Assembly (NCBI RefSeq): GCF_003334765.1 | Contig: NZ_QOWT01000006.1 | Reading direction: 5' to 3' (one strand) | Length of the DNA: 64,000 bases | Source: Escherichia coli | GTDB lineage: Bacteria > Pseudomonadota > Gammaproteobacteria > Enterobacterales > Enterobacteriaceae | In this document: positions 1-64,000 of the stretch, one piece after another | How the letters are laid out: each line of letters begins with the position of its first letter | Numbering within the stretch: the stretch's first letter is position 1 | Notes under the pieces: model-generated | What the model saw: only the letters and a program-made list of their open reading frames with translations | What the model was told of the DNA's origin: nothing | Databases searched by the model: none | Made by a program: the position numbers and the translations under genes

Positions 1-425
1 TCGTTGTATTTGAACAACTCCGGGCGAAAGTGAATTTCACGCGCCAGATGTGTTGCTGGATCTACAGAAAACATACGAACGCGGCGACGGAATCCCATTC
101 CCATATGGAAGAACTGAGCGTCCAGTTGACGGTTCTCAACGTTATGCCAGAGCGATTTTTCGGCGTCGTATTGAATACTGTTATAAGCCTGCGGCGTCAT
201 TGTCGCCAGCGTGTCAGGTAACGGACGAGGCGCACCACGCCACGCTGTTTGCGCTAAGTCGTGCGCCATTGACTGTAGAATGGAGAAGTCAAAACGCTGG
301 GTTTGCCCGTCGGCAATATCAGAATCTGCCGCGAATGCCGCCTGAGAAAAAAGAGAAGCAATGCCGCTGGTACCGCACACGGCGGCCATAGCCATTGAAC
401 CTTTAATAAATCGTCTACGATCCAT
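1..425 (-). CDS. opgD: Glucans biosynthesis protein D (OpgD/MdoD), 5' portion only; gene runs off the window start
   Basis: Reverse-strand translation from ATG at 423-425 gives [32 protein letters not shown]... with a twin-arginine Tat motif (RRxFIK); no stop before the window edge. Matches remembered OpgD N-terminus. Confidence 0.88.
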
Positions 426-649
426 ACCTGAAAGTGAGTCCTTCTGGTGTTGTGAATGGTCCCGCGCTGGTCGTTTTCAGCGGCAAGAAAGTGCTTATTT
501 ATGACCGCTCACTCTAGACAATATTTATTAATAATCCAATTGTTGAACTGAGAGAATATGCATAAATCGGCATTTTTTTTATGTCGATGGGATGAGCCTG
601 ATTCGTTTGTAAAATCAGGCAAATTTTTGCAAAGGCGGATGGTCAGATT

Positions 650-1993
650 TTAAAGCAAACCACAGCGACGTTTACTGCGTTCTTCCGCTTCCTGGTAAAG
701 CTGGAACTCATCCAAAACCGGACAACCCAACGCCTGCTCAAATGCTTCGCGACTGGCATTACCGTGACTGCGTGTCTGCGTTTCATTACCCAGATTTGAC
801 TGGAAGATCCCCGCCGCGCTAACGGGCAAGAAATCTTCATAGGTGATGGGTTGCGCCACTACCCAACCACGTTCAATTAAGGGCTGTGGATCGTCTCCAG
901 GATGAATCGCCTGACGATGCGCCTCACCCGAAGGCGTCAGACGGTACCGGAACCATGCCAACCCTTGCTGACGCATTAAAAACTCACTGTCAGGAAAAGT
1001 GCGGAAGGTTTCCTGTAAATGCATTTGGTGAGTGAGATTATCCTGCCCGGTTCCAGCGTTACGCAGAAGATCATCATACAGTTGTCGCCCTTTCGGCGTT
1101 AATGCCACGCCACGCTGCTCAATTTCACCAAAGCGCGCGGTATGCGTGCCCTGTTTCTGCCCCGCAAACAACACCGTCTCTTCCAGTGCTTTAAAGCTGG
1201 TCTGGCGTAGTAAAATCGGTACCTCGCGGCGCGGCGGCCCCTCGATGAGAATTTTGGGTTCAATTCCGCATTCAGGCATCATCGACTGCACCCGGTCAAT
1301 ATCCAGCGTACGTGGCGTCAGGTGGTTGATATGGCATCCAGGAAAACAGACCACATCAGCAATCAACCGATGTTCGTTGTGCAATGCGCGATAGGTTTCT
1401 TCATCTACCGTTGCTGACTGGTGCCAGCGAAACGTTTCCAGGGCTTCCTGCACAAACTCCTGTGCCTGTGTTTCGTTAAAACCGCCCTGCTGCTCATATT
1501 CCTCTAACAGTTGTCGACAACGTGGGGTGAAGATATCGCGCTGACGCAGAATCTCCGCCGCTTTCTGGCGCAAAATTTCGTTCTCGATAAGCTCAAGGCG
1601 GAGTAAGGAGGTAAAAACGCGGAAGGGATTACGCGCCAGAGAAGCATCATCAATGGGCCGAAATGCTGTCGAATGTACCGGCACCCCTGCCTGCGAGAGA
1701 TCGTAATAGCTCACCGGGTACATCCCCATAATGGCAAACATCCGCCGAAGAGTAGCAAGCTCTTGTGCAGTCCCAACGCGAATCGCCCCATGACGTTCAA
1801 CATTCAGTCGCGCCAGCTCGTCTGCATTTACCATTTTTTCGTGCAGTTGAGGATTGTTTTCCAGCACAGCCAGATTCACATCAGCTACCAGTTCCAGCAG
1901 CGTGCCATATTGCGGAACTTCTTGCTGGTACATGGCTGACATTGCCTGCGAAAACTGTTCCCGAATCTCATCCGCCGTGATGCTGTTCGCCAT
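650..1993 (-). CDS. ydcJ: DUF1338-family metalloenzyme YdcJ (447 aa)
   Basis: Six-frame ORF 650..1993 (-), 447 aa, MANSITADEIREQF...; length and sequence match remembered E. coli YdcJ. Confidence 0.93.
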   Translation of the reverse strand: MANSITADEIREQFSQAMSAMYQQEVPQYGTLLELVADVNLAVLENNPQLHEKMVNADELARLNVERHGAIRVGTAQELATLRRMFAIMGMYPVSYYDLSQAGVPVHSTAFRPIDDASLARNPFRVFTSLLRLELIENEILRQKAAEILRQRDIFTPRCRQLLEEYEQQGGFNETQAQEFVQEALETFRWHQSATVDEETYRALHNEHRLIADVVCFPGCHINHLTPRTLDIDRVQSMMPECGIEPKILIEGPPRREVPILLRQTSFKALEETVLFAGQKQGTHTARFGEIEQRGVALTPKGRQLYDDLLRNAGTGQDNLTHQMHLQETFRTFPDSEFLMRQQGLAWFRYRLTPSGEAHRQAIHPGDDPQPLIERGWVVAQPITYEDFLPVSAAGIFQSNLGNETQTRSHGNASREAFEQALGCPVLDEFQLYQEAEERSKRRCGLL

Positions 1994-2209
1994 AGTGTCT
2001 GCCTCCAGTGGTCAGTAATCTGGAGTGTAGGTAACCGCATTCACTCTTGCGGGAAGAATTTACAAACTGTGATCTCGCCGCGAAAACATCAATATTATCC
2101 ATTTTGCTGTAACATAATTGCTTTAATTGTTAATAATATTTTGCAATCAAGTTATCATAATCAAACAACTTCACTTGTCAGCGACACCGCTTCGTTTTTA
2201 ACATCGCTT

Positions 2210-3133
2210 ATGGAAAAAAATAGTCTGTTTAGTCAGCGCATCCGTTTGCGCCACCTTCATACATTCGTAGCTGTCGCACAACAAGGAACTTTGGGGCGCG
2301 CGGCTGAAACCCTTAATTTGAGTCAACCTGCGCTCTCTAAGACATTGAATGAACTGGAGCAGCTGACTGGCGCTCGCTTGTTTGAGCGTGGTCGTCAGGG
2401 GGCGCAACTTACCTTACCCGGCGAACAATTTTTAACGCATGCAGTCAGAGTTCTTGACGCCATCAACACTGCCGGACGGTCGCTTCATCGTAAAGAAGGT
2501 CTTAATAATGATGTCGTCAGGGTTGGTGCACTACCTACTGCGGCACTGGGGATATTACCTTCGGTTATAGGTCAGTTTCATCAGCAACAAAAAGAGACGA
2601 CCTTGCAAGTTGCGACAATGAGTAACCCTATGATTCTGGCGGGTTTAAAAACCGGGGAAATCGATATCGGCATTGGTCGGATGTCAGATCCTGAACTGAT
2701 GACCGGGCTTAATTACGAACTGCTGTTTCTTGAATCGTTGAAGCTGGTTGTCCGCCCTAATCACCCGCTACTTCAGGAGAACGTAACGCTAAGCCGGGTG
2801 CTGGAATGGCCGGTCGTTGTATCACCAGAAGGCACTGCGCCACGCCAGCATTCAGATGCATTAGTGCAGAGCCAGGGCTGTAAAATTCCTTCGGGTTGTA
2901 TCGAAACGCTGTCTGCTTCGCTATCTCGTCAACTTACGGTTGAATACGATTACGTGTGGTTTGTCCCTTCTGGCGCTGTAAAAGACGACCTGCGTCATGC
3001 CACGCTGGTGGCCCTGCCTGTTCCGGGACATGGTGCAGGCGAACCGATTGGAATACTGACCCGCGTAGATGCGACGTTCTCTTCTGGTTGCCAGTTGATG
3101 ATTAACGCTATTCGAAAATCAATGCCGTTCTGA
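2210..3133 (+). CDS. ydcI: LysR-family transcriptional regulator YdcI (307 aa)
   Basis: ORF 2069..3133 (+) contains internal ATG at 2210 giving MEKNSLFSQRIRLRHLHTFVAVAQQGTLGRAAE... (N-terminal HTH of LysR type); the 47-codon upstream extension in the ORF track is not part of the protein. Confidence 0.92.
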   Translation: MEKNSLFSQRIRLRHLHTFVAVAQQGTLGRAAETLNLSQPALSKTLNELEQLTGARLFERGRQGAQLTLPGEQFLTHAVRVLDAINTAGRSLHRKEGLNNDVVRVGALPTAALGILPSVIGQFHQQQKETTLQVATMSNPMILAGLKTGEIDIGIGRMSDPELMTGLNYELLFLESLKLVVRPNHPLLQENVTLSRVLEWPVVVSPEGTAPRQHSDALVQSQGCKIPSGCIETLSASLSRQLTVEYDYVWFVPSGAVKDDLRHATLVALPVPGHGAGEPIGILTRVDATFSSGCQLMINAIRKSMPF

Positions 3134-3138
3134 AAGGT

Positions 3139-3160
3139 GAAGGGATCTGTCGATCCCTCC
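3139..3160. terminator. Hairpin between convergent ydcI and trg 3' ends
   Basis: Imperfect inverted repeat agggatc-tgtc-gatccct followed by T-rich ttgaacatttt; sits in the 37-nt gap between two convergent stops. Confidence 0.4.
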
Positions 3161-3170
3161 TTGAACATTT

Positions 3171-4811
3171 TCACACCGTAGCGAAACTAACTGGTTCACC
3201 CGCTCCGCGAGGTTCTGCCGACACAGAATGTTTGTGCAGACGGAATACATCCACCGCCTCAGTTAATCGTGCCGCCTGTTCTTCAAGGGACACCGCCGCC
3301 GCTGAGGCCTCTTCTACCAGAGAAGCATTCTGTTGCGTCACCTTATCCATTTCAGAAATCGCCTGGCTAACCTGCGTTATGCCTCTACTTTGTTCATCCG
3401 AGGCGGCGGCGATTTCCTGCATGATATGTGTGACACTCGCGACGGCATCAACAATAGTGCTCATGGTTTTCCCGGCCGTTGCCACCTCATCCGACCCCAG
3501 GTCAATTAACCTGACTGATTCACTGATCAAGCCTTCAATCTCTTTCGCCGCCTGAGCGCTGCGACTTGCGAGTGTCCGTACTTCGCTGGCGACAACGGCA
3601 AATCCACGCCCTTGCTCACCCGCTCGCGCGGCTTCAACGGCAGCATTCAGTGCCAGAATATTCGTCTGGAAAGCAATACTGTTGATGACGGCGGTGATCT
3701 CAGAAATTTTCTTCGAACTCGTGGAGATAGCGCCCATCGTTTTTACTACACCGGAAACCGTCTGCCCGCCATCGCTGGCTTTAATAGAAGCCTCTTGCGC
3801 CAGTTTGCTGGCATGATGCGCGTTATCCGCATTCTGTTTCACCGTCGCAGTGAGTTGCTCCATGCTGGCGGCAGTTTGTTCGATAGCCGCCGCTTGTTCT
3901 TCGGTGCGAGATGACAGGTCCGCATTGCCAGCTGAAATTTCGCTGGTGCCACGATAAATCTCTTCCGCGCCCTGTCGAACAGTCCCTACTGTCATCCCCA
4001 GTGAATGCTGCATTTGCTGTAAATGACGACTTAAGCGACCGATTTCATTACGACCCGCCGGTTCATCATTCATCGTCAGATCGCCACTGGCGATTTTTTC
4101 AATCCGTTGTGCGGCATGTTGCAGTGGACGAATGACGATCCGACGTAGCACCATAAATGTTATCAGCGTCATGACCAGGGCAAGCACAAACGCGCCAATC
4201 ATGAACATCCCACCCAGGCGGGTGCGCTGATGGGCCAGTTCCGCCAGTTGGTTGGCTCTGGTGCTACGTATCTTAACGGCTTTGTTCAAAATATCGGTAT
4301 AAGCATTATCCAGCGGTCGGATCTGCTCACTTTCATGATTGATAATCGCTTCAAACATGCCATTTTTGGCATATTTCAACATAGGTTGCATACCCGTGAT
4401 ATAAGCCTGAAAGCGTTGATTTAATTCAGTGTCGAGGGCTTCATCAGCAGGTGTTTTCACCGGTCGATTCTGATAAGCACGATAACCTTGCTGCGACTGT
4501 TTAATCTCCGATTCGGCTTGCGCAATATTTCGCTTCATTGCTTCCATTTCCGCAATACGACTCGCAGCCCCGGCCTGAATCATATTGATCCGGGCTGAAC
4601 GCAAAAAATCTGAACTGTTCGCTAACCCGGTCCGAATCTCAATCTCCGCAGTAACATCACGCTGATCGCGATCGGCCTGCCAGAGGAAATAGCCAGCCAG
4701 GGCTGAACTTAATGCGAATAGAACTAAGATACCGCCTAGAATGCAGGCAAATAACGGAACCAACCTGATGTGATGCAAAAAACCTAATCGCTGTGAGGGA
4801 GTTGTATTCAT
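3171..4811 (-). CDS. trg: Methyl-accepting chemotaxis protein III, ribose/galactose sensor (546 aa)
   Basis: ORF 3171..4811 (-), 546 aa, [27 protein letters not shown]...; two TM segments, HAMP and conserved MCP signalling domain (…[29 protein letters not shown]…). Confidence 0.95.
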
Positions 4812-4851
4812 TACCGTTGTCTCTCGTCCAGGTTTACTCCTGATAGAAAGT

Positions 4852-4880
4852 CATCGGCACTTGACGGTAATTACTTATGA
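4852..4880 (-). promoter_or_regulatory. Putative sigma-28 (FliA) promoter of trg
   Basis: On the minus strand, TAAGTAAT-11 nt-GCCGATGA lies about 40 nt upstream of the trg ATG; resembles the sigma-28 consensus TAAAGTTT-N11-GCCGATAA. trg is a known class III flagellar-regulon gene. Confidence 0.35.
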
Positions 4881-5104
4881 CCAAAAACCTCTTTGCGTCA
4901 CATTTTTACAACAATTATTGCATAGAAAATTAATGCTATTGGAATGAAGAGAGTAACGAATGGCTAAACTGGCTAACCCGAATGACGAAAAATTCTGGAA
5001 AACAGCACGCAATTTCGTGAAGTGATTATTTTCGTCCCTAAGGAAACCTCATAGGATGCCTGCGGGTGCCTGAGACTTTCTGTTTTCAGGCTAACCGGGA
5101 ATCA

Positions 5105-5151
5105 GAAAGACGAAGGCCCCGACCGATATTTCTATCAACCGAGGCCAACGA

Positions 5152-5170
<19 letters not shown>
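5105..5170 (-). ncRNA. sokB: Antisense RNA SokB of the hokB/sokB type I toxin-antitoxin locus (approximate position)
   Basis: Placed by the conserved hok/sok architecture (antisense RNA overlapping the mok translation-initiation region) and my recollection that sokB lies about 50-100 nt upstream of hokB. Boundaries are not read from the sequence. Confidence 0.3.
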
Positions 5171-5359
<189 letters not shown>

Positions 5360-5430
5360 GGGCAAGCGCGGGGATTTTCCCCGCGCATTTGACTAGCAGA
5401 TTCATTTTCTCATGGCACCCCTTTTACACT

Positions 5431-5604
5431 TCAGTTAGTGCATGTTTTTTTCGATGCACTAATAGAACCATCATTACAGACAAATTTGCCGCCTGCCGTA
5501 CAGTGTGAGATCCCCCCTTTCGAACCAGAACAGGGTTTGCGCCCGGCATCGGCATAAAAGGAAACAAGCGTTCCCATAAACAAAATAAGTGCCAGTTTTT
5601 TCAT
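5431..5604 (-). CDS. ydcA: Small secreted protein YdcA (57 aa)
   Basis: Minus-strand ATG at 5602-5604 preceded by GGAGG; translation MKKLALILFMGTLVSFYADAGRKPCSGSKGGISHCTAGGKFVCNDGSISASKKTCTN; signal peptide plus Cys-rich mature part. Not in the ORF track (under 60 aa). Confidence 0.88.
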   Translation of the reverse strand: MKKLALILFMGTLVSFYADAGRKPCSGSKGGISHCTAGGKFVCNDGSISASKKTCTN

Positions 5605-5848
5605 ATAACCTCCATGGTTTATCGAATCTTATGTTCGATTTGAACGTTATACGCTGGTTTATTTTGATACCGTTGATGAGATCAAAGATCGGGTGAATTG
5701 ATTAAAAATAAGCCAGATGGACGTATGGGCAAGGATTATGGTTTTATTTATCATACAAATAAATATAATAGGCGCTTCCGATGTAGACCCGTATTCTTCG
5801 CCTGTACCACGGGTCGGTTTTAGTACAGGCGTTTTCTTTAAATATCCT

Positions 5849-6379
5849 TCAGGAACGTTTACGCGGCATCATGCGTAGAAGTGTGTTGTCCTTCCAGAAA
5901 TAGTGGTGTGCCAGTGCAGCCGCAGCGTGCAACCCGATGACAAAATATCCCAGATTCGCCAGCGTTTCATGCCACGACTTTAAGCTATCTACCCGTTCGA
6001 AATTGGCCTCTGAAGCGTAAGGCATCGTCAAACCAAACGCAAACCACGGGTTGCCCCGGTTATACATCATCACCAAACCAATCACTGGCAGCGCAATAAA
6101 CAGGAGATAAATCACCAAATGTCCCAAATGCGCCAGTCCCGTCATCATCGGTTTTGGCTTAGGTATAATCGGCGGGGTTGGGTATTTCAGCCTTAACAAA
6201 AGACGAACGACCATCAGCACGAGAATTGAGATGCCACAGGAAACATGAATCATGTTGATGAGTGGCCGATCGCTACGTGGGAAGAAACCACGAAACTCCA
6301 TTGCGCAATACGCTGCGATAACCAGTAAAAAGACCAGCCAGTGAATGCTGATTTGTAACCTTGAATATTTATTTTCCAT
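5849..6379 (-). CDS. cybB: Cytochrome b561 (176 aa)
   Basis: ORF 5849..6415 (-) with internal ATG at 6377-6379 giving MENKYSRLQISIHWLVFLLVIAAYCAMEF...; polytopic membrane protein with conserved His residues. Confidence 0.92.
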   Translation of the reverse strand: MENKYSRLQISIHWLVFLLVIAAYCAMEFRGFFPRSDRPLINMIHVSCGISILVLMVVRLLLRLKYPTPPIIPKPKPMMTGLAHLGHLVIYLLFIALPVIGLVMMYNRGNPWFAFGLTMPYASEANFERVDSLKSWHETLANLGYFVIGLHAAAALAHHYFWKDNTLLRMMPRKRS

Positions 6380-6555
6380 AACATTTCCTGCTTTAACATA
6401 ATTTTCCGTTAACATAACGGGCTTTTCTCAAAATTTCATTAAATATTGTTCACCCGTTTTCAGTACGTTACGTTTCACTGTGAGAATGGAGATTGCCCAT
6501 CCCGCCATCCTGGTCTAAGCCTGGAAAGGATCAATTTTCATCCGAACGTTCCTGA

Positions 6556-7568
<1,013 letters not shown>

Positions 7569-7575
7569 CGCGCAC

Positions 7576-7605
7576 AGGCGGAGGAAAAAACCTCCGCCTC
7601 TTTCA
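7576..7605. terminator. Hairpin between gapC and aldA 3' ends
   Basis: aggcggagg-aaaaaa-cctccgcct perfect 9-bp stem followed by ctttcactc. Confidence 0.45.
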
Positions 7606-7609
7606 CTCA

Positions 7610-9049
7610 TTAAGACTGTAAATAAACCACCTGGGTCTGCAGATATTCATGCAAGCCATGTTTACCATCTGCGCCGCCAATACCGGATTTACGCCATCCG
7701 GCGTGGAAGCCTTGCATAGCTTCGAAGTTTTCACGGTTGATGTAAGTTTCACCAAACTTCAGCCCTTTAATGGCTTTCATCGCGACGTTCAGATTTTGGG
7801 TATAGATTGATGAGGTCAGGCCGTAATCACTGTCATTAGCCATTGAGATAGCATCTTCCAGCGTGTCAAATGCGACAACTGGCAGCACCGGGCCAAAGGT
7901 TTCCTCATGCATAATCGACATTTCCTGGCGAACATCCAGCAGCAATGTCGGCGGATAATAATATCCTTTCCCCTCTACCGCTTTGCCACCGAACGCCACT
8001 CTCGCCCCTTCTTCTACTGCGCGCGCCACTTTTTGCTCGACCCTTTCCAGCGCCGCGGCGTTAATCAACGGCCCCATCGCAATGTCGTTGCGTTCAGCGG
8101 GGTTACCAAATTGAACCGCCTGCATCGCTTCACCCAGCCGATTGACGAACTGATCATAAATGCCTTTCTGTACATAAACACGTTCTGCACAGTTACACAC
8201 TTGCCCACTATTAATGACGCGTGAATCAACGATGGCTTTGACTGCCAGTTCAAGATCGGCATCGTCCATTACGATAGCTGGTGCTTTACCCCCCAATTCC
8301 AGACACACTTTGGTGATGTTTTTTGCCGCAGTCGCCATGATCTTCTCACCTGCAGAGACGCTGCCTGTCATACTGACCATTGCGACCTTTGGGTTACCCG
8401 CCAGTTCTTGCCCAACGGTTTCACCACGCCCCAGTACAAGGTTAAACACGCCGCGCGGAAGGCCTATTTCATCGACGATTTTGGCGAATGCAATCGCATT
8501 GTTTGGCGTAAATTCACTAGGTTTAATGACGATGGTATTACCGGTCAAAAGAGCGGGAGCCATTTTGCGGGCAATGAGGAAGAACGGGAAGTTCCACGGC
8601 AGAATGCCGGTAGTCACACCAAGCGCACGTTTAAACAAAAGAATATTTTCTCCTGGACGATCGCTTTGAATAATCTCGCCCTCGTAACGCCGTGCCCACT
8701 CCGCCATGTAATCGATATAGTCGGCAGTAAAAGCCACTTCGACTTCAGCCAGCTGCTGGATCTTGCCCCCTTCTTCAACAATCAGCGCACTGATTTCACT
8801 GGCGCGTTCGCGGATCCCGGCGGAGATTTTGCGCAACCAACTGGCGCGTTCAATAGCAGGCAACGCTTCCCATTCTGGTTGTGCACGTTCTGCTGCATCG
8901 ATTGCCTTACGGGCATCCTCGGCCTGACCATCGGGTATGCGGGAAATGACAGCCTCTGTAGCAGGGTTTACCACATCAATCCATGCGTCTCCACGCCAGG
9001 TAACAAACTGTCCATCGATATACATAGGATGTTGAACGGGTACTGACAT
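7610..9049 (-). CDS. aldA: Lactaldehyde dehydrogenase (479 aa)
   Basis: ORF 7610..9049 (-), 479 aa, MSVPVQHPMYIDGQFVTW...; aldehyde dehydrogenase family with catalytic Cys context (…NSGQVCNCAERVYVQ…). Confidence 0.95.
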   Translation of the reverse strand: MSVPVQHPMYIDGQFVTWRGDAWIDVVNPATEAVISRIPDGQAEDARKAIDAAERAQPEWEALPAIERASWLRKISAGIRERASEISALIVEEGGKIQQLAEVEVAFTADYIDYMAEWARRYEGEIIQSDRPGENILLFKRALGVTTGILPWNFPFFLIARKMAPALLTGNTIVIKPSEFTPNNAIAFAKIVDEIGLPRGVFNLVLGRGETVGQELAGNPKVAMVSMTGSVSAGEKIMATAAKNITKVCLELGGKAPAIVMDDADLELAVKAIVDSRVINSGQVCNCAERVYVQKGIYDQFVNRLGEAMQAVQFGNPAERNDIAMGPLINAAALERVEQKVARAVEEGARVAFGGKAVEGKGYYYPPTLLLDVRQEMSIMHEETFGPVLPVVAFDTLEDAISMANDSDYGLTSSIYTQNLNVAMKAIKGLKFGETYINRENFEAMQGFHAGWRKSGIGGADGKHGLHEYLQTQVVYLQS

Positions 9050-9245
9050 GGGCGACTCCTGTGATTTATATGTTTGTTTTCGGTGAATACATTGTTAATT
9101 AACATCAATCATCAGAGAGACGGCATCGTGAAAGGACAATTCTGTGAAGGGCTTCATAAAAACAAGTGTAAAAGGAATAAAAGGCAGAAATAAAAGTCAG
9201 GAGTCATGCCCGTTTGCAAACAAGTGGTTCACAAACGGGCAATTT

Positions 9246-10046
9246 TTAACGTAACGAGCGACTTTCCATCGCCTCGATGAGCACCGCATCATGTTTCAGC
9301 GTTTGCCATGCATGGATGACTTCTGCCGGAAAATCAACGTGAACGATAAAATCTCGCCCGCGGGGACCGTAGCCATCGCTATCATCGCGTAAACGCGGCA
9401 GCTCGCCAGTGAGTAGTGAGAGATAACGCTCAACTGGCCATAATCCTTGTAACTGATTAATAAAGATTACACTGTCTGCGTTATTTCCTAACTGAGGAAC
9501 GAATCCGGGATAACTTAACCAGCGTGGTGCATCGGGATTGTCCCCAGTCATACGGCGGAACGTCGCCATCGTGCGCCGCTGCATGGTGGGGTCCTGAACA
9601 ACGATAGCCGTATGAACTCGTTCTACGGCCTGATTCAATAGCGCGATGCTAAAGCGTGCGTTTTCACCGCAGTTTGTTGACTGGTCTTCAATCCAGATTT
9701 TTTCATGCGGAATGTGCCAGAACTGATGAGCGATATCCGCCAGGATGGTCGCTTCTGCTCTGCCAGTGGTGCGGATAGTGTTGTAGTGCGGATGCTGTGC
9801 GATGGCGCTATACAAAAAAGTTGTCGAGTGACCGATACCACCACTAATCAGTAAAGGAATTTGCTGATCGCGGGCAATCTTACATGCCGCATCGATAGTC
9901 GGCATAACCGCATTGCCTGCAAGGATCACGCAATCGGCCTGATACGGCACCTCACCGGAGAAATCATCCTGCGCCAGCCACTGTCCGATAACATTTATGG
10001 CATCTATAGTTGCCGGCGAAAGCGTCGGAAACGGGGTAATGTTCAT
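9246..10046 (-). CDS. ydcF: DUF218 protein YdcF (266 aa)
   Basis: ORF 9246..10046 (-), 266 aa, [29 protein letters not shown]...; matches remembered YdcF. Confidence 0.92.
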
Positions 10047-10260
10047 GGTTCCTCCTTATCGTTCCCTTAAGAATACTGCGTGAGATAATAGTGAGAAGCG
10101 GAGCACTCTGAAAGGAGGAAATCGTATGTCCTTAACCGCCACTCCGCAAGCCTGACATATCTTTTAAGGAAATGCTGTAGATAAACATTATTCATCTTGC
10201 AGCAGAGAATTGTATTTTTCTGAATTCCTGAATTTTTACCCTTACCGTTTTAGAATTAAT

Positions 10261-10295
10261 AAAAAACCCGGCGCTAAATGCTTACCGGGTTTTTT
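10261..10295. terminator. Rho-independent terminator downstream of hrpA (bidirectional in form)
   Basis: aaaaaa-cccggcg…cttaccggg-tttttt: GC stem flanked by an A-run and a T-run, just 3' of the hrpA stop. Confidence 0.6.
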
Positions 10296-10317
10296 CTTTA
10301 TCAGGCAAATAGCAGGG

Positions 10318-33957: not shown

Positions 33958-35374
33958 AACCGCTCTCCAGAAGCGCCCGTTGGCGCAGCAATGAACATGG
34001 GCGATAGCGTTCTTCGCCATAGTGATGCTGTAGATTTTCAAGGAGCCTTAATATTCGCTGCCAGCCAAGTTGCGCTCCCCAGGCAAGTGGGCCATATGGA
34101 TAATTCACCCCAAGACGCATGGCGGTATCGATATCCTGTTCAGAGGCCACGCCTTTTTGAAGCGCATCAAGGGCTTCATTGATGATCATTGCTACCGTTC
34201 GCCAAATCAGCATTCCTGGGTAATCTGCAATTTGCAGCACTGTTTTGCCCTGCTGTTGCAGGTAATAAATGGCCTTGCGGGTCGCTGAGTCCGGGTTCAC
34301 CGCTGCAGCAGCAATGGTCACCACCTTGCCCGCCATTTTATCGATCACTACCACCGGGCGTGCCAGTCGTATTGCCAGCGCCTGTGCCGTCTCGCCTTGT
34401 GTCTCAATCAATAAAACATCGTCAATTTCCGTGACACCGTCACTTTTCTTTTCTACTTTCATTGGGCTAAAACTGTCGCTTACCGCTTCCAGGCCAACAA
34501 CTGCCTCACGTTCCGCGCGCCAGTCGTACACGCCCAGCCCACTTTTCTTGCCCAACCGTCCACCAATCACCAGTTCCTGTTGCACCAGCGAAGGTAAAAA
34601 ACGACGCTCCTGCCAGAAAGCGTTAAACACCGAACAGGTGACAGCAAAATTGACGTCCTGACCAATCAGATCGGTTAATTCCAGCGGCCCCATCGGGAAA
34701 CCAGCGCCATCGCGAAGTGCAGCGTCAATCACTTCTGGTGCAGCAACCTGCTCTTCCAGTGCCCGCCAGGCCTCGGAATAATAAGGACGCGCAACACGGT
34801 TAACGATAAATCCAGGAGTCGAATGACAGCGCACAGGCTGCTTACCCCAACTCAACGTTAGTTCACACAACTGCTCAACAACTTCCGCCGCCGTTGCCAG
34901 CCCACTGACCACCTCCACCAACTTCATCACCGGTGCCGGGTTAAAAAAATGCAGCCCCGCAACACGTTCAGGATTTTTTATCTCCGCAGCAATCGCGGTT
35001 ATAGAGATTGACGAAGTGTTAGTGGTCAATAGCGTTTGTGGCGGGCAAACTTCCGCCAGCTGTGCAAAGAGCGCTTTTTTGACTTCCAGACGTTCAGACG
35101 CCGCTTCAATGACCAGGTCCGCAGCTGCCAGCGCGTGAATATCGGTCACCGGGATCAGGCGTTTCAATGTGCGTTCACAGGTTTCAGCAGTCAGTTTTCC
35201 CCGCGTCACGCGTGAATTTAGCCGCGCGTGTATCCCGTCGATTGCGCGGGTCAGCGCTTCAGCAGAAATGTCATACAGTAAAACCTGGTGTCCATGACTG
35301 GCAGCAACTTCAGCAATGCCTGCCCCCATGGTGCCGCTCCCAATCACTGCCACAGTTTGCACATTTATCATCAT
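33947..35374 (-). CDS. paaH: 3-hydroxyadipyl-CoA dehydrogenase (475 aa)
   Basis: ORF 33947..35470 (-) with internal ATGATG at 35369-35374 giving MMINVQTVAVIGSGTMGAGIAEVAASHG… (Rossmann GxGxxG). Confidence 0.94.
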   Translation of the reverse strand: MMINVQTVAVIGSGTMGAGIAEVAASHGHQVLLYDISAEALTRAIDGIHARLNSRVTRGKLTAETCERTLKRLIPVTDIHALAAADLVIEAASERLEVKKALFAQLAEVCPPQTLLTTNTSSISITAIAAEIKNPERVAGLHFFNPAPVMKLVEVVSGLATAAEVVEQLCELTLSWGKQPVRCHSTPGFIVNRVARPYYSEAWRALEEQVAAPEVIDAALRDGAGFPMGPLELTDLIGQDVNFAVTCSVFNAFWQERRFLPSLVQQELVIGGRLGKKSGLGVYDWRAEREAVVGLEAVSDSFSPMKVEKKSDGVTEIDDVLLIETQGETAQALAIRLARPVVVIDKMAGKVVTIAAAAVNPDSATRKAIYYLQQQGKTVLQIADYPGMLIWRTVAMIINEALDALQKGVASEQDIDTAMRLGVNYPYGPLAWGAQLGWQRILRLLENLQHHYGEERYRPCSLLRQRALLESGYES

Positions 35375-35375
35375 G

Positions 35376-36164
35376 CTATTTCCCCGTGAACTGCGGTGAG
35401 CGTTTAGCCAGGAACGCACTGACACCTTCACGATAATCTGCGCTCCGTCCGGCAAGTCGCTGATAGTCACGTTCCAGATCCAGTTGCGTATCGAGCGTAT
35501 TGGTTTCAGCGCTATTTATCGCTTGCTTGATAAGTCCAAGACCAAATGTCGGTTGTGTCGCCAGATGCCGTGCCAGCTGTTGCGCGGTATCTGCCAGCGT
35601 TTCATCATCAACAACCTGCCAGATCATCCCCCATTCGTGCGCCTGTTCAGCACTCAGTTGATTCCCCAGCAGTGCCAGCCCCATGGCGCGCGCTCGTCCG
35701 GCAACGCGTGGCAGTAACCAGGTTCCACCGCAATCGGGTATTAAGCCTAACTTACTAAACGCCATGACGAATTTTGCTGAACGGGCAGCAATAACGATGT
35801 CGCCCCCCAGTGCCAGTGTTGCGCCTGCCCCTGCCGCCACGCCATTGACTGCACAGATCACCGGTTTTGGCAGTTTTGCCAGGCGACGTACCAGTGGGTT
35901 ATAGAAACGTTCAACTGACATCCCTAAATCCGGTGCGGGGCCTGTGGGATCAACGTTACGATCGTTAAGATCCTGACCAGCACAAAATCCGCGCCCGGCA
36001 CCTGTAAGTAACAGGCAACGGATAGTGTCGTCGCGCTCGACCTGTTTCAGGCACTCTGCCAGTTGTGCGTGCATCTCATCATTAAAACTGTTCAGGCGTT
36101 CCGGGCGGTTGAGCGTTAGTGTCATCACGCCCTTTTCTACATGACTGAGGATGAATTCCATCAT
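35376..36164 (-). CDS. paaG: 1,2-epoxyphenylacetyl-CoA isomerase, enoyl-CoA hydratase/isomerase family (262 aa)
   Basis: ORF 35376..36164 (-), 262 aa, MMEFILSHVEKGVMTLTLNRPERLNSF…. Confidence 0.95.
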   Translation of the reverse strand: MMEFILSHVEKGVMTLTLNRPERLNSFNDEMHAQLAECLKQVERDDTIRCLLLTGAGRGFCAGQDLNDRNVDPTGPAPDLGMSVERFYNPLVRRLAKLPKPVICAVNGVAAGAGATLALGGDIVIAARSAKFVMAFSKLGLIPDCGGTWLLPRVAGRARAMGLALLGNQLSAEQAHEWGMIWQVVDDETLADTAQQLARHLATQPTFGLGLIKQAINSAETNTLDTQLDLERDYQRLAGRSADYREGVSAFLAKRSPQFTGK

Positions 36165-36931
36165 TAGCGTCCTTTAAAGTCGGGCGTGCGTTTTTGTAAG
36201 AAAGCGGAGATGCCTTCATGACGATCTTCTGTTGCCGCCAGCAAGGTGAATAACTGTCGCTCCTGGGCAAGTCCGGCTTGCAAAGCCACTTCCTGCGACT
36301 GGCGCAGCGCTTGCTTTGCCGCTTGTAAGGCCAGCGGCGAGTGACGTGCCATTTTCGATGCCAGCTGTAAGGCGTATTCGAGGGTTAAATCGCTGGGGAA
36401 GACGTCGCTAACCAGCCCGGCCTGCTGTGCTTGCTGAGCGGTGATACTTTCTCCGCTCAGCACCATTTTGCTGGCTAACGATTTACCGACACTACGGATT
36501 AAACGTTGCGTTCCGCCTGCGCCAGGCATGATGCCGAGAGTGATTTCCGGCAACCCAAAACGCGCGTTCTCTCCGGCAACCACCACATCGCACAACAATG
36601 CCAGTTCGCAACCCGCCCCAAGCGCGTAACCATTGACGGCTGCGATAAGTGGTTTATTAAAGGCCTGCAATCGCGCCCATAGCTGCGGACGTGTATCGTT
36701 TAAGGTGGCCGCGAGATCTTTTTCTGCCATTTCGTTGAGATCGGCCCCAGCGGCAAAAAAGCGTGCATTACCGGTAATCACACAGACCGAAATGCTGGTA
36801 TCGGTAGCCGCAGCTTCCAGTTCATTTACCAGTTGCATCAGCAGGGCATTATTTAGCGCATTACGTGCGGCGGGACGGTTAAGGGTCAGCAACAATACTC
36901 GTTGCTGACGGCTGACGATCAGTTCGCTCAT
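36164..36931 (-). CDS. paaF: 2,3-dehydroadipyl-CoA hydratase (255 aa)
   Basis: ORF 36164..36931 (-), 255 aa, MSELIVSRQQRVLLLTLNRPAARNALN…. Confidence 0.95.
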   Translation of the reverse strand: MSELIVSRQQRVLLLTLNRPAARNALNNALLMQLVNELEAAATDTSISVCVITGNARFFAAGADLNEMAEKDLAATLNDTRPQLWARLQAFNKPLIAAVNGYALGAGCELALLCDVVVAGENARFGLPEITLGIMPGAGGTQRLIRSVGKSLASKMVLSGESITAQQAQQAGLVSDVFPSDLTLEYALQLASKMARHSPLALQAAKQALRQSQEVALQAGLAQERQLFTLLAATEDRHEGISAFLQKRTPDFKGR

Positions 36932-37998
36932 GCCATCCCCTTCGCGTCAAAGTCAACCACCACATCGCTGGTCAGCGGCAGTGCCTGGCAACTCAACACA
37001 TAACCTGCGGCCAGTTCATCCGGTTCCAGACTGTAATTGGTTTCCATCGCCACTTTGCCACGCAGCACTTTGCATTTGCAGGTCGCACAGACGCCGCCTT
37101 TGCAGGCATAGGGCAGATCCGCCCCCTGGCGCAATGCCGCATCGAGAATGCTTTCATCGTCGGCATTAAGCACGATTTCCCGATCCCGCCCATCCTGACG
37201 TACAGTCACTTTTTGTCCGTCACTTTGCACGTTAACGCTACGTTTGACGCGCGTGCCAGGCGTATTAAACCGCTCCAGATGAATGGTTTTATCTGGCATT
37301 CCCAGTGCTTTTAAGGCGGTTTCCGCGTCATCCATCATCGCCGCCGGACCACAAATAAATGCCTCATCATAAAGACGAAAATTAATGAGCGAGGCCCCAA
37401 GTGACTGTAATTTTTCACCGTCAATACGCCCGTGAAGCAGATCGCTGTCGAGGGTTTCCTGACTGAAAATGCACAACAACTGTAAACGCTGAGGATATTT
37501 GTCTTTCAGGTCTGCCAGTGCCTGGCGAAACATCATGCTCTGGCTGGTACGGTTACCGTAGATCAGGGTGAACTGACTTTCAGGCTCGGTTTGTAAAGTG
37601 GTGGCGATAATCGCCAGCATTGGCGTAATACCTGATCCTGCTGCAATTGCCAGATAGCGCCCCTGGCGTTCGGCCTGCGGCTGATAGCCGAAATGCCCCT
37701 GCGGCACCATGACCTCCAGCGTCATACCCTGGCGGATGTGTTCGCGGGCATAGCGGGAGAAACGTCCGCCTTCAATGGCTTTCACCGCCACACTAATTTC
37801 GCCAGGCAGATAGCTGCGGCAAATGGAGTAACAACGGCGTAATTCTTCACCATCAAAGCTGGCTTTTAAGGTCAAATGTTGACCGGGGCGAAAGCGATAC
37901 GCCTCCTGCAAAGGCTGGGGCACCGCAAAGGTAATGGTCACCGCATCACGGGTTTCCGACTCGACTTTTGCCACTGTTAAGGAATGAAACGTTGTCAT
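36928..37998 (-). CDS. paaE: Reductase component of phenylacetyl-CoA 1,2-epoxidase (FAD/NAD-binding plus 2Fe-2S ferredoxin; 356 aa)
   Basis: ORF 36928..38208 (-) with internal ATG at 37996-37998 giving MTTFHSLTVAKVESETRDAVTITF…; C-terminal plant-type ferredoxin Cys cluster (…CKGGVCATCKCKV…). Confidence 0.94.
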   Translation of the reverse strand: MTTFHSLTVAKVESETRDAVTITFAVPQPLQEAYRFRPGQHLTLKASFDGEELRRCYSICRSYLPGEISVAVKAIEGGRFSRYAREHIRQGMTLEVMVPQGHFGYQPQAERQGRYLAIAAGSGITPMLAIIATTLQTEPESQFTLIYGNRTSQSMMFRQALADLKDKYPQRLQLLCIFSQETLDSDLLHGRIDGEKLQSLGASLINFRLYDEAFICGPAAMMDDAETALKALGMPDKTIHLERFNTPGTRVKRSVNVQSDGQKVTVRQDGRDREIVLNADDESILDAALRQGADLPYACKGGVCATCKCKVLRGKVAMETNYSLEPDELAAGYVLSCQALPLTSDVVVDFDAKGMA

Positions 37999-38005
37999 GG
38001 CATCC

Positions 38006-38503
38006 TCAAATACATTTGAAATAATCGAAAGGTTCGCGGCAACTATCGCAGCGGTACAATGCTTTGCAGGCCGTGGAACCAAATTCACTGATAAGTGTGG
38101 TATGGACGCTGGCGCAGCGCGGGCAACGTACTTCTGGCGGCAAATGGGCATGGCAACTGTGTCCGGCGGGCGGGCTAATGCCATACTCTCGCAGACGCTC
38201 ACGGGCATCGGGGGTCATCCAGTCGGTGGTCCATGCCGGGTCGAGTTGCAGCACAACCTGAACGGGGGTAAACCCGTTGGTTGTCATTGCCTCACGTATC
38301 GCGCCAATCAAATGTTCCGTTGCCGGACAACCGGAATATGTCGGCGTAAAGCCGATCACCCATCCTTCTCCCATCTGTGTCACATTACGCACCATGCCTA
38401 AATCAGTAATGGTCAGCACCGGGATCTCCGGGTCCGGGATCTGGCTGAGTAGCGCCCATATCTCATGAACCTGTGGCGGTGCAATGGTGGCCAGACGTTG
38501 CAT
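38006..38503 (-). CDS. paaD: PaaD, epoxidase maturation/assembly protein (165 aa)
   Basis: ORF 38006..38524 (-); ATG at 38501-38503 gives MQRLATIAPPQVHEIWALLSQ… (start choice by recollection of the 165-aa product). Confidence 0.9.
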   Translation of the reverse strand: MQRLATIAPPQVHEIWALLSQIPDPEIPVLTITDLGMVRNVTQMGEGWVIGFTPTYSGCPATEHLIGAIREAMTTNGFTPVQVVLQLDPAWTTDWMTPDARERLREYGISPPAGHSCHAHLPPEVRCPRCASVHTTLISEFGSTACKALYRCDSCREPFDYFKCI

Positions 38504-38517
38504 ACCCATCTCCTCTG

Positions 38518-39264
38518 TTACCATTGCTGACCGGGCAAGACACGCTGGAGATACTGCATTTCTGCCAGCATGGGTCCAAGGTGTTCGGTATGCAGTCCTT
38601 TTTTACCGCCAGTGCGATACGCCTGCTCTTGCGGTACGTTCAATGTGGCTTCGTTGATCCCGGCAAAAACTTCGGCTTCCCACGCTGCGCGTAAAGTGCG
38701 TGGATCAACCGCAATACCCTCTTCACTCAGTGCAATATCAATCTCGTCGGCATCGAACAGTTCGGCGGTAAAACGCCACAACTTGTTGATGGCCTGCTGC
38801 ATCTTTTGCCCTGATACGTCAGTACCATTGCCCAGTCGCTCCAGCCAGCCACGACTAAAACGCAGGTGATAGCGCGCTTCTTTAATTGCTTTGGCAGAAA
38901 TCGCCGCCAGTTGCGGATCACGGCTTTCCATCAGACGGGTAAAGAGCGCCACATGCCATGCATCGATGAAATACTGGCGTGCAATGGTGTCGGCAAAATT
39001 GCCGTTTGGTTGTTCAACCAACAATAAGTTGCTGAACTGGCGCTCGTCTCGGGTGAAGGCCAGGGTATCTTCATCGCCTTCTCCCGCTAATTCAGCGGCA
39101 TACGATAAGAAGTTGCGTGCCTGACCTAATAAATCGAGGCCAATGTTTGCCAGTGCGAGATCGATTTCCAGTTCCGGTGCGTGACCGCACCATTCACCCA
39201 ACCGCTGGGAGAGCACCAGGCAGTTATCGCCCAGGCGCAAGGTGTAAGCCGTTAACTGATTCAT
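38518..39264 (-). CDS. paaC: Phenylacetyl-CoA 1,2-epoxidase subunit C (248 aa)
   Basis: ORF 38518..39276 (-); ATG at 39262-39264 gives MNQLTAYTLRLGDNCLVLSQRLGEW…. Confidence 0.93.
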   Translation of the reverse strand: MNQLTAYTLRLGDNCLVLSQRLGEWCGHAPELEIDLALANIGLDLLGQARNFLSYAAELAGEGDEDTLAFTRDERQFSNLLLVEQPNGNFADTIARQYFIDAWHVALFTRLMESRDPQLAAISAKAIKEARYHLRFSRGWLERLGNGTDVSGQKMQQAINKLWRFTAELFDADEIDIALSEEGIAVDPRTLRAAWEAEVFAGINEATLNVPQEQAYRTGGKKGLHTEHLGPMLAEMQYLQRVLPGQQW

Positions 39265-39272
39265 TTCCGACC

Positions 39273-39560
39273 TCACATGTGCTCAATGCCATCAGGGATG
39301 GTGTAAAACGTTGGATGGCGATAGACCTTGCTTTCAGCCGGATCAAAAAATTCACCGCGTTCTTCCGGTTGCGAGGCAACAATTTCACTCGCCTTCACCA
39401 CCCAAATTGAACATCCTTCGCTACGACGGGTGTAAGCATCACGGGCATTTTCCAGTGCCATCCGCTCATCGGCAGCATGTAAACTGCCAACATGGCGGTG
39501 TGATAAGCCCTGTTTGCCACGCACGAAAACTTCGTATAACGGCCAGTAAACATTACTCAT
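39273..39560 (-). CDS. paaB: Phenylacetyl-CoA 1,2-epoxidase subunit B (95 aa)
   Basis: ORF 39273..39560 (-), 95 aa, MSNVYWPLYEVFVRGKQGLSHRHVGSL…. Confidence 0.95.
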   Translation of the reverse strand: MSNVYWPLYEVFVRGKQGLSHRHVGSLHAADERMALENARDAYTRRSEGCSIWVVKASEIVASQPEERGEFFDPAESKVYRHPTFYTIPDGIEHM

Positions 39561-39571
39561 TTTGAATCTCC

Positions 39572-40501
39572 TTATGCGACCTTACGGGCATGTTGTTTTT
39601 GTGCATGGGCCAGCGCTGCTTCCCGTACCCAGGTACCTTCTTCCCAGGCTTTACGTTTGGCGTCGAGCCTCTCCTGATTACAAATTCCGCGACCGTTAAT
39701 TACTTCGTTAAACTCCTGCCAGTCGATCTCACCAAAGCGGTAGTGACCGCTTTCAGTGTCAAAATGCAGATCCGGGTCAGGAACGGTCATACCGAGCATT
39801 TCAACCTGTGGAACGGTGTTATCCACGAAACGCTGGCGGAGTTCGTCGTTGGTGAAACGTTTGATTTTCCAGGTGAGACTTCTGGCGCTGTTTGGCGAGT
39901 TATCATCGTTTGGCCCGAACATCATTAAGGCTGGCCACCAGAAACGGTTAATGGCGTCTTGCAACATCTGCTTTTGAGCTTCGCTGCCCTGCGCCAGTGC
40001 CATGCAGGCTTCAAACCCCTGACGCTGGTGAAAACTCTCTTCTTTGCAGATTTTCACCATTGCTCTGGCATACGGGCCATAAGAAGTGCGGCATAACGCC
40101 ACCTGATTGACGATCGCTGCGCCATCCACCAGCCAGCCGATAACACCGATATCAGCCCAACTCAATGTCGGATAATTAAAGATGGAGGAATATTTCATCC
40201 GTCCGTCGAGCATTTTTTGGTAGATGTCTTCTCTGGCGCAGCCCAGTGTTTCGGCGGCGCTATAGAGATACAGACCATGACCGGCTTCATCCTGCACTTT
40301 GGCCAACAGAATGGCTTTACGCCGCAAGGTTGGTGCGCGAGTGATCCAGTTACCTTCAGGCAACATACCAACAATCTCGGAGTGCGCATGCTGCCCAATC
40401 TGGCGGATCAATGTCTTTCGGTAAGCATCGGGCATCCAGTCCTGTGGCTCGATAGCCGTTTCCTGGGCTATCCGTTGCTCAAAGCGTTCTTCTTGGGTCA
40501 C
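39572..40501 (-). CDS. paaA: Phenylacetyl-CoA 1,2-epoxidase catalytic subunit A (309 aa)
   Basis: ORF 39572..40501 (-), 309 aa, [29 protein letters not shown]…; di-iron ligand motifs (…EAGHGLY… EESFHQ…). Confidence 0.96.
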
Positions 40502-40785
40502 GTCATCACCTTTACGATTCCAGTTTTCGTGAATTAATTAAAAACACGAATCACATTGTTTTATGAAAGTTACACAATAGTTAAGTAAAATCACAAATTT
40601 TGTATGTTTGAACTGTGACGGATTTCGCACCCTATTTTTATAAATCATTATTTATCAGTGCATTAATGTTTTCCGCAGTTGCTATACAGATCGCATAGTT
40701 AACATTTCGTTAAAAGATCCCTTGCTTTTTATGATTCGCGATTTAACTATTAGCAACAGAAATGTGAAACATCTGGAGAGTAGCG
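40502..40785. promoter_or_regulatory. Divergent paaA / paaZ promoter region with PaaX-type operator half-sites
   Basis: AT-rich 284-nt intergenic region; TGATTC-containing motifs at 40534-40543 (acacgaatca, paaA-proximal) and 40732-40742 (tgattcgcgat, paaZ-proximal), consistent with the PaaX operator core as I recall it. Confidence 0.6.
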
Positions 40786-42831
40786 ATGCAGCAGTTAGCC
40801 AGTTTCTTATCCGGTACCTGGCAGTCTGGCCGGGGCCGTAGCCGTTTGATTCACCACGCTATTAGCGGCGAGGCGTTATGGGAAGTGACCAGTGAAGGTC
40901 TTGATATGGCGGCTGCCCGCCAGTTTGCCATTGAAAAAGGTGCCCCCGCCCTTCGCGCTATGACCTTTATCGAACGTGCGGCGATGCTTAAAGCGGTCGC
41001 TAAACATCTGCTGAGTGAAAAAGAGCGTTTCTATGCTCTTTCTGCGCAAACAGGCGCAACGCGGGCAGACAGTTGGGTTGATATTGAAGGTGGCATTGGG
41101 ACGTTATTTACTTACGCCAGCCTCGGTAGCCGGGAGCTGCCTGACGATACGCTGTGGCCGGAAGATGAATTGATCCCCTTATCGAAAGAAGGTGGATTTG
41201 CCGCGCGCCATTTACTGACCTCAAAGTCAGGCGTGGCAGTGCATATTAACGCCTTTAACTTCCCCTGCTGGGGAATGCTGGAAAAGCTGGCACCAACGTG
41301 GCTGGGCGGAATGCCAGCCATCATCAAACCAGCTACCGCGACGGCCCAACTGACTCAGGCGATGGTGAAATCAATTGTCGATAGTGGTCTTGTTCCCGAA
41401 GGCGCAATTAGTCTGATCTGCGGTAGTGCTGGCGACTTGTTGGATCATCTGGACAGCCAGGATGTGGTGACTTTCACGGGGTCAGCGGCGACCGGACAGA
41501 TGCTGCGAGTTCAGCCAAATATCGTCGCCAAATCTATCCCCTTCACTATGGAAGCTGATTCCCTGAACTGCTGCGTACTGGGCGAAGATGTCACCCCGGA
41601 TCAACCGGAGTTTGCGCTGTTTATTCGTGAAGTTGTGCGTGAGATGACCACAAAAGCCGGGCAAAAATGTACGGCAATCCGGCGGATTATTGTGCCGCAG
41701 GCATTGGTTAATGCTGTCAGTGATGCTCTGGTTGCGCGATTACAGAAAGTCGTGGTCGGTGATCCTGCTCAGGAAGGCGTGAAAATGGGCGCACTGGTAA
41801 ATGCTGAGCAGCGTGCCGATGTGCAGGAAAAAGTGAACATATTGCTGGCTGCAGGATGCGAGATTCGCCTCGGTGGTCAGGCGGATTTATCTGCTGCGGG
41901 TGCCTTCTTCCCGCCAACCTTATTGTACTGTCCGCAGCCGGATGAAACACCGGCGGTACATGCAACAGAAGCCTTTGGCCCTGTCGCAACGCTGATGCCA
42001 GCACAAAACCAGCGACATGCTCTGCAACTGGCTTGTGCAGGCGGCGGTAGCCTTGCGGGAACGCTGGTGACGGCTGATCCGCAAATTGCGCGTCAGTTTA
42101 TTGCCGACGCGGCACGTACGCATGGGCGAATTCAGATCCTCAATGAAGAGTCGGCAAAAGAATCCACCGGGCATGGCTCCCCACTGCCACAACTGGTACA
42201 TGGTGGGCCTGGTCGCGCAGGAGGCGGTGAAGAATTAGGCGGTTTACGAGCGGTGAAACATTACATGCAGCGAACCGCTGTTCAGGGTAGTCCGACGATG
42301 CTTGCCGCTATCAGTAAACAGTGGGTGCGCGGTGCGAAAGTCGAAGAAGATCGTATTCATCCGTTCCGCAAATATTTTGAGGAGCTACAACCAGGCGACA
42401 GCCTGTTGACTCCCCGCCGCACAATGACAGAGGCCGATATTGTTAACTTTGCTTGCCTCAGCGGCGATCATTTCTATGCACATATGGATAAGATTGCTGC
42501 TGCCGAATCTATTTTCGGTGAGCGGGTGGTGCATGGGTATTTTGTGCTTTCTGCGGCTGCGGGTCTGTTTGTCGATGCCGGTGTCGGTCCGGTCATTGCT
42601 AACTACGGGCTGGAAAGCTTGCGTTTTATCGAACCCGTAAAGCCAGGCGATACCATCCAGGTGCGTCTCACCTGTAAGCGCAAGACGCTGAAAAAACAGC
42701 GTAGCGCAGAAGAAAAACCAACAGGTGTGGTGGAATGGGCTGTAGAGGTATTCAATCAGCATCAAACCCCGGTGGCGCTGTATTCAATTCTGACGCTGGT
42801 GGCCAGGCAGCACGGTGATTTTGTCGATTAA
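40786..42831 (+). CDS. paaZ: PaaZ, bifunctional oxepin-CoA hydrolase / 3-oxo-5,6-dehydrosuberyl-CoA semialdehyde dehydrogenase (ALDH N-domain plus MaoC-like hydratase C-domain; 681 aa)
   Basis: ORF 40786..42831 (+), 681 aa, [29 protein letters not shown]…. Confidence 0.96.
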
Positions 42832-42841
42832 TCGGTGAATG

Positions 42842-42875
42842 AAGGGCAACGGCGAATAGTTGCCCTTTTATTTCA
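42842..42875 (+). terminator. Rho-independent terminator of paaZ
   Basis: aagggcaac-ggcgaatag-ttgccctt followed by ttatttc, 10 nt after the paaZ stop. Confidence 0.6.
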
Positions 42876-42948
42876 CTAAGTTTTGTGACGTTGTCACATT
42901 ATGCATGATGTGTACATCTATTTTCAGGGCATCCACTGTATGAAAAGC

Positions 42949-42974
42949 TGGCACACCTGCCAAACAACCTGGCA
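42949..42974 (+). promoter_or_regulatory. Putative FeaR operator upstream of tynA
   Basis: TGGCA-N8-AAA-N5-TGGCA (tggcacacctgccaaacaacctggca) about 105 nt upstream of the tynA ATG; same architecture as the feaB-proximal site at 46981-47006. Confidence 0.5.
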
Positions 42975-43078
42975 GGTGCAGGCAATCCCCTTTGCATCAG
43001 TACTGATAATGTGAACCTGACTAAACCGCCCACAGAGCGCGGTTGCTAACAAGAACACAACATCTGACGAGGTTAATA

Positions 43079-45352
43079 ATGGGAAGCCCCTCTCTGTATT
43101 CTGCCCGTAAAACAACCCTGGCGTTGGCAGTCGCCTTAAGTTTCGCCTGGCAAGCGCCGGTATTTGCCCACGGTGGTGAAGCGCATATGGTGCCAATGGA
43201 TAAAACGCTTAAAGAATTTGGTGCCGATGTGCAGTGGGACGACTACGCCCAGCTCTTTACCCTGATTAAAGATGGCGCGTACGTGAAAGTGAAGCCTGGT
43301 GCGCAAACAGCAATTGTTAATGGTCAGCCTCTGGCACTGCAAGTACCGGTAGTGATGAAAGACAATAAAGCCTGGGTTTCTGACACCTTTATTAACGATG
43401 TTTTCCAGTCCGGGCTGGATCAAACCTTTCAGGTAGAAAAGCGCCCTCACCCACTTAATGCGCTAACTGCGGACGAAATTAAACAGGCCGTTGAAATTGT
43501 TAAAGCTTCCGCGGACTTCAAACCCAATACCCGTTTTACTGAGATCTCCCTGCTACCGCCAGATAAAGAAGCTGTCTGGGCGTTTGCGCTGGAAAACAAA
43601 CCGGTTGACCAGCCGCGCAAAGCCGACGTCATTATGCTCGACGGCAAACATATCATCGAAGCGGTGGTGGATCTGCAAAACAACAAACTGCTCTCCTGGC
43701 AACCCATTAAAGACGCCCACGGTATGGTGTTGCTGGATGATTTCGCCAGTGTGCAGAACATTATTAACAACAGTGAAGAATTTGCCGCTGCCGTGAAGAA
43801 ACGCGGTATTACTGATGCGAAAAAAGTGATTACCACGCCGCTGACCGTAGGTTATTTCGATGGTAAAGATGGCCTGAAACAAGATGCCCGGTTGCTCAAA
43901 GTCATCAGCTATCTTGATGTCGGTGATGGCAACTACTGGGCACATCCCATCGAAAACCTGGTGGCGGTCGTTGATTTAGAACAGAAAAAAATCGTTAAGA
44001 TTGAAGAAGGTCCGGTAGTTCCGGTGCCAATGACCGCACGCCCATTTGATGGCCGTGACCGCGTTGCTCCGGCAGTTAAGCCTATGCAAATCATTGAGCC
44101 TGAAGGTAAAAATTACACCATTACTGGCGATATGATTCACTGGCGGAACTGGGATTTTCACCTCAGCATGAACTCTCGCGTCGGGCCGATGATCTCCACC
44201 GTGACTTATAACGACAATGGCACCAAACGCAAAGTCATGTACGAAGGTTCTCTCGGCGGCATGATTGTGCCTTACGGTGATCCTGATATTGGCTGGTACT
44301 TTAAAGCGTATCTGGACTCTGGTGACTACGGTATGGGCACGCTAACCTCACCAATTGCTCGTGGTAAAGATGCCCCGTCTAACGCAGTGCTCCTTAATGA
44401 AACCATCGCCGACTACACTGGCGTGCCGATGGAGATCCCTCGCGCTATCGCGGTATTTGAACGTTATGCCGGGCCGGAGTATAAGCATCAGGAAATGGGC
44501 CAGCCCAACGTCAGTACCGAACGCCGGGAGTTAGTGGTGCGCTGGATCAGTACAGTGGGTAACTATGACTACATTTTTGACTGGATCTTCCATGAAAACG
44601 GCACTATTGGCATCGATGCCGGTGCTACGGGCATCGAAGCGGTGAAAGGTGTTAAAGCGAAAACCATGCACGATGAGACGGCGAAAGATGACACGCGCTA
44701 CGGCACGCTTATCGATCACAATATCGTGGGTACTACACACCAACATATTTATAATTTCCGCCTCGATCTGGATGTAGATGGCGAGAATAACAGCCTGGTG
44801 GCGATGGACCCAGTGGTAAAACCGAATACTGCCGGTGGCCCACGCACCAGTACCATGCAAGTTAATCAGTACAACATCGGCAATGAACAGGATGCCGCAC
44901 AGAAATTTGATCCGGGCACGATTCGTCTGTTGAGTAACCCGAACAAAGAGAACCGCATGGGCAATCCGGTTTCCTATCAAATTATTCCTTATGCAGGTGG
45001 TACTCACCCGGTAGCAAAAGGTGCCCAGTTCGCGCCGGACGAGTGGATCTATCATCGTTTAAGCTTTATGGACAAGCAGCTCTGGGTAACGCGTTATCAT
45101 CCTGGCGAGCGTTTCCCGGAAGGCAAATATCCGAACCGTTCTACTCATGACACCGGTCTTGGACAATACAGTAAGGATAACGAGTCGCTGGACAACACCG
45201 ACGCCGTTGTCTGGATGACCACCGGCACCACACATGTGGCCCGCGCCGAAGAGTGGCCGATTATGCCGACCGAATGGGTACATACTCTGCTGAAACCATG
45301 GAACTTCTTTGACGAAACGCCAACGCTAGGGGCGCTGAAGAAAGATAAGTGA
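43079..45352 (+). CDS. tynA: Periplasmic copper/topaquinone primary amine oxidase (757 aa)
   Basis: ORF 43043..45352 (+) with ATG at 43079 giving MGSPSLYSARKTTLALAVALSFAWQAPVFA|HGGEAH…; signal peptide; TPQ precursor motif context …NYDY…. Confidence 0.95.
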   Translation: MGSPSLYSARKTTLALAVALSFAWQAPVFAHGGEAHMVPMDKTLKEFGADVQWDDYAQLFTLIKDGAYVKVKPGAQTAIVNGQPLALQVPVVMKDNKAWVSDTFINDVFQSGLDQTFQVEKRPHPLNALTADEIKQAVEIVKASADFKPNTRFTEISLLPPDKEAVWAFALENKPVDQPRKADVIMLDGKHIIEAVVDLQNNKLLSWQPIKDAHGMVLLDDFASVQNIINNSEEFAAAVKKRGITDAKKVITTPLTVGYFDGKDGLKQDARLLKVISYLDVGDGNYWAHPIENLVAVVDLEQKKIVKIEEGPVVPVPMTARPFDGRDRVAPAVKPMQIIEPEGKNYTITGDMIHWRNWDFHLSMNSRVGPMISTVTYNDNGTKRKVMYEGSLGGMIVPYGDPDIGWYFKAYLDSGDYGMGTLTSPIARGKDAPSNAVLLNETIADYTGVPMEIPRAIAVFERYAGPEYKHQEMGQPNVSTERRELVVRWISTVGNYDYIFDWIFHENGTIGIDAGATGIEAVKGVKAKTMHDETAKDDTRYGTLIDHNIVGTTHQHIYNFRLDLDVDGENNSLVAMDPVVKPNTAGGPRTSTMQVNQYNIGNEQDAAQKFDPGTIRLLSNPNKENRMGNPVSYQIIPYAGGTHPVAKGAQFAPDEWIYHRLSFMDKQLWVTRYHPGERFPEGKYPNRSTHDTGLGQYSKDNESLDNTDAVVWMTTGTTHVARAEEWPIMPTEWVHTLLKPWNFFDETPTLGALKKDK

Positions 45353-45363
45353 TTGTTTCAGAC

Positions 45364-45392
45364 AAAAAAACGGCACCAGGTGCCGTTTTTTA
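45364..45392. terminator. Bidirectional rho-independent terminator between convergent tynA and feaB
   Basis: aaaaaaa-cggcacc-ag-gtgccg-tttttt: perfect stem flanked by A- and T-runs. Confidence 0.7.
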
Positions 45393-45409
45393 CTTATGAG
45401 CGAACCAGA

Positions 45410-46909
45410 TTAATACCGTACACACACCGACTTAGTTTCACACCAACCGTCCAGCCAGTCGGGGCCAAAATCACGGCCCGTTCCTGACTGCTTCATCCCA
45501 CCAAACGGTAAGTTAGCGTCAATTAAGGTATGGCTGTTTACCCACACCGTCCCTGCCTGTAAGCGATCGCTATATTCCAGAGCCTGGGAGAGATTTTGCG
45601 TCCAGACACTGGCAGTTAAGCCATATTCCGTGTCGTTTGCCAGTTGTAACGCCTCTTCTCCATCCGCTACTCGCACCAGGTTTACCACCGGACCAAACAC
45701 CTCTTCACGAGTTAAGCGCAATTTAGCATCGGGATTTACCACCAGCGTTGGCGCAACATAATACCCCTCTCCGGCTGGTCCATTCGACCCGCGAATCAGC
45801 TCTGCTTGCTGTGCCTGCGCATCGTCGAGGAATGAACACACTTTGTCGCAGTGCGCACGAGAAACCAAAGGGTTAATCTGTGCAACAGGTGACATCCCCG
45901 GTCCCACTTGCAACGATTTTACCGCCTGCTCAAATCCACTAACCAGCGTGTCAAACAACGGCGCTTCAATATAAATTCGCGAACTGGCGGCGCATACTTG
46001 CCCTTGATTCAGGAAGCTTCCGGTCATCAAGCCTTCAATAACCCATTGCGGATCAGCATCTTTTAATACAATTGCCGGGTTTTTACCGCCCAGTTCCAGC
46101 GTTACACGCGTTAAGTGATCAGCAGCAGTTCTGGCAATACCTTTTCCCGTCGCGGTTGAACCGGTAAAACTGATTTTCGCAACATGAGGATGTGACGTCA
46201 GGGCCGCGCCGCATACAGCACCTGACCCGGTGACGACATTAAAAACGCCATCAGGGATACCAGCCTCGCTGGCCAGTTCCGCCACGCGCAACATCGTCAG
46301 TGGCGTGGTTTCCGAAGGCTTAATCACGATTGAACAGCCTGCTGCCAGTGCTGGCATCACCTTCCACATACCAATCATCAACGGAAAGTTCCATGGCACA
46401 ATTCCCGCCACTACGCCAACCGGCTCTTTACGCGTCCAGGCCTGATAACGCGCCCCCTGGGGTAAGGGAATCGACAAGTCCAGCGTTTTACCCGCGATTT
46501 TGGTCGTTAACCCGGCGGTATAACGCATCCAGTTCAGCGTACAGCCCACTTCAAAAGCACGGGAAATGGCAATTGACTTGCCTTGCTCCAGGGTTTCCAG
46601 TTGCGCCAGCTCCTCACTGTGCTGCTCCACCAGATCAGCAAAACGTAGCAGAATACGTTCACGCTCTGCGGGTAATCGCCCGGCCCAGCGACGCGAGACA
46701 AAGGCCCGCCAGGCAGACATGACTGCGTTATCTACATCCGCTTCGTTGGCATCAGCAGTAGACGCAATTTCTTGCCCGGTGGCCGGATCAAAGATCGCCA
46801 ACCGTTTTTCACTTTGTGCGGGGCCAGGACGACCATCAATATAAAGACCGTGTTGACGATCGAGAAACTGTTGGACCTGGCTTAATACTGCTACATGCGG
46901 CTCTGTCAT
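45410..46909 (-). CDS. feaB: Phenylacetaldehyde dehydrogenase (499 aa)
   Basis: ORF 45410..46912 (-); ATG at 46907-46909 gives [29 protein letters not shown]…; ALDH family. Confidence 0.95.
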
Positions 46910-46980
46910 CACTTTTCCTTATTATTTACCCAGTGTGATTTCAGTGTACGCAGCGACAAGAAAAGTCACTTTTTTCGCTG

Positions 46981-47006
46981 TGACATTCGCTTTGTCAGCT
47001 GTGACA
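46981..47006 (-). promoter_or_regulatory. Putative FeaR operator upstream of feaB
   Basis: Read on the minus strand: TGTCA-N8-AAA-N5-TGTCA (tgtcacagctgacaaagcgaatgtca), about 75-100 nt upstream of the feaB start, in the feaB/feaR divergent region. Confidence 0.5.
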
Positions 47007-47144
47007 AGCTCCGCAAATCGTGACAATAACCGCTTATGTCTCTATGCCTGACAAGACTTATTTCCTATAGTCAGGCTCATTAGCTTCGTTTATTGCAACA
47101 CAAATGCAACAATAAAAATACATTTCACAGAGCGAAAACGTGCC

Positions 47145-48050
47145 ATGAACCCCGCAGTGGATAATGAGTTTCAGCAATGGCTTTCCCAAATCAATCAGGT
47201 ATGCGGAAATTTTACCGGACGCCTGCTGACTGAGCGTTACACGGGTGTACTGGACACGCATTTTGCCAAAGGACTAAAGCTGAGTACCGTGACAACCAGC
47301 GGGGTGAATTTATCCCGCACCTGGCAGGAAGTAAAAGGCAGCGACGATGCCTGGTTTTACACCGTTTTTCAGCTTAGTGGTCAGGCAATAATGGAGCAGG
47401 ATGAGCGTCAGGTGCAGATTGGCGCTGGCGATATTACGTTACTCGATGCCTCACGCCCCTGTTCGCTTTACTGGCAGGAGTCTTCTAAACAGATTTCATT
47501 ACTTTTGCCACGCACTCTGCTGGAACAATATTTTCCCCATCAAAAACCTGTCTGCGCAGAAAGACTGGACGCTGACTTACCCATGGTGCAACTCAGTCAT
47601 CGCCTGTTACAGGAGAGCATGAATAATCCGGCACTTTCTGAAACAGAAAGTGAAGCTGCGCTACAGGCGATGGTGTGTCTGCTGCGCCCGGTACTTCATC
47701 AGCGGGAATCTGTTCAACCTCGTCGTGAACGTCAGTTTCAAAAAGTGGTTACGTTGATAGACGATAATATTCGCGAAGAGATATTACGCCCGGAGTGGAT
47801 AGCCGGAGAGACAGGTATGTCAGTACGTAGTTTGTACCGAATGTTTGCCGATAAAGGTTTGGTAGTCGCGCAATATATTCGTAACCGTCGTCTCGATTTT
47901 TGTGCAGATGCGATTCGCCATGCCGCAGATGATGAAAAACTGGCAGGCATCGGCTTTCATTGGGGATTTTCTGACCAGAGTCATTTTTCAACGGTATTTA
48001 AGCAACGCTTTGGGATGACGCCAGGCGAGTATCGACGTAAATTCCGCTAA
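47145..48050 (+). CDS. feaR: AraC-family activator of tynA and feaB (301 aa)
   Basis: ORF 47145..48050 (+), 301 aa, MNPAVDNEFQQWLSQINQVCGNFTGRL…; C-terminal AraC HTH (…GFHWGFSDQSHFSTVFKQRFGMTPGEYR…). Confidence 0.95.
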   Translation: MNPAVDNEFQQWLSQINQVCGNFTGRLLTERYTGVLDTHFAKGLKLSTVTTSGVNLSRTWQEVKGSDDAWFYTVFQLSGQAIMEQDERQVQIGAGDITLLDASRPCSLYWQESSKQISLLLPRTLLEQYFPHQKPVCAERLDADLPMVQLSHRLLQESMNNPALSETESEAALQAMVCLLRPVLHQRESVQPRRERQFQKVVTLIDDNIREEILRPEWIAGETGMSVRSLYRMFADKGLVVAQYIRNRRLDFCADAIRHAADDEKLAGIGFHWGFSDQSHFSTVFKQRFGMTPGEYRRKFR

Positions 48051-48085
48051 CTAATTGGCGTTGCATGTACTGCAACGCCAATTAG
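48051..48085. other. Perfect 15-bp inverted repeat immediately after the feaR stop (possible terminator or protein-binding palindrome)
   Basis: ctaattggcgttgca-tgtac-tgcaacgccaattag; not followed by a clear U-tract. Confidence 0.4.
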
Positions 48086-48221
48086 TTAAAACAGATATTT
48101 GACTATGCATTTTTCAGGGCAAAAGGCAATTTGACAGGAGTTTTTGAATATTCACCTTGTTTCAGGAAAATAGATCAATCGCCTTCTCCTGTAGCGTTAT
48201 CCCGATATTGCGGTTTTGCTA

Positions 48222-48548
48222 TTAAAATTTTCGCACCCATTTACCGTTTATCCCTTGTACATATTCCCCCGGTTTGGCCCGAGCTACGAGCTTTTGCCCG
48301 GCGAGTTTCGCGATATCATCTACCGACACATTATTTTGCTTTGCCAGTTGTTGGTAACTCGCTTTACGTTCGGCATTAATGTCGGCTACTAATTTCTCTG
48401 TTTCAGCATCCGTTTTCAGCGCAACCAGATAACCGTAAAATGTTTCACCTACCCGCCCCTGAGTTCTGGCTTCATCCAGAGTCAATGCCATTACATTGCT
48501 GCTTACCAGCCCAACAAGAAACGCACAAAGAAGTAATGTTTTCTTCAT
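48222..48548 (-). CDS. ydbL: Periplasmic DUF1318 protein YdbL (108 aa)
   Basis: ORF 48222..48629 (-); ATG at 48546-48548 gives MKKTLLLCAFLVGLVSSNVMA|LTLDEARTQG… (signal peptide); the upstream 27 codons of the track ORF overlap ynbE and are not used. Confidence 0.9.
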   Translation of the reverse strand: MKKTLLLCAFLVGLVSSNVMALTLDEARTQGRVGETFYGYLVALKTDAETEKLVADINAERKASYQQLAKQNNVSVDDIAKLAGQKLVARAKPGEYVQGINGKWVRKF

Positions 48549-48555
48549 CATCACC

Positions 48556-48741
48556 TCAGAAAAGATCGCTACGAGTTTCAAGCAGCTCTTCGACATCTTT
48601 GTCTGCCTTGATGATGATCTCATGCTCAATTTTAACGTTCATATTGATAGTGATCGGTTCCTTAGGTGCAGCGACTTCAATGCGAGGCGTACAGCCAACC
48701 AGCATAAAAGATGACGTCAACGCAGCCAGTAAAATTTTCAT
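48556..48741 (-). CDS. ynbE: Lipoprotein YnbE (61 aa)
   Basis: ORF 48556..48741 (-), MKILLAALTSSFMLVGC|TPRIEV… (lipobox LVGC); overlaps the ydbH stop by 4 nt. Confidence 0.92.
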   Translation of the reverse strand: MKILLAALTSSFMLVGCTPRIEVAAPKEPITINMNVKIEHEIIIKADKDVEELLETRSDLF

Positions 48742-51377
48742 TGTTTTTCCTCACACTCTTTTCCTTGCGGACAGTCATTTCCCGGCAGACGTGCGTTCTG
48801 CTCCAGCCATGCCTGGAGATTATCGCCAAAGCGTAAACTGCGCCACAGCGTAAAAATATTCTCTTCATGATGGTAATTAAGGTTTACCGTACCGCTTTTA
48901 CCATCAACGCGACTGGTACCTGTAATGTTGGCCTGCATGGTTAATAAACCGAGATTATCTAAATTAATTTTTGTCGATGAACGGCTAATTTCCATATAGC
49001 GCAACCAGTTAATTGCTGAACCCGCAGTCATATTGTCTTTTACCACCGCATCCGCAGTGTCTTTATCCAGTCGCAATGTCATCGGCCCGCTATTCGCCAG
49101 CCAGCCATCTTTCACAATCCATTTTTCATTGTTCAGCCATAACGGCAGTGCACCACTAAATGCCCCGGACATGGCGAATTGTTTCGGATTGACGGCGCTA
49201 ACCAGTTCGCTGGATGAGAGATTATTCAGCCGCAACAGCGCCGGGTCATGTTGCGGCATACGTAATTGTTTCATCAGTACGTTACCGCCTAACACATCGA
49301 CGCTAACATCAGTCAACAGCAAGGGTTCTTCTTCAGTCCACGGATAACGCCCTTGCAAATCAGCCGTAATATTTTTCGCTGTCACCAGATTAATCACTTC
49401 GGCAATTCGCAACGTAACGGGGCCGCGAGTCCCCAGATGCCAGGCTCCATCGGCAAAACGGAAAGGCAGGACAAAATCGACACCGTTAACCTGATTATCT
49501 GGCATCCAGGCACTACCGCCTTTCAACACGCCGTGTCCTCCCGCGCGGAATCCTTGTTCAGGCGCAGCAGAAAATGCAACCTGAGCATACAGTTCACCAT
49601 CGCGTAAGTTCATCTTCCAGTCGGGTGGCACCAGCGGCTGGAATACGGTCAGTGATTGTTTAGGCCACCAGGCGTTACCGCGCAGACGAATACCGTCCCA
49701 GCGACCATTTACCCGAACCGGGCCAATCTCACCAGCATGTAAATCGCCTTTAAAGAGGAAATAGGTAGGATCGCGCCCATCGACGCTAAATTTTAAGGTT
49801 GATGGCGGTAACACACTGCCGCCAGTGAACAGCGTTTGCCCGGCGTCCAGTGACAGCGCGCCGCTAAAGGAGGGATGCTGTGCGTCACGTACCCAGACGA
49901 TGGGCTTGTCGAGAATTAATCGCGGCTTTTCTACCGTCATCGTACCGTATTGTAACTGGTCGAAACCGGTGGAGAGATCGGTCAGCGTAATCGTGCTGTC
50001 ATGCCACTCACCTTTTCCTGCGACATCCCAGGTGGCATTCATCGGTGTAAAACTCCCTTTTCCCCAGTAGCGCCACTGCCAGCGGCCAGCGTCAGGGAGA
50101 AAATCATTCGCCAGCCCATCCATATGCAGCACGAAATCGCCCAGTTCATTTTCATGCGCCTGCAAGATGGCCTGCAAACGTCCGTCAACACCACGTTGGG
50201 TGACTTTTACACCCGCTAAAGGCCAGCGGATTTCATCGATGTCCAGCGAATCGATGACTCTTCCCTTTGAACGAAGTAACGCGCCTGGCTCAAAGGTCAG
50301 CGTTGGGTCAGACAGACTTCCACTTAGCTGCGCAGGTAAACGGGCATATAAAATGAGGTCCGCCTGTTTCGCTTCACCGGTCAGCTGCAGAGGCAGCTGA
50401 CTGTTATCCATGCTTAATTTTCCTGGGCCAAAATTAAGCACCGCGTTGCCCTTACCCGCTTGCCCCTGGGTCAGCACACTCAGTCGTCCGCTGACCAGAG
50501 CGTTCTCAAGCCCTGCCTGCCAGTTGTCGACTTTGACACCCAGTCGGCCACTCAAAGGAAAACCTGCATACGGCCAGCTCCAGCGACCATCGCTTACGGT
50601 CAATTGTTGACGAGTAATTTGCCACGGCAAATCGAGCAACGGATCGCCGTTATCCCGTGCCAGCACGATCAATTGCCCGCTATTTTCCTGCCAGTCCAGC
50701 TCGGCATCCACCAGTGACGGTTCCTGCGGCAAGTTTAACGTCGCAGTAGCATGCCCACTTACAGGAAGTCCATCCGGCACGAGCGGCATAGCAAATTCCC
50801 CCACCAGTTTTACCGGCGGCTGATTTTCAAACGCGACGACATCCAGTTCGCTGACTGTAAGTTGTTGCCCTTTCAGCTGGCCTTGAAATTTAACTTTTTC
50901 GCCCTGATAACGCAGTTGCTGGATATCAGAGGTTAATGCGAGAGAGAGTTTTCCCTGCCATTCCTGCCAGGGAGAAAAAATCAGTTTATCGATATTGATC
51001 CAGGTGTTAGGCAGCATGGCCTGCCACTGCGCGAGTGTTTTTGGAGCGGCTGGCGATTGCTCCGTCTGCGGCAATTTCGCCAGACAAGCAGAATCAAGTT
51101 CTACCGTGCCGACGTTCAATAACCAGCGGCTGGGATGTGAAAGGCTGGCGTTGGTGATATGCGCAAGCTGACAATCTCCCACCAGATAACGGAGATCGGG
51201 AATGATTAAACCTTTACGCGTAATGCGTGGGCTTTCATCTAATGCAATACGTGTCCCGAGCGGTAGCCAGATGCCCGCCAGCGTGGGAACCCACAGCCCG
51301 AGCGTCATCAGCAGCGTCAACGGCACAAGAATAATCAGTAATAACAGCGCGAGAACGGCTTTATATTTACCCAGCAT
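48738..51377 (-). CDS. ydbH: AsmA-like / DUF748 inner-membrane-anchored periplasm-spanning protein YdbH (879 aa)
   Basis: ORF 48738..51377 (-), 879 aa, MLGKYKAVLALLLLIILVPLTLLMTLGLWV… (N-terminal TM anchor). Confidence 0.94.
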   Translation of the reverse strand: MLGKYKAVLALLLLIILVPLTLLMTLGLWVPTLAGIWLPLGTRIALDESPRITRKGLIIPDLRYLVGDCQLAHITNASLSHPSRWLLNVGTVELDSACLAKLPQTEQSPAAPKTLAQWQAMLPNTWINIDKLIFSPWQEWQGKLSLALTSDIQQLRYQGEKVKFQGQLKGQQLTVSELDVVAFENQPPVKLVGEFAMPLVPDGLPVSGHATATLNLPQEPSLVDAELDWQENSGQLIVLARDNGDPLLDLPWQITRQQLTVSDGRWSWPYAGFPLSGRLGVKVDNWQAGLENALVSGRLSVLTQGQAGKGNAVLNFGPGKLSMDNSQLPLQLTGEAKQADLILYARLPAQLSGSLSDPTLTFEPGALLRSKGRVIDSLDIDEIRWPLAGVKVTQRGVDGRLQAILQAHENELGDFVLHMDGLANDFLPDAGRWQWRYWGKGSFTPMNATWDVAGKGEWHDSTITLTDLSTGFDQLQYGTMTVEKPRLILDKPIVWVRDAQHPSFSGALSLDAGQTLFTGGSVLPPSTLKFSVDGRDPTYFLFKGDLHAGEIGPVRVNGRWDGIRLRGNAWWPKQSLTVFQPLVPPDWKMNLRDGELYAQVAFSAAPEQGFRAGGHGVLKGGSAWMPDNQVNGVDFVLPFRFADGAWHLGTRGPVTLRIAEVINLVTAKNITADLQGRYPWTEEEPLLLTDVSVDVLGGNVLMKQLRMPQHDPALLRLNNLSSSELVSAVNPKQFAMSGAFSGALPLWLNNEKWIVKDGWLANSGPMTLRLDKDTADAVVKDNMTAGSAINWLRYMEISRSSTKINLDNLGLLTMQANITGTSRVDGKSGTVNLNYHHEENIFTLWRSLRFGDNLQAWLEQNARLPGNDCPQGKECEEKQ

Positions 51378-51583
51378 GGGTAGTTAATATCCTGATTTAG
51401 CGAAAATTAAGCATTCAATACGGGTATTGTGGCATGTTTAACCGTTCAGTTGAAGGTTGCGCCTACACTAAGCATAGTTGTTGATGAATTTTTCAATATC
51501 GCCATAGCTTTCAATTAAATTTGAAATTTTGTAAAATATTTTTAGTAGCTTAAATGTGATTCAACATCACTGGAGAAAGTCTT

Positions 51584-52573
51584 ATGAAACTCGCCGTTTA
51601 TAGCACAAAACAGTACGACAAGAAGTACCTGCAACAGGTGAACGAGTCCTTTGGCTTTGAGCTGGAATTTTTTGACTTTCTGCTGACGGAAAAAACCGCT
51701 AAAACTGCCAATGGCTGCGAAGCGGTATGTATTTTCGTAAACGATGACGGCAGCCGCCCGGTGCTGGAAGAGCTGAAAAAGCACGGCGTTAAATATATCG
51801 CCCTGCGCTGTGCCGGTTTCAATAACGTCGACCTTGACGCGGCAAAAGAACTGGGGCTGAAAGTAGTCCGTGTTCCAGCCTATGATCCAGAGGCCGTTGC
51901 TGAACACGCCATCGGTATGATGATGACGCTGAACCGCCGTATTCACCGCGCGTATCAGCGTACCCGTGATGCTAACTTCTCTCTGGAAGGTCTGACCGGC
52001 TTTACTATGTATGGCAAAACGGCAGGCGTTATCGGTACCGGTAAAATCGGTGTGGCGATGCTGCGCATTCTGAAAGGTTTTGGTATGCGTCTGCTGGCAT
52101 TCGATCCGTATCCAAGTGCAGCGGCGCTGGAACTCGGTGTGGAGTATGTCGATCTGCCAACCCTGTTCTCTGAATCAGACGTTATCTCTCTGCACTGCCC
52201 GCTGACACCGGAAAACTATCATCTGTTGAACGAAGCCGCCTTCGAACAGATGAAAAATGGCGTGATGATCGTCAATACCAGTCGCGGTGCATTGATTGAT
52301 TCTCAGGCAGCAATTGAAGCGCTGAAAAATCAGAAAATTGGTTCGTTGGGTATGGACGTGTATGAGAACGAACGCGATCTATTCTTTGAAGATAAATCCA
52401 ACGACGTGATCCAGGATGACGTATTCCGTCGCCTGTCTGCCTGCCACAACGTGCTGTTTACCGGGCACCAGGCATTCCTGACAGCAGAAGCTCTGACCAG
52501 TATTTCTCAGACTACGCTGCAAAACTTAAGCAATCTGGAAAAAGGCGAAACCTGCCCGAACGAACTGGTTTAA
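51584..52573 (+). CDS. ldhA: Fermentative D-lactate dehydrogenase (329 aa)
   Basis: ORF 51584..52573 (+), 329 aa, MKLAVYSTKQYDKKYLQQVNESFGFELEFF…; NAD-binding GxGxxG (GVIGTGKIG). Confidence 0.96.
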   Translation: MKLAVYSTKQYDKKYLQQVNESFGFELEFFDFLLTEKTAKTANGCEAVCIFVNDDGSRPVLEELKKHGVKYIALRCAGFNNVDLDAAKELGLKVVRVPAYDPEAVAEHAIGMMMTLNRRIHRAYQRTRDANFSLEGLTGFTMYGKTAGVIGTGKIGVAMLRILKGFGMRLLAFDPYPSAAALELGVEYVDLPTLFSESDVISLHCPLTPENYHLLNEAAFEQMKNGVMIVNTSRGALIDSQAAIEALKNQKIGSLGMDVYENERDLFFEDKSNDVIQDDVFRRLSACHNVLFTGHQAFLTAEALTSISQTTLQNLSNLEKGETCPNELV

Positions 52574-52683
52574 TCTTGCCGCTCCCCTGCATTCCAGGGG
52601 AGCTGATTCAGATAATCCCCAATGACCTTTCATCCTCTATTCTTAAAATAGTCCTGAGTCAGAAACTGTAATTGAGAACCACA

Positions 52684-53106
52684 ATGAAGAAAGTAGCCGC
52701 GTTTGTTGCGCTAAGCCTGCTGATGGCGGGATGTGTAAGTAATGACAAAATTGCTGTTACGCCAGAACAGCTACAGCATCATCGCTTTGTGCTGGAAAGC
52801 GTAAACGGTAAGCCCGTGACCAGCGATAAAAATCCGCCAGAAATCAGCTTTGGTGAAAAAATGATGATTTCCGGCAGCATGTGTAACCGCTTTAGCGGTG
52901 AAGGCAAACTGTCTAATGGTGAACTGACAGCCAAAGGGCTGGCAATGACCCGTATGATGTGCGCTAACCCGCAGCTTAATGAACTCGATAACACCATTAG
53001 CGAAATGCTGAAAGAAGGTGCACAAGTGGATCTGACCGCGAACCAGTTAACGCTGGCGACCGCAAAACAGACATTAACTTATAAGCTGGCGGATTTAATG
53101 AATTAA
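52684..53106 (+). CDS. hslJ: Heat-inducible outer-membrane lipoprotein HslJ (140 aa)
   Basis: ORF 52672..53106 (+); ATG at 52684 gives MKKVAAFVALSLLMAGC|VSNDK… (lipobox). Confidence 0.93.
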   Translation: MKKVAAFVALSLLMAGCVSNDKIAVTPEQLQHHRFVLESVNGKPVTSDKNPPEISFGEKMMISGSMCNRFSGEGKLSNGELTAKGLAMTRMMCANPQLNELDNTISEMLKEGAQVDLTANQLTLATAKQTLTYKLADLMN

Positions 53107-53369
53107 TAGCTGCCACAGCTCCCGGCGGCAAGTGACTGTTCGCTACAGCGTTTGCCGTTGGGTAATGCACACATCCCAATCGCCGTACCATCCAGTTGAC
53201 GGGCAACAGAAAGCGAACCGCCGATCATTGCACAATTTGCTTCTCCACTACTGGACATCGACGCTTTTAAACCTGGCGCTACGTGCGCGGCAGTCGCCTG
53301 CTGAACAGGTTCACTACTACACGCCGACAACAATAAAGCGGCACACCCTACCCAAAACGCTGCTCGCAT
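53103..53369 (-). CDS. ydbJ: DUF333 lipoprotein YdbJ (88 aa)
   Basis: ORF 53103..53369 (-), MRAAFWVGCAALLLSAC|SSEPV… (lipobox); its stop overlaps the hslJ stop on the opposite strand (palindromic ttaa). Confidence 0.9.
   Translation of the reverse strand: MRAAFWVGCAALLLSACSSEPVQQATAAHVAPGLKASMSSSGEANCAMIGGSLSVARQLDGTAIGMCALPNGKRCSEQSLAAGSCGSY

Positions 53370-64000: not shown

What the first reader, a model, noticed from the sequence alone, without database searches (positions are those of the whole stretch)
650..1993. ydcJ: conserved DUF1338 metalloenzyme with no assigned E. coli pathway
The sequence shows an intact 447-aa ORF, divergently arranged with the LysR regulator ydcI across a 216-nt shared promoter region. 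To my recollection DUF1338 proteins include a Pseudomonas enzyme converting 2-oxoadipate to 2-hydroxyglutarate; the substrate of the E. coli protein and whether YdcI controls it are unknown to me.
Basis: partly seen in the sequence, partly recalled or inferred. Interest (0 to 1): 0.3.

Follow-up and report, generated by a model that had tools for sequence, protein, structure and literature searches.

The report
E. coli ydcJ is HglS enzyme
The gene is real and intact, but it is already known: it encodes the iron enzyme HglS, which turns 2-oxoadipate into D-2-hydroxyglutarate. What remains open is where E. coli gets that substrate and whether the neighbouring regulator YdcI controls the gene.

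Summary
A 447-aa ORF lies at 650..1993 on the minus strand. It is divergent from the LysR gene ydcI (ATG at 2210) across exactly 216 nt, in E. coli K-12 DNA.

- The protein is a full-length Pfam HGLS (formerly DUF1338) match and passes the NCBIfam HglS equivalog cut-off.
- It is one residue different from crystal structure 2RJB.
- It keeps every catalytic and specificity residue of P. putida HglS.
- RefSeq already names it HglS.
- Thompson et al. 2020 report that purified E. coli YdcJ converts 2-oxoadipate to 2-hydroxyglutarate.

New here, from 80 related loci:
- Outside Enterobacterales, hglS sits in a complete lysine/2-aminoadipate catabolic cluster with a different, GcvA-type LysR regulator.
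- In Enterobacterales those partners are absent from the flanks, and YdcI, a PcaQ-like regulator, is the neighbour.
- The 216-nt spacer consists of two separable modules. One always travels with ydcI and the other always travels with hglS.
- A PcaQ-type palindrome upstream of hglS in about half of the enteric loci is missing in E. coli.

YdcI control of ydcJ is therefore unproven and looks weaker than the gene arrangement suggests.

Verdict: already known, low interest.

The parts
650..1993 (-). ydcJ (hglS) coding sequence, 447 aa plus stop. Codons of functional residues: H68 at 1790-1792, R72 at 1778-1780, H224 at 1322-1324, E290 at 1124-1126, E292 at 1118-1120, V391-S392 at 818-823.
   Evidence: ORF list. 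Pfam PF07063 HGLS over residues 14-400, E=1.6e-161. NCBIfam NF049974 HglS equivalog, 743 bits against a cut-off of 550. PDB 2RJB differs by 1 residue; 6W1G (P. putida HglS) matches at E=1.2e-157. Residues checked.
1994..2209 (.). The 216-nt ydcJ-ydcI intergenic spacer, made of two separable conserved modules joined by a short non-conserved junction.
   Evidence: Sequence. Alignment of 20 directly adjacent enteric spacers. Behaviour of the modules when the genes are separated.
2002..2006 (-). Shine-Dalgarno GGAGG of ydcJ, 8 nt upstream of the ATG.
   Evidence: Read from the sequence. Conserved as CACTGGAGGCA in most Enterobacteriaceae.
2024..2029 (-). Predicted proximal -10 hexamer TACACT of ydcJ, preceded by C (CTACACT). 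This is a prediction with no experimental transcription start site.
   Evidence: T, A and the final T are invariant in 32 enteric hglS upstream regions, while the inner positions vary (TACACT, TACGCT, TACCCT, TAAACT, TACAGT, TACATT) (by eye).
2052..2074 (-). Conserved hglS-associated upstream block: GATCACA (2074-2068) and AAATTCTTCC (2061-2052), at fixed spacing to the -10-like hexamer and the ATG. It is a candidate activator site; the binding factor is unknown.
   Evidence: G-TCACA is invariant in 32 sequences. The block stays about 84 nt upstream of the hglS ATG whether the upstream gene is ydcI, ppaC, pcaH, an MFS gene or an unrelated gene.
2154..2181 (-). Distal sigma-70 promoter reported for ydcJ: CTGACA (2181-2176), 16-nt spacer, TATGAT (2159-2154).
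   Evidence: Promoter scan hit scoring 10/12. The same hexamers are listed for ydcJ in the genomic-SELEX constitutive promoter catalogue, with an H-NS flag (PMC3946193).
2130..2158 (+). ydcI promoter TTAATA-17-TATCAT. Its -10 overlaps the distal ydcJ -10 on the other strand.
   Evidence: Promoter scan. The same hexamers are listed for ydcI in PMC3946193. It lies inside the module that always travels with ydcI.
2105..2209 (+). ydcI-associated conserved module (TGATAAC...GCAAA...TTAACA plus the leader), presumably the ydcI promoter and operator.
   Evidence: Invariant columns in 20 spacers. The module stays next to ydcI when pcaG, ppaC or an MFS gene replaces hglS as the neighbour.
2210..3133 (+). 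ydcI, a 307-aa LysR-type regulator of the PcaQ/CatM clade.
   Evidence: The best NCBIfam match is PcaQ TIGR02424, full length, 287 bits against a cut-off of 303.8. The closest solved structure is CatM, E=1.3e-28. RefSeq annotation.

Best explanation
ydcJ encodes the E. coli orthologue of HglS. HglS is an Fe(II)-dependent enzyme of the vicinal-oxygen-chelate fold. It binds 2-oxoadipate through its 2-oxo-acid group on a His/His/Glu metal site and through its distal carboxylate on an arginine. It consumes one O2, releases CO2 and leaves D-2-hydroxyglutarate. The next step, D-2-hydroxyglutarate to 2-oxoglutarate, is provided in E. coli by YdiJ, which is encoded about 270 kb away. Shown: the identity, the conserved catalytic residues, the fold (by near-identity to a solved structure) and, from the literature, the in vitro activity. 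Inferred: in E. coli the enzyme works as a stand-alone two-step salvage route (YdcJ plus YdiJ) that returns stray 2-oxoadipate to 2-oxoglutarate. Such 2-oxoadipate could come, for example, from transamination of 2-aminoadipate taken up or formed from damaged lysine. The dedicated lysine, pipecolate and 2-aminoadipate genes that flank hglS in other bacteria are absent from the flanks of the Escherichia locus. Also inferred: the gene is transcribed from its own conserved upstream module rather than from a promoter truly shared with ydcI.
For: - Family membership: Pfam HGLS, E=1.6e-161. The NCBIfam HglS equivalog scores 743 bits against a cut-off of 550.
- Structure: the protein differs by 1 residue from PDB 2RJB and aligns to P. 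putida HglS 6W1G over residues 5-445 at E=1.2e-157.
- Residues: E. coli H68, H224 and E290 (with E292) correspond to HglS H70, H226 and E294. R72 corresponds to R74, and V391/S392 to V402/S403. All are present and conserved in 13 enteric orthologues and 21 distant representatives (residue roles from PMC7286885).
- Activity: purified E. coli YdcJ converts 2OA to 2HG (PMC7286885).
- Next step: ydiJ, annotated D-2-hydroxyglutarate dehydrogenase, is present in K-12.
- Retention: the gene is present in 5406/5426 E. coli genomes, with dN/dS 0.043.
- Context elsewhere: in non-enteric loci hglS is flanked by 2-aminoadipate transaminase (738 bits), YdiJ (1537 bits), an AmaA-like protein and AmaB (825 bits). 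These are absent from the 6-kb flanks of the Escherichia loci.
- Own upstream module.
Against: - No E. coli phenotype, flux or in vivo substrate measurement is known to me. The authors who assayed the enzyme leave its physiological role open.
- For E. coli YdcJ, the text I read reports only 2OA conversion. The wider substrate panel was run on the Pseudomonas enzyme.
- The proximal promoter is a prediction from conservation, with no transcription start-site data.
- The source of 2-oxoadipate in E. coli is unidentified. I did not test whether any E. coli aminotransferase accepts 2-aminoadipate.
Confidence: 0.85

Rival explanations
1. ydcI and ydcJ form a classical LysR divergent pair. YdcI binds the 216-nt spacer, represses itself, and activates ydcJ in response to a small-molecule ligand. 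The ligand might be 2-oxoadipate or a related C6 dicarboxylate.
For: - The ydcI-hglS neighbourhood is kept in 32 of 34 Enterobacterales loci across two families.
- In Erwiniaceae an aromatic-acid-type MFS gene and hglS lie head to tail, divergent from ydcI, like a regulated operon.
- A PcaQ-type palindrome ATAA(C)-N5/7-(G)TTAT sits at a fixed 122-137 nt upstream of the hglS ATG in 14 of the 32 loci; in one more (L028) it lies in the ydcI-MFS spacer. It is usually the only copy in 13 kb. [quoted passage not shown]
- YdcI's nearest relatives, CatM and BenM, are regulators of muconate catabolism (that their ligands are C6 dicarboxylates is my recollection).
- ydcI and ydcJ both rise at entry to stationary phase in O157:H7.
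Against: - The palindrome is absent from the E. coli spacer even with 2 mismatches allowed.
- The spacer is two modules that separate cleanly when the genes are separated.
- Lelliottia keeps the hglS module without ydcI.
- Outside Enterobacterales no hglS locus carries a YdcI relative; 16 loci carry a GcvA-type LysR instead.
- In several enteric loci pcaHG lies between ydcI and hglS, so the palindrome may serve pcaHG.
- The ChIP-exo paper's main text lists gltA, nhaA, dtpA, lldP and gltP as targets, but not ydcJ.
Confidence: 0.3
2. In Enterobacterales the enzyme has been recruited to another job, acting on a different 2-oxoacid, for example one linked to aromatic-acid (protocatechuate or quinate) catabolism. 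The 2-oxoadipate activity would then be a retained side reaction.
For: In enteric genomes hglS lies next to pcaHG, an aromatic-acid-type MFS transporter, a PQQ quinate/shikimate-type dehydrogenase and a PcaQ-like regulator, rather than next to lysine-catabolic genes.
Against: - All substrate-contacting residues defined for 2-oxoadipate, including the specificity arginine, are unchanged.
- The E. coli enzyme turns over 2-oxoadipate.
- The Pseudomonas enzyme accepted only 2-oxoadipate in a panel of seven 2-oxoacids.
- Many enteric loci also keep an aminotransferase, a GcvA-type regulator and a Lys/Arg/Orn-binding protein just downstream of hglS. That fits amino-acid catabolism.
Confidence: 0.07
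3. ydcJ in E. coli is a functionless relic left behind after the loss of its pathway partners.
For: The lysine-catabolic partners and the enteric downstream block (esterase-like gene, GcvA-type regulator, aminotransferase, binding protein) are missing next to the Escherichia gene.
Against: - dN/dS is 0.043 against E. albertii.
- The gene is present in 5406/5426 complete genomes at 95% identity or more.
- The catalytic residues are intact and the purified protein is active.
- The upstream module is conserved.
- Expression is regulated according to the literature, both in stationary phase and through the Csr system.
Confidence: 0.03

Closest known systems
HglS (PP_5260) of Pseudomonas putida KT2440, 2-oxoadipate dioxygenase/decarboxylase (PDB 6W1G/6W1H)
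   Same: The two proteins align end to end (residues 5-445, E=1.2e-157). They share the same His/His/Glu metal site, the same specificity arginine and the same Val-Ser substrate loop. The same in vitro reaction is reported for the E. coli protein.
   Different: In P. putida the gene is required for growth on lysine and sits near D-lysine catabolic genes. In E. coli no 2-aminoadipate transaminase, AmaA or AmaB gene lies within the 6-kb flanks, ydiJ is about 270 kb away, and no phenotype is known.
YdcJ (SF1787) of Shigella flexneri, PDB 2RJB ('uncharacterized protein')
   Same: It differs by one residue from the window protein over all 447 residues (S190 here, L in 2RJB). The fold of the E. coli protein is therefore effectively solved.
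   Different: The structure was deposited without a function or a bound substrate.
hglS clusters of Halomonadaceae and Rhizobium (loci L033, L036, L039, L043, L044, L062-L068, L075)
   Same: The enzymes are orthologous at 58-67% identity.
   Different: These clusters have 2-aminoadipate transaminase, D-2-hydroxyglutarate dehydrogenase YdiJ, L-pipecolate oxidase-like and piperideine-6-carboxylate dehydrogenase genes alongside hglS. Their LysR regulator is GcvA-type and is related to YdcI only in the DNA-binding domain.
PcaQ, LysR-type activator of protocatechuate (pca) genes in Agrobacterium and Sinorhizobium (comparison for YdcI, not YdcJ)
   Same: YdcI and its enteric orthologues match the PcaQ model over their full length at 284-300 bits, and no other family comes near. 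Some enteric genomes have pcaHG beside ydcI and an ATAACC-N4-GGTTAT palindrome, like the S. meliloti PcaQ site ATAaccgggggatTAT.
   Different: All scores fall just below the curated cut-off of 303.8. E. coli has no pca genes at this locus and no such palindrome in the spacer. Published E. coli YdcI targets concern pH homeostasis and gltA.

Membership tests
HglS / Pfam PF07063 (formerly DUF1338) 2-oxoadipate dioxygenase/decarboxylase | Full-length match to the family profile | tested here: met
   PF07063 model positions 1-386 of 386 match residues 14-400, E=1.6e-161.
HglS / Pfam PF07063 (formerly DUF1338) 2-oxoadipate dioxygenase/decarboxylase | Score above the curated equivalog cut-off (NCBIfam NF049974) | tested here: met
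   743.4 bits against a cut-off of 550. The mycobacterial paralogue model NF050083 scores 383 bits, below its cut-off of 600.
HglS / Pfam PF07063 (formerly DUF1338) 2-oxoadipate dioxygenase/decarboxylase | His/His/Glu metal-binding triad (HglS H70, H226, E294) | tested here: met
   E. coli H68, H224 and E290. H68 and H224 are invariant and E290 is at least 90% conserved in 22 diverse sequences. All are present in 13 enteric orthologues.
HglS / Pfam PF07063 (formerly DUF1338) 2-oxoadipate dioxygenase/decarboxylase | Specificity arginine that binds the distal carboxylate of 2-oxoadipate (HglS R74), and the Val402/Ser403 loop | tested here: met
   E. coli R72, V391 and S392. The roles of these residues are taken from PMC7286885.
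HglS / Pfam PF07063 (formerly DUF1338) 2-oxoadipate dioxygenase/decarboxylase | Vicinal-oxygen-chelate fold with a central partly closed beta-barrel | tested here: met
   Not modelled here. The protein differs by 1 residue from solved chain 2RJB_A, which the HglS authors describe as having the same fold and used for molecular replacement.
HglS / Pfam PF07063 (formerly DUF1338) 2-oxoadipate dioxygenase/decarboxylase | Fe(II)- and O2-dependent conversion of 2-oxoadipate to D-2-hydroxyglutarate plus CO2 | not testable with these tools
   Reported for purified E. coli YdcJ by LC-MS in PMC7286885. Kinetics and stereochemistry for the E. coli enzyme were not in the text I read.
HglS / Pfam PF07063 (formerly DUF1338) 2-oxoadipate dioxygenase/decarboxylase | Genomic association with lysine/2-aminoadipate catabolic genes (a contextual feature, not strictly defining) | tested here: not met
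   In E. coli the flanks are ydcI, trg, opgD, ydcH and rimL. The association holds in many non-enteric loci. ydiJ is present but unlinked.
PcaQ (TIGR02424), considered for the neighbour YdcI | Score above the curated equivalog cut-off | tested here: not met
   287 bits against a cut-off of 303.8. Enteric orthologues score 284-300 bits. I therefore describe YdcI as PcaQ-like and do not file it as PcaQ.
PcaQ (TIGR02424), considered for the neighbour YdcI | Adjacent pca catabolic genes and an ATAACC-N4-GGTTAT type operator | tested here: not met
   Both are absent in E. coli. Both are present in Pseudocitrobacter, Kluyvera, Pluralibacter and an unnamed Enterobacteriaceae isolate.

The most novel reading that the evidence does not exclude
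YdcI is a PcaQ/CatM-clade sensor of a C6 dicarboxylate. In Enterobacterales it would have been re-tuned to 2-oxoadipate or a close relative, and it would control hglS through the conserved GATCACA...AAATTCTTCC block. That block has no assigned binding factor. If so, the repeated loss of ydcI in long-term starvation and acetate evolution experiments would be linked to 2-oxoadipate / 2-hydroxyglutarate / 2-oxoglutarate metabolism, and the ligand of an orphan E. coli regulator would be identified.
Probability: 0.1. Interest if true: 0.45.

Novelty: already known. Interest (0 to 1): 0.15.

Why it matters
It matters little as a discovery. The enzyme family was de-orphaned in 2019-2020, the E. coli protein was assayed, and current annotation carries the name.

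The residual value is as a pointer to a small open problem in a model organism. E. coli keeps, under strong selection, a highly specific 2-oxoadipate enzyme and the matching D-2-hydroxyglutarate dehydrogenase, yet it has no known route that makes 2-oxoadipate.

The comparative map made here gives concrete hypotheses for anyone who takes that problem up. It covers the full lysine cluster elsewhere, the eroded context in Escherichia, the separable promoter modules and the lost PcaQ-type operator. It also warns against assuming that YdcI regulates ydcJ merely because the genes are divergent.

Tried and rejected
- The first homologue search returned only near-identical E. coli sequences and gave no diversity. 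I replaced it with the 50%-cluster representative search.
- No inverted repeat was reported in the E. coli spacer with a 6-nt seed. My own scan found only weak 5-6-nt dyads.
- An Rfam search of 1900-2300 gave only chance-level hits (E values 4.8 and 8.3), so there is no known RNA family in the ydcJ leader.
- I considered the GATCACA block as a CRP half-site. I set this aside because the left half-site is not conserved and the phasing relative to the predicted start is about 3 bp off the usual class I position. This is reasoning from the alignment and was not tested.
- I considered a structured leader or riboswitch. The Shine-Dalgarno hairpin has some compensatory changes (79% of cells paired). 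The upstream helix does not hold in a fixed register (41% paired), and the T-A-N-N-N-T conservation pattern fits a -10 box better.
- The supplementary ChIP-exo peak tables of the YdcI study were not held. The YdcI transcriptome paper (Romiyo and Wilson 2020) and the PcaQ footprint paper were not held either. I therefore could not check directly for a YdcI peak at ydcJ.
- I rejected the idea that the GcvA-type LysR near hglS in enteric loci is the orthologue of the one in Rhizobium. They are only 31% identical.
Full report
**Observation**

The ORF list gives a 447-aa ORF at 650..1993 on the minus strand, starting with ATG. The LysR gene on the plus strand has its annotated start at 2210, so the spacer 1994..2209 is exactly 216 nt. 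The stretch 400-3300 is 100% identical to E. coli K-12 MG1655. It occurs at 80% coverage or more in 5406 of 5426 complete E. coli genomes. There it is annotated ydcJ or hglS ('2-oxoadipate dioxygenase/decarboxylase HglS'), ydcI, trg and opgD.

**What the protein is**

- The translated ORF matches Pfam PF07063 over the whole model, E=1.6e-161. This family was called DUF1338 and is now named HGLS.
- It scores 743 bits on the NCBIfam HglS equivalog model, whose cut-off is 550.
- Against the Protein Data Bank it differs by one residue from 2RJB, the Shigella flexneri YdcJ deposited as 'uncharacterized protein'.
- It aligns over residues 5-445 with P. putida hydroxyglutarate synthase 6W1G, E=1.2e-157.
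- The residues that Thompson et al. 2020 (PMC7286885) define for catalysis are all present. The metal ligands H70, H226 and E294 correspond to E. coli H68, H224 and E290. R74, which holds the distal carboxylate and sets specificity, corresponds to R72. The V402/S403 loop corresponds to V391/S392.
- These residues are invariant or nearly so in 22 diverse family members and unchanged in 13 enteric orthologues.

**What is already published**

The same paper states that the purified E. coli homologue YdcJ converts 2-oxoadipate to 2-hydroxyglutarate. It also says that 'future work will elucidate whether ... [quoted passage not shown]

'No assigned pathway' is still fair.

The mechanism was established for the Pseudomonas enzyme:
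- The 2-oxo-acid group binds Fe(II) in bidentate fashion.
- One O2 is consumed per substrate molecule.
- Decarboxylation and hydroxylation follow, as in hydroxymandelate synthase.

The step after HglS is encoded in K-12 by ydiJ, annotated D-2-hydroxyglutarate dehydrogenase, about 270 kb away.

**Is the gene maintained?**

Yes. dN/dS against E. albertii is 0.043 at dS 0.85, and it stays at or below 0.1 in every comparison where dS could be estimated. A decaying relic is excluded.

**Genomic context in other organisms**

I fetched 80 hglS loci from species-representative genomes. I clustered their neighbouring ORFs and named the recurrent clusters with NCBIfam.

Outside Enterobacterales (Halomonadaceae, Rhizobium and others), hglS is repeatedly flanked by:
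- 2-aminoadipate transaminase (738 bits, cut-off 650);
- YdiJ-type D-2-hydroxyglutarate dehydrogenase (1537 bits, cut-off 1350);
- an L-pipecolate oxidase-like protein;
- L-piperideine-6-carboxylate dehydrogenase (825 bits, cut-off 730);
- a GcvA-type LysR regulator.

Together these make a complete route from lysine through pipecolate, 2-aminoadipate, 2-oxoadipate and D-2-hydroxyglutarate to 2-oxoglutarate.

None of these 46 loci has a YdcI relative. Their LysR regulator resembles YdcI only in the DNA-binding domain.

**Genomic context in Enterobacterales**

- 32 of 34 loci have ydcI upstream of hglS and divergent from it.
- Many Enterobacter, Lelliottia, Cedecea and Pantoea loci also carry a block downstream of hglS, before opgD. 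It comprises an esterase-like gene, a GcvA-type LysR, a YbdL-like aminotransferase and a Lys/Arg/Orn-binding protein.
- This block is shared by Erwiniaceae and Enterobacteriaceae, so it is probably ancestral.
- Escherichia, some Citrobacter and Pseudescherichia lack it.

E. coli ydcJ is therefore a stranded enzyme whose local partners have been stripped away.

**The regulator**

YdcI's only strong family match is PcaQ, the activator of protocatechuate genes. It scores 287 bits against a cut-off of 303.8, and enteric orthologues score 284-300 bits. Its closest solved relatives are the muconate-catabolism regulators CatM and BenM.

In 11 enteric loci, genes lie between ydcI and hglS:
- the protocatechuate 3,4-dioxygenase genes pcaHG in Pseudocitrobacter, Kluyvera, Pluralibacter and an unnamed Enterobacteriaceae isolate;
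- an aromatic-acid/H+ symporter-type MFS gene in Pantoea and Mixta, co-directional with hglS;
- a manganese pyrophosphatase gene in two Citrobacter species.

Several loci also have a PQQ quinate/shikimate-type dehydrogenase beside ydcI. YdcI thus looks like the enteric branch of PcaQ, and its contact with hglS in E. coli may partly result from gene loss between them.

**The 216-nt spacer**

Aligning 20 directly adjacent spacers and 32 hglS upstream regions shows two conserved modules.

Module A is next to ydcI, at window about 2105-2209.
- It contains the invariant motifs TGATAAC and TTAACA.
- It contains the ydcI promoter TTAATA-17-TATCAT. The promoter scan finds this promoter, and the genomic-SELEX promoter catalogue lists it (PMC3946193).
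- It stays with ydcI when the neighbour is pcaG, ppaC or the MFS gene.

Module B covers the last 84 nt before the hglS ATG.
- It contains GATCACA (2074-2068), AAATTCTTCC (2061-2052), CTACACT (2030-2024) and the Shine-Dalgarno GGAGG (2006-2002).
- Only G-TCACA and the T, A and final T of the hexamer are invariant across 32 sequences. That is the pattern expected of a -10 box, with an upstream factor site and no recognisable -35.
- The module stays at the same distance from hglS whatever lies upstream. This includes Lelliottia, which has no ydcI there.

The so-called shared promoter region is therefore two independent units placed side by side.

The catalogue also lists a distal constitutive ydcJ promoter, CTGACA-16-TATGAT (2181-2154). 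Its -10 overlaps that of ydcI.

**A lost operator**

A palindrome ATAA(C)-N5/7-(G)TTAT is present in 15 of the 32 enteric loci. In 14 of them it lies 122-137 nt upstream of the hglS ATG, and it is usually the only copy in 13 kb. In the fifteenth, Pantoea L028, it lies in the ydcI-MFS spacer instead.

It resembles the S. meliloti PcaQ site ATAaccgggggatTAT (PMC5002191). [quoted passage not shown]

E. coli, E. albertii, the sampled Citrobacter species and the Enterobacter cloacae group lack it. In the E. coli spacer no match exists even with two mismatches allowed.

**Does YdcI control ydcJ?**

Taken together, YdcI control of hglS or of its neighbours is plausible in some enteric bacteria. In E. 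coli it is unsupported. The main text of the ChIP-exo study never mentions ydcJ. I could not see its supplementary peak tables.

**Other regulation**

Published data add three points:
- ydcI and ydcJ both rise at entry to stationary phase in O157:H7.
- ydcJ responds strongly to removal of CsrB and CsrC.
- H-NS is flagged at the spacer.

A 6-bp hairpin (CUCCAG...CUGGAG) can sequester the Shine-Dalgarno sequence in transcripts from the distal promoter. It is paired in 79% of cells and shows some compensatory changes, for example CUCGUG/CACGAG in Siccibacter. The test is biased because the structure was drawn from the E. coli sequence, and the result is inconclusive. No Rfam family matches the leader.

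**Verdict**

This is a correct observation of a gene whose identity and in vitro reaction are already established and already annotated. The novelty class is 'already known'.

Two questions remain: where E. coli obtains 2-oxoadipate, and whether YdcI has any say over ydcJ. The comparative analysis makes the second less likely than the gene arrangement suggests, about 0.3. Interest is low.

Noticed in passing
window 2024-2074 (minus strand); same module in L002-L031, L041, L070, L079 at about 84 nt upstream of the hglS ATG: A conserved upstream module of hglS has invariant G-TCACA and a T-A-N-N-N-T hexamer at fixed spacing, with no -35 element. It travels with hglS whatever the upstream gene is. 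The factor that would bind GATCACA...AAATTCTTCC is unknown.
   Followed up: partly
L005 5867, L006 5877, L008 1854, L009 5867, L010 5864, L015 5870, L017 2384, L018/L019 5879, L021 5864, L024/L025 5864, L070 5864, L028 4383 (box start positions); absent from window 1994-2209: A PcaQ-type palindrome ATAA(C)-N5/7-(G)TTAT lies at a fixed 122-137 nt upstream of hglS in 14 of 32 enteric loci, and beside ydcI in one more (L028). It is usually the only copy in 13 kb. It has been lost in Escherichia, the sampled Citrobacter and the Enterobacter cloacae group.
   Followed up: partly
L006 4428-5821; also L008, L010, L021, L070 (pcaHG); L027 4599-5933, L028, L030, L031, L034 (MFS); L004 and L020 4897-5877 (pyrophosphatase): In some enteric genomes, genes are inserted between ydcI and hglS. 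These are protocatechuate 3,4-dioxygenase pcaHG, an aromatic-acid/H+ symporter-type MFS transporter, or a Mn-dependent inorganic pyrophosphatase. This fits YdcI being the enteric branch of PcaQ.
   Followed up: partly
e.g. L013, L022-L026, L041, L079 downstream of hglS (about 7400-13300); absent in window and L002-L004: A block lies between hglS and opgD in many Enterobacteriaceae and Erwiniaceae and is missing in Escherichia. It comprises an esterase/lipase-like 504-aa protein, a GcvA-type LysR, a YbdL-like aminotransferase and an ArgT-like Lys/Arg/Orn-binding protein. The aminotransferase could be the local source of 2-oxoadipate in those species.
   Followed up: partly
window 2003-2025 (minus-strand RNA): A hairpin CUCCAG-N11-CUGGAG overlaps the ydcJ Shine-Dalgarno sequence. 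It is paired in 79% of aligned cells and shows compensatory changes in Siccibacter and Pluralibacter. It could form only in transcripts from the distal promoter. The GGA in the Shine-Dalgarno region may relate to the reported Csr effect on ydcJ.
   Followed up: partly
window 2153-2159: The -10 hexamers of the catalogued ydcI promoter (TATCAT, plus strand) and the distal ydcJ promoter (TATGAT, minus strand) overlap on opposite strands. The two promoters should therefore compete for RNA polymerase.
   Followed up: no
window about 6568-7568: A glyceraldehyde-3-phosphate dehydrogenase gene (gapC) is annotated in K-12 as a pseudogene, frameshifted and with an internal stop. Coordinates were converted from locus L001 12169-13169.
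   Followed up: no
NZ_CP061530.1 (strain WEM25) 2009894-2013111, hit H1: The match to window 400-3300 comes in two pieces spanning 3218 bp for a 2901-bp query. Two HglS-type features are annotated under it. This suggests an insertion of about 0.3 kb or a duplication that splits ydcJ in this strain.
   Followed up: no
L082 2154-5086 (E. coli K-12 record NZ_CP032667.1, near ydiJ): The unlinked ydiJ gene lies about 4 kb from ydiB (quinate/shikimate dehydrogenase), aroD and two MFS transporter genes. This is a second case of a 2-hydroxyglutarate-pathway gene lying near quinate/shikimate genes. It may be coincidence.
   Followed up: no

Follow-up and report, generated by a model that had tools for sequence, protein, structure and literature searches.

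Two TGATTC motifs in the divergent paaA-paaZ control region of Escherichia coli: very probable arms of the known PaaX operators

The genes paaA and paaZ of Escherichia coli are transcribed divergently from a short intergenic gap, in which a first-pass annotation had marked two TGATTC-containing, operator-like motifs. The question raised by this locus is whether these motifs belong to operators of the repressor PaaX and, if so, how far each operator extends. Sequence comparison points to the two motifs being, very probably, the promoter-proximal arms of two PaaX operators at the divergent E. coli paa promoters, and the feature as a whole is the pair of PaaX operators already known from the control region of the E. 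coli paa genes. The analysis covers the window, meaning the entire 64-kb stretch of DNA under study, in whose coordinates all positions are given.

The control region and its two motifs

The genes and the gap occupy the following positions.

39572-40501, minus strand: paaA, with a GTG start at 40501; first gene of paaABCDEFGHIJK
40502-40785, no strand: paaA-paaZ intergenic control region, 284 nt, about 32-33% G+C
40786-42831, plus strand: paaZ, with an ATG start at 40786
29939-30889, minus strand: intact paaX gene for the cognate repressor (316 aa, TIGR02277)

The DNA is E. coli chromosome. Over the 484 nt around the gap (window 40402-40885) it shows 99.8% identity to K-12 and 100% identity to several strains, and no operator position differs between K-12 and the window. 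The single difference from K-12 in this comparison is at 40721, C here and T in K-12, just upstream of a conserved CTTG block that precedes the Pz box. The 484-nt stretch is matched in 3132 of 5426 complete E. coli genomes, with the flanking genes annotated as paaA and paaZ in every record; because only these genomes have the region, the paa cluster is not universal in E. coli. Three copies of the region in this genome collection are plasmid-borne.

The identity of the flanking genes is supported by NCBIfam equivalog models (TIGR02156 with 517 bits for PaaA, TIGR02278 with 1210 bits for PaaZ) and by the annotation that RefSeq gives to identical DNA. On the minus strand, the remaining cluster genes from paaB to paaK, with paaX and paaY after them, are intact. 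PaaX scores 410.9 bits against TIGR02277 (cut-off 264.55) and matches PDB 8A39 over its full length with an E-value of 1e-206, and its gene lies 9.6 kb from the operators within the same cluster. The reading frame of paaH (window 33947-35470) is unbroken here, while in K-12 strain JW5437-1 (locus L001, 7547-8973) paaH is annotated as a frameshifted pseudogene.

The description of the gap as 284 nt of AT-rich DNA holds, its G+C content being near 0.33, compared with about 0.53 for the genes on either side. Motif 2, given as tgattcgcgat, is present as TGATTCGCGAT exactly where it was placed, at 40732-40742, and is unique in the 64-kb window. Motif 1, acacgaatca, was correct as a string (ACACGAATCA, likewise unique in 64 kb) but not in its position, which is 40544-40553, ten bases to the right of the reported 40534-40543. 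The statement that the motifs lie next to the gene starts is loose, the hexamers being 46 nt from the paaA start codon and 48 nt from that of paaZ. The term operator-like suits them as promoter-proximal arms of PaaX boxes and falls short in size, each operator being a two-part site of about 40 bp and not one of 10-11 nt.

The bare hexamer TGATTC, as originally spotted, carries no signal by itself, since it is not enriched in the 64-kb window (39 matches against 40.4 expected); the signal sits in the two-part arrangement. An unbiased repeat search of the gap returned the motif pair as the first-listed and longest inverted repeat, 13 nt in length and 85% complementary. The arrangement TGATTC-N26-28-GAATCA, allowing at most one mismatch, occurs three times in the window against 0.71 expected, with two of the three inside the gap, and no dinucleotide shuffle of the gap out of 5000 reproduced two such boxes. 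The third match, at 17065-17103, is treated as chance; it lies inside a 585-aa reading frame and reaches a score of only 5.6 with the trained operator model.

A 15-mer consensus for these sites, WWTRTGATTCGYGWT, was reportedly given by Ferrandez et al. in 2000 as an imperfect palindrome common to the Pa and Pz footprints. In the window, this sequence has zero-mismatch matches only at the Pa and Pz sites.

40543-40557, minus strand: 15-mer AATGTGATTCGTGTT around the Pa promoter-proximal half-site, zero mismatches to WWTRTGATTCGYGWT
40728-40742, plus strand: 15-mer TTTATGATTCGCGAT around the Pz promoter-proximal half-site, zero mismatches to WWTRTGATTCGYGWT

Two-part boxes in the window and across species

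The E. coli PaaX box is published as TGATTC(N27)GAATCA (PMC9493321, citing Kim et al. 2004). Reading each motif together with an inverted partner hexamer gives the following assignments, to which a third, candidate site upstream of paaX is added.

40515-40553 (read 40553 to 40515), minus strand: complete Pa operator (assigned PaaX box), TGATTC-N27-GAATCG, model score 21.4, rank 1 in the window
40548-40553, minus strand: Pa promoter-proximal half-site TGATTC (motif 1), unchanged in 28 of 28 Enterobacteriaceae and in 8 diverse E. coli
40515-40520, minus strand: Pa distal half-site GAATCG, 5/6 match to GAATCA, with GAATC invariant in 28 Enterobacteriaceae
40732-40771, plus strand: complete Pz operator (assigned PaaX box), TGATTC-N28-GAAACA, model score 19.4, rank 2
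40732-40737, plus strand: Pz promoter-proximal half-site TGATTC (motif 2), invariant in 28 Enterobacteriaceae
40766-40771, plus strand: Pz distal half-site GAAACA, 5/6 match, the least certain part
30891-30928, minus strand: candidate Px operator, TGATTC-N26-GAAGCG, third-best match of the two-part model, directly upstream of the paaX ATG

The Pa box thus carries one mismatch to the published box, and its end lies 14 nt before the paaA GTG, the distal arm abutting the ribosome-binding sequence AAAGGTGA. The Pz box carries one mismatch in its distal arm and has a spacer of 28 in place of the published 27.

A two-part weight matrix was built from 84 half-sites of 42 paaA-side boxes from species other than E. 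coli, and the whole 64-kb window was scanned with it. Such a scan had been proposed as a check, and it returned Pa (21.4), Pz (19.4) and the upstream region of paaX (11.7) as the top three matches. In shuffled windows the best score reached 21.4 in 1 of 200 and 19.4 in 3 of 200. A model of the single half-site was rejected as unspecific: its best match falls in coding DNA at 22023-22036, several equal ones are also found in coding DNA, and Pz ranks seventh. The candidate at 30891-30928 lies in the 100-nt gap between paaK and paaX, ends at the paaX ATG and has two mismatches in its distal arm, and its first arm also makes the tight palindrome TGATTcataAATCA. Its score of 11.7 is ordinary, and it is the position that is notable, since autorepression by PaaX at its promoter Px has been reported (PMC9493321). 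The candidate is probably the Px autoregulatory operator, as judged by its sequence and location.

A search with PaaA yielded 80 loci. Among them, Enterobacterales as well as Acinetobacter and its relatives share the divergent paaZ/paaA arrangement, which is absent from the Bacteroidota loci. Lack of conservation across paa clusters had been named as an outcome that would speak against the operators, and the opposite is observed: the Pa box is found in 43 of 43 Enterobacterales sequences (E. coli and 42 other species), and the paaZ-side TGATTC in all 28 Enterobacteriaceae. Perfect TGATTC-N26-28-GAATCA occurs at Pa in 40 of the 42 other species, and the remaining two, Citrobacter sp. R56 and Rosenbergiella, have the distal arm GAATCG, as in E. 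coli. In the alignment of the 28 Enterobacteriaceae gaps the centre is unalignable, the paaZ-side TGATTC and the paaA-side distal GAATC are invariant, and the paaA-side TGATTC is in the same place throughout, Rosenbergiella being offset by an alignment indel. The bases that precede TGATTC differ among species (A/G-T) and the hexamer itself is constant. Among eight diverse E. coli strains, taken from the whole range of identity, several dozen gap positions are variable, some of them in each spacer, and all four hexamers are unchanged. The A+T content of the Pa-box spacer averages 78% over 43 species, against 69% for whole gaps.

Beyond the Enterobacteriaceae, in Providencia, Xenorhabdus, Serratia and Enterobacillus (loci L029-L041, L043, L044 and L053; 16 species), the paaZ side has an invariant TGATAC and the paaA-side TGATTC/GAATCA is unchanged. 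One repressor therefore appears to accept both TGATTC and TGATAC, as both hexamers occur within those same genomes. On the paaA side of Acinetobacter, several loci have TGATTT-N26-GTATCA and one has TGATAC-N27-GTATCA.

The distal arm at Pz is more variable. At N27-28, the other Enterobacteriaceae mostly have GTAACA, otherwise GAAACA, GAACCA or GCAGCA; three Buttiauxella/Cedecea species give no match within two mismatches, and in more distant genera (Providencia, Serratia) the sequence is not recognisable as a PaaX arm. This arm resembles an ArcA-type TGTTA element, so its conservation could have another cause. The conservation of the Pz TGATTC could likewise be partly promoter-related, because the hexamer lies within the core promoter spacer.

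A third GAATCA-like arm is present inside the spacer, 13-17 nt past the first TGATTC, in loci L016, L018 and L022, and also in L026, L027 and the Serratia loci; an example is TGATTCACA-N10-TGTGAATCA, with the usual GAATCA after it. E. coli retains only TTCGTG...CACGAA of this arrangement. One further locus, L005 (JAEYLX010000046.1), is a 10-kb contig binned as a Bacillota metagenome whose paaA protein is 95% identical to that of E. coli; it is probably an enterobacterial contig in the wrong bin.

Promoters, other regulators and competing readings

The placement of the boxes relative to transcription and to other regulators relies on published sites. The supplements of PMC3798270 (Table S8) give, for each predicted ArcA box, its sequence, its genome coordinates and where it lies with respect to the known start site, and the start sites were back-calculated from these entries.

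40696-40716, plus strand: published ArcA box upstream of paaZ, tagttaacatttcgttaaaag, numbered -62 to -42 from the start site of paaZ (PMC3798270); inside a conserved alignment block
40556-40609, plus strand: 54-nt ArcA-P site of the paaA promoter with four direct repeats, as published (PMC3798270), exact sequence match to the window
40758, plus strand: Pz transcription start, back-calculated from PMC3798270
40560-40569 (near 40563-40566), minus strand: approximate Pa transcription start, back-calculated from PMC3798270, with an estimated interval width
40614-40629, plus strand: CRP-like site TGTGA-N6-TCGCA, largely conserved in Enterobacterales alignments, assigned to CRP by its consensus
40653-40665, plus strand: putative IHF site, consensus match TATCAGTGCATTA (WATCARNNNNTTR), conserved within E. 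coli and not across genera

The Pz start falls at 40758 because tagttaacatttcgttaaaag, at 40696-40716, is listed as -62 to -42. The Pz box would then span about -26 to +14, with the start site and the -10 region both inside it. The Pa box would lie wholly downstream of its start site, roughly at +10 to +50 (back-calculated start, ±5 nt). The ArcA footprint at Pa extends from -46 to +11, the ArcA sites block paa induction without oxygen, and ArcA and CRP act on Pa (PMC3798270). A predicted SrsR (YgfI) box from genomic SELEX, acggatttcgc (PMC9181523), corresponds to 40618-40628 and overlaps the CRP-like site. A second possible CRP site, TGTGA-N6-TTAAC at 40580-40595, was set aside, since its TGTGA occurs only in E. 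coli and is not retained in other genera. In E. coli the centre of the gap (about 40630-40690) is A+T-rich, and in Enterobacter, Lelliottia and Leclercia (loci L002-L028) it is G+C-rich and unalignable; any IHF input may be lineage-specific, because the gap centre differs so much among genera.

A perfect 9-nt inverted repeat, AATAGTTAA / TTAACTATT, is located at 40576-40584 and 40743-40751. The sequence TTAACTATT precedes each gene in the same orientation, at -15 to -7 of Pz and within the published ArcA site at Pa, and may be a shared -10 region that overlaps an ArcA repeat. A consensus promoter scan gave a single match, at 40563-40591 on the plus strand, which was discarded because it fits neither promoter and one match is the count expected by chance.

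These positions also bear on what else the motifs might be. It is very improbable that the TGATTC hexamers are core promoter or other elements, for example part of a TATGAT -10 hexamer at Pz. The Pz sequence TATGATTC does contain TATGAT, a 5/6 match to TATAAT, and the hexamer lies between a conserved CTTG block (-35-like) and a conserved TTAACTAT block (-10-like); however, with the Pz start at 40758 by the published numbering, TATGAT occupies -28 to -23 and is no -10 hexamer. The identical hexamer at Pa is located past the start site, a position at which a promoter element would not be expected, each hexamer has an inverted partner at a fixed distance of 26-28 nt, and the promoter scan picks neither. 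Slightly less credible still is a conserved hairpin in the 5' untranslated RNA of paaA, formed by the inverted Pa hexamers and controlling translation or stability. Transcription does include the Pa box (about +10 to +50), the two arms are able to pair, and the distal one adjoins the ribosome-binding sequence, but none of the seven predicted pairs has a compensatory change among 23 species, the changes being absent or one-sided (covariation term -0.18 kcal/mol). The fold is no better than that of shuffled sequences (z-score -0.56; 58 out of 200 shuffles equal or exceed it in stability), Rfam gives no match, and the same arrangement is found across the Pz start, where only the distal arm would be transcribed.

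That the motifs are sites for CRP or ArcA is hardly tenable. Both regulators do act on Pa (PMC3798270), and motif 1 reads TGTGATTC, in which the CRP half-site TGTGA is embedded; yet no TCACA-like second arm follows 6 nt past that TGTGA, the conserved CRP-like site occupies 40614-40629 instead, and the published ArcA sites at 40556-40609 and 40696-40716 exclude both TGATTC sequences, an ArcA box consisting of TGTTAA-like direct repeats 11 bp apart. The variation of the bases before an otherwise constant TGATTC argues in the same direction. A chance resemblance in A+T-rich DNA would agree with the chance frequency of TGATTC and with the equal half-site matches in coding DNA, but it is practically dismissed: no gap shuffle held two boxes, the model scan ranked the three PaaX-associated regions 1 to 3, and the boxes stay invariant from genus to genus while the rest of the gap changes fast, a conservation by which chance is excluded. 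The reading as arms of PaaX operators is therefore retained below.

Repression by PaaX and relation to known systems

The functional part of the first-pass annotation, that PaaX represses both divergent promoters and is released by phenylacetyl-CoA, agrees with the literature. PaaX represses Pz, Pa and its own promoter Px (PMC9493321), and phenylacetyl-CoA, not phenylacetate, releases it (PMC9493321; PMC4498308). It competes with RNA polymerase at Pz and Px and acts differently at Pa (PMC9493321). The sites described here have the box layout, the core-promoter placement, the cognate paaX in the cluster and the conservation across divergent paaZ/paaA clusters that characterise PaaX operators.

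When phenylacetyl-CoA is absent, PaaX would occupy the Pa and Pz boxes, binding as such being taken from the cited papers. At Pz, a box covering the -10 region and the start site would exclude RNA polymerase. At Pa, the box would begin just past the start site and stop 14 nt before the paaA start codon, and since it is downstream of the start, repression there must differ from simple exclusion. This back-calculated placement, with Pz straddled and Pa occupied downstream, agrees with the reported competition at Pz and different action at Pa (PMC9493321). With 33-34 bp, or some three helical turns, between the centres of its hexamers, each box would present both arms on the same side of the helix, and PaaX may bind as a dimer across a bendable spacer. 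Phenylacetyl-CoA made by PaaK would bind PaaX and take it off the DNA, with CRP, IHF and ArcA presumably acting on the 284-nt gap as well.

Compared with the E. coli Pa and Pz operators described earlier (Ferrandez et al. 2000), the organism, the locus, the two-part box and the repressor in cis are the same. Against the published box, the E. coli distal arms at Pa and Pz are each one base off (GAATCG and GAAACA), and the Pz spacer is 28, not 27. The PaaX boxes of E. coli W at Px and at penicillin acylase (pac) are two-part sites of this type for the same repressor; the Px candidate here has a weaker distal arm and overlaps the region of the paaX start codon, and pac is absent from the window. 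The TetR-type repressor PaaR of Burkholderia, Thermus and Corynebacterium also represses paa promoters and responds to phenylacetyl-CoA, but it belongs to a protein family unrelated to PaaX, and its operator is a compact 15-bp inverted repeat, ACCGACCGGTCGGTT, not a long-spacer box (PMC9493321). PaaX itself is a textbook catabolic repressor sensing a CoA thioester, worked out experimentally on the same DNA more than 20 years ago, and the operator pair adds no new biology. The usable yield consists of a map giving exact window coordinates for the control region and of a cross-species operator model that finds all three PaaX targets, Px as a candidate, in 64 kb.

The PaaX boxes of Pseudomonas and Acinetobacter likewise consist of two hexamers in inverted orientation, separated by about 26 bp and placed upstream of paaA, with a TGATAC/GTATCA-like hexamer in contrast to the TGATTC/GAATCA of E. 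coli. Del Peso-Santos et al. in 2006 are said to have described this TGATAC/GTATCA-like half-site for PaaX in the paa/sty systems of these genera.

A rather unlikely variant of the PaaX reading is that the repressor has no uniform symmetric box and is anchored on one strong half-site with variable secondary contacts. It would fit the order-wide conservation of the Pz proximal arm alone (TGATTC or TGATAC), the fixed, weakened GAATCG at Pa in E. coli, where almost all other Enterobacterales species have a perfect palindrome, and the third arms found in several species about 17 nt from the first. If PaaX did bind by one anchor, the strength of repression could be tuned for each promoter and each species.

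Follow-up and report, generated by a model that had tools for sequence, protein, structure and literature searches.

Direct repeats in the tynA and feaB promoters

In the stretch of DNA analyzed here (64,000 nucleotides of Escherichia coli, termed the window herein), matching repeats are found upstream of two genes, tynA and feaB, which raises the question of which regulator reads them and whether they couple amine oxidation to aldehyde oxidation. The DNA is of the E. coli K-12 type, with 100% identity of the region to E. coli K-12 MG1655, where the annotated genes are paaZ, tynA, feaB, and feaR. The genes under study are the following:

43079..45352, plus strand: tynA, target gene 1, a periplasmic primary-amine oxidase of the copper/topaquinone type (NCBIfam equivalog NF011285, MG1655 annotation)
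45410..46909, minus strand: feaB, phenylacetaldehyde dehydrogenase, target gene 2 (RefSeq annotation, aldehyde dehydrogenase family match)
47145..48050, plus strand: feaR, AraC-family activator, divergent from feaB (NCBIfam equivalog NF007243, Pfam domains)

TynA scored 1634 bits against the primary-amine oxidase equivalog NF011285 (cutoff, 1278) and FeaR scored 505 bits against NF007243 (cutoff, 199). FeaB matched no NCBIfam model at cutoff, the best being the StyD phenylacetaldehyde dehydrogenase (613 bits versus a cutoff of 850), and its identity is therefore that of the RefSeq annotation only.

The N-terminal part of FeaR matches the Pfam domain AraC_binding_2 (residues 12-185, 5e-29), and the C-terminal part is a double helix-turn-helix (HTH) domain of the AraC type (HTH_18, residues 219-299, 2.4e-19; HTH_AraC, residues 259-298, 9.4e-12). 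With a predicted N-terminal ligand-binding/dimerization domain and two predicted HTH motifs, FeaR has the layout that defines the AraC/XylS family. Its DNA-binding domain is detectably homologous to those of RamA, SoxS, Rob, and MarA, for which complexes with DNA or polymerase have been solved. In the literature citing Zeng & Spiro 2013, FeaR is described as an AraC-family activator of tynA and feaB that is activated by aldehyde products to bind PtynA, with phenylacetaldehyde listed as the effector; one citing paper names tyramine and not an aldehyde as the ligand, in conflict with the aldehyde reports. The FeaR-PtynA pair is in use as a biosensor for neuroactive amines.

A preliminary description of the locus had pointed to the divergent arrangement of feaR and feaB, which the annotation confirms, and to a 26-nucleotide (nt) string in each promoter. 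Both strings have exactly the coordinates, strands, and spacing given there, namely, TGGCACACCTGCCAAACAACCTGGCA at 42949-42974 on the plus strand upstream of tynA and TGTCACAGCTGACAAAGCGAATGTCA, the reverse complement of 46981-47006, upstream of feaB. Each string is part of a longer element, of which it forms the first three-quarters, and 11 further bases towards the gene complete a second TGNCA-N8-AAA unit. The full elements, at 42949-42985 on the plus strand and 46970-47006 on the minus strand, consist of two direct TGNCA-N8-AAA copies with a period of 21 bp. The feaB element is a perfect match to this two-unit pattern, and the tynA element has one mismatch, with CAA replacing the second AAA. 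Both elements are upstream of their genes, starting 130 bp (tynA) and 97 bp (feaB) from the ATG. The units are the following:

42949..42964, plus strand: distal FeaR unit of the tynA promoter, TGGCAcacctgccAAA (about -70 to -55, counted from the predicted start)
42970..42985, plus strand: proximal FeaR unit of the tynA promoter, TGGCAggtgcaggCAA, with the degenerate A-tract CAA (about -49 to -34, predicted numbering)
46991..47006, minus strand: distal FeaR unit of the feaB promoter, TGTCAcagctgacAAA (pattern match, orthologue conservation)
46970..46985, minus strand: proximal FeaR unit of the feaB promoter, TGTCAcagcgaaaAAA (perfect pattern match)

On sequence grounds, we consider it very probable that each promoter carries a FeaR operator in which the bipartite unit TGNCA-N8-AAA, 16 bp long, occurs as two direct repeats that start 21 bp from each other.

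Conservation of the element among FeaR-encoding loci

The element was compared across 80 FeaR-encoding loci (1.57 Mb) that range from Escherichia to Pseudomonas and cover more than 20 genera, with 36 distinct tynA promoters and 71 distinct feaB promoters. Matches to the relaxed two-unit pattern or the originally described pattern numbered 91 to 111 in these loci and 0 to 1 in shuffled controls. All 111 matches are located upstream of tynA, feaB, or a feaR-adjacent amine oxidase or aldehyde dehydrogenase gene, and they include Hafnia, Serratia, and six Pseudomonas loci in which FeaR is only 47 to 53% identical. The element co-occurs with feaR in 80/80 loci. A pattern search within 10 kb of feaR yielded no further regulon members in any of them.

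The pattern first proposed, TGKCA-N8-AAA-N5-TGKCA, is real and matches both promoters. It was found in its exact form upstream of tynA in 38/40 loci (in the remaining two, from Hafnia, the site is further upstream, beyond the 260-bp window scanned) and upstream of feaB in 56/74 loci, the others differing by one base of the A-tract. This pattern is incomplete in that it leaves out everything of the second unit beyond the pentamer, and its K (G or T) is too restrictive, since TGACA is the proximal pentamer in 7 of the 71 distinct feaB promoters. The other feaB proximal pentamers are TGTCA (61) and TGGCA (3), followed by the A-tract AAA in 70/71; the distal unit has TGTCA in all 71 promoters, with AAA in 54, CAA in 10, and ACA in 7. 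Among the distinct tynA orthologues, the distal unit has TGGCA in 35/36 and AAA in 36/36, and the proximal unit has TGGCA in 36/36 and CAA in 35/36. The proximal tynA A-tract reads CAAAC in most other genera, that is, AAA shifted one base later. Information content reaches 1.92 to 1.99 bits at the motif positions, compared to 1.17 to 1.30 bits in the spacer within the site and 0.48 to 0.62 bits in the downstream promoter spacer.

Position of the element relative to candidate promoters

Candidate -10 elements were found downstream of both operators:

43004..43012, plus strand: candidate extended -10 element of the tynA promoter, TGaTAATGT (conserved offset in orthologues)
43005-43010, plus strand: alternative -10 hexamer of the tynA promoter, GATAAT (overlaps the candidate at 43004..43012)
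46943..46948, minus strand: feaB promoter, candidate -10 hexamer TACACT (also a block of conservation when the intergenic regions are aligned)

The two overlapping candidates at E. coli tynA are 2 bp apart. In 33/36 distinct tynA promoters, the best -10-like hexamer is located 58 to 59 bp from the distal pentamer, and a TG is present at -15/-14 (predicted numbering) in 33/36. The feaB candidate, which reads TAGACT in most genera, starts exactly 58 bp from the start of the distal pentamer in 70/71 distinct orthologues and averages 1.72 bits per position. It is from this conserved offset of 58 to 59 bp that the proximal unit is predicted to span about -49 to -34.

A generic sigma-70 scan returned no forward-strand promoter and no consensus -35 at either site, as expected for activator-dependent promoters; the -35/-10 assignment is therefore inferred from conservation only. 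The start sites predicted in this way are at about 43019 for tynA and, on the minus strand, about 46936 for feaB, and the proximal unit appears to abut the -35 position that belongs to the conserved candidate -10 element. The whole tynA leader, examined for a hairpin, folds no better than shuffled sequences (z = 0.2).

Alternative readings of the repeats

It could be another regulator of the locus, such as CRP, NAC, NsrR, or PaaX, and not FeaR that binds the repeats, a reading that we consider very unlikely. Others have been reported or proposed for this region: NsrR is said to act at tynA and feaB (Rankin, in 2008), and Zeng and Spiro reportedly proposed CRP and NAC at feaR in 2013. The distal feaB pentamer is, moreover, part of CTGTGACA, which is followed by a conserved CCGCAAA, and the two together look CRP-like (TGTGA-N6-CCGCA). 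However, neither the TGTGA nor the CCGCAAA context is present in the tynA copy, and the element repeats in direct orientation every 21 bp, whereas dimers of CRP, NsrR, or PaaX read a palindrome. The element also accompanies feaR in every locus, including those of Pseudomonas, where the neighboring genes differ, and it is shared by two promoters that are known to depend on FeaR.

Alternatively, FeaR might recognize a pair of pentamers, TGNCA-N4-TGNCA, instead of TGNCA-N8-AAA. The E. coli N8 spacers of both distal units do hold a third pentamer (TGGCA-cacc-TGCCA and TGTCA-cagc-TGACA), and this middle pentamer fits TGNCA in 32 of the 35 distinct tynA distal units included in that count. It fits, however, in only 21/71 feaB distal units and in 0/106 proximal units, and we rejected it as a general feature; conservation is seen in the CA(A)A tract and not in the middle pentamer. 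We hold a pentamer pair to be highly improbable as the recognition unit.

That the similarity of the two promoters is functionless, a product of chance or of promoter composition, can practically be dismissed: the originally described pattern is short (13 specified positions, two of them 2-fold degenerate), but its 2 matches in the window, both strands included, compare with a chance expectation of 0.03 and were reached in 0/100 shuffles, the loci gave 111 matches versus 0 to 1, and the motif is near-invariant across the genera compared while adjacent bases vary. A third match to the two-unit pattern, with one mismatch, is present at 23745-23781; since it is located inside an ORF of 1922 amino acids, we judged it not to be a further operator but a match of the kind that chance predicts.

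Comparison with known systems and proposed mechanism

The interpretation of the repeats as FeaR activator sites that coregulate tynA and feaB, already put forward in the preliminary description, is thus supported by conservation, linkage to feaR, dimer-like anatomy, promoter geometry, the domains of FeaR, and the literature. Zeng and Spiro (J Bacteriol, 2013) are said to have defined the FeaR site by genetic, biochemical, and computational approaches as TGNCA-N8-AAA, with two copies in each of the tynA and feaB promoters, and to have reported both the binding of FeaR to the site and the need for the site in activation. We take the elements at 42949-42985 and 46970-47006 to be this site: organism, promoters, and element are the same, and we see no difference of substance. 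A full-text search of other literature found no quotation of the site sequence, and two citing papers have no mention of FeaR in their text. The site is already known, and the observation is correct but ordinary; with the site reportedly established by experiment in 2013, no new biology is added. What the present analysis may add, in possible overlap with the 2013 paper, is that conservation extends as far as Pseudomonas, that the 21-bp period does not vary, and that the -10 element keeps a fixed distance of 58 bp.

The anatomy of the operator fits an AraC-family dimer, with direct repeats, a 21-bp period, and the two parts of each unit about one helical turn apart. As 21 bp corresponds to two helical turns, both units would be on the same face of the DNA. 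By analogy with the solved DNA-binding domains of MarA, Rob, SoxS, and RamA, each unit would be bound by one FeaR monomer, with one HTH on the TGNCA pentamer and the other on the A-tract one turn away, and a single FeaR dimer would fill both units. The proximal unit is predicted to end about 2 bp inside the -35 position of a weak promoter with a conserved -10 element, and because of this placement bound FeaR might recruit or activate RNA polymerase directly, through a presumed polymerase contact. Because FeaR is, according to the literature, activated by the aromatic aldehyde made by TynA, one signal would turn on both tynA and feaB.

The AraC dimer at araBAD I1-I2 occupies two half-sites, each about 17 bp long, that are direct repeats spaced about 21 bp center to center. 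The promoter-proximal half-site overlaps the -35 element, and RhaS, MelR, and XylS likewise act by class II activation. Judged by the conserved -10 offset, and with predicted starts, the FeaR operators share the I1-I2 geometry. The AraC half-site, TAGC-N7-TCCATA, is unrelated in sequence to the FeaR unit; AraC has an arabinose-binding cupin, whereas the ligand domain of FeaR is of the AraC_binding_2 type; and we found no evidence at the FeaR promoters in the window of a distant looping operator like araO2.

The FeaR unit also resembles the marbox of MarA, SoxS, Rob, and RamA, which is likewise bipartite, is read by a single two-HTH domain, and combines a GCA-containing element with an A-rich one (YYAAA) about one helical turn away. 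Mar-family proteins, however, bind as monomers to a single orientation-dependent box, whereas FeaR sites are two direct repeats. There is also a difference of about 1 bp in the subelement spacing, and GCAC is absent from the feaB pentamer, TGTCA. On this comparison of sequences, the FeaR site is like a marbox in its mode of action and is not a member of that class.

The element explains how one aldehyde-sensing activator of the AraC family can link amine oxidation by TynA to aldehyde detoxification and oxidation by FeaB, a coupling by which enteric bacteria gain phenylethylamine, tyramine, and dopamine as nutrients. Its recovery also serves as a positive control, in that a real operator was picked out of raw sequence. 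The engineering of PtynA sensors might benefit from the comparative data on the 21-bp period, the 58-bp offset of the -10 element, the promoter-specific central pentamer base, and the reach into Pseudomonas.

Possible further features of the operators

It is possible, though in our estimate rather unlikely, that the operators encode more than on/off binding of FeaR, by tuning through the central base or by an inverted unit towards feaR. The central base of the pentamer is promoter specific and is preserved between genera (1.6 to 1.9 bits): tynA units have G there with a single exception, and feaB promoters have T in every distal unit and in most of the proximal ones. Such a difference could confer different FeaR affinities and hence differential induction of tynA and feaB. 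In addition, the conserved CCGCAAA at 47011-47017 is exactly 8 bp from TGACA at 47002-47006, which is the distal feaB pentamer read as its reverse complement, and the two form a third, inverted TGNCA-N8-AAA unit that points at feaR and could be a candidate site for FeaR autoregulation or for competition with CRP.

Two-unit FeaR operators upstream of tynA and feaB

From 42700 to 47300, the sequence shows 100% identity to E. coli K-12 MG1655, whose annotation there reads paaZ, tynA, feaB and feaR; of 5426 complete E. coli genomes, 3297 contain this stretch. As the preliminary description had it, feaR is divergent from feaB in the ORF map.

Genes of the locus, from the ORF map
40786-42831, plus strand, paaZ
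43079-45352, plus strand, tynA
45410-46909, minus strand, feaB
47145-48050, plus strand, feaR

NCBIfam equivalog models identified FeaR (505 bits, cutoff 199) and the primary-amine oxidase TynA (1634 bits, cutoff 1278), and FeaR contains the Pfam domain AraC_binding_2 followed by an AraC-type double helix-turn-helix (HTH) domain. For FeaB, all NCBIfam models scored below cutoff, the best being phenylacetaldehyde dehydrogenase StyD (613 bits against 850), so the name feaB follows the RefSeq annotation. Between the paaZ stop codon and the tynA promoter lies a terminator-like hairpin with a T-run (gggcaacggcgaatagttgccctttt; 42844-42870, plus strand), which sets gene and promoter apart. In some E. 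coli strains, an IS4 element (comparison locus L081, 2953-4299) is inserted between the convergent tynA and feaB 3' ends, corresponding to a position between 45352 and 45410 of the window; both promoters are untouched.

The preliminary description had reported TGKCA-N8-AAA-N5-TGKCA repeats upstream of both genes. Both strings were recovered, TGGCACACCTGCCAAACAACCTGGCA at 42949-42974 (plus strand) and TGTCACAGCTGACAAAGCGAATGTCA as the reverse complement of 46981-47006, and they were the only two matches on either strand of the 64-kb window; the chance expectation is 0.03, and two matches were reached in 0 of 100 dinucleotide-preserving shuffles. Each promoter in fact contains TGNCA-N8-AAA twice in direct repeat, with a start-to-start distance of 21 bp. 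The earlier pattern thus marked two real sites but stopped 11 bp short of the end of each operator, so that the second unit was incomplete. Its central K accommodated the G at tynA and the T at feaB, a promoter-specific and conserved difference, but is too narrow, as TGACA also occurs (proximal feaB unit, 7 of 71 distinct promoters).

Operators and candidate tynA -10 element
42949-42985, plus strand, tynA operator TGGCAcacctgccAAA-caacc-TGGCAggtgcaggCAA, one mismatch
46970-47006, minus strand, feaB operator TGTCAcagctgacAAA-gcgaa-TGTCAcagcgaaaAAA, perfect match
43004-43012, plus strand, candidate tynA -10 TGaTAATGT, with the overlapping alternative GATAAT at 43005-43010

A further two-unit match with one mismatch (23745-23781, minus strand) lies inside a 1922-amino-acid ORF (23268-29036, minus strand) and was judged to be due to chance.

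Conservation of the operator across FeaR loci

Twelve FeaR orthologues were aligned, and 80 FeaR-encoding loci were taken from one-genome-per-species contigs of Escherichia, Pseudocitrobacter, Citrobacter, Enterobacter, Klebsiella, Raoultella, Kluyvera, Leclercia, Lelliottia, Trabulsiella, Buttiauxella, Cedecea, Hafnia, Serratia and Pseudomonas. Nearly all enteric loci have divergent feaB and feaR, and about half of the enteric loci have tynA no more than 10 kb away. Upstream of tynA, 38 of 40 loci had the exact pattern of the preliminary description, the remaining two being Hafnia loci with the site farther upstream, beyond the scanned 260-bp window; it was present upstream of feaB in 56 of 74, the others differing by one base only (first A-tract CAA or ACA). 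Over 1.57 Mb of loci, the patterns gave 91-111 matches, compared to 0-1 in shuffled controls. Every one of the 111 matches, whether to the relaxed two-unit pattern or to the earlier one, lay upstream of tynA, feaB or a feaR-adjacent amine oxidase or aldehyde dehydrogenase gene, including the Hafnia tynA promoters and a Leclercia oxidase of 44% identity. The 21-bp period is invariant; information is 1.92-1.99 bits per specified motif position, 1.17-1.30 bits at spacer positions within the site and only 0.48-0.62 bits across the promoter spacer downstream.

In the Leclercia adecarboxylata locus (L006, 4720-4756), a tynA-type operator precedes the amine oxidase just mentioned, which shares only 44% identity with TynA; the operator is kept here despite an oxidase gene that is highly divergent or replaced.

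Tolerating mismatches also brought out the element in Serratia and in each of the six Pseudomonas loci (L073, L074, L076, L077, L078 and L080), where FeaR is only 47-50% identical. In Pseudomonas it lies just downstream of the feaR homologue and reads TGGCA-N8-CAA-N5-TGGCA-N8-AAA, with AAC as the last tract in L073, L074 and L076. In the single locus examined for its downstream genes (L078, 10978-11543), it precedes what appears to be a c-type cytochrome gene, an ORF of 133 amino acids whose product has a signal peptide and the haem-binding motif CSVCH. An aldehyde dehydrogenase of 50-53% identity comes next. This arrangement suggests a different amine-oxidizing partner.

The E. coli sequences suggest a pentamer pair, TGNCA-N4-TGNCA, as the recognition unit, but only 21 of 71 feaB distal units, and none of the proximal units, fit it. 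That another regulator (CRP, NsrR, PaaX or NAC) reads the repeats is unlikely, given that the element is a direct repeat, not a palindrome, and co-occurs with feaR everywhere, including in the differently organized Pseudomonas loci. Chance resemblance of the two promoters is excluded by the shuffles, the counts in the loci and the information at motif positions.

Promoter geometry and proposed mode of FeaR binding

At both promoters, a -10-like hexamer lies at a fixed offset from the distal pentamer. For feaB, the hexamer is TAGACT (TACACT in E. coli, 46948-46943), with an offset of 58 bp in 70 of 71 distinct promoters; for tynA, the offset is 58-59 bp in 33 of 36 promoters, and a TG extension is present in 33 of 36. 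Given a 17-bp spacer, the proximal unit would end about 2 bp inside the -35 position, and in the predicted numbering the distal and proximal units would span roughly -70 to -55 and -49 to -34, with transcription starting at about 43019 (tynA) and about 46936 (feaB). No good -35 hexamer was found at either promoter, as expected of an activator-dependent promoter.

The DNA-binding domain of FeaR is homologous to those of RamA, SoxS, Rob and MarA. In solved complexes of this type, one two-HTH domain contacts two successive major grooves. Since the centres of TGNCA pentamer and A-tract are separated by about 12 bp, in keeping with such a reading, one FeaR monomer would occupy each TGNCA-N8-AAA unit. 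With a period of 21 bp, both units face the same side of the DNA, and with the proximal one predicted to adjoin -35, the arrangement would match AraC I1-I2.

By genetic, biochemical and computational approaches, Zeng and Spiro (J Bacteriol 2013, 195:5141) reportedly defined the FeaR site as TGNCA-N8-AAA, with two copies each at tynA and feaB, and with the product of the TynA reaction reportedly the coactivator. We take the element at 42949-42985 and 46970-47006 to be this site, and the finding is therefore already known. The existence and topic of that paper are borne out by citations in later papers; none of the papers searched in full text was found to quote the motif. Published papers describe FeaR as the AraC-family activator of tynA and feaB, its binding to PtynA as triggered by the aromatic aldehydes that TynA makes, and phenylacetaldehyde as its effector; one citing paper names tyramine, not an aldehyde, as the ligand, which is taken to be a loose paraphrase. 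A single product-sensing activator would thus drive oxidase and dehydrogenase alike, and the proposed coupling of amine oxidation to aldehyde oxidation is right. The repeats themselves are confirmed, and their reading as FeaR activator sites is supported by conservation, co-occurrence with feaR, geometry and the literature.

Further elements and natural variants

A CCGCAAA block (47011-47017, plus strand) just upstream of the distal feaB unit is conserved in about 69 enteric intergenic regions and has no counterpart at the tynA promoter. Exactly 8 bp separate it from TGACA (47002-47006), which is the distal feaB pentamer in reverse complement; as judged from sequence, this may be a third FeaR unit, inverted and directed towards feaR, or else a CRP-like site, TGTGA-N6-CCGCA (47000-47015). 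Two further conserved blocks upstream of feaR (47055-47111, plus strand) may be sites for feaR regulators (CRP, NAC or NsrR proposed).

Conserved blocks upstream of feaR
47055-47071, plus strand, ACTTATTTCCTATAGT, in which TATAGT is a candidate feaR -10
47094-47111, plus strand, direct repeat TGCAAC-N5-TGCAAC between the candidate -10 and the feaR start codon

Upstream of tynA, an inverted repeat, TGTGAC-GTT-GTCACA (42884-42898, plus strand), spaced one base more closely than a CRP site, and the palindrome ATGCAT (42901-42906, plus strand) lie within 42884-42909, 40-65 bp from the distal unit; the 25 bp directly upstream of that unit (-25 to -1) are unconserved beyond Escherichia. The whole predicted tynA leader folds no better than shuffles (z = 0.2). 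It contains a 6-bp hairpin, AACCGC...GCGGTT (43024-43044, plus strand); a similar CCGC...GCGG is present in Pseudocitrobacter, Citrobacter, Silvania and Klebsiella/Raoultella leaders and absent from Enterobacter.

In E. coli, the common polymorphism lies in the predicted -35/-10 spacer (G to A at 42994). The 95-99% identity band comprised 867 genomes. A rare natural variant, E. coli 2017.17.03CC (L082), has TGGTA for TGGCA in the proximal tynA pentamer (42970-42974 of the window). Since all other promoters examined agree at that position, this strain may have weaker FeaR activation of tynA.

Follow-up and report, generated by a model that had tools for sequence, protein, structure and literature searches.

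The window, a 64-kb stretch of Escherichia coli DNA, includes a junction at which two transcription units converge: feaR on the plus strand and the ydbH-ynbE-ydbL operon on the minus strand. The 171-bp spacer between their stop codons contains a long palindrome, and over the palindrome region the locus is 100% identical to many E. coli strains (Table 1). An earlier note described this element as a perfect 15-bp palindrome abutting the feaR stop codon. Its position is exact, the 15-5-15 core ctaattggcgttgca-tgtac-tgcaacgccaattag occupying 48051-48085 and adjoining the TAA at 48048-48050 with its first base; the length given for the arms fell short. The inverted repeat extends 3 bp per side beyond the core, to 41 bp (48048-48088), with 18-bp arms that are 100% complementary around a 5-nt loop, and the feaR stop codon is itself part of the stem.

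Table 1. Features of the feaR/ydbL junction and its surroundings, in window coordinates
Feature	Position	Strand	Remarks
feaB	45410-46912	-	
feaR	47145..48050	+	AraC-type activator; transcript runs into the hairpin
ydbL	48222..48548	-	Last gene of ydbH-ynbE-ydbL; 133-nt 3' UTR before the hairpin
ynbE	48556-48741	-	
ydbH	48738-51377	-	
Left arm, TAACTAATTGGCGTTGCA	48048..48065		Begins with the feaR stop codon (3 bases)
Loop, TGTAC	48066..48070		Invariant across the haplotypes seen; IS1 junction at its 3' edge in one strain
Right arm, TGCAACGCCAATTAGTTA	48071..48088		
Hypervariable stem pair	48057 (left member), 48079 (right member)		G:C, C:G, A:T or C·C across E. coli
Remainder of the 171-bp E. 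coli-specific spacer	48089..48221		Holds a second, imperfect inverted repeat
Bidirectional intrinsic terminator, feaB/tynA junction, AAAAAACGGCACCAGGTGCCGTTTTTT	45365-45391	both	d-scores +19 and +27
Rho-region peak (MG1655 1446501)	47927	- (ydbL direction)	Antisense to feaR, 120 nt past the hairpin
C-rich, G-poor stretch, feaR-sense RNA	48170..48310	+	C/G up to 2.2; candidate Rho loading region
C-rich, G-poor stretch, ydbL-sense RNA	47720..47880	-	C/G up to 2.25, antisense to feaR; candidate Rho loading region
Deletion junction, ST131 (L002)	29707 joined to 47799		~881 complete genomes
Deletion junction, A:T lineage (L024)	30090 joined to 47840		GATAAA microhomology; ~129 complete genomes

RNA folding, which had been proposed as a check, predicts a stable hairpin on both strands, at -27.7 kcal/mol on the plus strand (z -5.8) and -33.8 kcal/mol on the minus strand (z -5.4), and 0 of 200 shuffles folded as well. 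The stem, which has a 9-bp G+C-rich core (GGCGUUGCA/UGCAACGCC), is the longest among the perfect hairpins of the window. In 30 Markov-simulated sequences of 64 kb the longest perfect stem measured 8-12 bp, and the earlier judgement that the palindrome is too long and too perfect to be a product of chance is thereby borne out. The search for the same palindrome elsewhere, also suggested at the time, found no second copy, either in the window with up to 3 mismatches allowed (0 expected) or elsewhere in E. coli genomes; each genome has a single site, the two matches per genome being the two strands of that site. An Rfam scan of 47800-48400 in E-value mode returned only sub-threshold, generic hairpin matches to miRNA models, the best of them scoring 23 bits where the gathering score is 97.

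Of the features of a canonical intrinsic terminator, the palindrome possesses the G+C-rich stem-loop and lacks the U-tract, which is absent 3' of the stem on both strands (tails AAACAGAUAUUU on the plus strand and GCGGAAUUUACG on the minus strand). A consensus terminator scan did not flag the site. The d-scores, which are of the d'Aubenton-Carafa 1990 type, with energies from ViennaRNA, lie between -19 and -53 over three stem registers and both strands. The window offers a standard for comparison in the second-longest of its perfect hairpins, the bidirectional terminator downstream of the feaB stop codon, at a junction with tynA that we place from K-12 gene order and not from an open reading frame call in the window. 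The U-tract scores of this terminator are 4.6-5.1, compared with 0.06-1.8 for the palindrome. The palindrome shares with overlapping bidirectional terminators the convergent position and the symmetry, and not the A-tract and U-tract flanks, its core being bordered by mixed A/U sequence (UAACUAAUU / AAUUAGUUA).

A further 10-bp perfect hairpin lies between A and T tracts at 22165-22190 (AAAAGGGAAATGCATCTTTCCCTTTT); within its loop region, AAGATGCATTT, which we take to be the NsrR half-site consensus, is matched exactly. A candidate NsrR half-site beside the palindrome, ATGCATTT at 48104, was rejected as being at chance level (22 matches versus 28.5 expected).

For the ydbL direction, published data bear on how transcription ends. 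Adams et al. 2021 (PMC7815308, Supplementary file 2) report a Rho termination region on the plus strand of MG1655, with a peak at 1446501, a Rho score of 4.03 and a p value of 1.3e-5. In the absence of bicyclomycin, coverage there drops from 54 to 14; under bicyclomycin, the corresponding values are 87 and 91 (PMC7815308). Polymerase arriving from ydbL therefore passes the hairpin and is then stopped by Rho. The Rho score is computed over 800-nt windows, so that both the position of the peak and the apparently complete read-through under Rho inhibition are coarse. The Rho-insensitivity of intrinsic terminators is thus not seen at the palindrome, as judged in the ydbL direction only. The earlier note had held that this is no classic intrinsic terminator, and the missing U-tract, the negative d-scores and the bicyclomycin-sensitive termination on the ydbL strand all agree with that view.

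For the feaR direction, the same Rho table lists nothing, and the curated Term-seq lists of that study (PMC7815308), which cover three growth conditions, contain no 3' end at MG1655 14462xx-14465xx, likely because of low expression. Nor is the locus listed in the TERMITe and SMRT-Cappable-seq supplements, and a search of the literature on feaR together with ydbL or bicyclomycin found nothing relevant. On both strands, the RNA downstream of the hairpin is richer in C than in G, with C/G peaks 80-230 nt (plus strand) and 150-320 nt (minus strand) beyond it, relative to a window-wide 95th percentile of 1.8.

These data also bear on the idea of a weak bidirectional terminator of non-canonical type, or of a pause site, at which the hairpin would pause or release some polymerases and position head-on collisions. 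The symmetric placement between convergent genes suits this idea, and so does the base composition: on both strands the G+C-rich 9-bp core is followed by the same A/U-rich nonamer, AAUUAGUUA, in which 8 of 9 bases are A or U and which would form a weak RNA-DNA hybrid. Moreover, in the model proposed by Wang, Ju and Liu (bioRxiv 10.1101/2022.10.23.513370), the hairpins of bidirectional terminators trap elongation complexes whichever side they come from, and termination is completed by collisions. However, the U-tract scores are far below those of the neighbouring terminator and every d-score is negative, and the coverage on the ydbL strand, which with bicyclomycin does not fall across the hairpin, leaves intrinsic termination at most a minor part. 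In addition, with the stop codon in the stem, a terminating ribosome would keep the left arm open while the polymerase is near. We consider this explanation distinctly unlikely.

The earlier note also raised the possibility of a protein-binding site. At the DNA level, the palindrome might be an operator bound by a dimeric protein or, alternatively, a remnant of recombination or of a mobile element. The perfect dyad symmetry is compatible with the former; an IS1 junction at the border of the loop and the right arm in one strain, together with several rearrangement end-points nearby, is compatible with the latter. Nevertheless, arms of 18 bp far exceed typical operator half-sites, no promoter-like site is present within 200 bp, and the three base pairs that occur at the symmetric position 48057/48079 (G:C, C:G and A:T) would alter the specificity in both half-sites. 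Transcription-factor operators are recognized by a conserved half-site at a promoter, and the palindrome provides neither: it is located at the 3' ends of converging genes and is missing from related genera, and the notion of a protein-binding site finds no support. As for a remnant, the palindrome is single-copy, has no terminal repeats or target duplications and no genuine match in phages or plasmids, and the end-points of the known deletions are 70-250 bp away from it rather than at it. Overall, we regard a DNA-level site of either kind as very improbable. Two resemblances to known sites were dismissed by inspection, namely a sigma-54 promoter (TGGC...TTGCA) in the left arm, which has the wrong spacing, and a PdhR-like box (AATTGG...CCAATT), with a spacing of 19 nt rather than 3.

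A search of genome contigs with FeaR gave only five loci, and none of these contains the palindrome: three have abutting stops and one has an unrelated spacer. In two species of Pseudocitrobacter and in Pluralibacter, the convergent feaR and ydbL stop codons abut, with neither spacer nor hairpin (TGATTA / TGATCA in L005, L006 and L007, around 2400-2410), and another Escherichia species (L004) has an unrelated 75-bp spacer at the feaR/ydbL junction. The divergence between E. coli and its relatives begins exactly at the stop codon, and none of the 5,426 complete E. coli genomes has the spacer of the L004 type. Because the spacer is found only in E. coli, the palindrome is a novelty of the E. coli lineage. 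The L004 genome is titled E. coli strain SCPM-O-B-8794 and is the representative of a separate GTDB species; its DNA identity with E. coli is 94% in feaR and only 86% in ydbL-ydbH, and probably either the genome is a mislabelled non-coli Escherichia or the locus is mosaic.

A mobile or phage origin of the spacer was rejected, since phage and plasmid collections matched only mislabelled chromosomes; its ends show no terminal inverted repeats or target duplications. Two small open reading frames that cross the hairpin, one of 19 codons on the minus strand and one of 6 codons on the plus strand, were discarded for want of a ribosome-binding site. The second inverted repeat of the spacer, at ~48115-48195 with its centre at ~48155 (CAGGG..AAGGC..TTGA / TCAA..GCCTT..CTCCTG), also folds on both strands.

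The hairpin is present in about 4,200 of the 5,426 complete E. coli genomes, and the ydbL-proximal part of the spacer in 4,719 of the same 5,426. Haplotypes were counted as exact 65-mer matches in this set. The perfect K-12 type accounts for 1,401 genomes, and a type with GCA changed to GTG in the left arm, beside the loop, for 1,321. In the ST131/B2 type (881 genomes), the pair 48057:48079 has changed from G:C to C:G and the loop-closing pair is broken; in a further 411 genomes, including BL21/B, ATCC 8739, strain C and O104:H4, the left-arm G has become C alone, leaving a C·C mismatch. The fifth type, first seen in metagenome contigs, has A:T at this pair (129 genomes). All five main haplotypes stay folded, at -21 to -33 kcal/mol; the C·C mismatch costs 4-6.6 kcal/mol, and the loop-closing pair is broken in ~1,010 genomes. 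Across six distinct haplotypes, 96% of the stem cells are paired.

At the hypervariable pair 48057:48079, three Watson-Crick types and the C·C mismatch are found, and the changes are transversions mirrored in both arms, with no intermediate between C:G and A:T among the haplotypes. The covariation score is 0.104, versus 0.057 in shuffles, and 15 of 500 shuffles attain the observed score; the covariation comes from a single stem pair. The pattern at this pair is the one feature of the palindrome that is even mildly unusual. In the feaR-sense RNA, each of the three transitions observed leaves a G·U wobble; this is suggestive only, given that chance yields the same outcome in about 1 case out of 8. 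When K-12 is compared with ST131, 3 of the 41 hairpin positions differ (7.3%), as do 8 of the 133 positions in the rest of the spacer (6.0%). With a substitution rate close to that of the spacer and with pairing kept, the sequence therefore drifts freely under retained pairing. Phylogroup membership could not serve to root the haplotype network, since A strains and B1 strains alike include the C·C type.

These haplotypes also speak to RNase III, which might cleave the 18-bp helix, or a sense/antisense duplex, and thereby destabilise the messages rather than protect them. A long, perfectly paired helix on both strands, in a region of convergent transcription across the palindrome, is the kind of target that this explanation calls for. 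Set against this are the common haplotypes with internal mismatches or wobbles, which appear to be without consequence, and we give the RNase III explanation very little credence.

Two independent deletions of ~18 kb have each taken out tynA and feaB, along with the greater part of the paa cluster and the 5' two-thirds of feaR. Both spare a feaR stub of 210-250 bp together with the hairpin, and altogether they affect ~1,010 genomes. Other events have struck the palindrome itself. In strain 21319, the left arm was lost through a 15-bp deletion (L015, 1495-1530); in strain ETEC1739, the junction with an IS1 end falls exactly on the border of the loop and the right arm, and the feaR-to-pdxI side is deleted (L014, 1440-1560). 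In ~519 genomes, unrelated DNA with its own weak terminator-like hairpin replaces everything to the left of ~48158. The end-point of this replacement (e.g. strain PAR, L003) lies near the centre of the second inverted repeat. The C·C mismatch, the loss of an arm, the IS1 junction, the ~519 replacements and the relatives that lack the spacer together imply that the palindrome is dispensable; in the single isolates ETEC1739 and 21319, it is evidently both fragile and dispensable.

Such tolerance is what would be expected of a neutral quasipalindrome, one that arose with the E. coli spacer and whose arms were made, or are kept, perfect by intramolecular template switching during replication. Several other observations point the same way. 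The whole spacer is lineage-specific, with abutting stops or an unrelated 75-bp spacer in the relatives; the substitution rate of the hairpin equals that of the flanking spacer; and mirrored transversions, through G:C, C:G and A:T, are expected if a single mutation is copied from one arm to the other. In MG1655, perfect inverted repeats are over-represented, ~150-fold for arms of at least 13 bp, and are conserved (Lavi et al. 2018, PMC5941160), and the same authors attribute this excess to template switching. On the other hand, large clades still carry uncorrected imperfections (411 genomes with C·C, ~1,010 with the broken loop-closing pair and 1,321 with GTG), the transitions have all kept G·U on the feaR-sense RNA, and the hairpin has outlived two independent deletions that end only 210-250 bp away. 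Furthermore, template switching accounts for the perfection of the arms without excluding a function. We view a purely neutral origin as the leading alternative explanation, possible if rather unlikely.

The reading that we favour, and to which we would assign an even chance of being correct, is that the palindrome is a 3'-end stem-loop shared by the feaR and ydbH-ynbE-ydbL transcripts, both terminated by Rho, where it would block exonucleases. We prefer this reading because the features of the palindrome match those of a class described by Dar and Sorek 2018 (PMC6061677). In that study, Rho-dependent transcripts were found to have precise steady-state 3' ends just past stable stem-loops; these stem-loops have neither U-rich tails nor upstream A-tracts, and the sequence downstream is mildly enriched in C over G. 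PNPase and RNase II trim the diffuse tails generated by Rho back to the stem (PMC6061677). The palindrome likewise is a stable stem-loop with no U-tail or A-tract and with C over G downstream, and for the ydbL direction, Rho termination beyond it is documented by the published data at coarse resolution.

The proposed sequence of events is as follows. A very stable RNA stem-loop, transcribable from both strands, would mark the boundary of the converging units. The hairpin alone would not terminate transcription, and RNA polymerase would read through it; immediately past this point, where the RNA is untranslated, rich in C and antisense to the opposing gene, Rho would load and terminate transcription diffusely. 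PNPase and RNase II, working 3' to 5', would trim the tail to the base of the hairpin, and their arrest there would define and stabilise the mature 3' end. The hairpin may also restrict convergent read-through by pausing polymerase, an insulating effect like the one put forward for hairpins at convergent junctions (bioRxiv 10.1101/2022.10.23.513370). Thanks to the perfect symmetry of the repeat, a single element can work for both transcripts. On the feaR side, the stop codon is inside the stem and the terminating ribosome must therefore melt the left arm, and the hairpin of the feaR mRNA could thus form only after ribosome release. We infer that steady-state 3' ends lie at the base of the hairpin, where exonucleases are blocked, and that the feaR transcripts, too, are terminated by Rho.

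In favour of a shared exonuclease-blocking stem-loop, the hairpin is stable on both strands, exceeds chance expectation, has no U-tract and keeps its pairing in all haplotypes. Its survival in the ~1,010 genomes that have lost most of feaR fits a role for the remaining transcript, that of the ydbL direction. What weighs against this reading is that no curated 3' end maps near the hairpin, that the C·C mismatch and outright losses are tolerated, that covariation is found at one pair, and that template switching alone could explain the perfection. The earlier note had proposed a stability element or a Rho-dependent termination signal. The Rho region 120 nt beyond the hairpin, the C-over-G RNA on both strands and the match to the class of Dar and Sorek are all in keeping with the first part of that proposal and with a link to Rho; the second part needs amending, as the hairpin would be the structure to which Rho-terminated RNA is trimmed, rather than the Rho signal itself. 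Several points go beyond what was noted then: the palindrome would serve two converging units, is specific to E. coli, persists in ~1,000 feaR-deleted genomes and could owe the maintenance of its perfection to template switching.

Most likely, then, the palindrome is an ordinary member of an already described class of elements. The practical value of this assignment is small, as it probably accounts for how the poorly expressed feaR and ydbH-ynbE-ydbL units end. For annotators it carries a caution against taking every conspicuous palindrome for an intrinsic terminator or an operator. Together with the feaB/tynA terminator one gene away, the palindrome makes a clean pair for comparing hairpins with and without a U-tract at convergent junctions, and the five haplotypes (e.g. 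the mismatched BL21 type against the perfect K-12 type) are natural mutants for studying both the function of the hairpin and the correction of mismatches by template switching.

A bolder interpretation, which we put forward only tentatively and consider doubtful, is that the locus offers a population-scale record of concerted evolution within a palindrome. One pair would have been rewritten at least 2 times by mirrored transversions, with the mismatched intermediate still present in 8% of genomes, and the element would have persisted after two deletions of feaR, either as a selected insulator for the ydbH-ynbE-ydbL lipid-transport operon or as an outcome of template switching in the wild. If true, this would make the locus a tractable chromosomal example of quasipalindrome template switching.

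The palindrome can be set beside four kinds of known elements. Overlapping bidirectional intrinsic terminators have reportedly been found at convergent gene pairs by Ju, Li and Liu in 2019. With these, the palindrome has in common a single symmetric hairpin that is located between convergent genes and transcribed from both sides; it differs in lacking the A-tract and U-tract flanks that the feaB/tynA terminator has, and in being followed by Rho-dependent termination on one strand. Like REP/BIME elements, it is an extragenic palindrome at the 3' ends of genes that would be able to stabilise upstream mRNA against exonucleases; unlike them, it is single-copy in each genome, belongs to no family and carries no repeat annotation in the MG1655 RefSeq record. 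With the quasipalindrome template-switch hotspots studied in the Lovett laboratory (e.g. PMC7202029) and the conserved perfect inverted repeats of Lavi et al. 2018 (PMC5941160), it shares a short, perfect, non-coding repeat, mirrored variants and a mismatched intermediate, whereas several of its imperfections remain uncorrected in large clades. The closest parallel is with the class of Dar and Sorek, with which the palindrome shares a stem-loop without U-tail or A-tract, C in excess of G downstream, bicyclomycin-sensitive termination beyond the stem on the ydbL strand, and a position at the end of a transcription unit that runs into an opposing gene. Within this class, the palindrome would stand out by a stem that is unusually long and perfect (18 bp), overlaps a stop codon and is common to two transcription units.

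Follow-up and report, generated by a model that had tools for sequence, protein, structure and literature searches.

[quoted passage not shown] Three redundant routes have been put forward as candidates, among them the YdbH-YnbE-YdbL system of Escherichia coli, which is also a possible target for antibiotics. YdbH, TamB and YhdP are AsmA-like proteins which are redundant and collectively essential (PMC8593681). Genetics and in vivo photo-cross-linking showed that YdbH and YnbE bridge the inner and outer membranes by beta-strand augmentation, the reported data comprising synthetic lethality, photo-cross-links and proline mutants (PMC11126948). In Pseudomonas aeruginosa, the function of YdbH (PA5307) relies for the most part on the neighbouring ynbE (PA5306), whose deletion is somewhat milder than that of ydbH (PMC12447247). 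The third protein, YdbL, was characterised by crystal structure, NMR and native mass spectrometry as a chaperone-like modulator that binds the C-terminal helix of YnbE; it limits YnbE multimerisation, and DegP sensitivity was also reported alongside the YdbL structure and the YnbE interface (bioRxiv 10.64898/2026.03.16.712125).

The window analysed here (64,000 nucleotides of E. coli DNA, from contig NZ_QOWT01000006.1 of assembly GCF_003334765.1) carries three adjacent genes which, judged from their sequence, are the E. coli ydbH-ynbE-ydbL operon. The system is already known and has a published interpretation, to which the window adds nothing new.

48738..51377, minus strand: ydbH coding sequence, 879 aa with an ATG start (open reading frame, RefSeq CDS, Pfam/NCBIfam and AF2)
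48556..48741, minus strand: ynbE coding sequence, precursor of a 61-aa outer-membrane lipoprotein (open reading frame, RefSeq 'YnbE family lipoprotein', PF13617)
48222..48548, minus strand: ydbL coding sequence, 108-aa periplasmic DUF1318 protein (RefSeq CDS, PF07027, identity to PDB 28oj)

The same three coding sequences are annotated by RefSeq in the matching K-12 record, their DNA is identical to that of E. coli K-12, and the operon was found in 5410 of 5426 complete E. coli genomes (presence being scored when a region covered at least 80% of the query). Together with the Pfam E-values and the NCBIfam equivalog score given below, this E. coli-wide presence argues that the open reading frames are not due to chance. 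An earlier note on this DNA, made from the letters alone, had described the three genes as co-directional, and all three frames are indeed found on the minus strand. It had also described the junctions: the 4-nt overlap between ydbH and ynbE stands, but the gap between ynbE and ydbL is 7 nt and not 8.

48738..48741, minus strand: ATGA overlap of the ynbE start and the ydbH stop, 4 nt, read directly; translational coupling
48549..48555, minus strand: ynbE-ydbL spacer, 7 nt
51378..51583, strand not applicable: divergent ydbH/ldhA intergenic region containing the ydbH leader and a putative promoter
48048..48088, strand not applicable: hairpin with a perfect 18-bp stem, overlapping the feaR stop, 134 nt downstream of the ydbL stop

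The GAGG Shine-Dalgarno sequence of ydbL (48554-48557) overlaps the ynbE stop codon. An alternative in-frame ATG lies 3 nt upstream of the annotated ydbL start (48551), and would give a protein of 109 aa and a gap of 4 nt; the annotated ATG is favoured because the GAGG is better spaced for it. The way in which the frames overlap or nearly abut probably sets how much YdbH, YnbE and YdbL are made relative to one another, in keeping with the sensitivity to the YdbL : YnbE ratio that has been reported. A consensus scan of the ydbH-ldhA intergenic region yielded no sigma-70-like promoter. The ydbH leader has a run of four T at 51403-51406, where other genomes have five, a rare 1-nt deletion. On the other side of the operon, the minus-strand fold of 48030-48225 reaches -60.6 kcal/mol (z=-5.9), and the 48048-48088 hairpin probably terminates both of the transcripts that converge here, those of feaR and ydbL. 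This hairpin has no T-run and the terminator scan made no call there; no canonical terminator was detected beyond ydbL by the consensus scan, and Rfam returned no RNA family within or beside the operon.

YdbH is an inner-membrane-anchored protein of the AsmA-like, or repeating beta-groove, type. It matches PF11739 (YdbH-like; E=3.6e-291, residues 14-862), whose current description reads 'Intermembrane phospholipid transport protein YdbH', and the NCBIfam equivalog NF007971 over residues 1-878 of 879 (1400.9 bits against a cut-off of 824). The earlier note had assigned it an N-terminal transmembrane anchor, and both hydropathy and the AF2 model bear this out.

51267..51374, minus strand: YdbH N-terminal helix (transmembrane anchor), codons 2-37, from Kyte-Doolittle and AF2

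The highest 19-residue Kyte-Doolittle window (2.95) covers residues 8-26, the only hydrophobic segment of the protein lies within residues 1-40 (no such window starts past residue 22), and AF2 places helices at residues 2-24 and 26-37. The AF2 model (pLDDT 86.1) continues to residue 840 with about 54 strands, so that hydropathy and AF2 together give the layout of the family, a single N-terminal anchor followed by a large all-beta domain that is predicted to be periplasmic. Hydrophobic/polar alternation in these strands scores 2.40, as compared with 1.57 +/- 0.18 for shuffled sequences (maximum 2.25, n=500), an amphipathic pattern that would give the sheet a continuous hydrophobic face. At the sequence level, the YdbH profile showed no significant similarity to E. 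coli YhdP in hhalign (probability 0.3%), and neither the profile nor single sequences found relatives among all PDB sequences, TamB chains included. Since the AsmA-like superfamily is defined by fold, this absence of sequence similarity is compatible with YdbH being a member. Foldseek of the AF2 model against the PDB gave nothing beyond weak global similarity to LptD and ApoB100 (TM-scores <0.2), which is uninformative for so elongated a model.

Several YdbH homologues still bear the source name 'Dicarboxylate transport', and an old annotation ('DctA-YdbH / Dicarboxylate transport') would make YdbH a dicarboxylate-transport accessory protein. We give this reading practically no credence: (i), the Pfam text now names intermembrane phospholipid transport, (ii), a dctA-type neighbour was found at none of the surveyed loci and, (iii), YdbH is predicted to have one transmembrane helix and, beyond it, a large beta domain in the periplasm. 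'Dicarboxylate transport' is a legacy label that persists on some database entries.

YnbE matches PF13617 (YnbE-like lipoprotein, E=3.7e-16), and the LVGC lipobox noticed earlier falls at residues 14-17.

48691..48702, minus strand: YnbE lipobox L14-V15-G16-C17, C17 being the lipidated first mature residue
48628..48654, minus strand: YnbE amphipathic strand I30-I38 (ITINMNVKI), from conservation, fusion model and proline mutants
48574..48600, minus strand: YnbE C-terminal helix K48-T56, the reported YdbL-binding site, from fusion model and preprint

L14 and C17 are invariant across 10 aligned YnbE homologues, the residue at position +2 is T18 and not Asp, and YnbE has been localised to the outer membrane (PMC11126948). 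In the same alignment I32, N33, V36, H40 and I42 do not vary, and T31 hardly does. We modelled the YdbH C-terminus, a linker and mature YnbE as a single AF2 fusion, read as secondary structure (DSSP): YnbE 30-38 forms a strand (model residues 364-372, block pLDDT about 76) and YnbE 48-56 a helix (model residues 382-390). Proline substitutions in the 30-38 strand destroy function (PMC11126948). The sequence of the C-terminal helix is retained only by the enterobacterial-type homologues in the alignment.

YdbL matches PF07027 (YdbL/DUF1318, E=2.2e-31), and its residues 22-108 are identical to chain A of PDB 28oj, 'Probable chaperone-like protein YdbL'. The signal peptide claimed for it in the first reading agrees with a hydrophobic segment at residues 4-22 and with the crystallised mature chain, which starts at L22; this Sec signal peptide places YdbL in the periplasm.

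48486..48548, minus strand: YdbL signal peptide, residues 1-21, cleavage after VMA (VMA/L)

Is ydbL truly part of the system? The three genes could be mere neighbours: ydbL might have no functional link with ydbH-ynbE and lie beside them in E. coli by accident. Consistent with this, ydbL adjoins ydbH-ynbE in none of the nine distant loci with sufficient downstream sequence, a tblastn search of 13 non-E. coli loci gave no YdbL-like sequence (the search covering the loci only), and cells of a tamB yhdP background can do without YdbL (PMC11126948). Yet the 7-nt spacing and the Shine-Dalgarno sequence within the ynbE stop imply that ynbE and ydbL are co-expressed, direct binding of YdbL to the YnbE C-terminal helix has been published, and excess YdbL is lethal specifically in cells that rely on YdbH-YnbE, with rescue by extra YdbH and YnbE (bioRxiv 10.64898/2026.03.16.712125). 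We therefore regard an incidental adjacency as highly improbable, and retain YdbL as a partner of the bridge.

The genetic neighbourhood of ydbH in other bacteria was also surveyed. A ynbE-like gene lies directly 3' of ydbH in 10 of 11 distant loci (26-49% identity; the exception is L014). The 4-nt overlap is kept in five of these ten; the other junctions lie between a 17-nt overlap and a 1-nt gap, apart from a single gap of 111 nt. The homologue search with YdbL returned close enterobacterial relatives only, among the 120 matches listed. In Pasteurellaceae-like loci, a gene for a polytopic inner-membrane protein (HI_1241, ~272 aa, PF27206) is found directly upstream of ydbH and is translationally coupled to it; HI_1241 had no match in NCBIfam or in a copy of Pfam-A, and our literature search found no paper mentioning it. 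The membrane partners of the eukaryotic bridge proteins VPS13 and ATG2 are scramblases. By analogy, HI_1241 might fill the place of the missing inner-membrane lipid loader or of a scramblase-like partner. One may speculate further that ydbH-ynbE is an ancient portable unit whose third partner is lineage-specific, namely ydbL in Escherichia/Salmonella/Citrobacter-like enterobacteria only, or HI_1241 as a loader in Pasteurellaceae-like loci. We hold this wider scheme to be tentative and rather unlikely as it stands; like the role suggested for HI_1241, it is drawn from gene adjacency in five loci, which are related loci and not the window itself.

Taken together, we consider it very likely that YdbH-YnbE-YdbL is an inner-to-outer-membrane bridge in which YnbE extends the groove and YdbL modulates the assembly, the passage of lipids being the inferred part. 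According to the published work, YdbH is fixed in the inner membrane by its one N-terminal helix, the remainder forming a long, twisted and open periplasmic beta-sheet with a hydrophobic concave face. YnbE is lipid-anchored in the outer membrane and its 30-38 strand adds to the last YdbH strand, which carries the groove on to the outer membrane. The same strand allows YnbE to stack on itself; YdbL, seated on the YnbE C-terminal helix, curbs runaway stacking, and surplus YdbL titrates YnbE from YdbH. Cells that lack TamB and YhdP need YdbH-YnbE in order to grow. Phospholipid acyl chains may slide along the groove between the membranes. Family membership, the predicted fold and ydbH-ynbE synteny agree with the published picture. 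The earlier note had given the same grouping (YhdP, TamB and YdbH as AsmA-like proteins, with YnbE and YdbL as partners), which matches PMC8593681, PMC11126948 and 10.64898/2026.03.16.712125. It had proposed fold prediction, co-purification and synthetic phenotypes with yhdP and tamB as checks. All three are already published, and the AF2 model of YdbH considered here shows the N-terminal helix followed by ~54 amphipathic strands. The possibility that it had raised against itself, of three products without physical or genetic interaction, is contradicted by the published papers.

Alternatively, YdbH-YnbE may be mainly a structural tether or contact site, or an aid to OMP assembly of the kind first put forward for TamB, the lipid phenotypes being indirect. 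A direct transport assay for YdbH was absent as of PMC11126948, the modelled complex (~180 A) is too short on its own for a periplasm of ~250 A (PMC11126948), and TamB was first described as belonging to a beta-barrel assembly module (PMC11014939). A mere tether does not readily account for the continuous hydrophobic face that the amphipathic strands of YdbH would provide, nor for its redundancy with TamB and YhdP; moreover, a 2025 preprint reports that TamB transfers lipids through its hydrophobic groove (10.1101/2025.03.12.642747). Finally, a periplasm-spanning YdbH-YhdP fusion functions without YnbE (PMC12447247), which argues for a conduit where length matters rather than for a specific tether. 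A primarily structural role thus appears improbable, and we favour the lipid-conducting bridge.

How does this locus compare with the known systems? The K-12 YdbH-YnbE-YdbL locus is the same locus, with the same gene order, junctions, flanking feaR and ldhA, and coding DNA; the window has a T-run shorter by 1 nt in the ydbH leader, and strain differences elsewhere. An initial identification of the window as MG1655 was dropped, since outside the operon it differs from that strain, to which it is closely related. Its coding sequence is therefore that of the K-12 model operon behind the published genetics, cross-linking and crystal structure. YhdP is, like YdbH, a redundant, all-beta AsmA-like bridge anchored in the inner membrane, but with 1266 aa it is thought to span the periplasm alone through C-terminal hydrophobic helices, and when its C-terminus is grafted onto YdbH, YnbE is no longer needed (PMC12447247). 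TamB is longer than YdbH, has no detectable sequence similarity to it and is partnered by the Omp85 beta-barrel TamA, whereas the partner of YdbH is a 61-aa lipoprotein; the TamB literature considered mentions no YdbL-like modulator.

Further away, VPS13 and ATG2 share with YdbH the proposed mechanism, a long hydrophobic groove between two membranes that allows bulk lipid flow, although both are much larger and cytosolic; AsmA-like proteins are regarded as the ancestors of VPS13/ATG2-type bridges (PMC11126948). For YdbL, the closest analogy is the CsgC/CsgA pair (Kumar et al.), in which a small periplasmic protein likewise blocks the runaway beta-strand polymerisation of its client. CsgC and CsgA are unrelated to YdbL and YnbE in sequence and fold and, unlike CsgC, YdbL binds an alpha-helix beside the polymerising strand, where it is proposed to act by steric hindrance (bioRxiv 10.64898/2026.03.16.712125).

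The earlier note had placed an AsmA-like bridge protein and two small partners here without naming a strand. The ORF listing and direct reading recover the three co-directional genes at those places; the co-directionality stands, and all three lie on the minus strand:

48738-51377, minus strand: ydbH, 879 aa
48556-48741, minus strand: ynbE, 61 aa
48222-48548, minus strand: ydbL, 108 aa

As in K-12, the three genes are flanked by convergent feaR and divergent ldhA. The 4-nt overlap reported for ydbH and ynbE is the ATGA at 48738-48741, where the ynbE start lies over the ydbH stop. The gap between ynbE and ydbL, counted in the earlier note as 8 nt, was off by one: the spacer is 7 nt (48549-48555), and the RefSeq annotation has the same 7 nt. 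A GAGG Shine-Dalgarno, read from the sequence, shares bases with the ynbE stop, and 5 nt separate it from the annotated ydbL ATG; an alternative ATG 3 nt upstream of the annotated one is too near this GAGG.

Consensus scans called no sigma-70-like promoter in the 206 nt between ydbH and ldhA and no canonical terminator after ydbL, and Rfam matched no RNA family at either place. The 171-nt ydbL-feaR spacer (fold of 48030-48225) reaches -60.6 kcal/mol, far better than shuffles (z=-5.9). Within it, a hairpin with a perfect 18-bp stem at 48048-48088 overlaps the feaR stop, lies 134 nt beyond the ydbL stop, has no T-run and was not called by the terminator scan; judged by sequence, it plausibly serves both convergent transcripts, feaR and ydbL, as a shared bidirectional terminator.

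The protein features read earlier are all found: (i), YdbH carries one hydrophobic segment, the N-terminal anchor (residues 8-26, Kyte-Doolittle best window 2.95), and none elsewhere in the protein; (ii), the YnbE lipobox LVGC occupies residues 14-17, with Thr at +2; and (iii), the YdbL signal peptide has its hydrophobic segment at residues 4-22. YdbH belongs to Pfam PF11739 'Intermembrane phospholipid transport protein YdbH' (E=3.6e-291) and scores 1400.9 bits against the NCBIfam equivalog NF007971 (cut-off 824); YnbE is PF13617 'YnbE-like lipoprotein' (E=3.7e-16) and YdbL is PF07027 DUF1318 (E=2.2e-31). PDB 28oj, 'Probable chaperone-like protein YdbL', matches YdbL over residues 22-108 without a difference, and sequence and YdbH profile searches of the PDB found no solved-structure sequence relatives of YdbH or YnbE. 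Searched against 1.84 billion representative proteins, YdbH had 598 relatives at E<=0.001. The AF2 model of YdbH, built from a 38-sequence alignment (mean pLDDT 86.1, pTM 0.66), predicts a helix at 2-37, about 54 beta-strands over 42-840, then a helix (841-862) before a disordered tail. Even/odd hydrophobicity alternation in the modelled strands is 2.40 vs 1.57 +/- 0.18 for 500 within-strand shuffles (maximum 2.25), the pattern expected of a sheet that is hydrophobic on one side. YdbH 560-879 was further modelled as a fusion to mature YnbE through a (GGGGS)6 linker, using 11 paired and 16 unpaired homologues; YnbE 30-38 is predicted as a beta-strand and 48-56 as a helix, and these modelled elements are the ones described in the 2024 paper (PMC11126948).

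A 3.4-kb query over the locus matched 5418 of 5426 complete E. coli genomes, with >=80% coverage in 5410; eight genomes lacked any match to the ydbH region, and 5 of 5420 matches fell on plasmid-labelled records. K-12 strains match at 100% save one gap, and their features there are annotated ydbH, ynbE and ydbL. The sole within-locus difference is a homopolymer 1 nt shorter in the ydbH leader, plus-strand AAAA at 51403-51406 (four T on the sense strand, 26-29 nt before the ydbH ATG) where other genomes have AAAAA. The longer run is found in 5409 of the 5410 complete genomes having the segment, only NCTC9082 sharing the short form, which reflects a homopolymer sequencing error or else a private mutation close to the promoter and leader. 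The window is a close K-12 relative other than MG1655 itself: it has 37 mismatches to the MG1655 record over 31.8 kb, lacks the IS30 and IS2 insertion that splits the MG1655 autotransporter gene ydbA (window ~26765-26813) and has ends (1-2854 and 59469-64000) that are not collinear with that record. ydbA may be intact in the window.

Elsewhere in the window, about 30 kb from ydbH, a ynbA-ynbB-ynbC-ynbD cluster (~15080-19660, minus strand) encodes phospholipid-enzyme-like products: a CDP-alcohol phosphatidyltransferase, a CdsA-like cytidylyltransferase, a hydrolase/methyltransferase and a PAP2 phosphatase. The first indel relative to the MG1655 record falls at the place where ynbC carries a frameshift annotation in that record. 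Rfam places four RNAs above gathering score, all expected in this chromosomal region:

5064-5215, plus strand: sok (hokB locus)
5775-5838, plus strand: RydC
57189-57309, minus strand: MicC
62121-62238, minus strand: FnrS

Among distant YdbH homologues (26-49% identity, 11 loci with readable contigs), a PF13617 lipoprotein gene lies directly 3' of ydbH in 10, in many cases overlapping it by 4 nt as in the window; only L014, AT-rich and with a 973-aa form of YdbH, departs from this, since no ORF of at least 30 aa fits the gap after its ydbH. In the YnbE alignment, L14 and C17 of the lipobox and the strand residues I32, N33, V36, H40 and I42 are invariant. ydbL adjoins ydbH-ynbE in none of the nine distant loci with enough downstream sequence (L005-L009, L011-L013 and L017; YdbH identity <=49%), and tblastn over the locus sequences found nothing YdbL-like in any of the 13 non-E. 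coli loci; ydbL may lie elsewhere in those genomes. Since ydbL is not adjacent in distant loci, including the three that keep the enterobacterial ldhA-ydbH-ynbE context (L011, L012 and L017), the data fit YdbL as an accessory factor. YdbL homologues among the matches listed are close relatives only, from Escherichia, Shigella, Salmonella and Citrobacter. Only enterobacterial-type loci keep the C-terminal 'LLExxSDLF' helix of YnbE, to which YdbL binds in E. coli. Four proteins from the YdbL search (P0271, P0274, P0276 and P0277; 155-173 aa, metagenome or short-read gene calls) fuse PF13617 to PF07027; they are most likely frameshift errors rather than real fusions, because the ynbE and ydbL frames differ in the window.

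Five Pasteurellaceae-like loci, with ynbE present and ydbL absent, carry immediately upstream of ydbH a gene whose product is a polytopic membrane protein (~272 aa, at least 7 hydrophobic segments, precomputed Pfam PF27206 'HI_1241'):

L005, 178-990: HI_1241 gene
L006, 3177-4001: HI_1241 gene
L007, 3177-4001: HI_1241 gene
L008, 2001-2825: HI_1241 gene
L013, 131-949: HI_1241 gene

In L006, L007 and L013 the stop of this gene and the start of ydbH overlap as TAATG; in L005 a 1-nt gap separates them. HI_1241 had no NCBIfam match, and a search of the papers available found no mention of it. By its adjacency to ydbH, HI_1241 is a candidate inner-membrane partner; we consider it rather improbable that third partners are lineage-specific with HI_1241 in this role, a proposal that concerns the related loci, not the window.

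[quoted passage not shown] A second study gives a crystal structure of YdbL at 2.1 A and shows that YdbL binds directly to the C-terminal helix of YnbE, that YdbL toxicity is rescued when YdbH and YnbE are both supplied in extra amounts, and that DegP degrades free YdbL (De'Ath et al., bioRxiv 2026, 10.64898/2026.03.16.712125). In P. aeruginosa, YdbH (PA5307) depends largely on the adjoining ynbE (PA5306), the ynbE deletion being somewhat milder than that of ydbH (PMC12447247). A YdbH-YhdP fusion of periplasm-spanning length no longer needs YnbE (PMC12447247). The reading of YdbH as a bridge with YnbE and YdbL as partners is supported by families, in vivo photo-cross-links and YdbL-YnbE binding, and the checks suggested for it, together with the search for interactions among the three products proposed as its refutation, have already been performed and published (PMC11126948; 10.64898/2026.03.16.712125). 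The arrangement is already known, because the window locus is the published YdbH-YnbE-YdbL model system itself.
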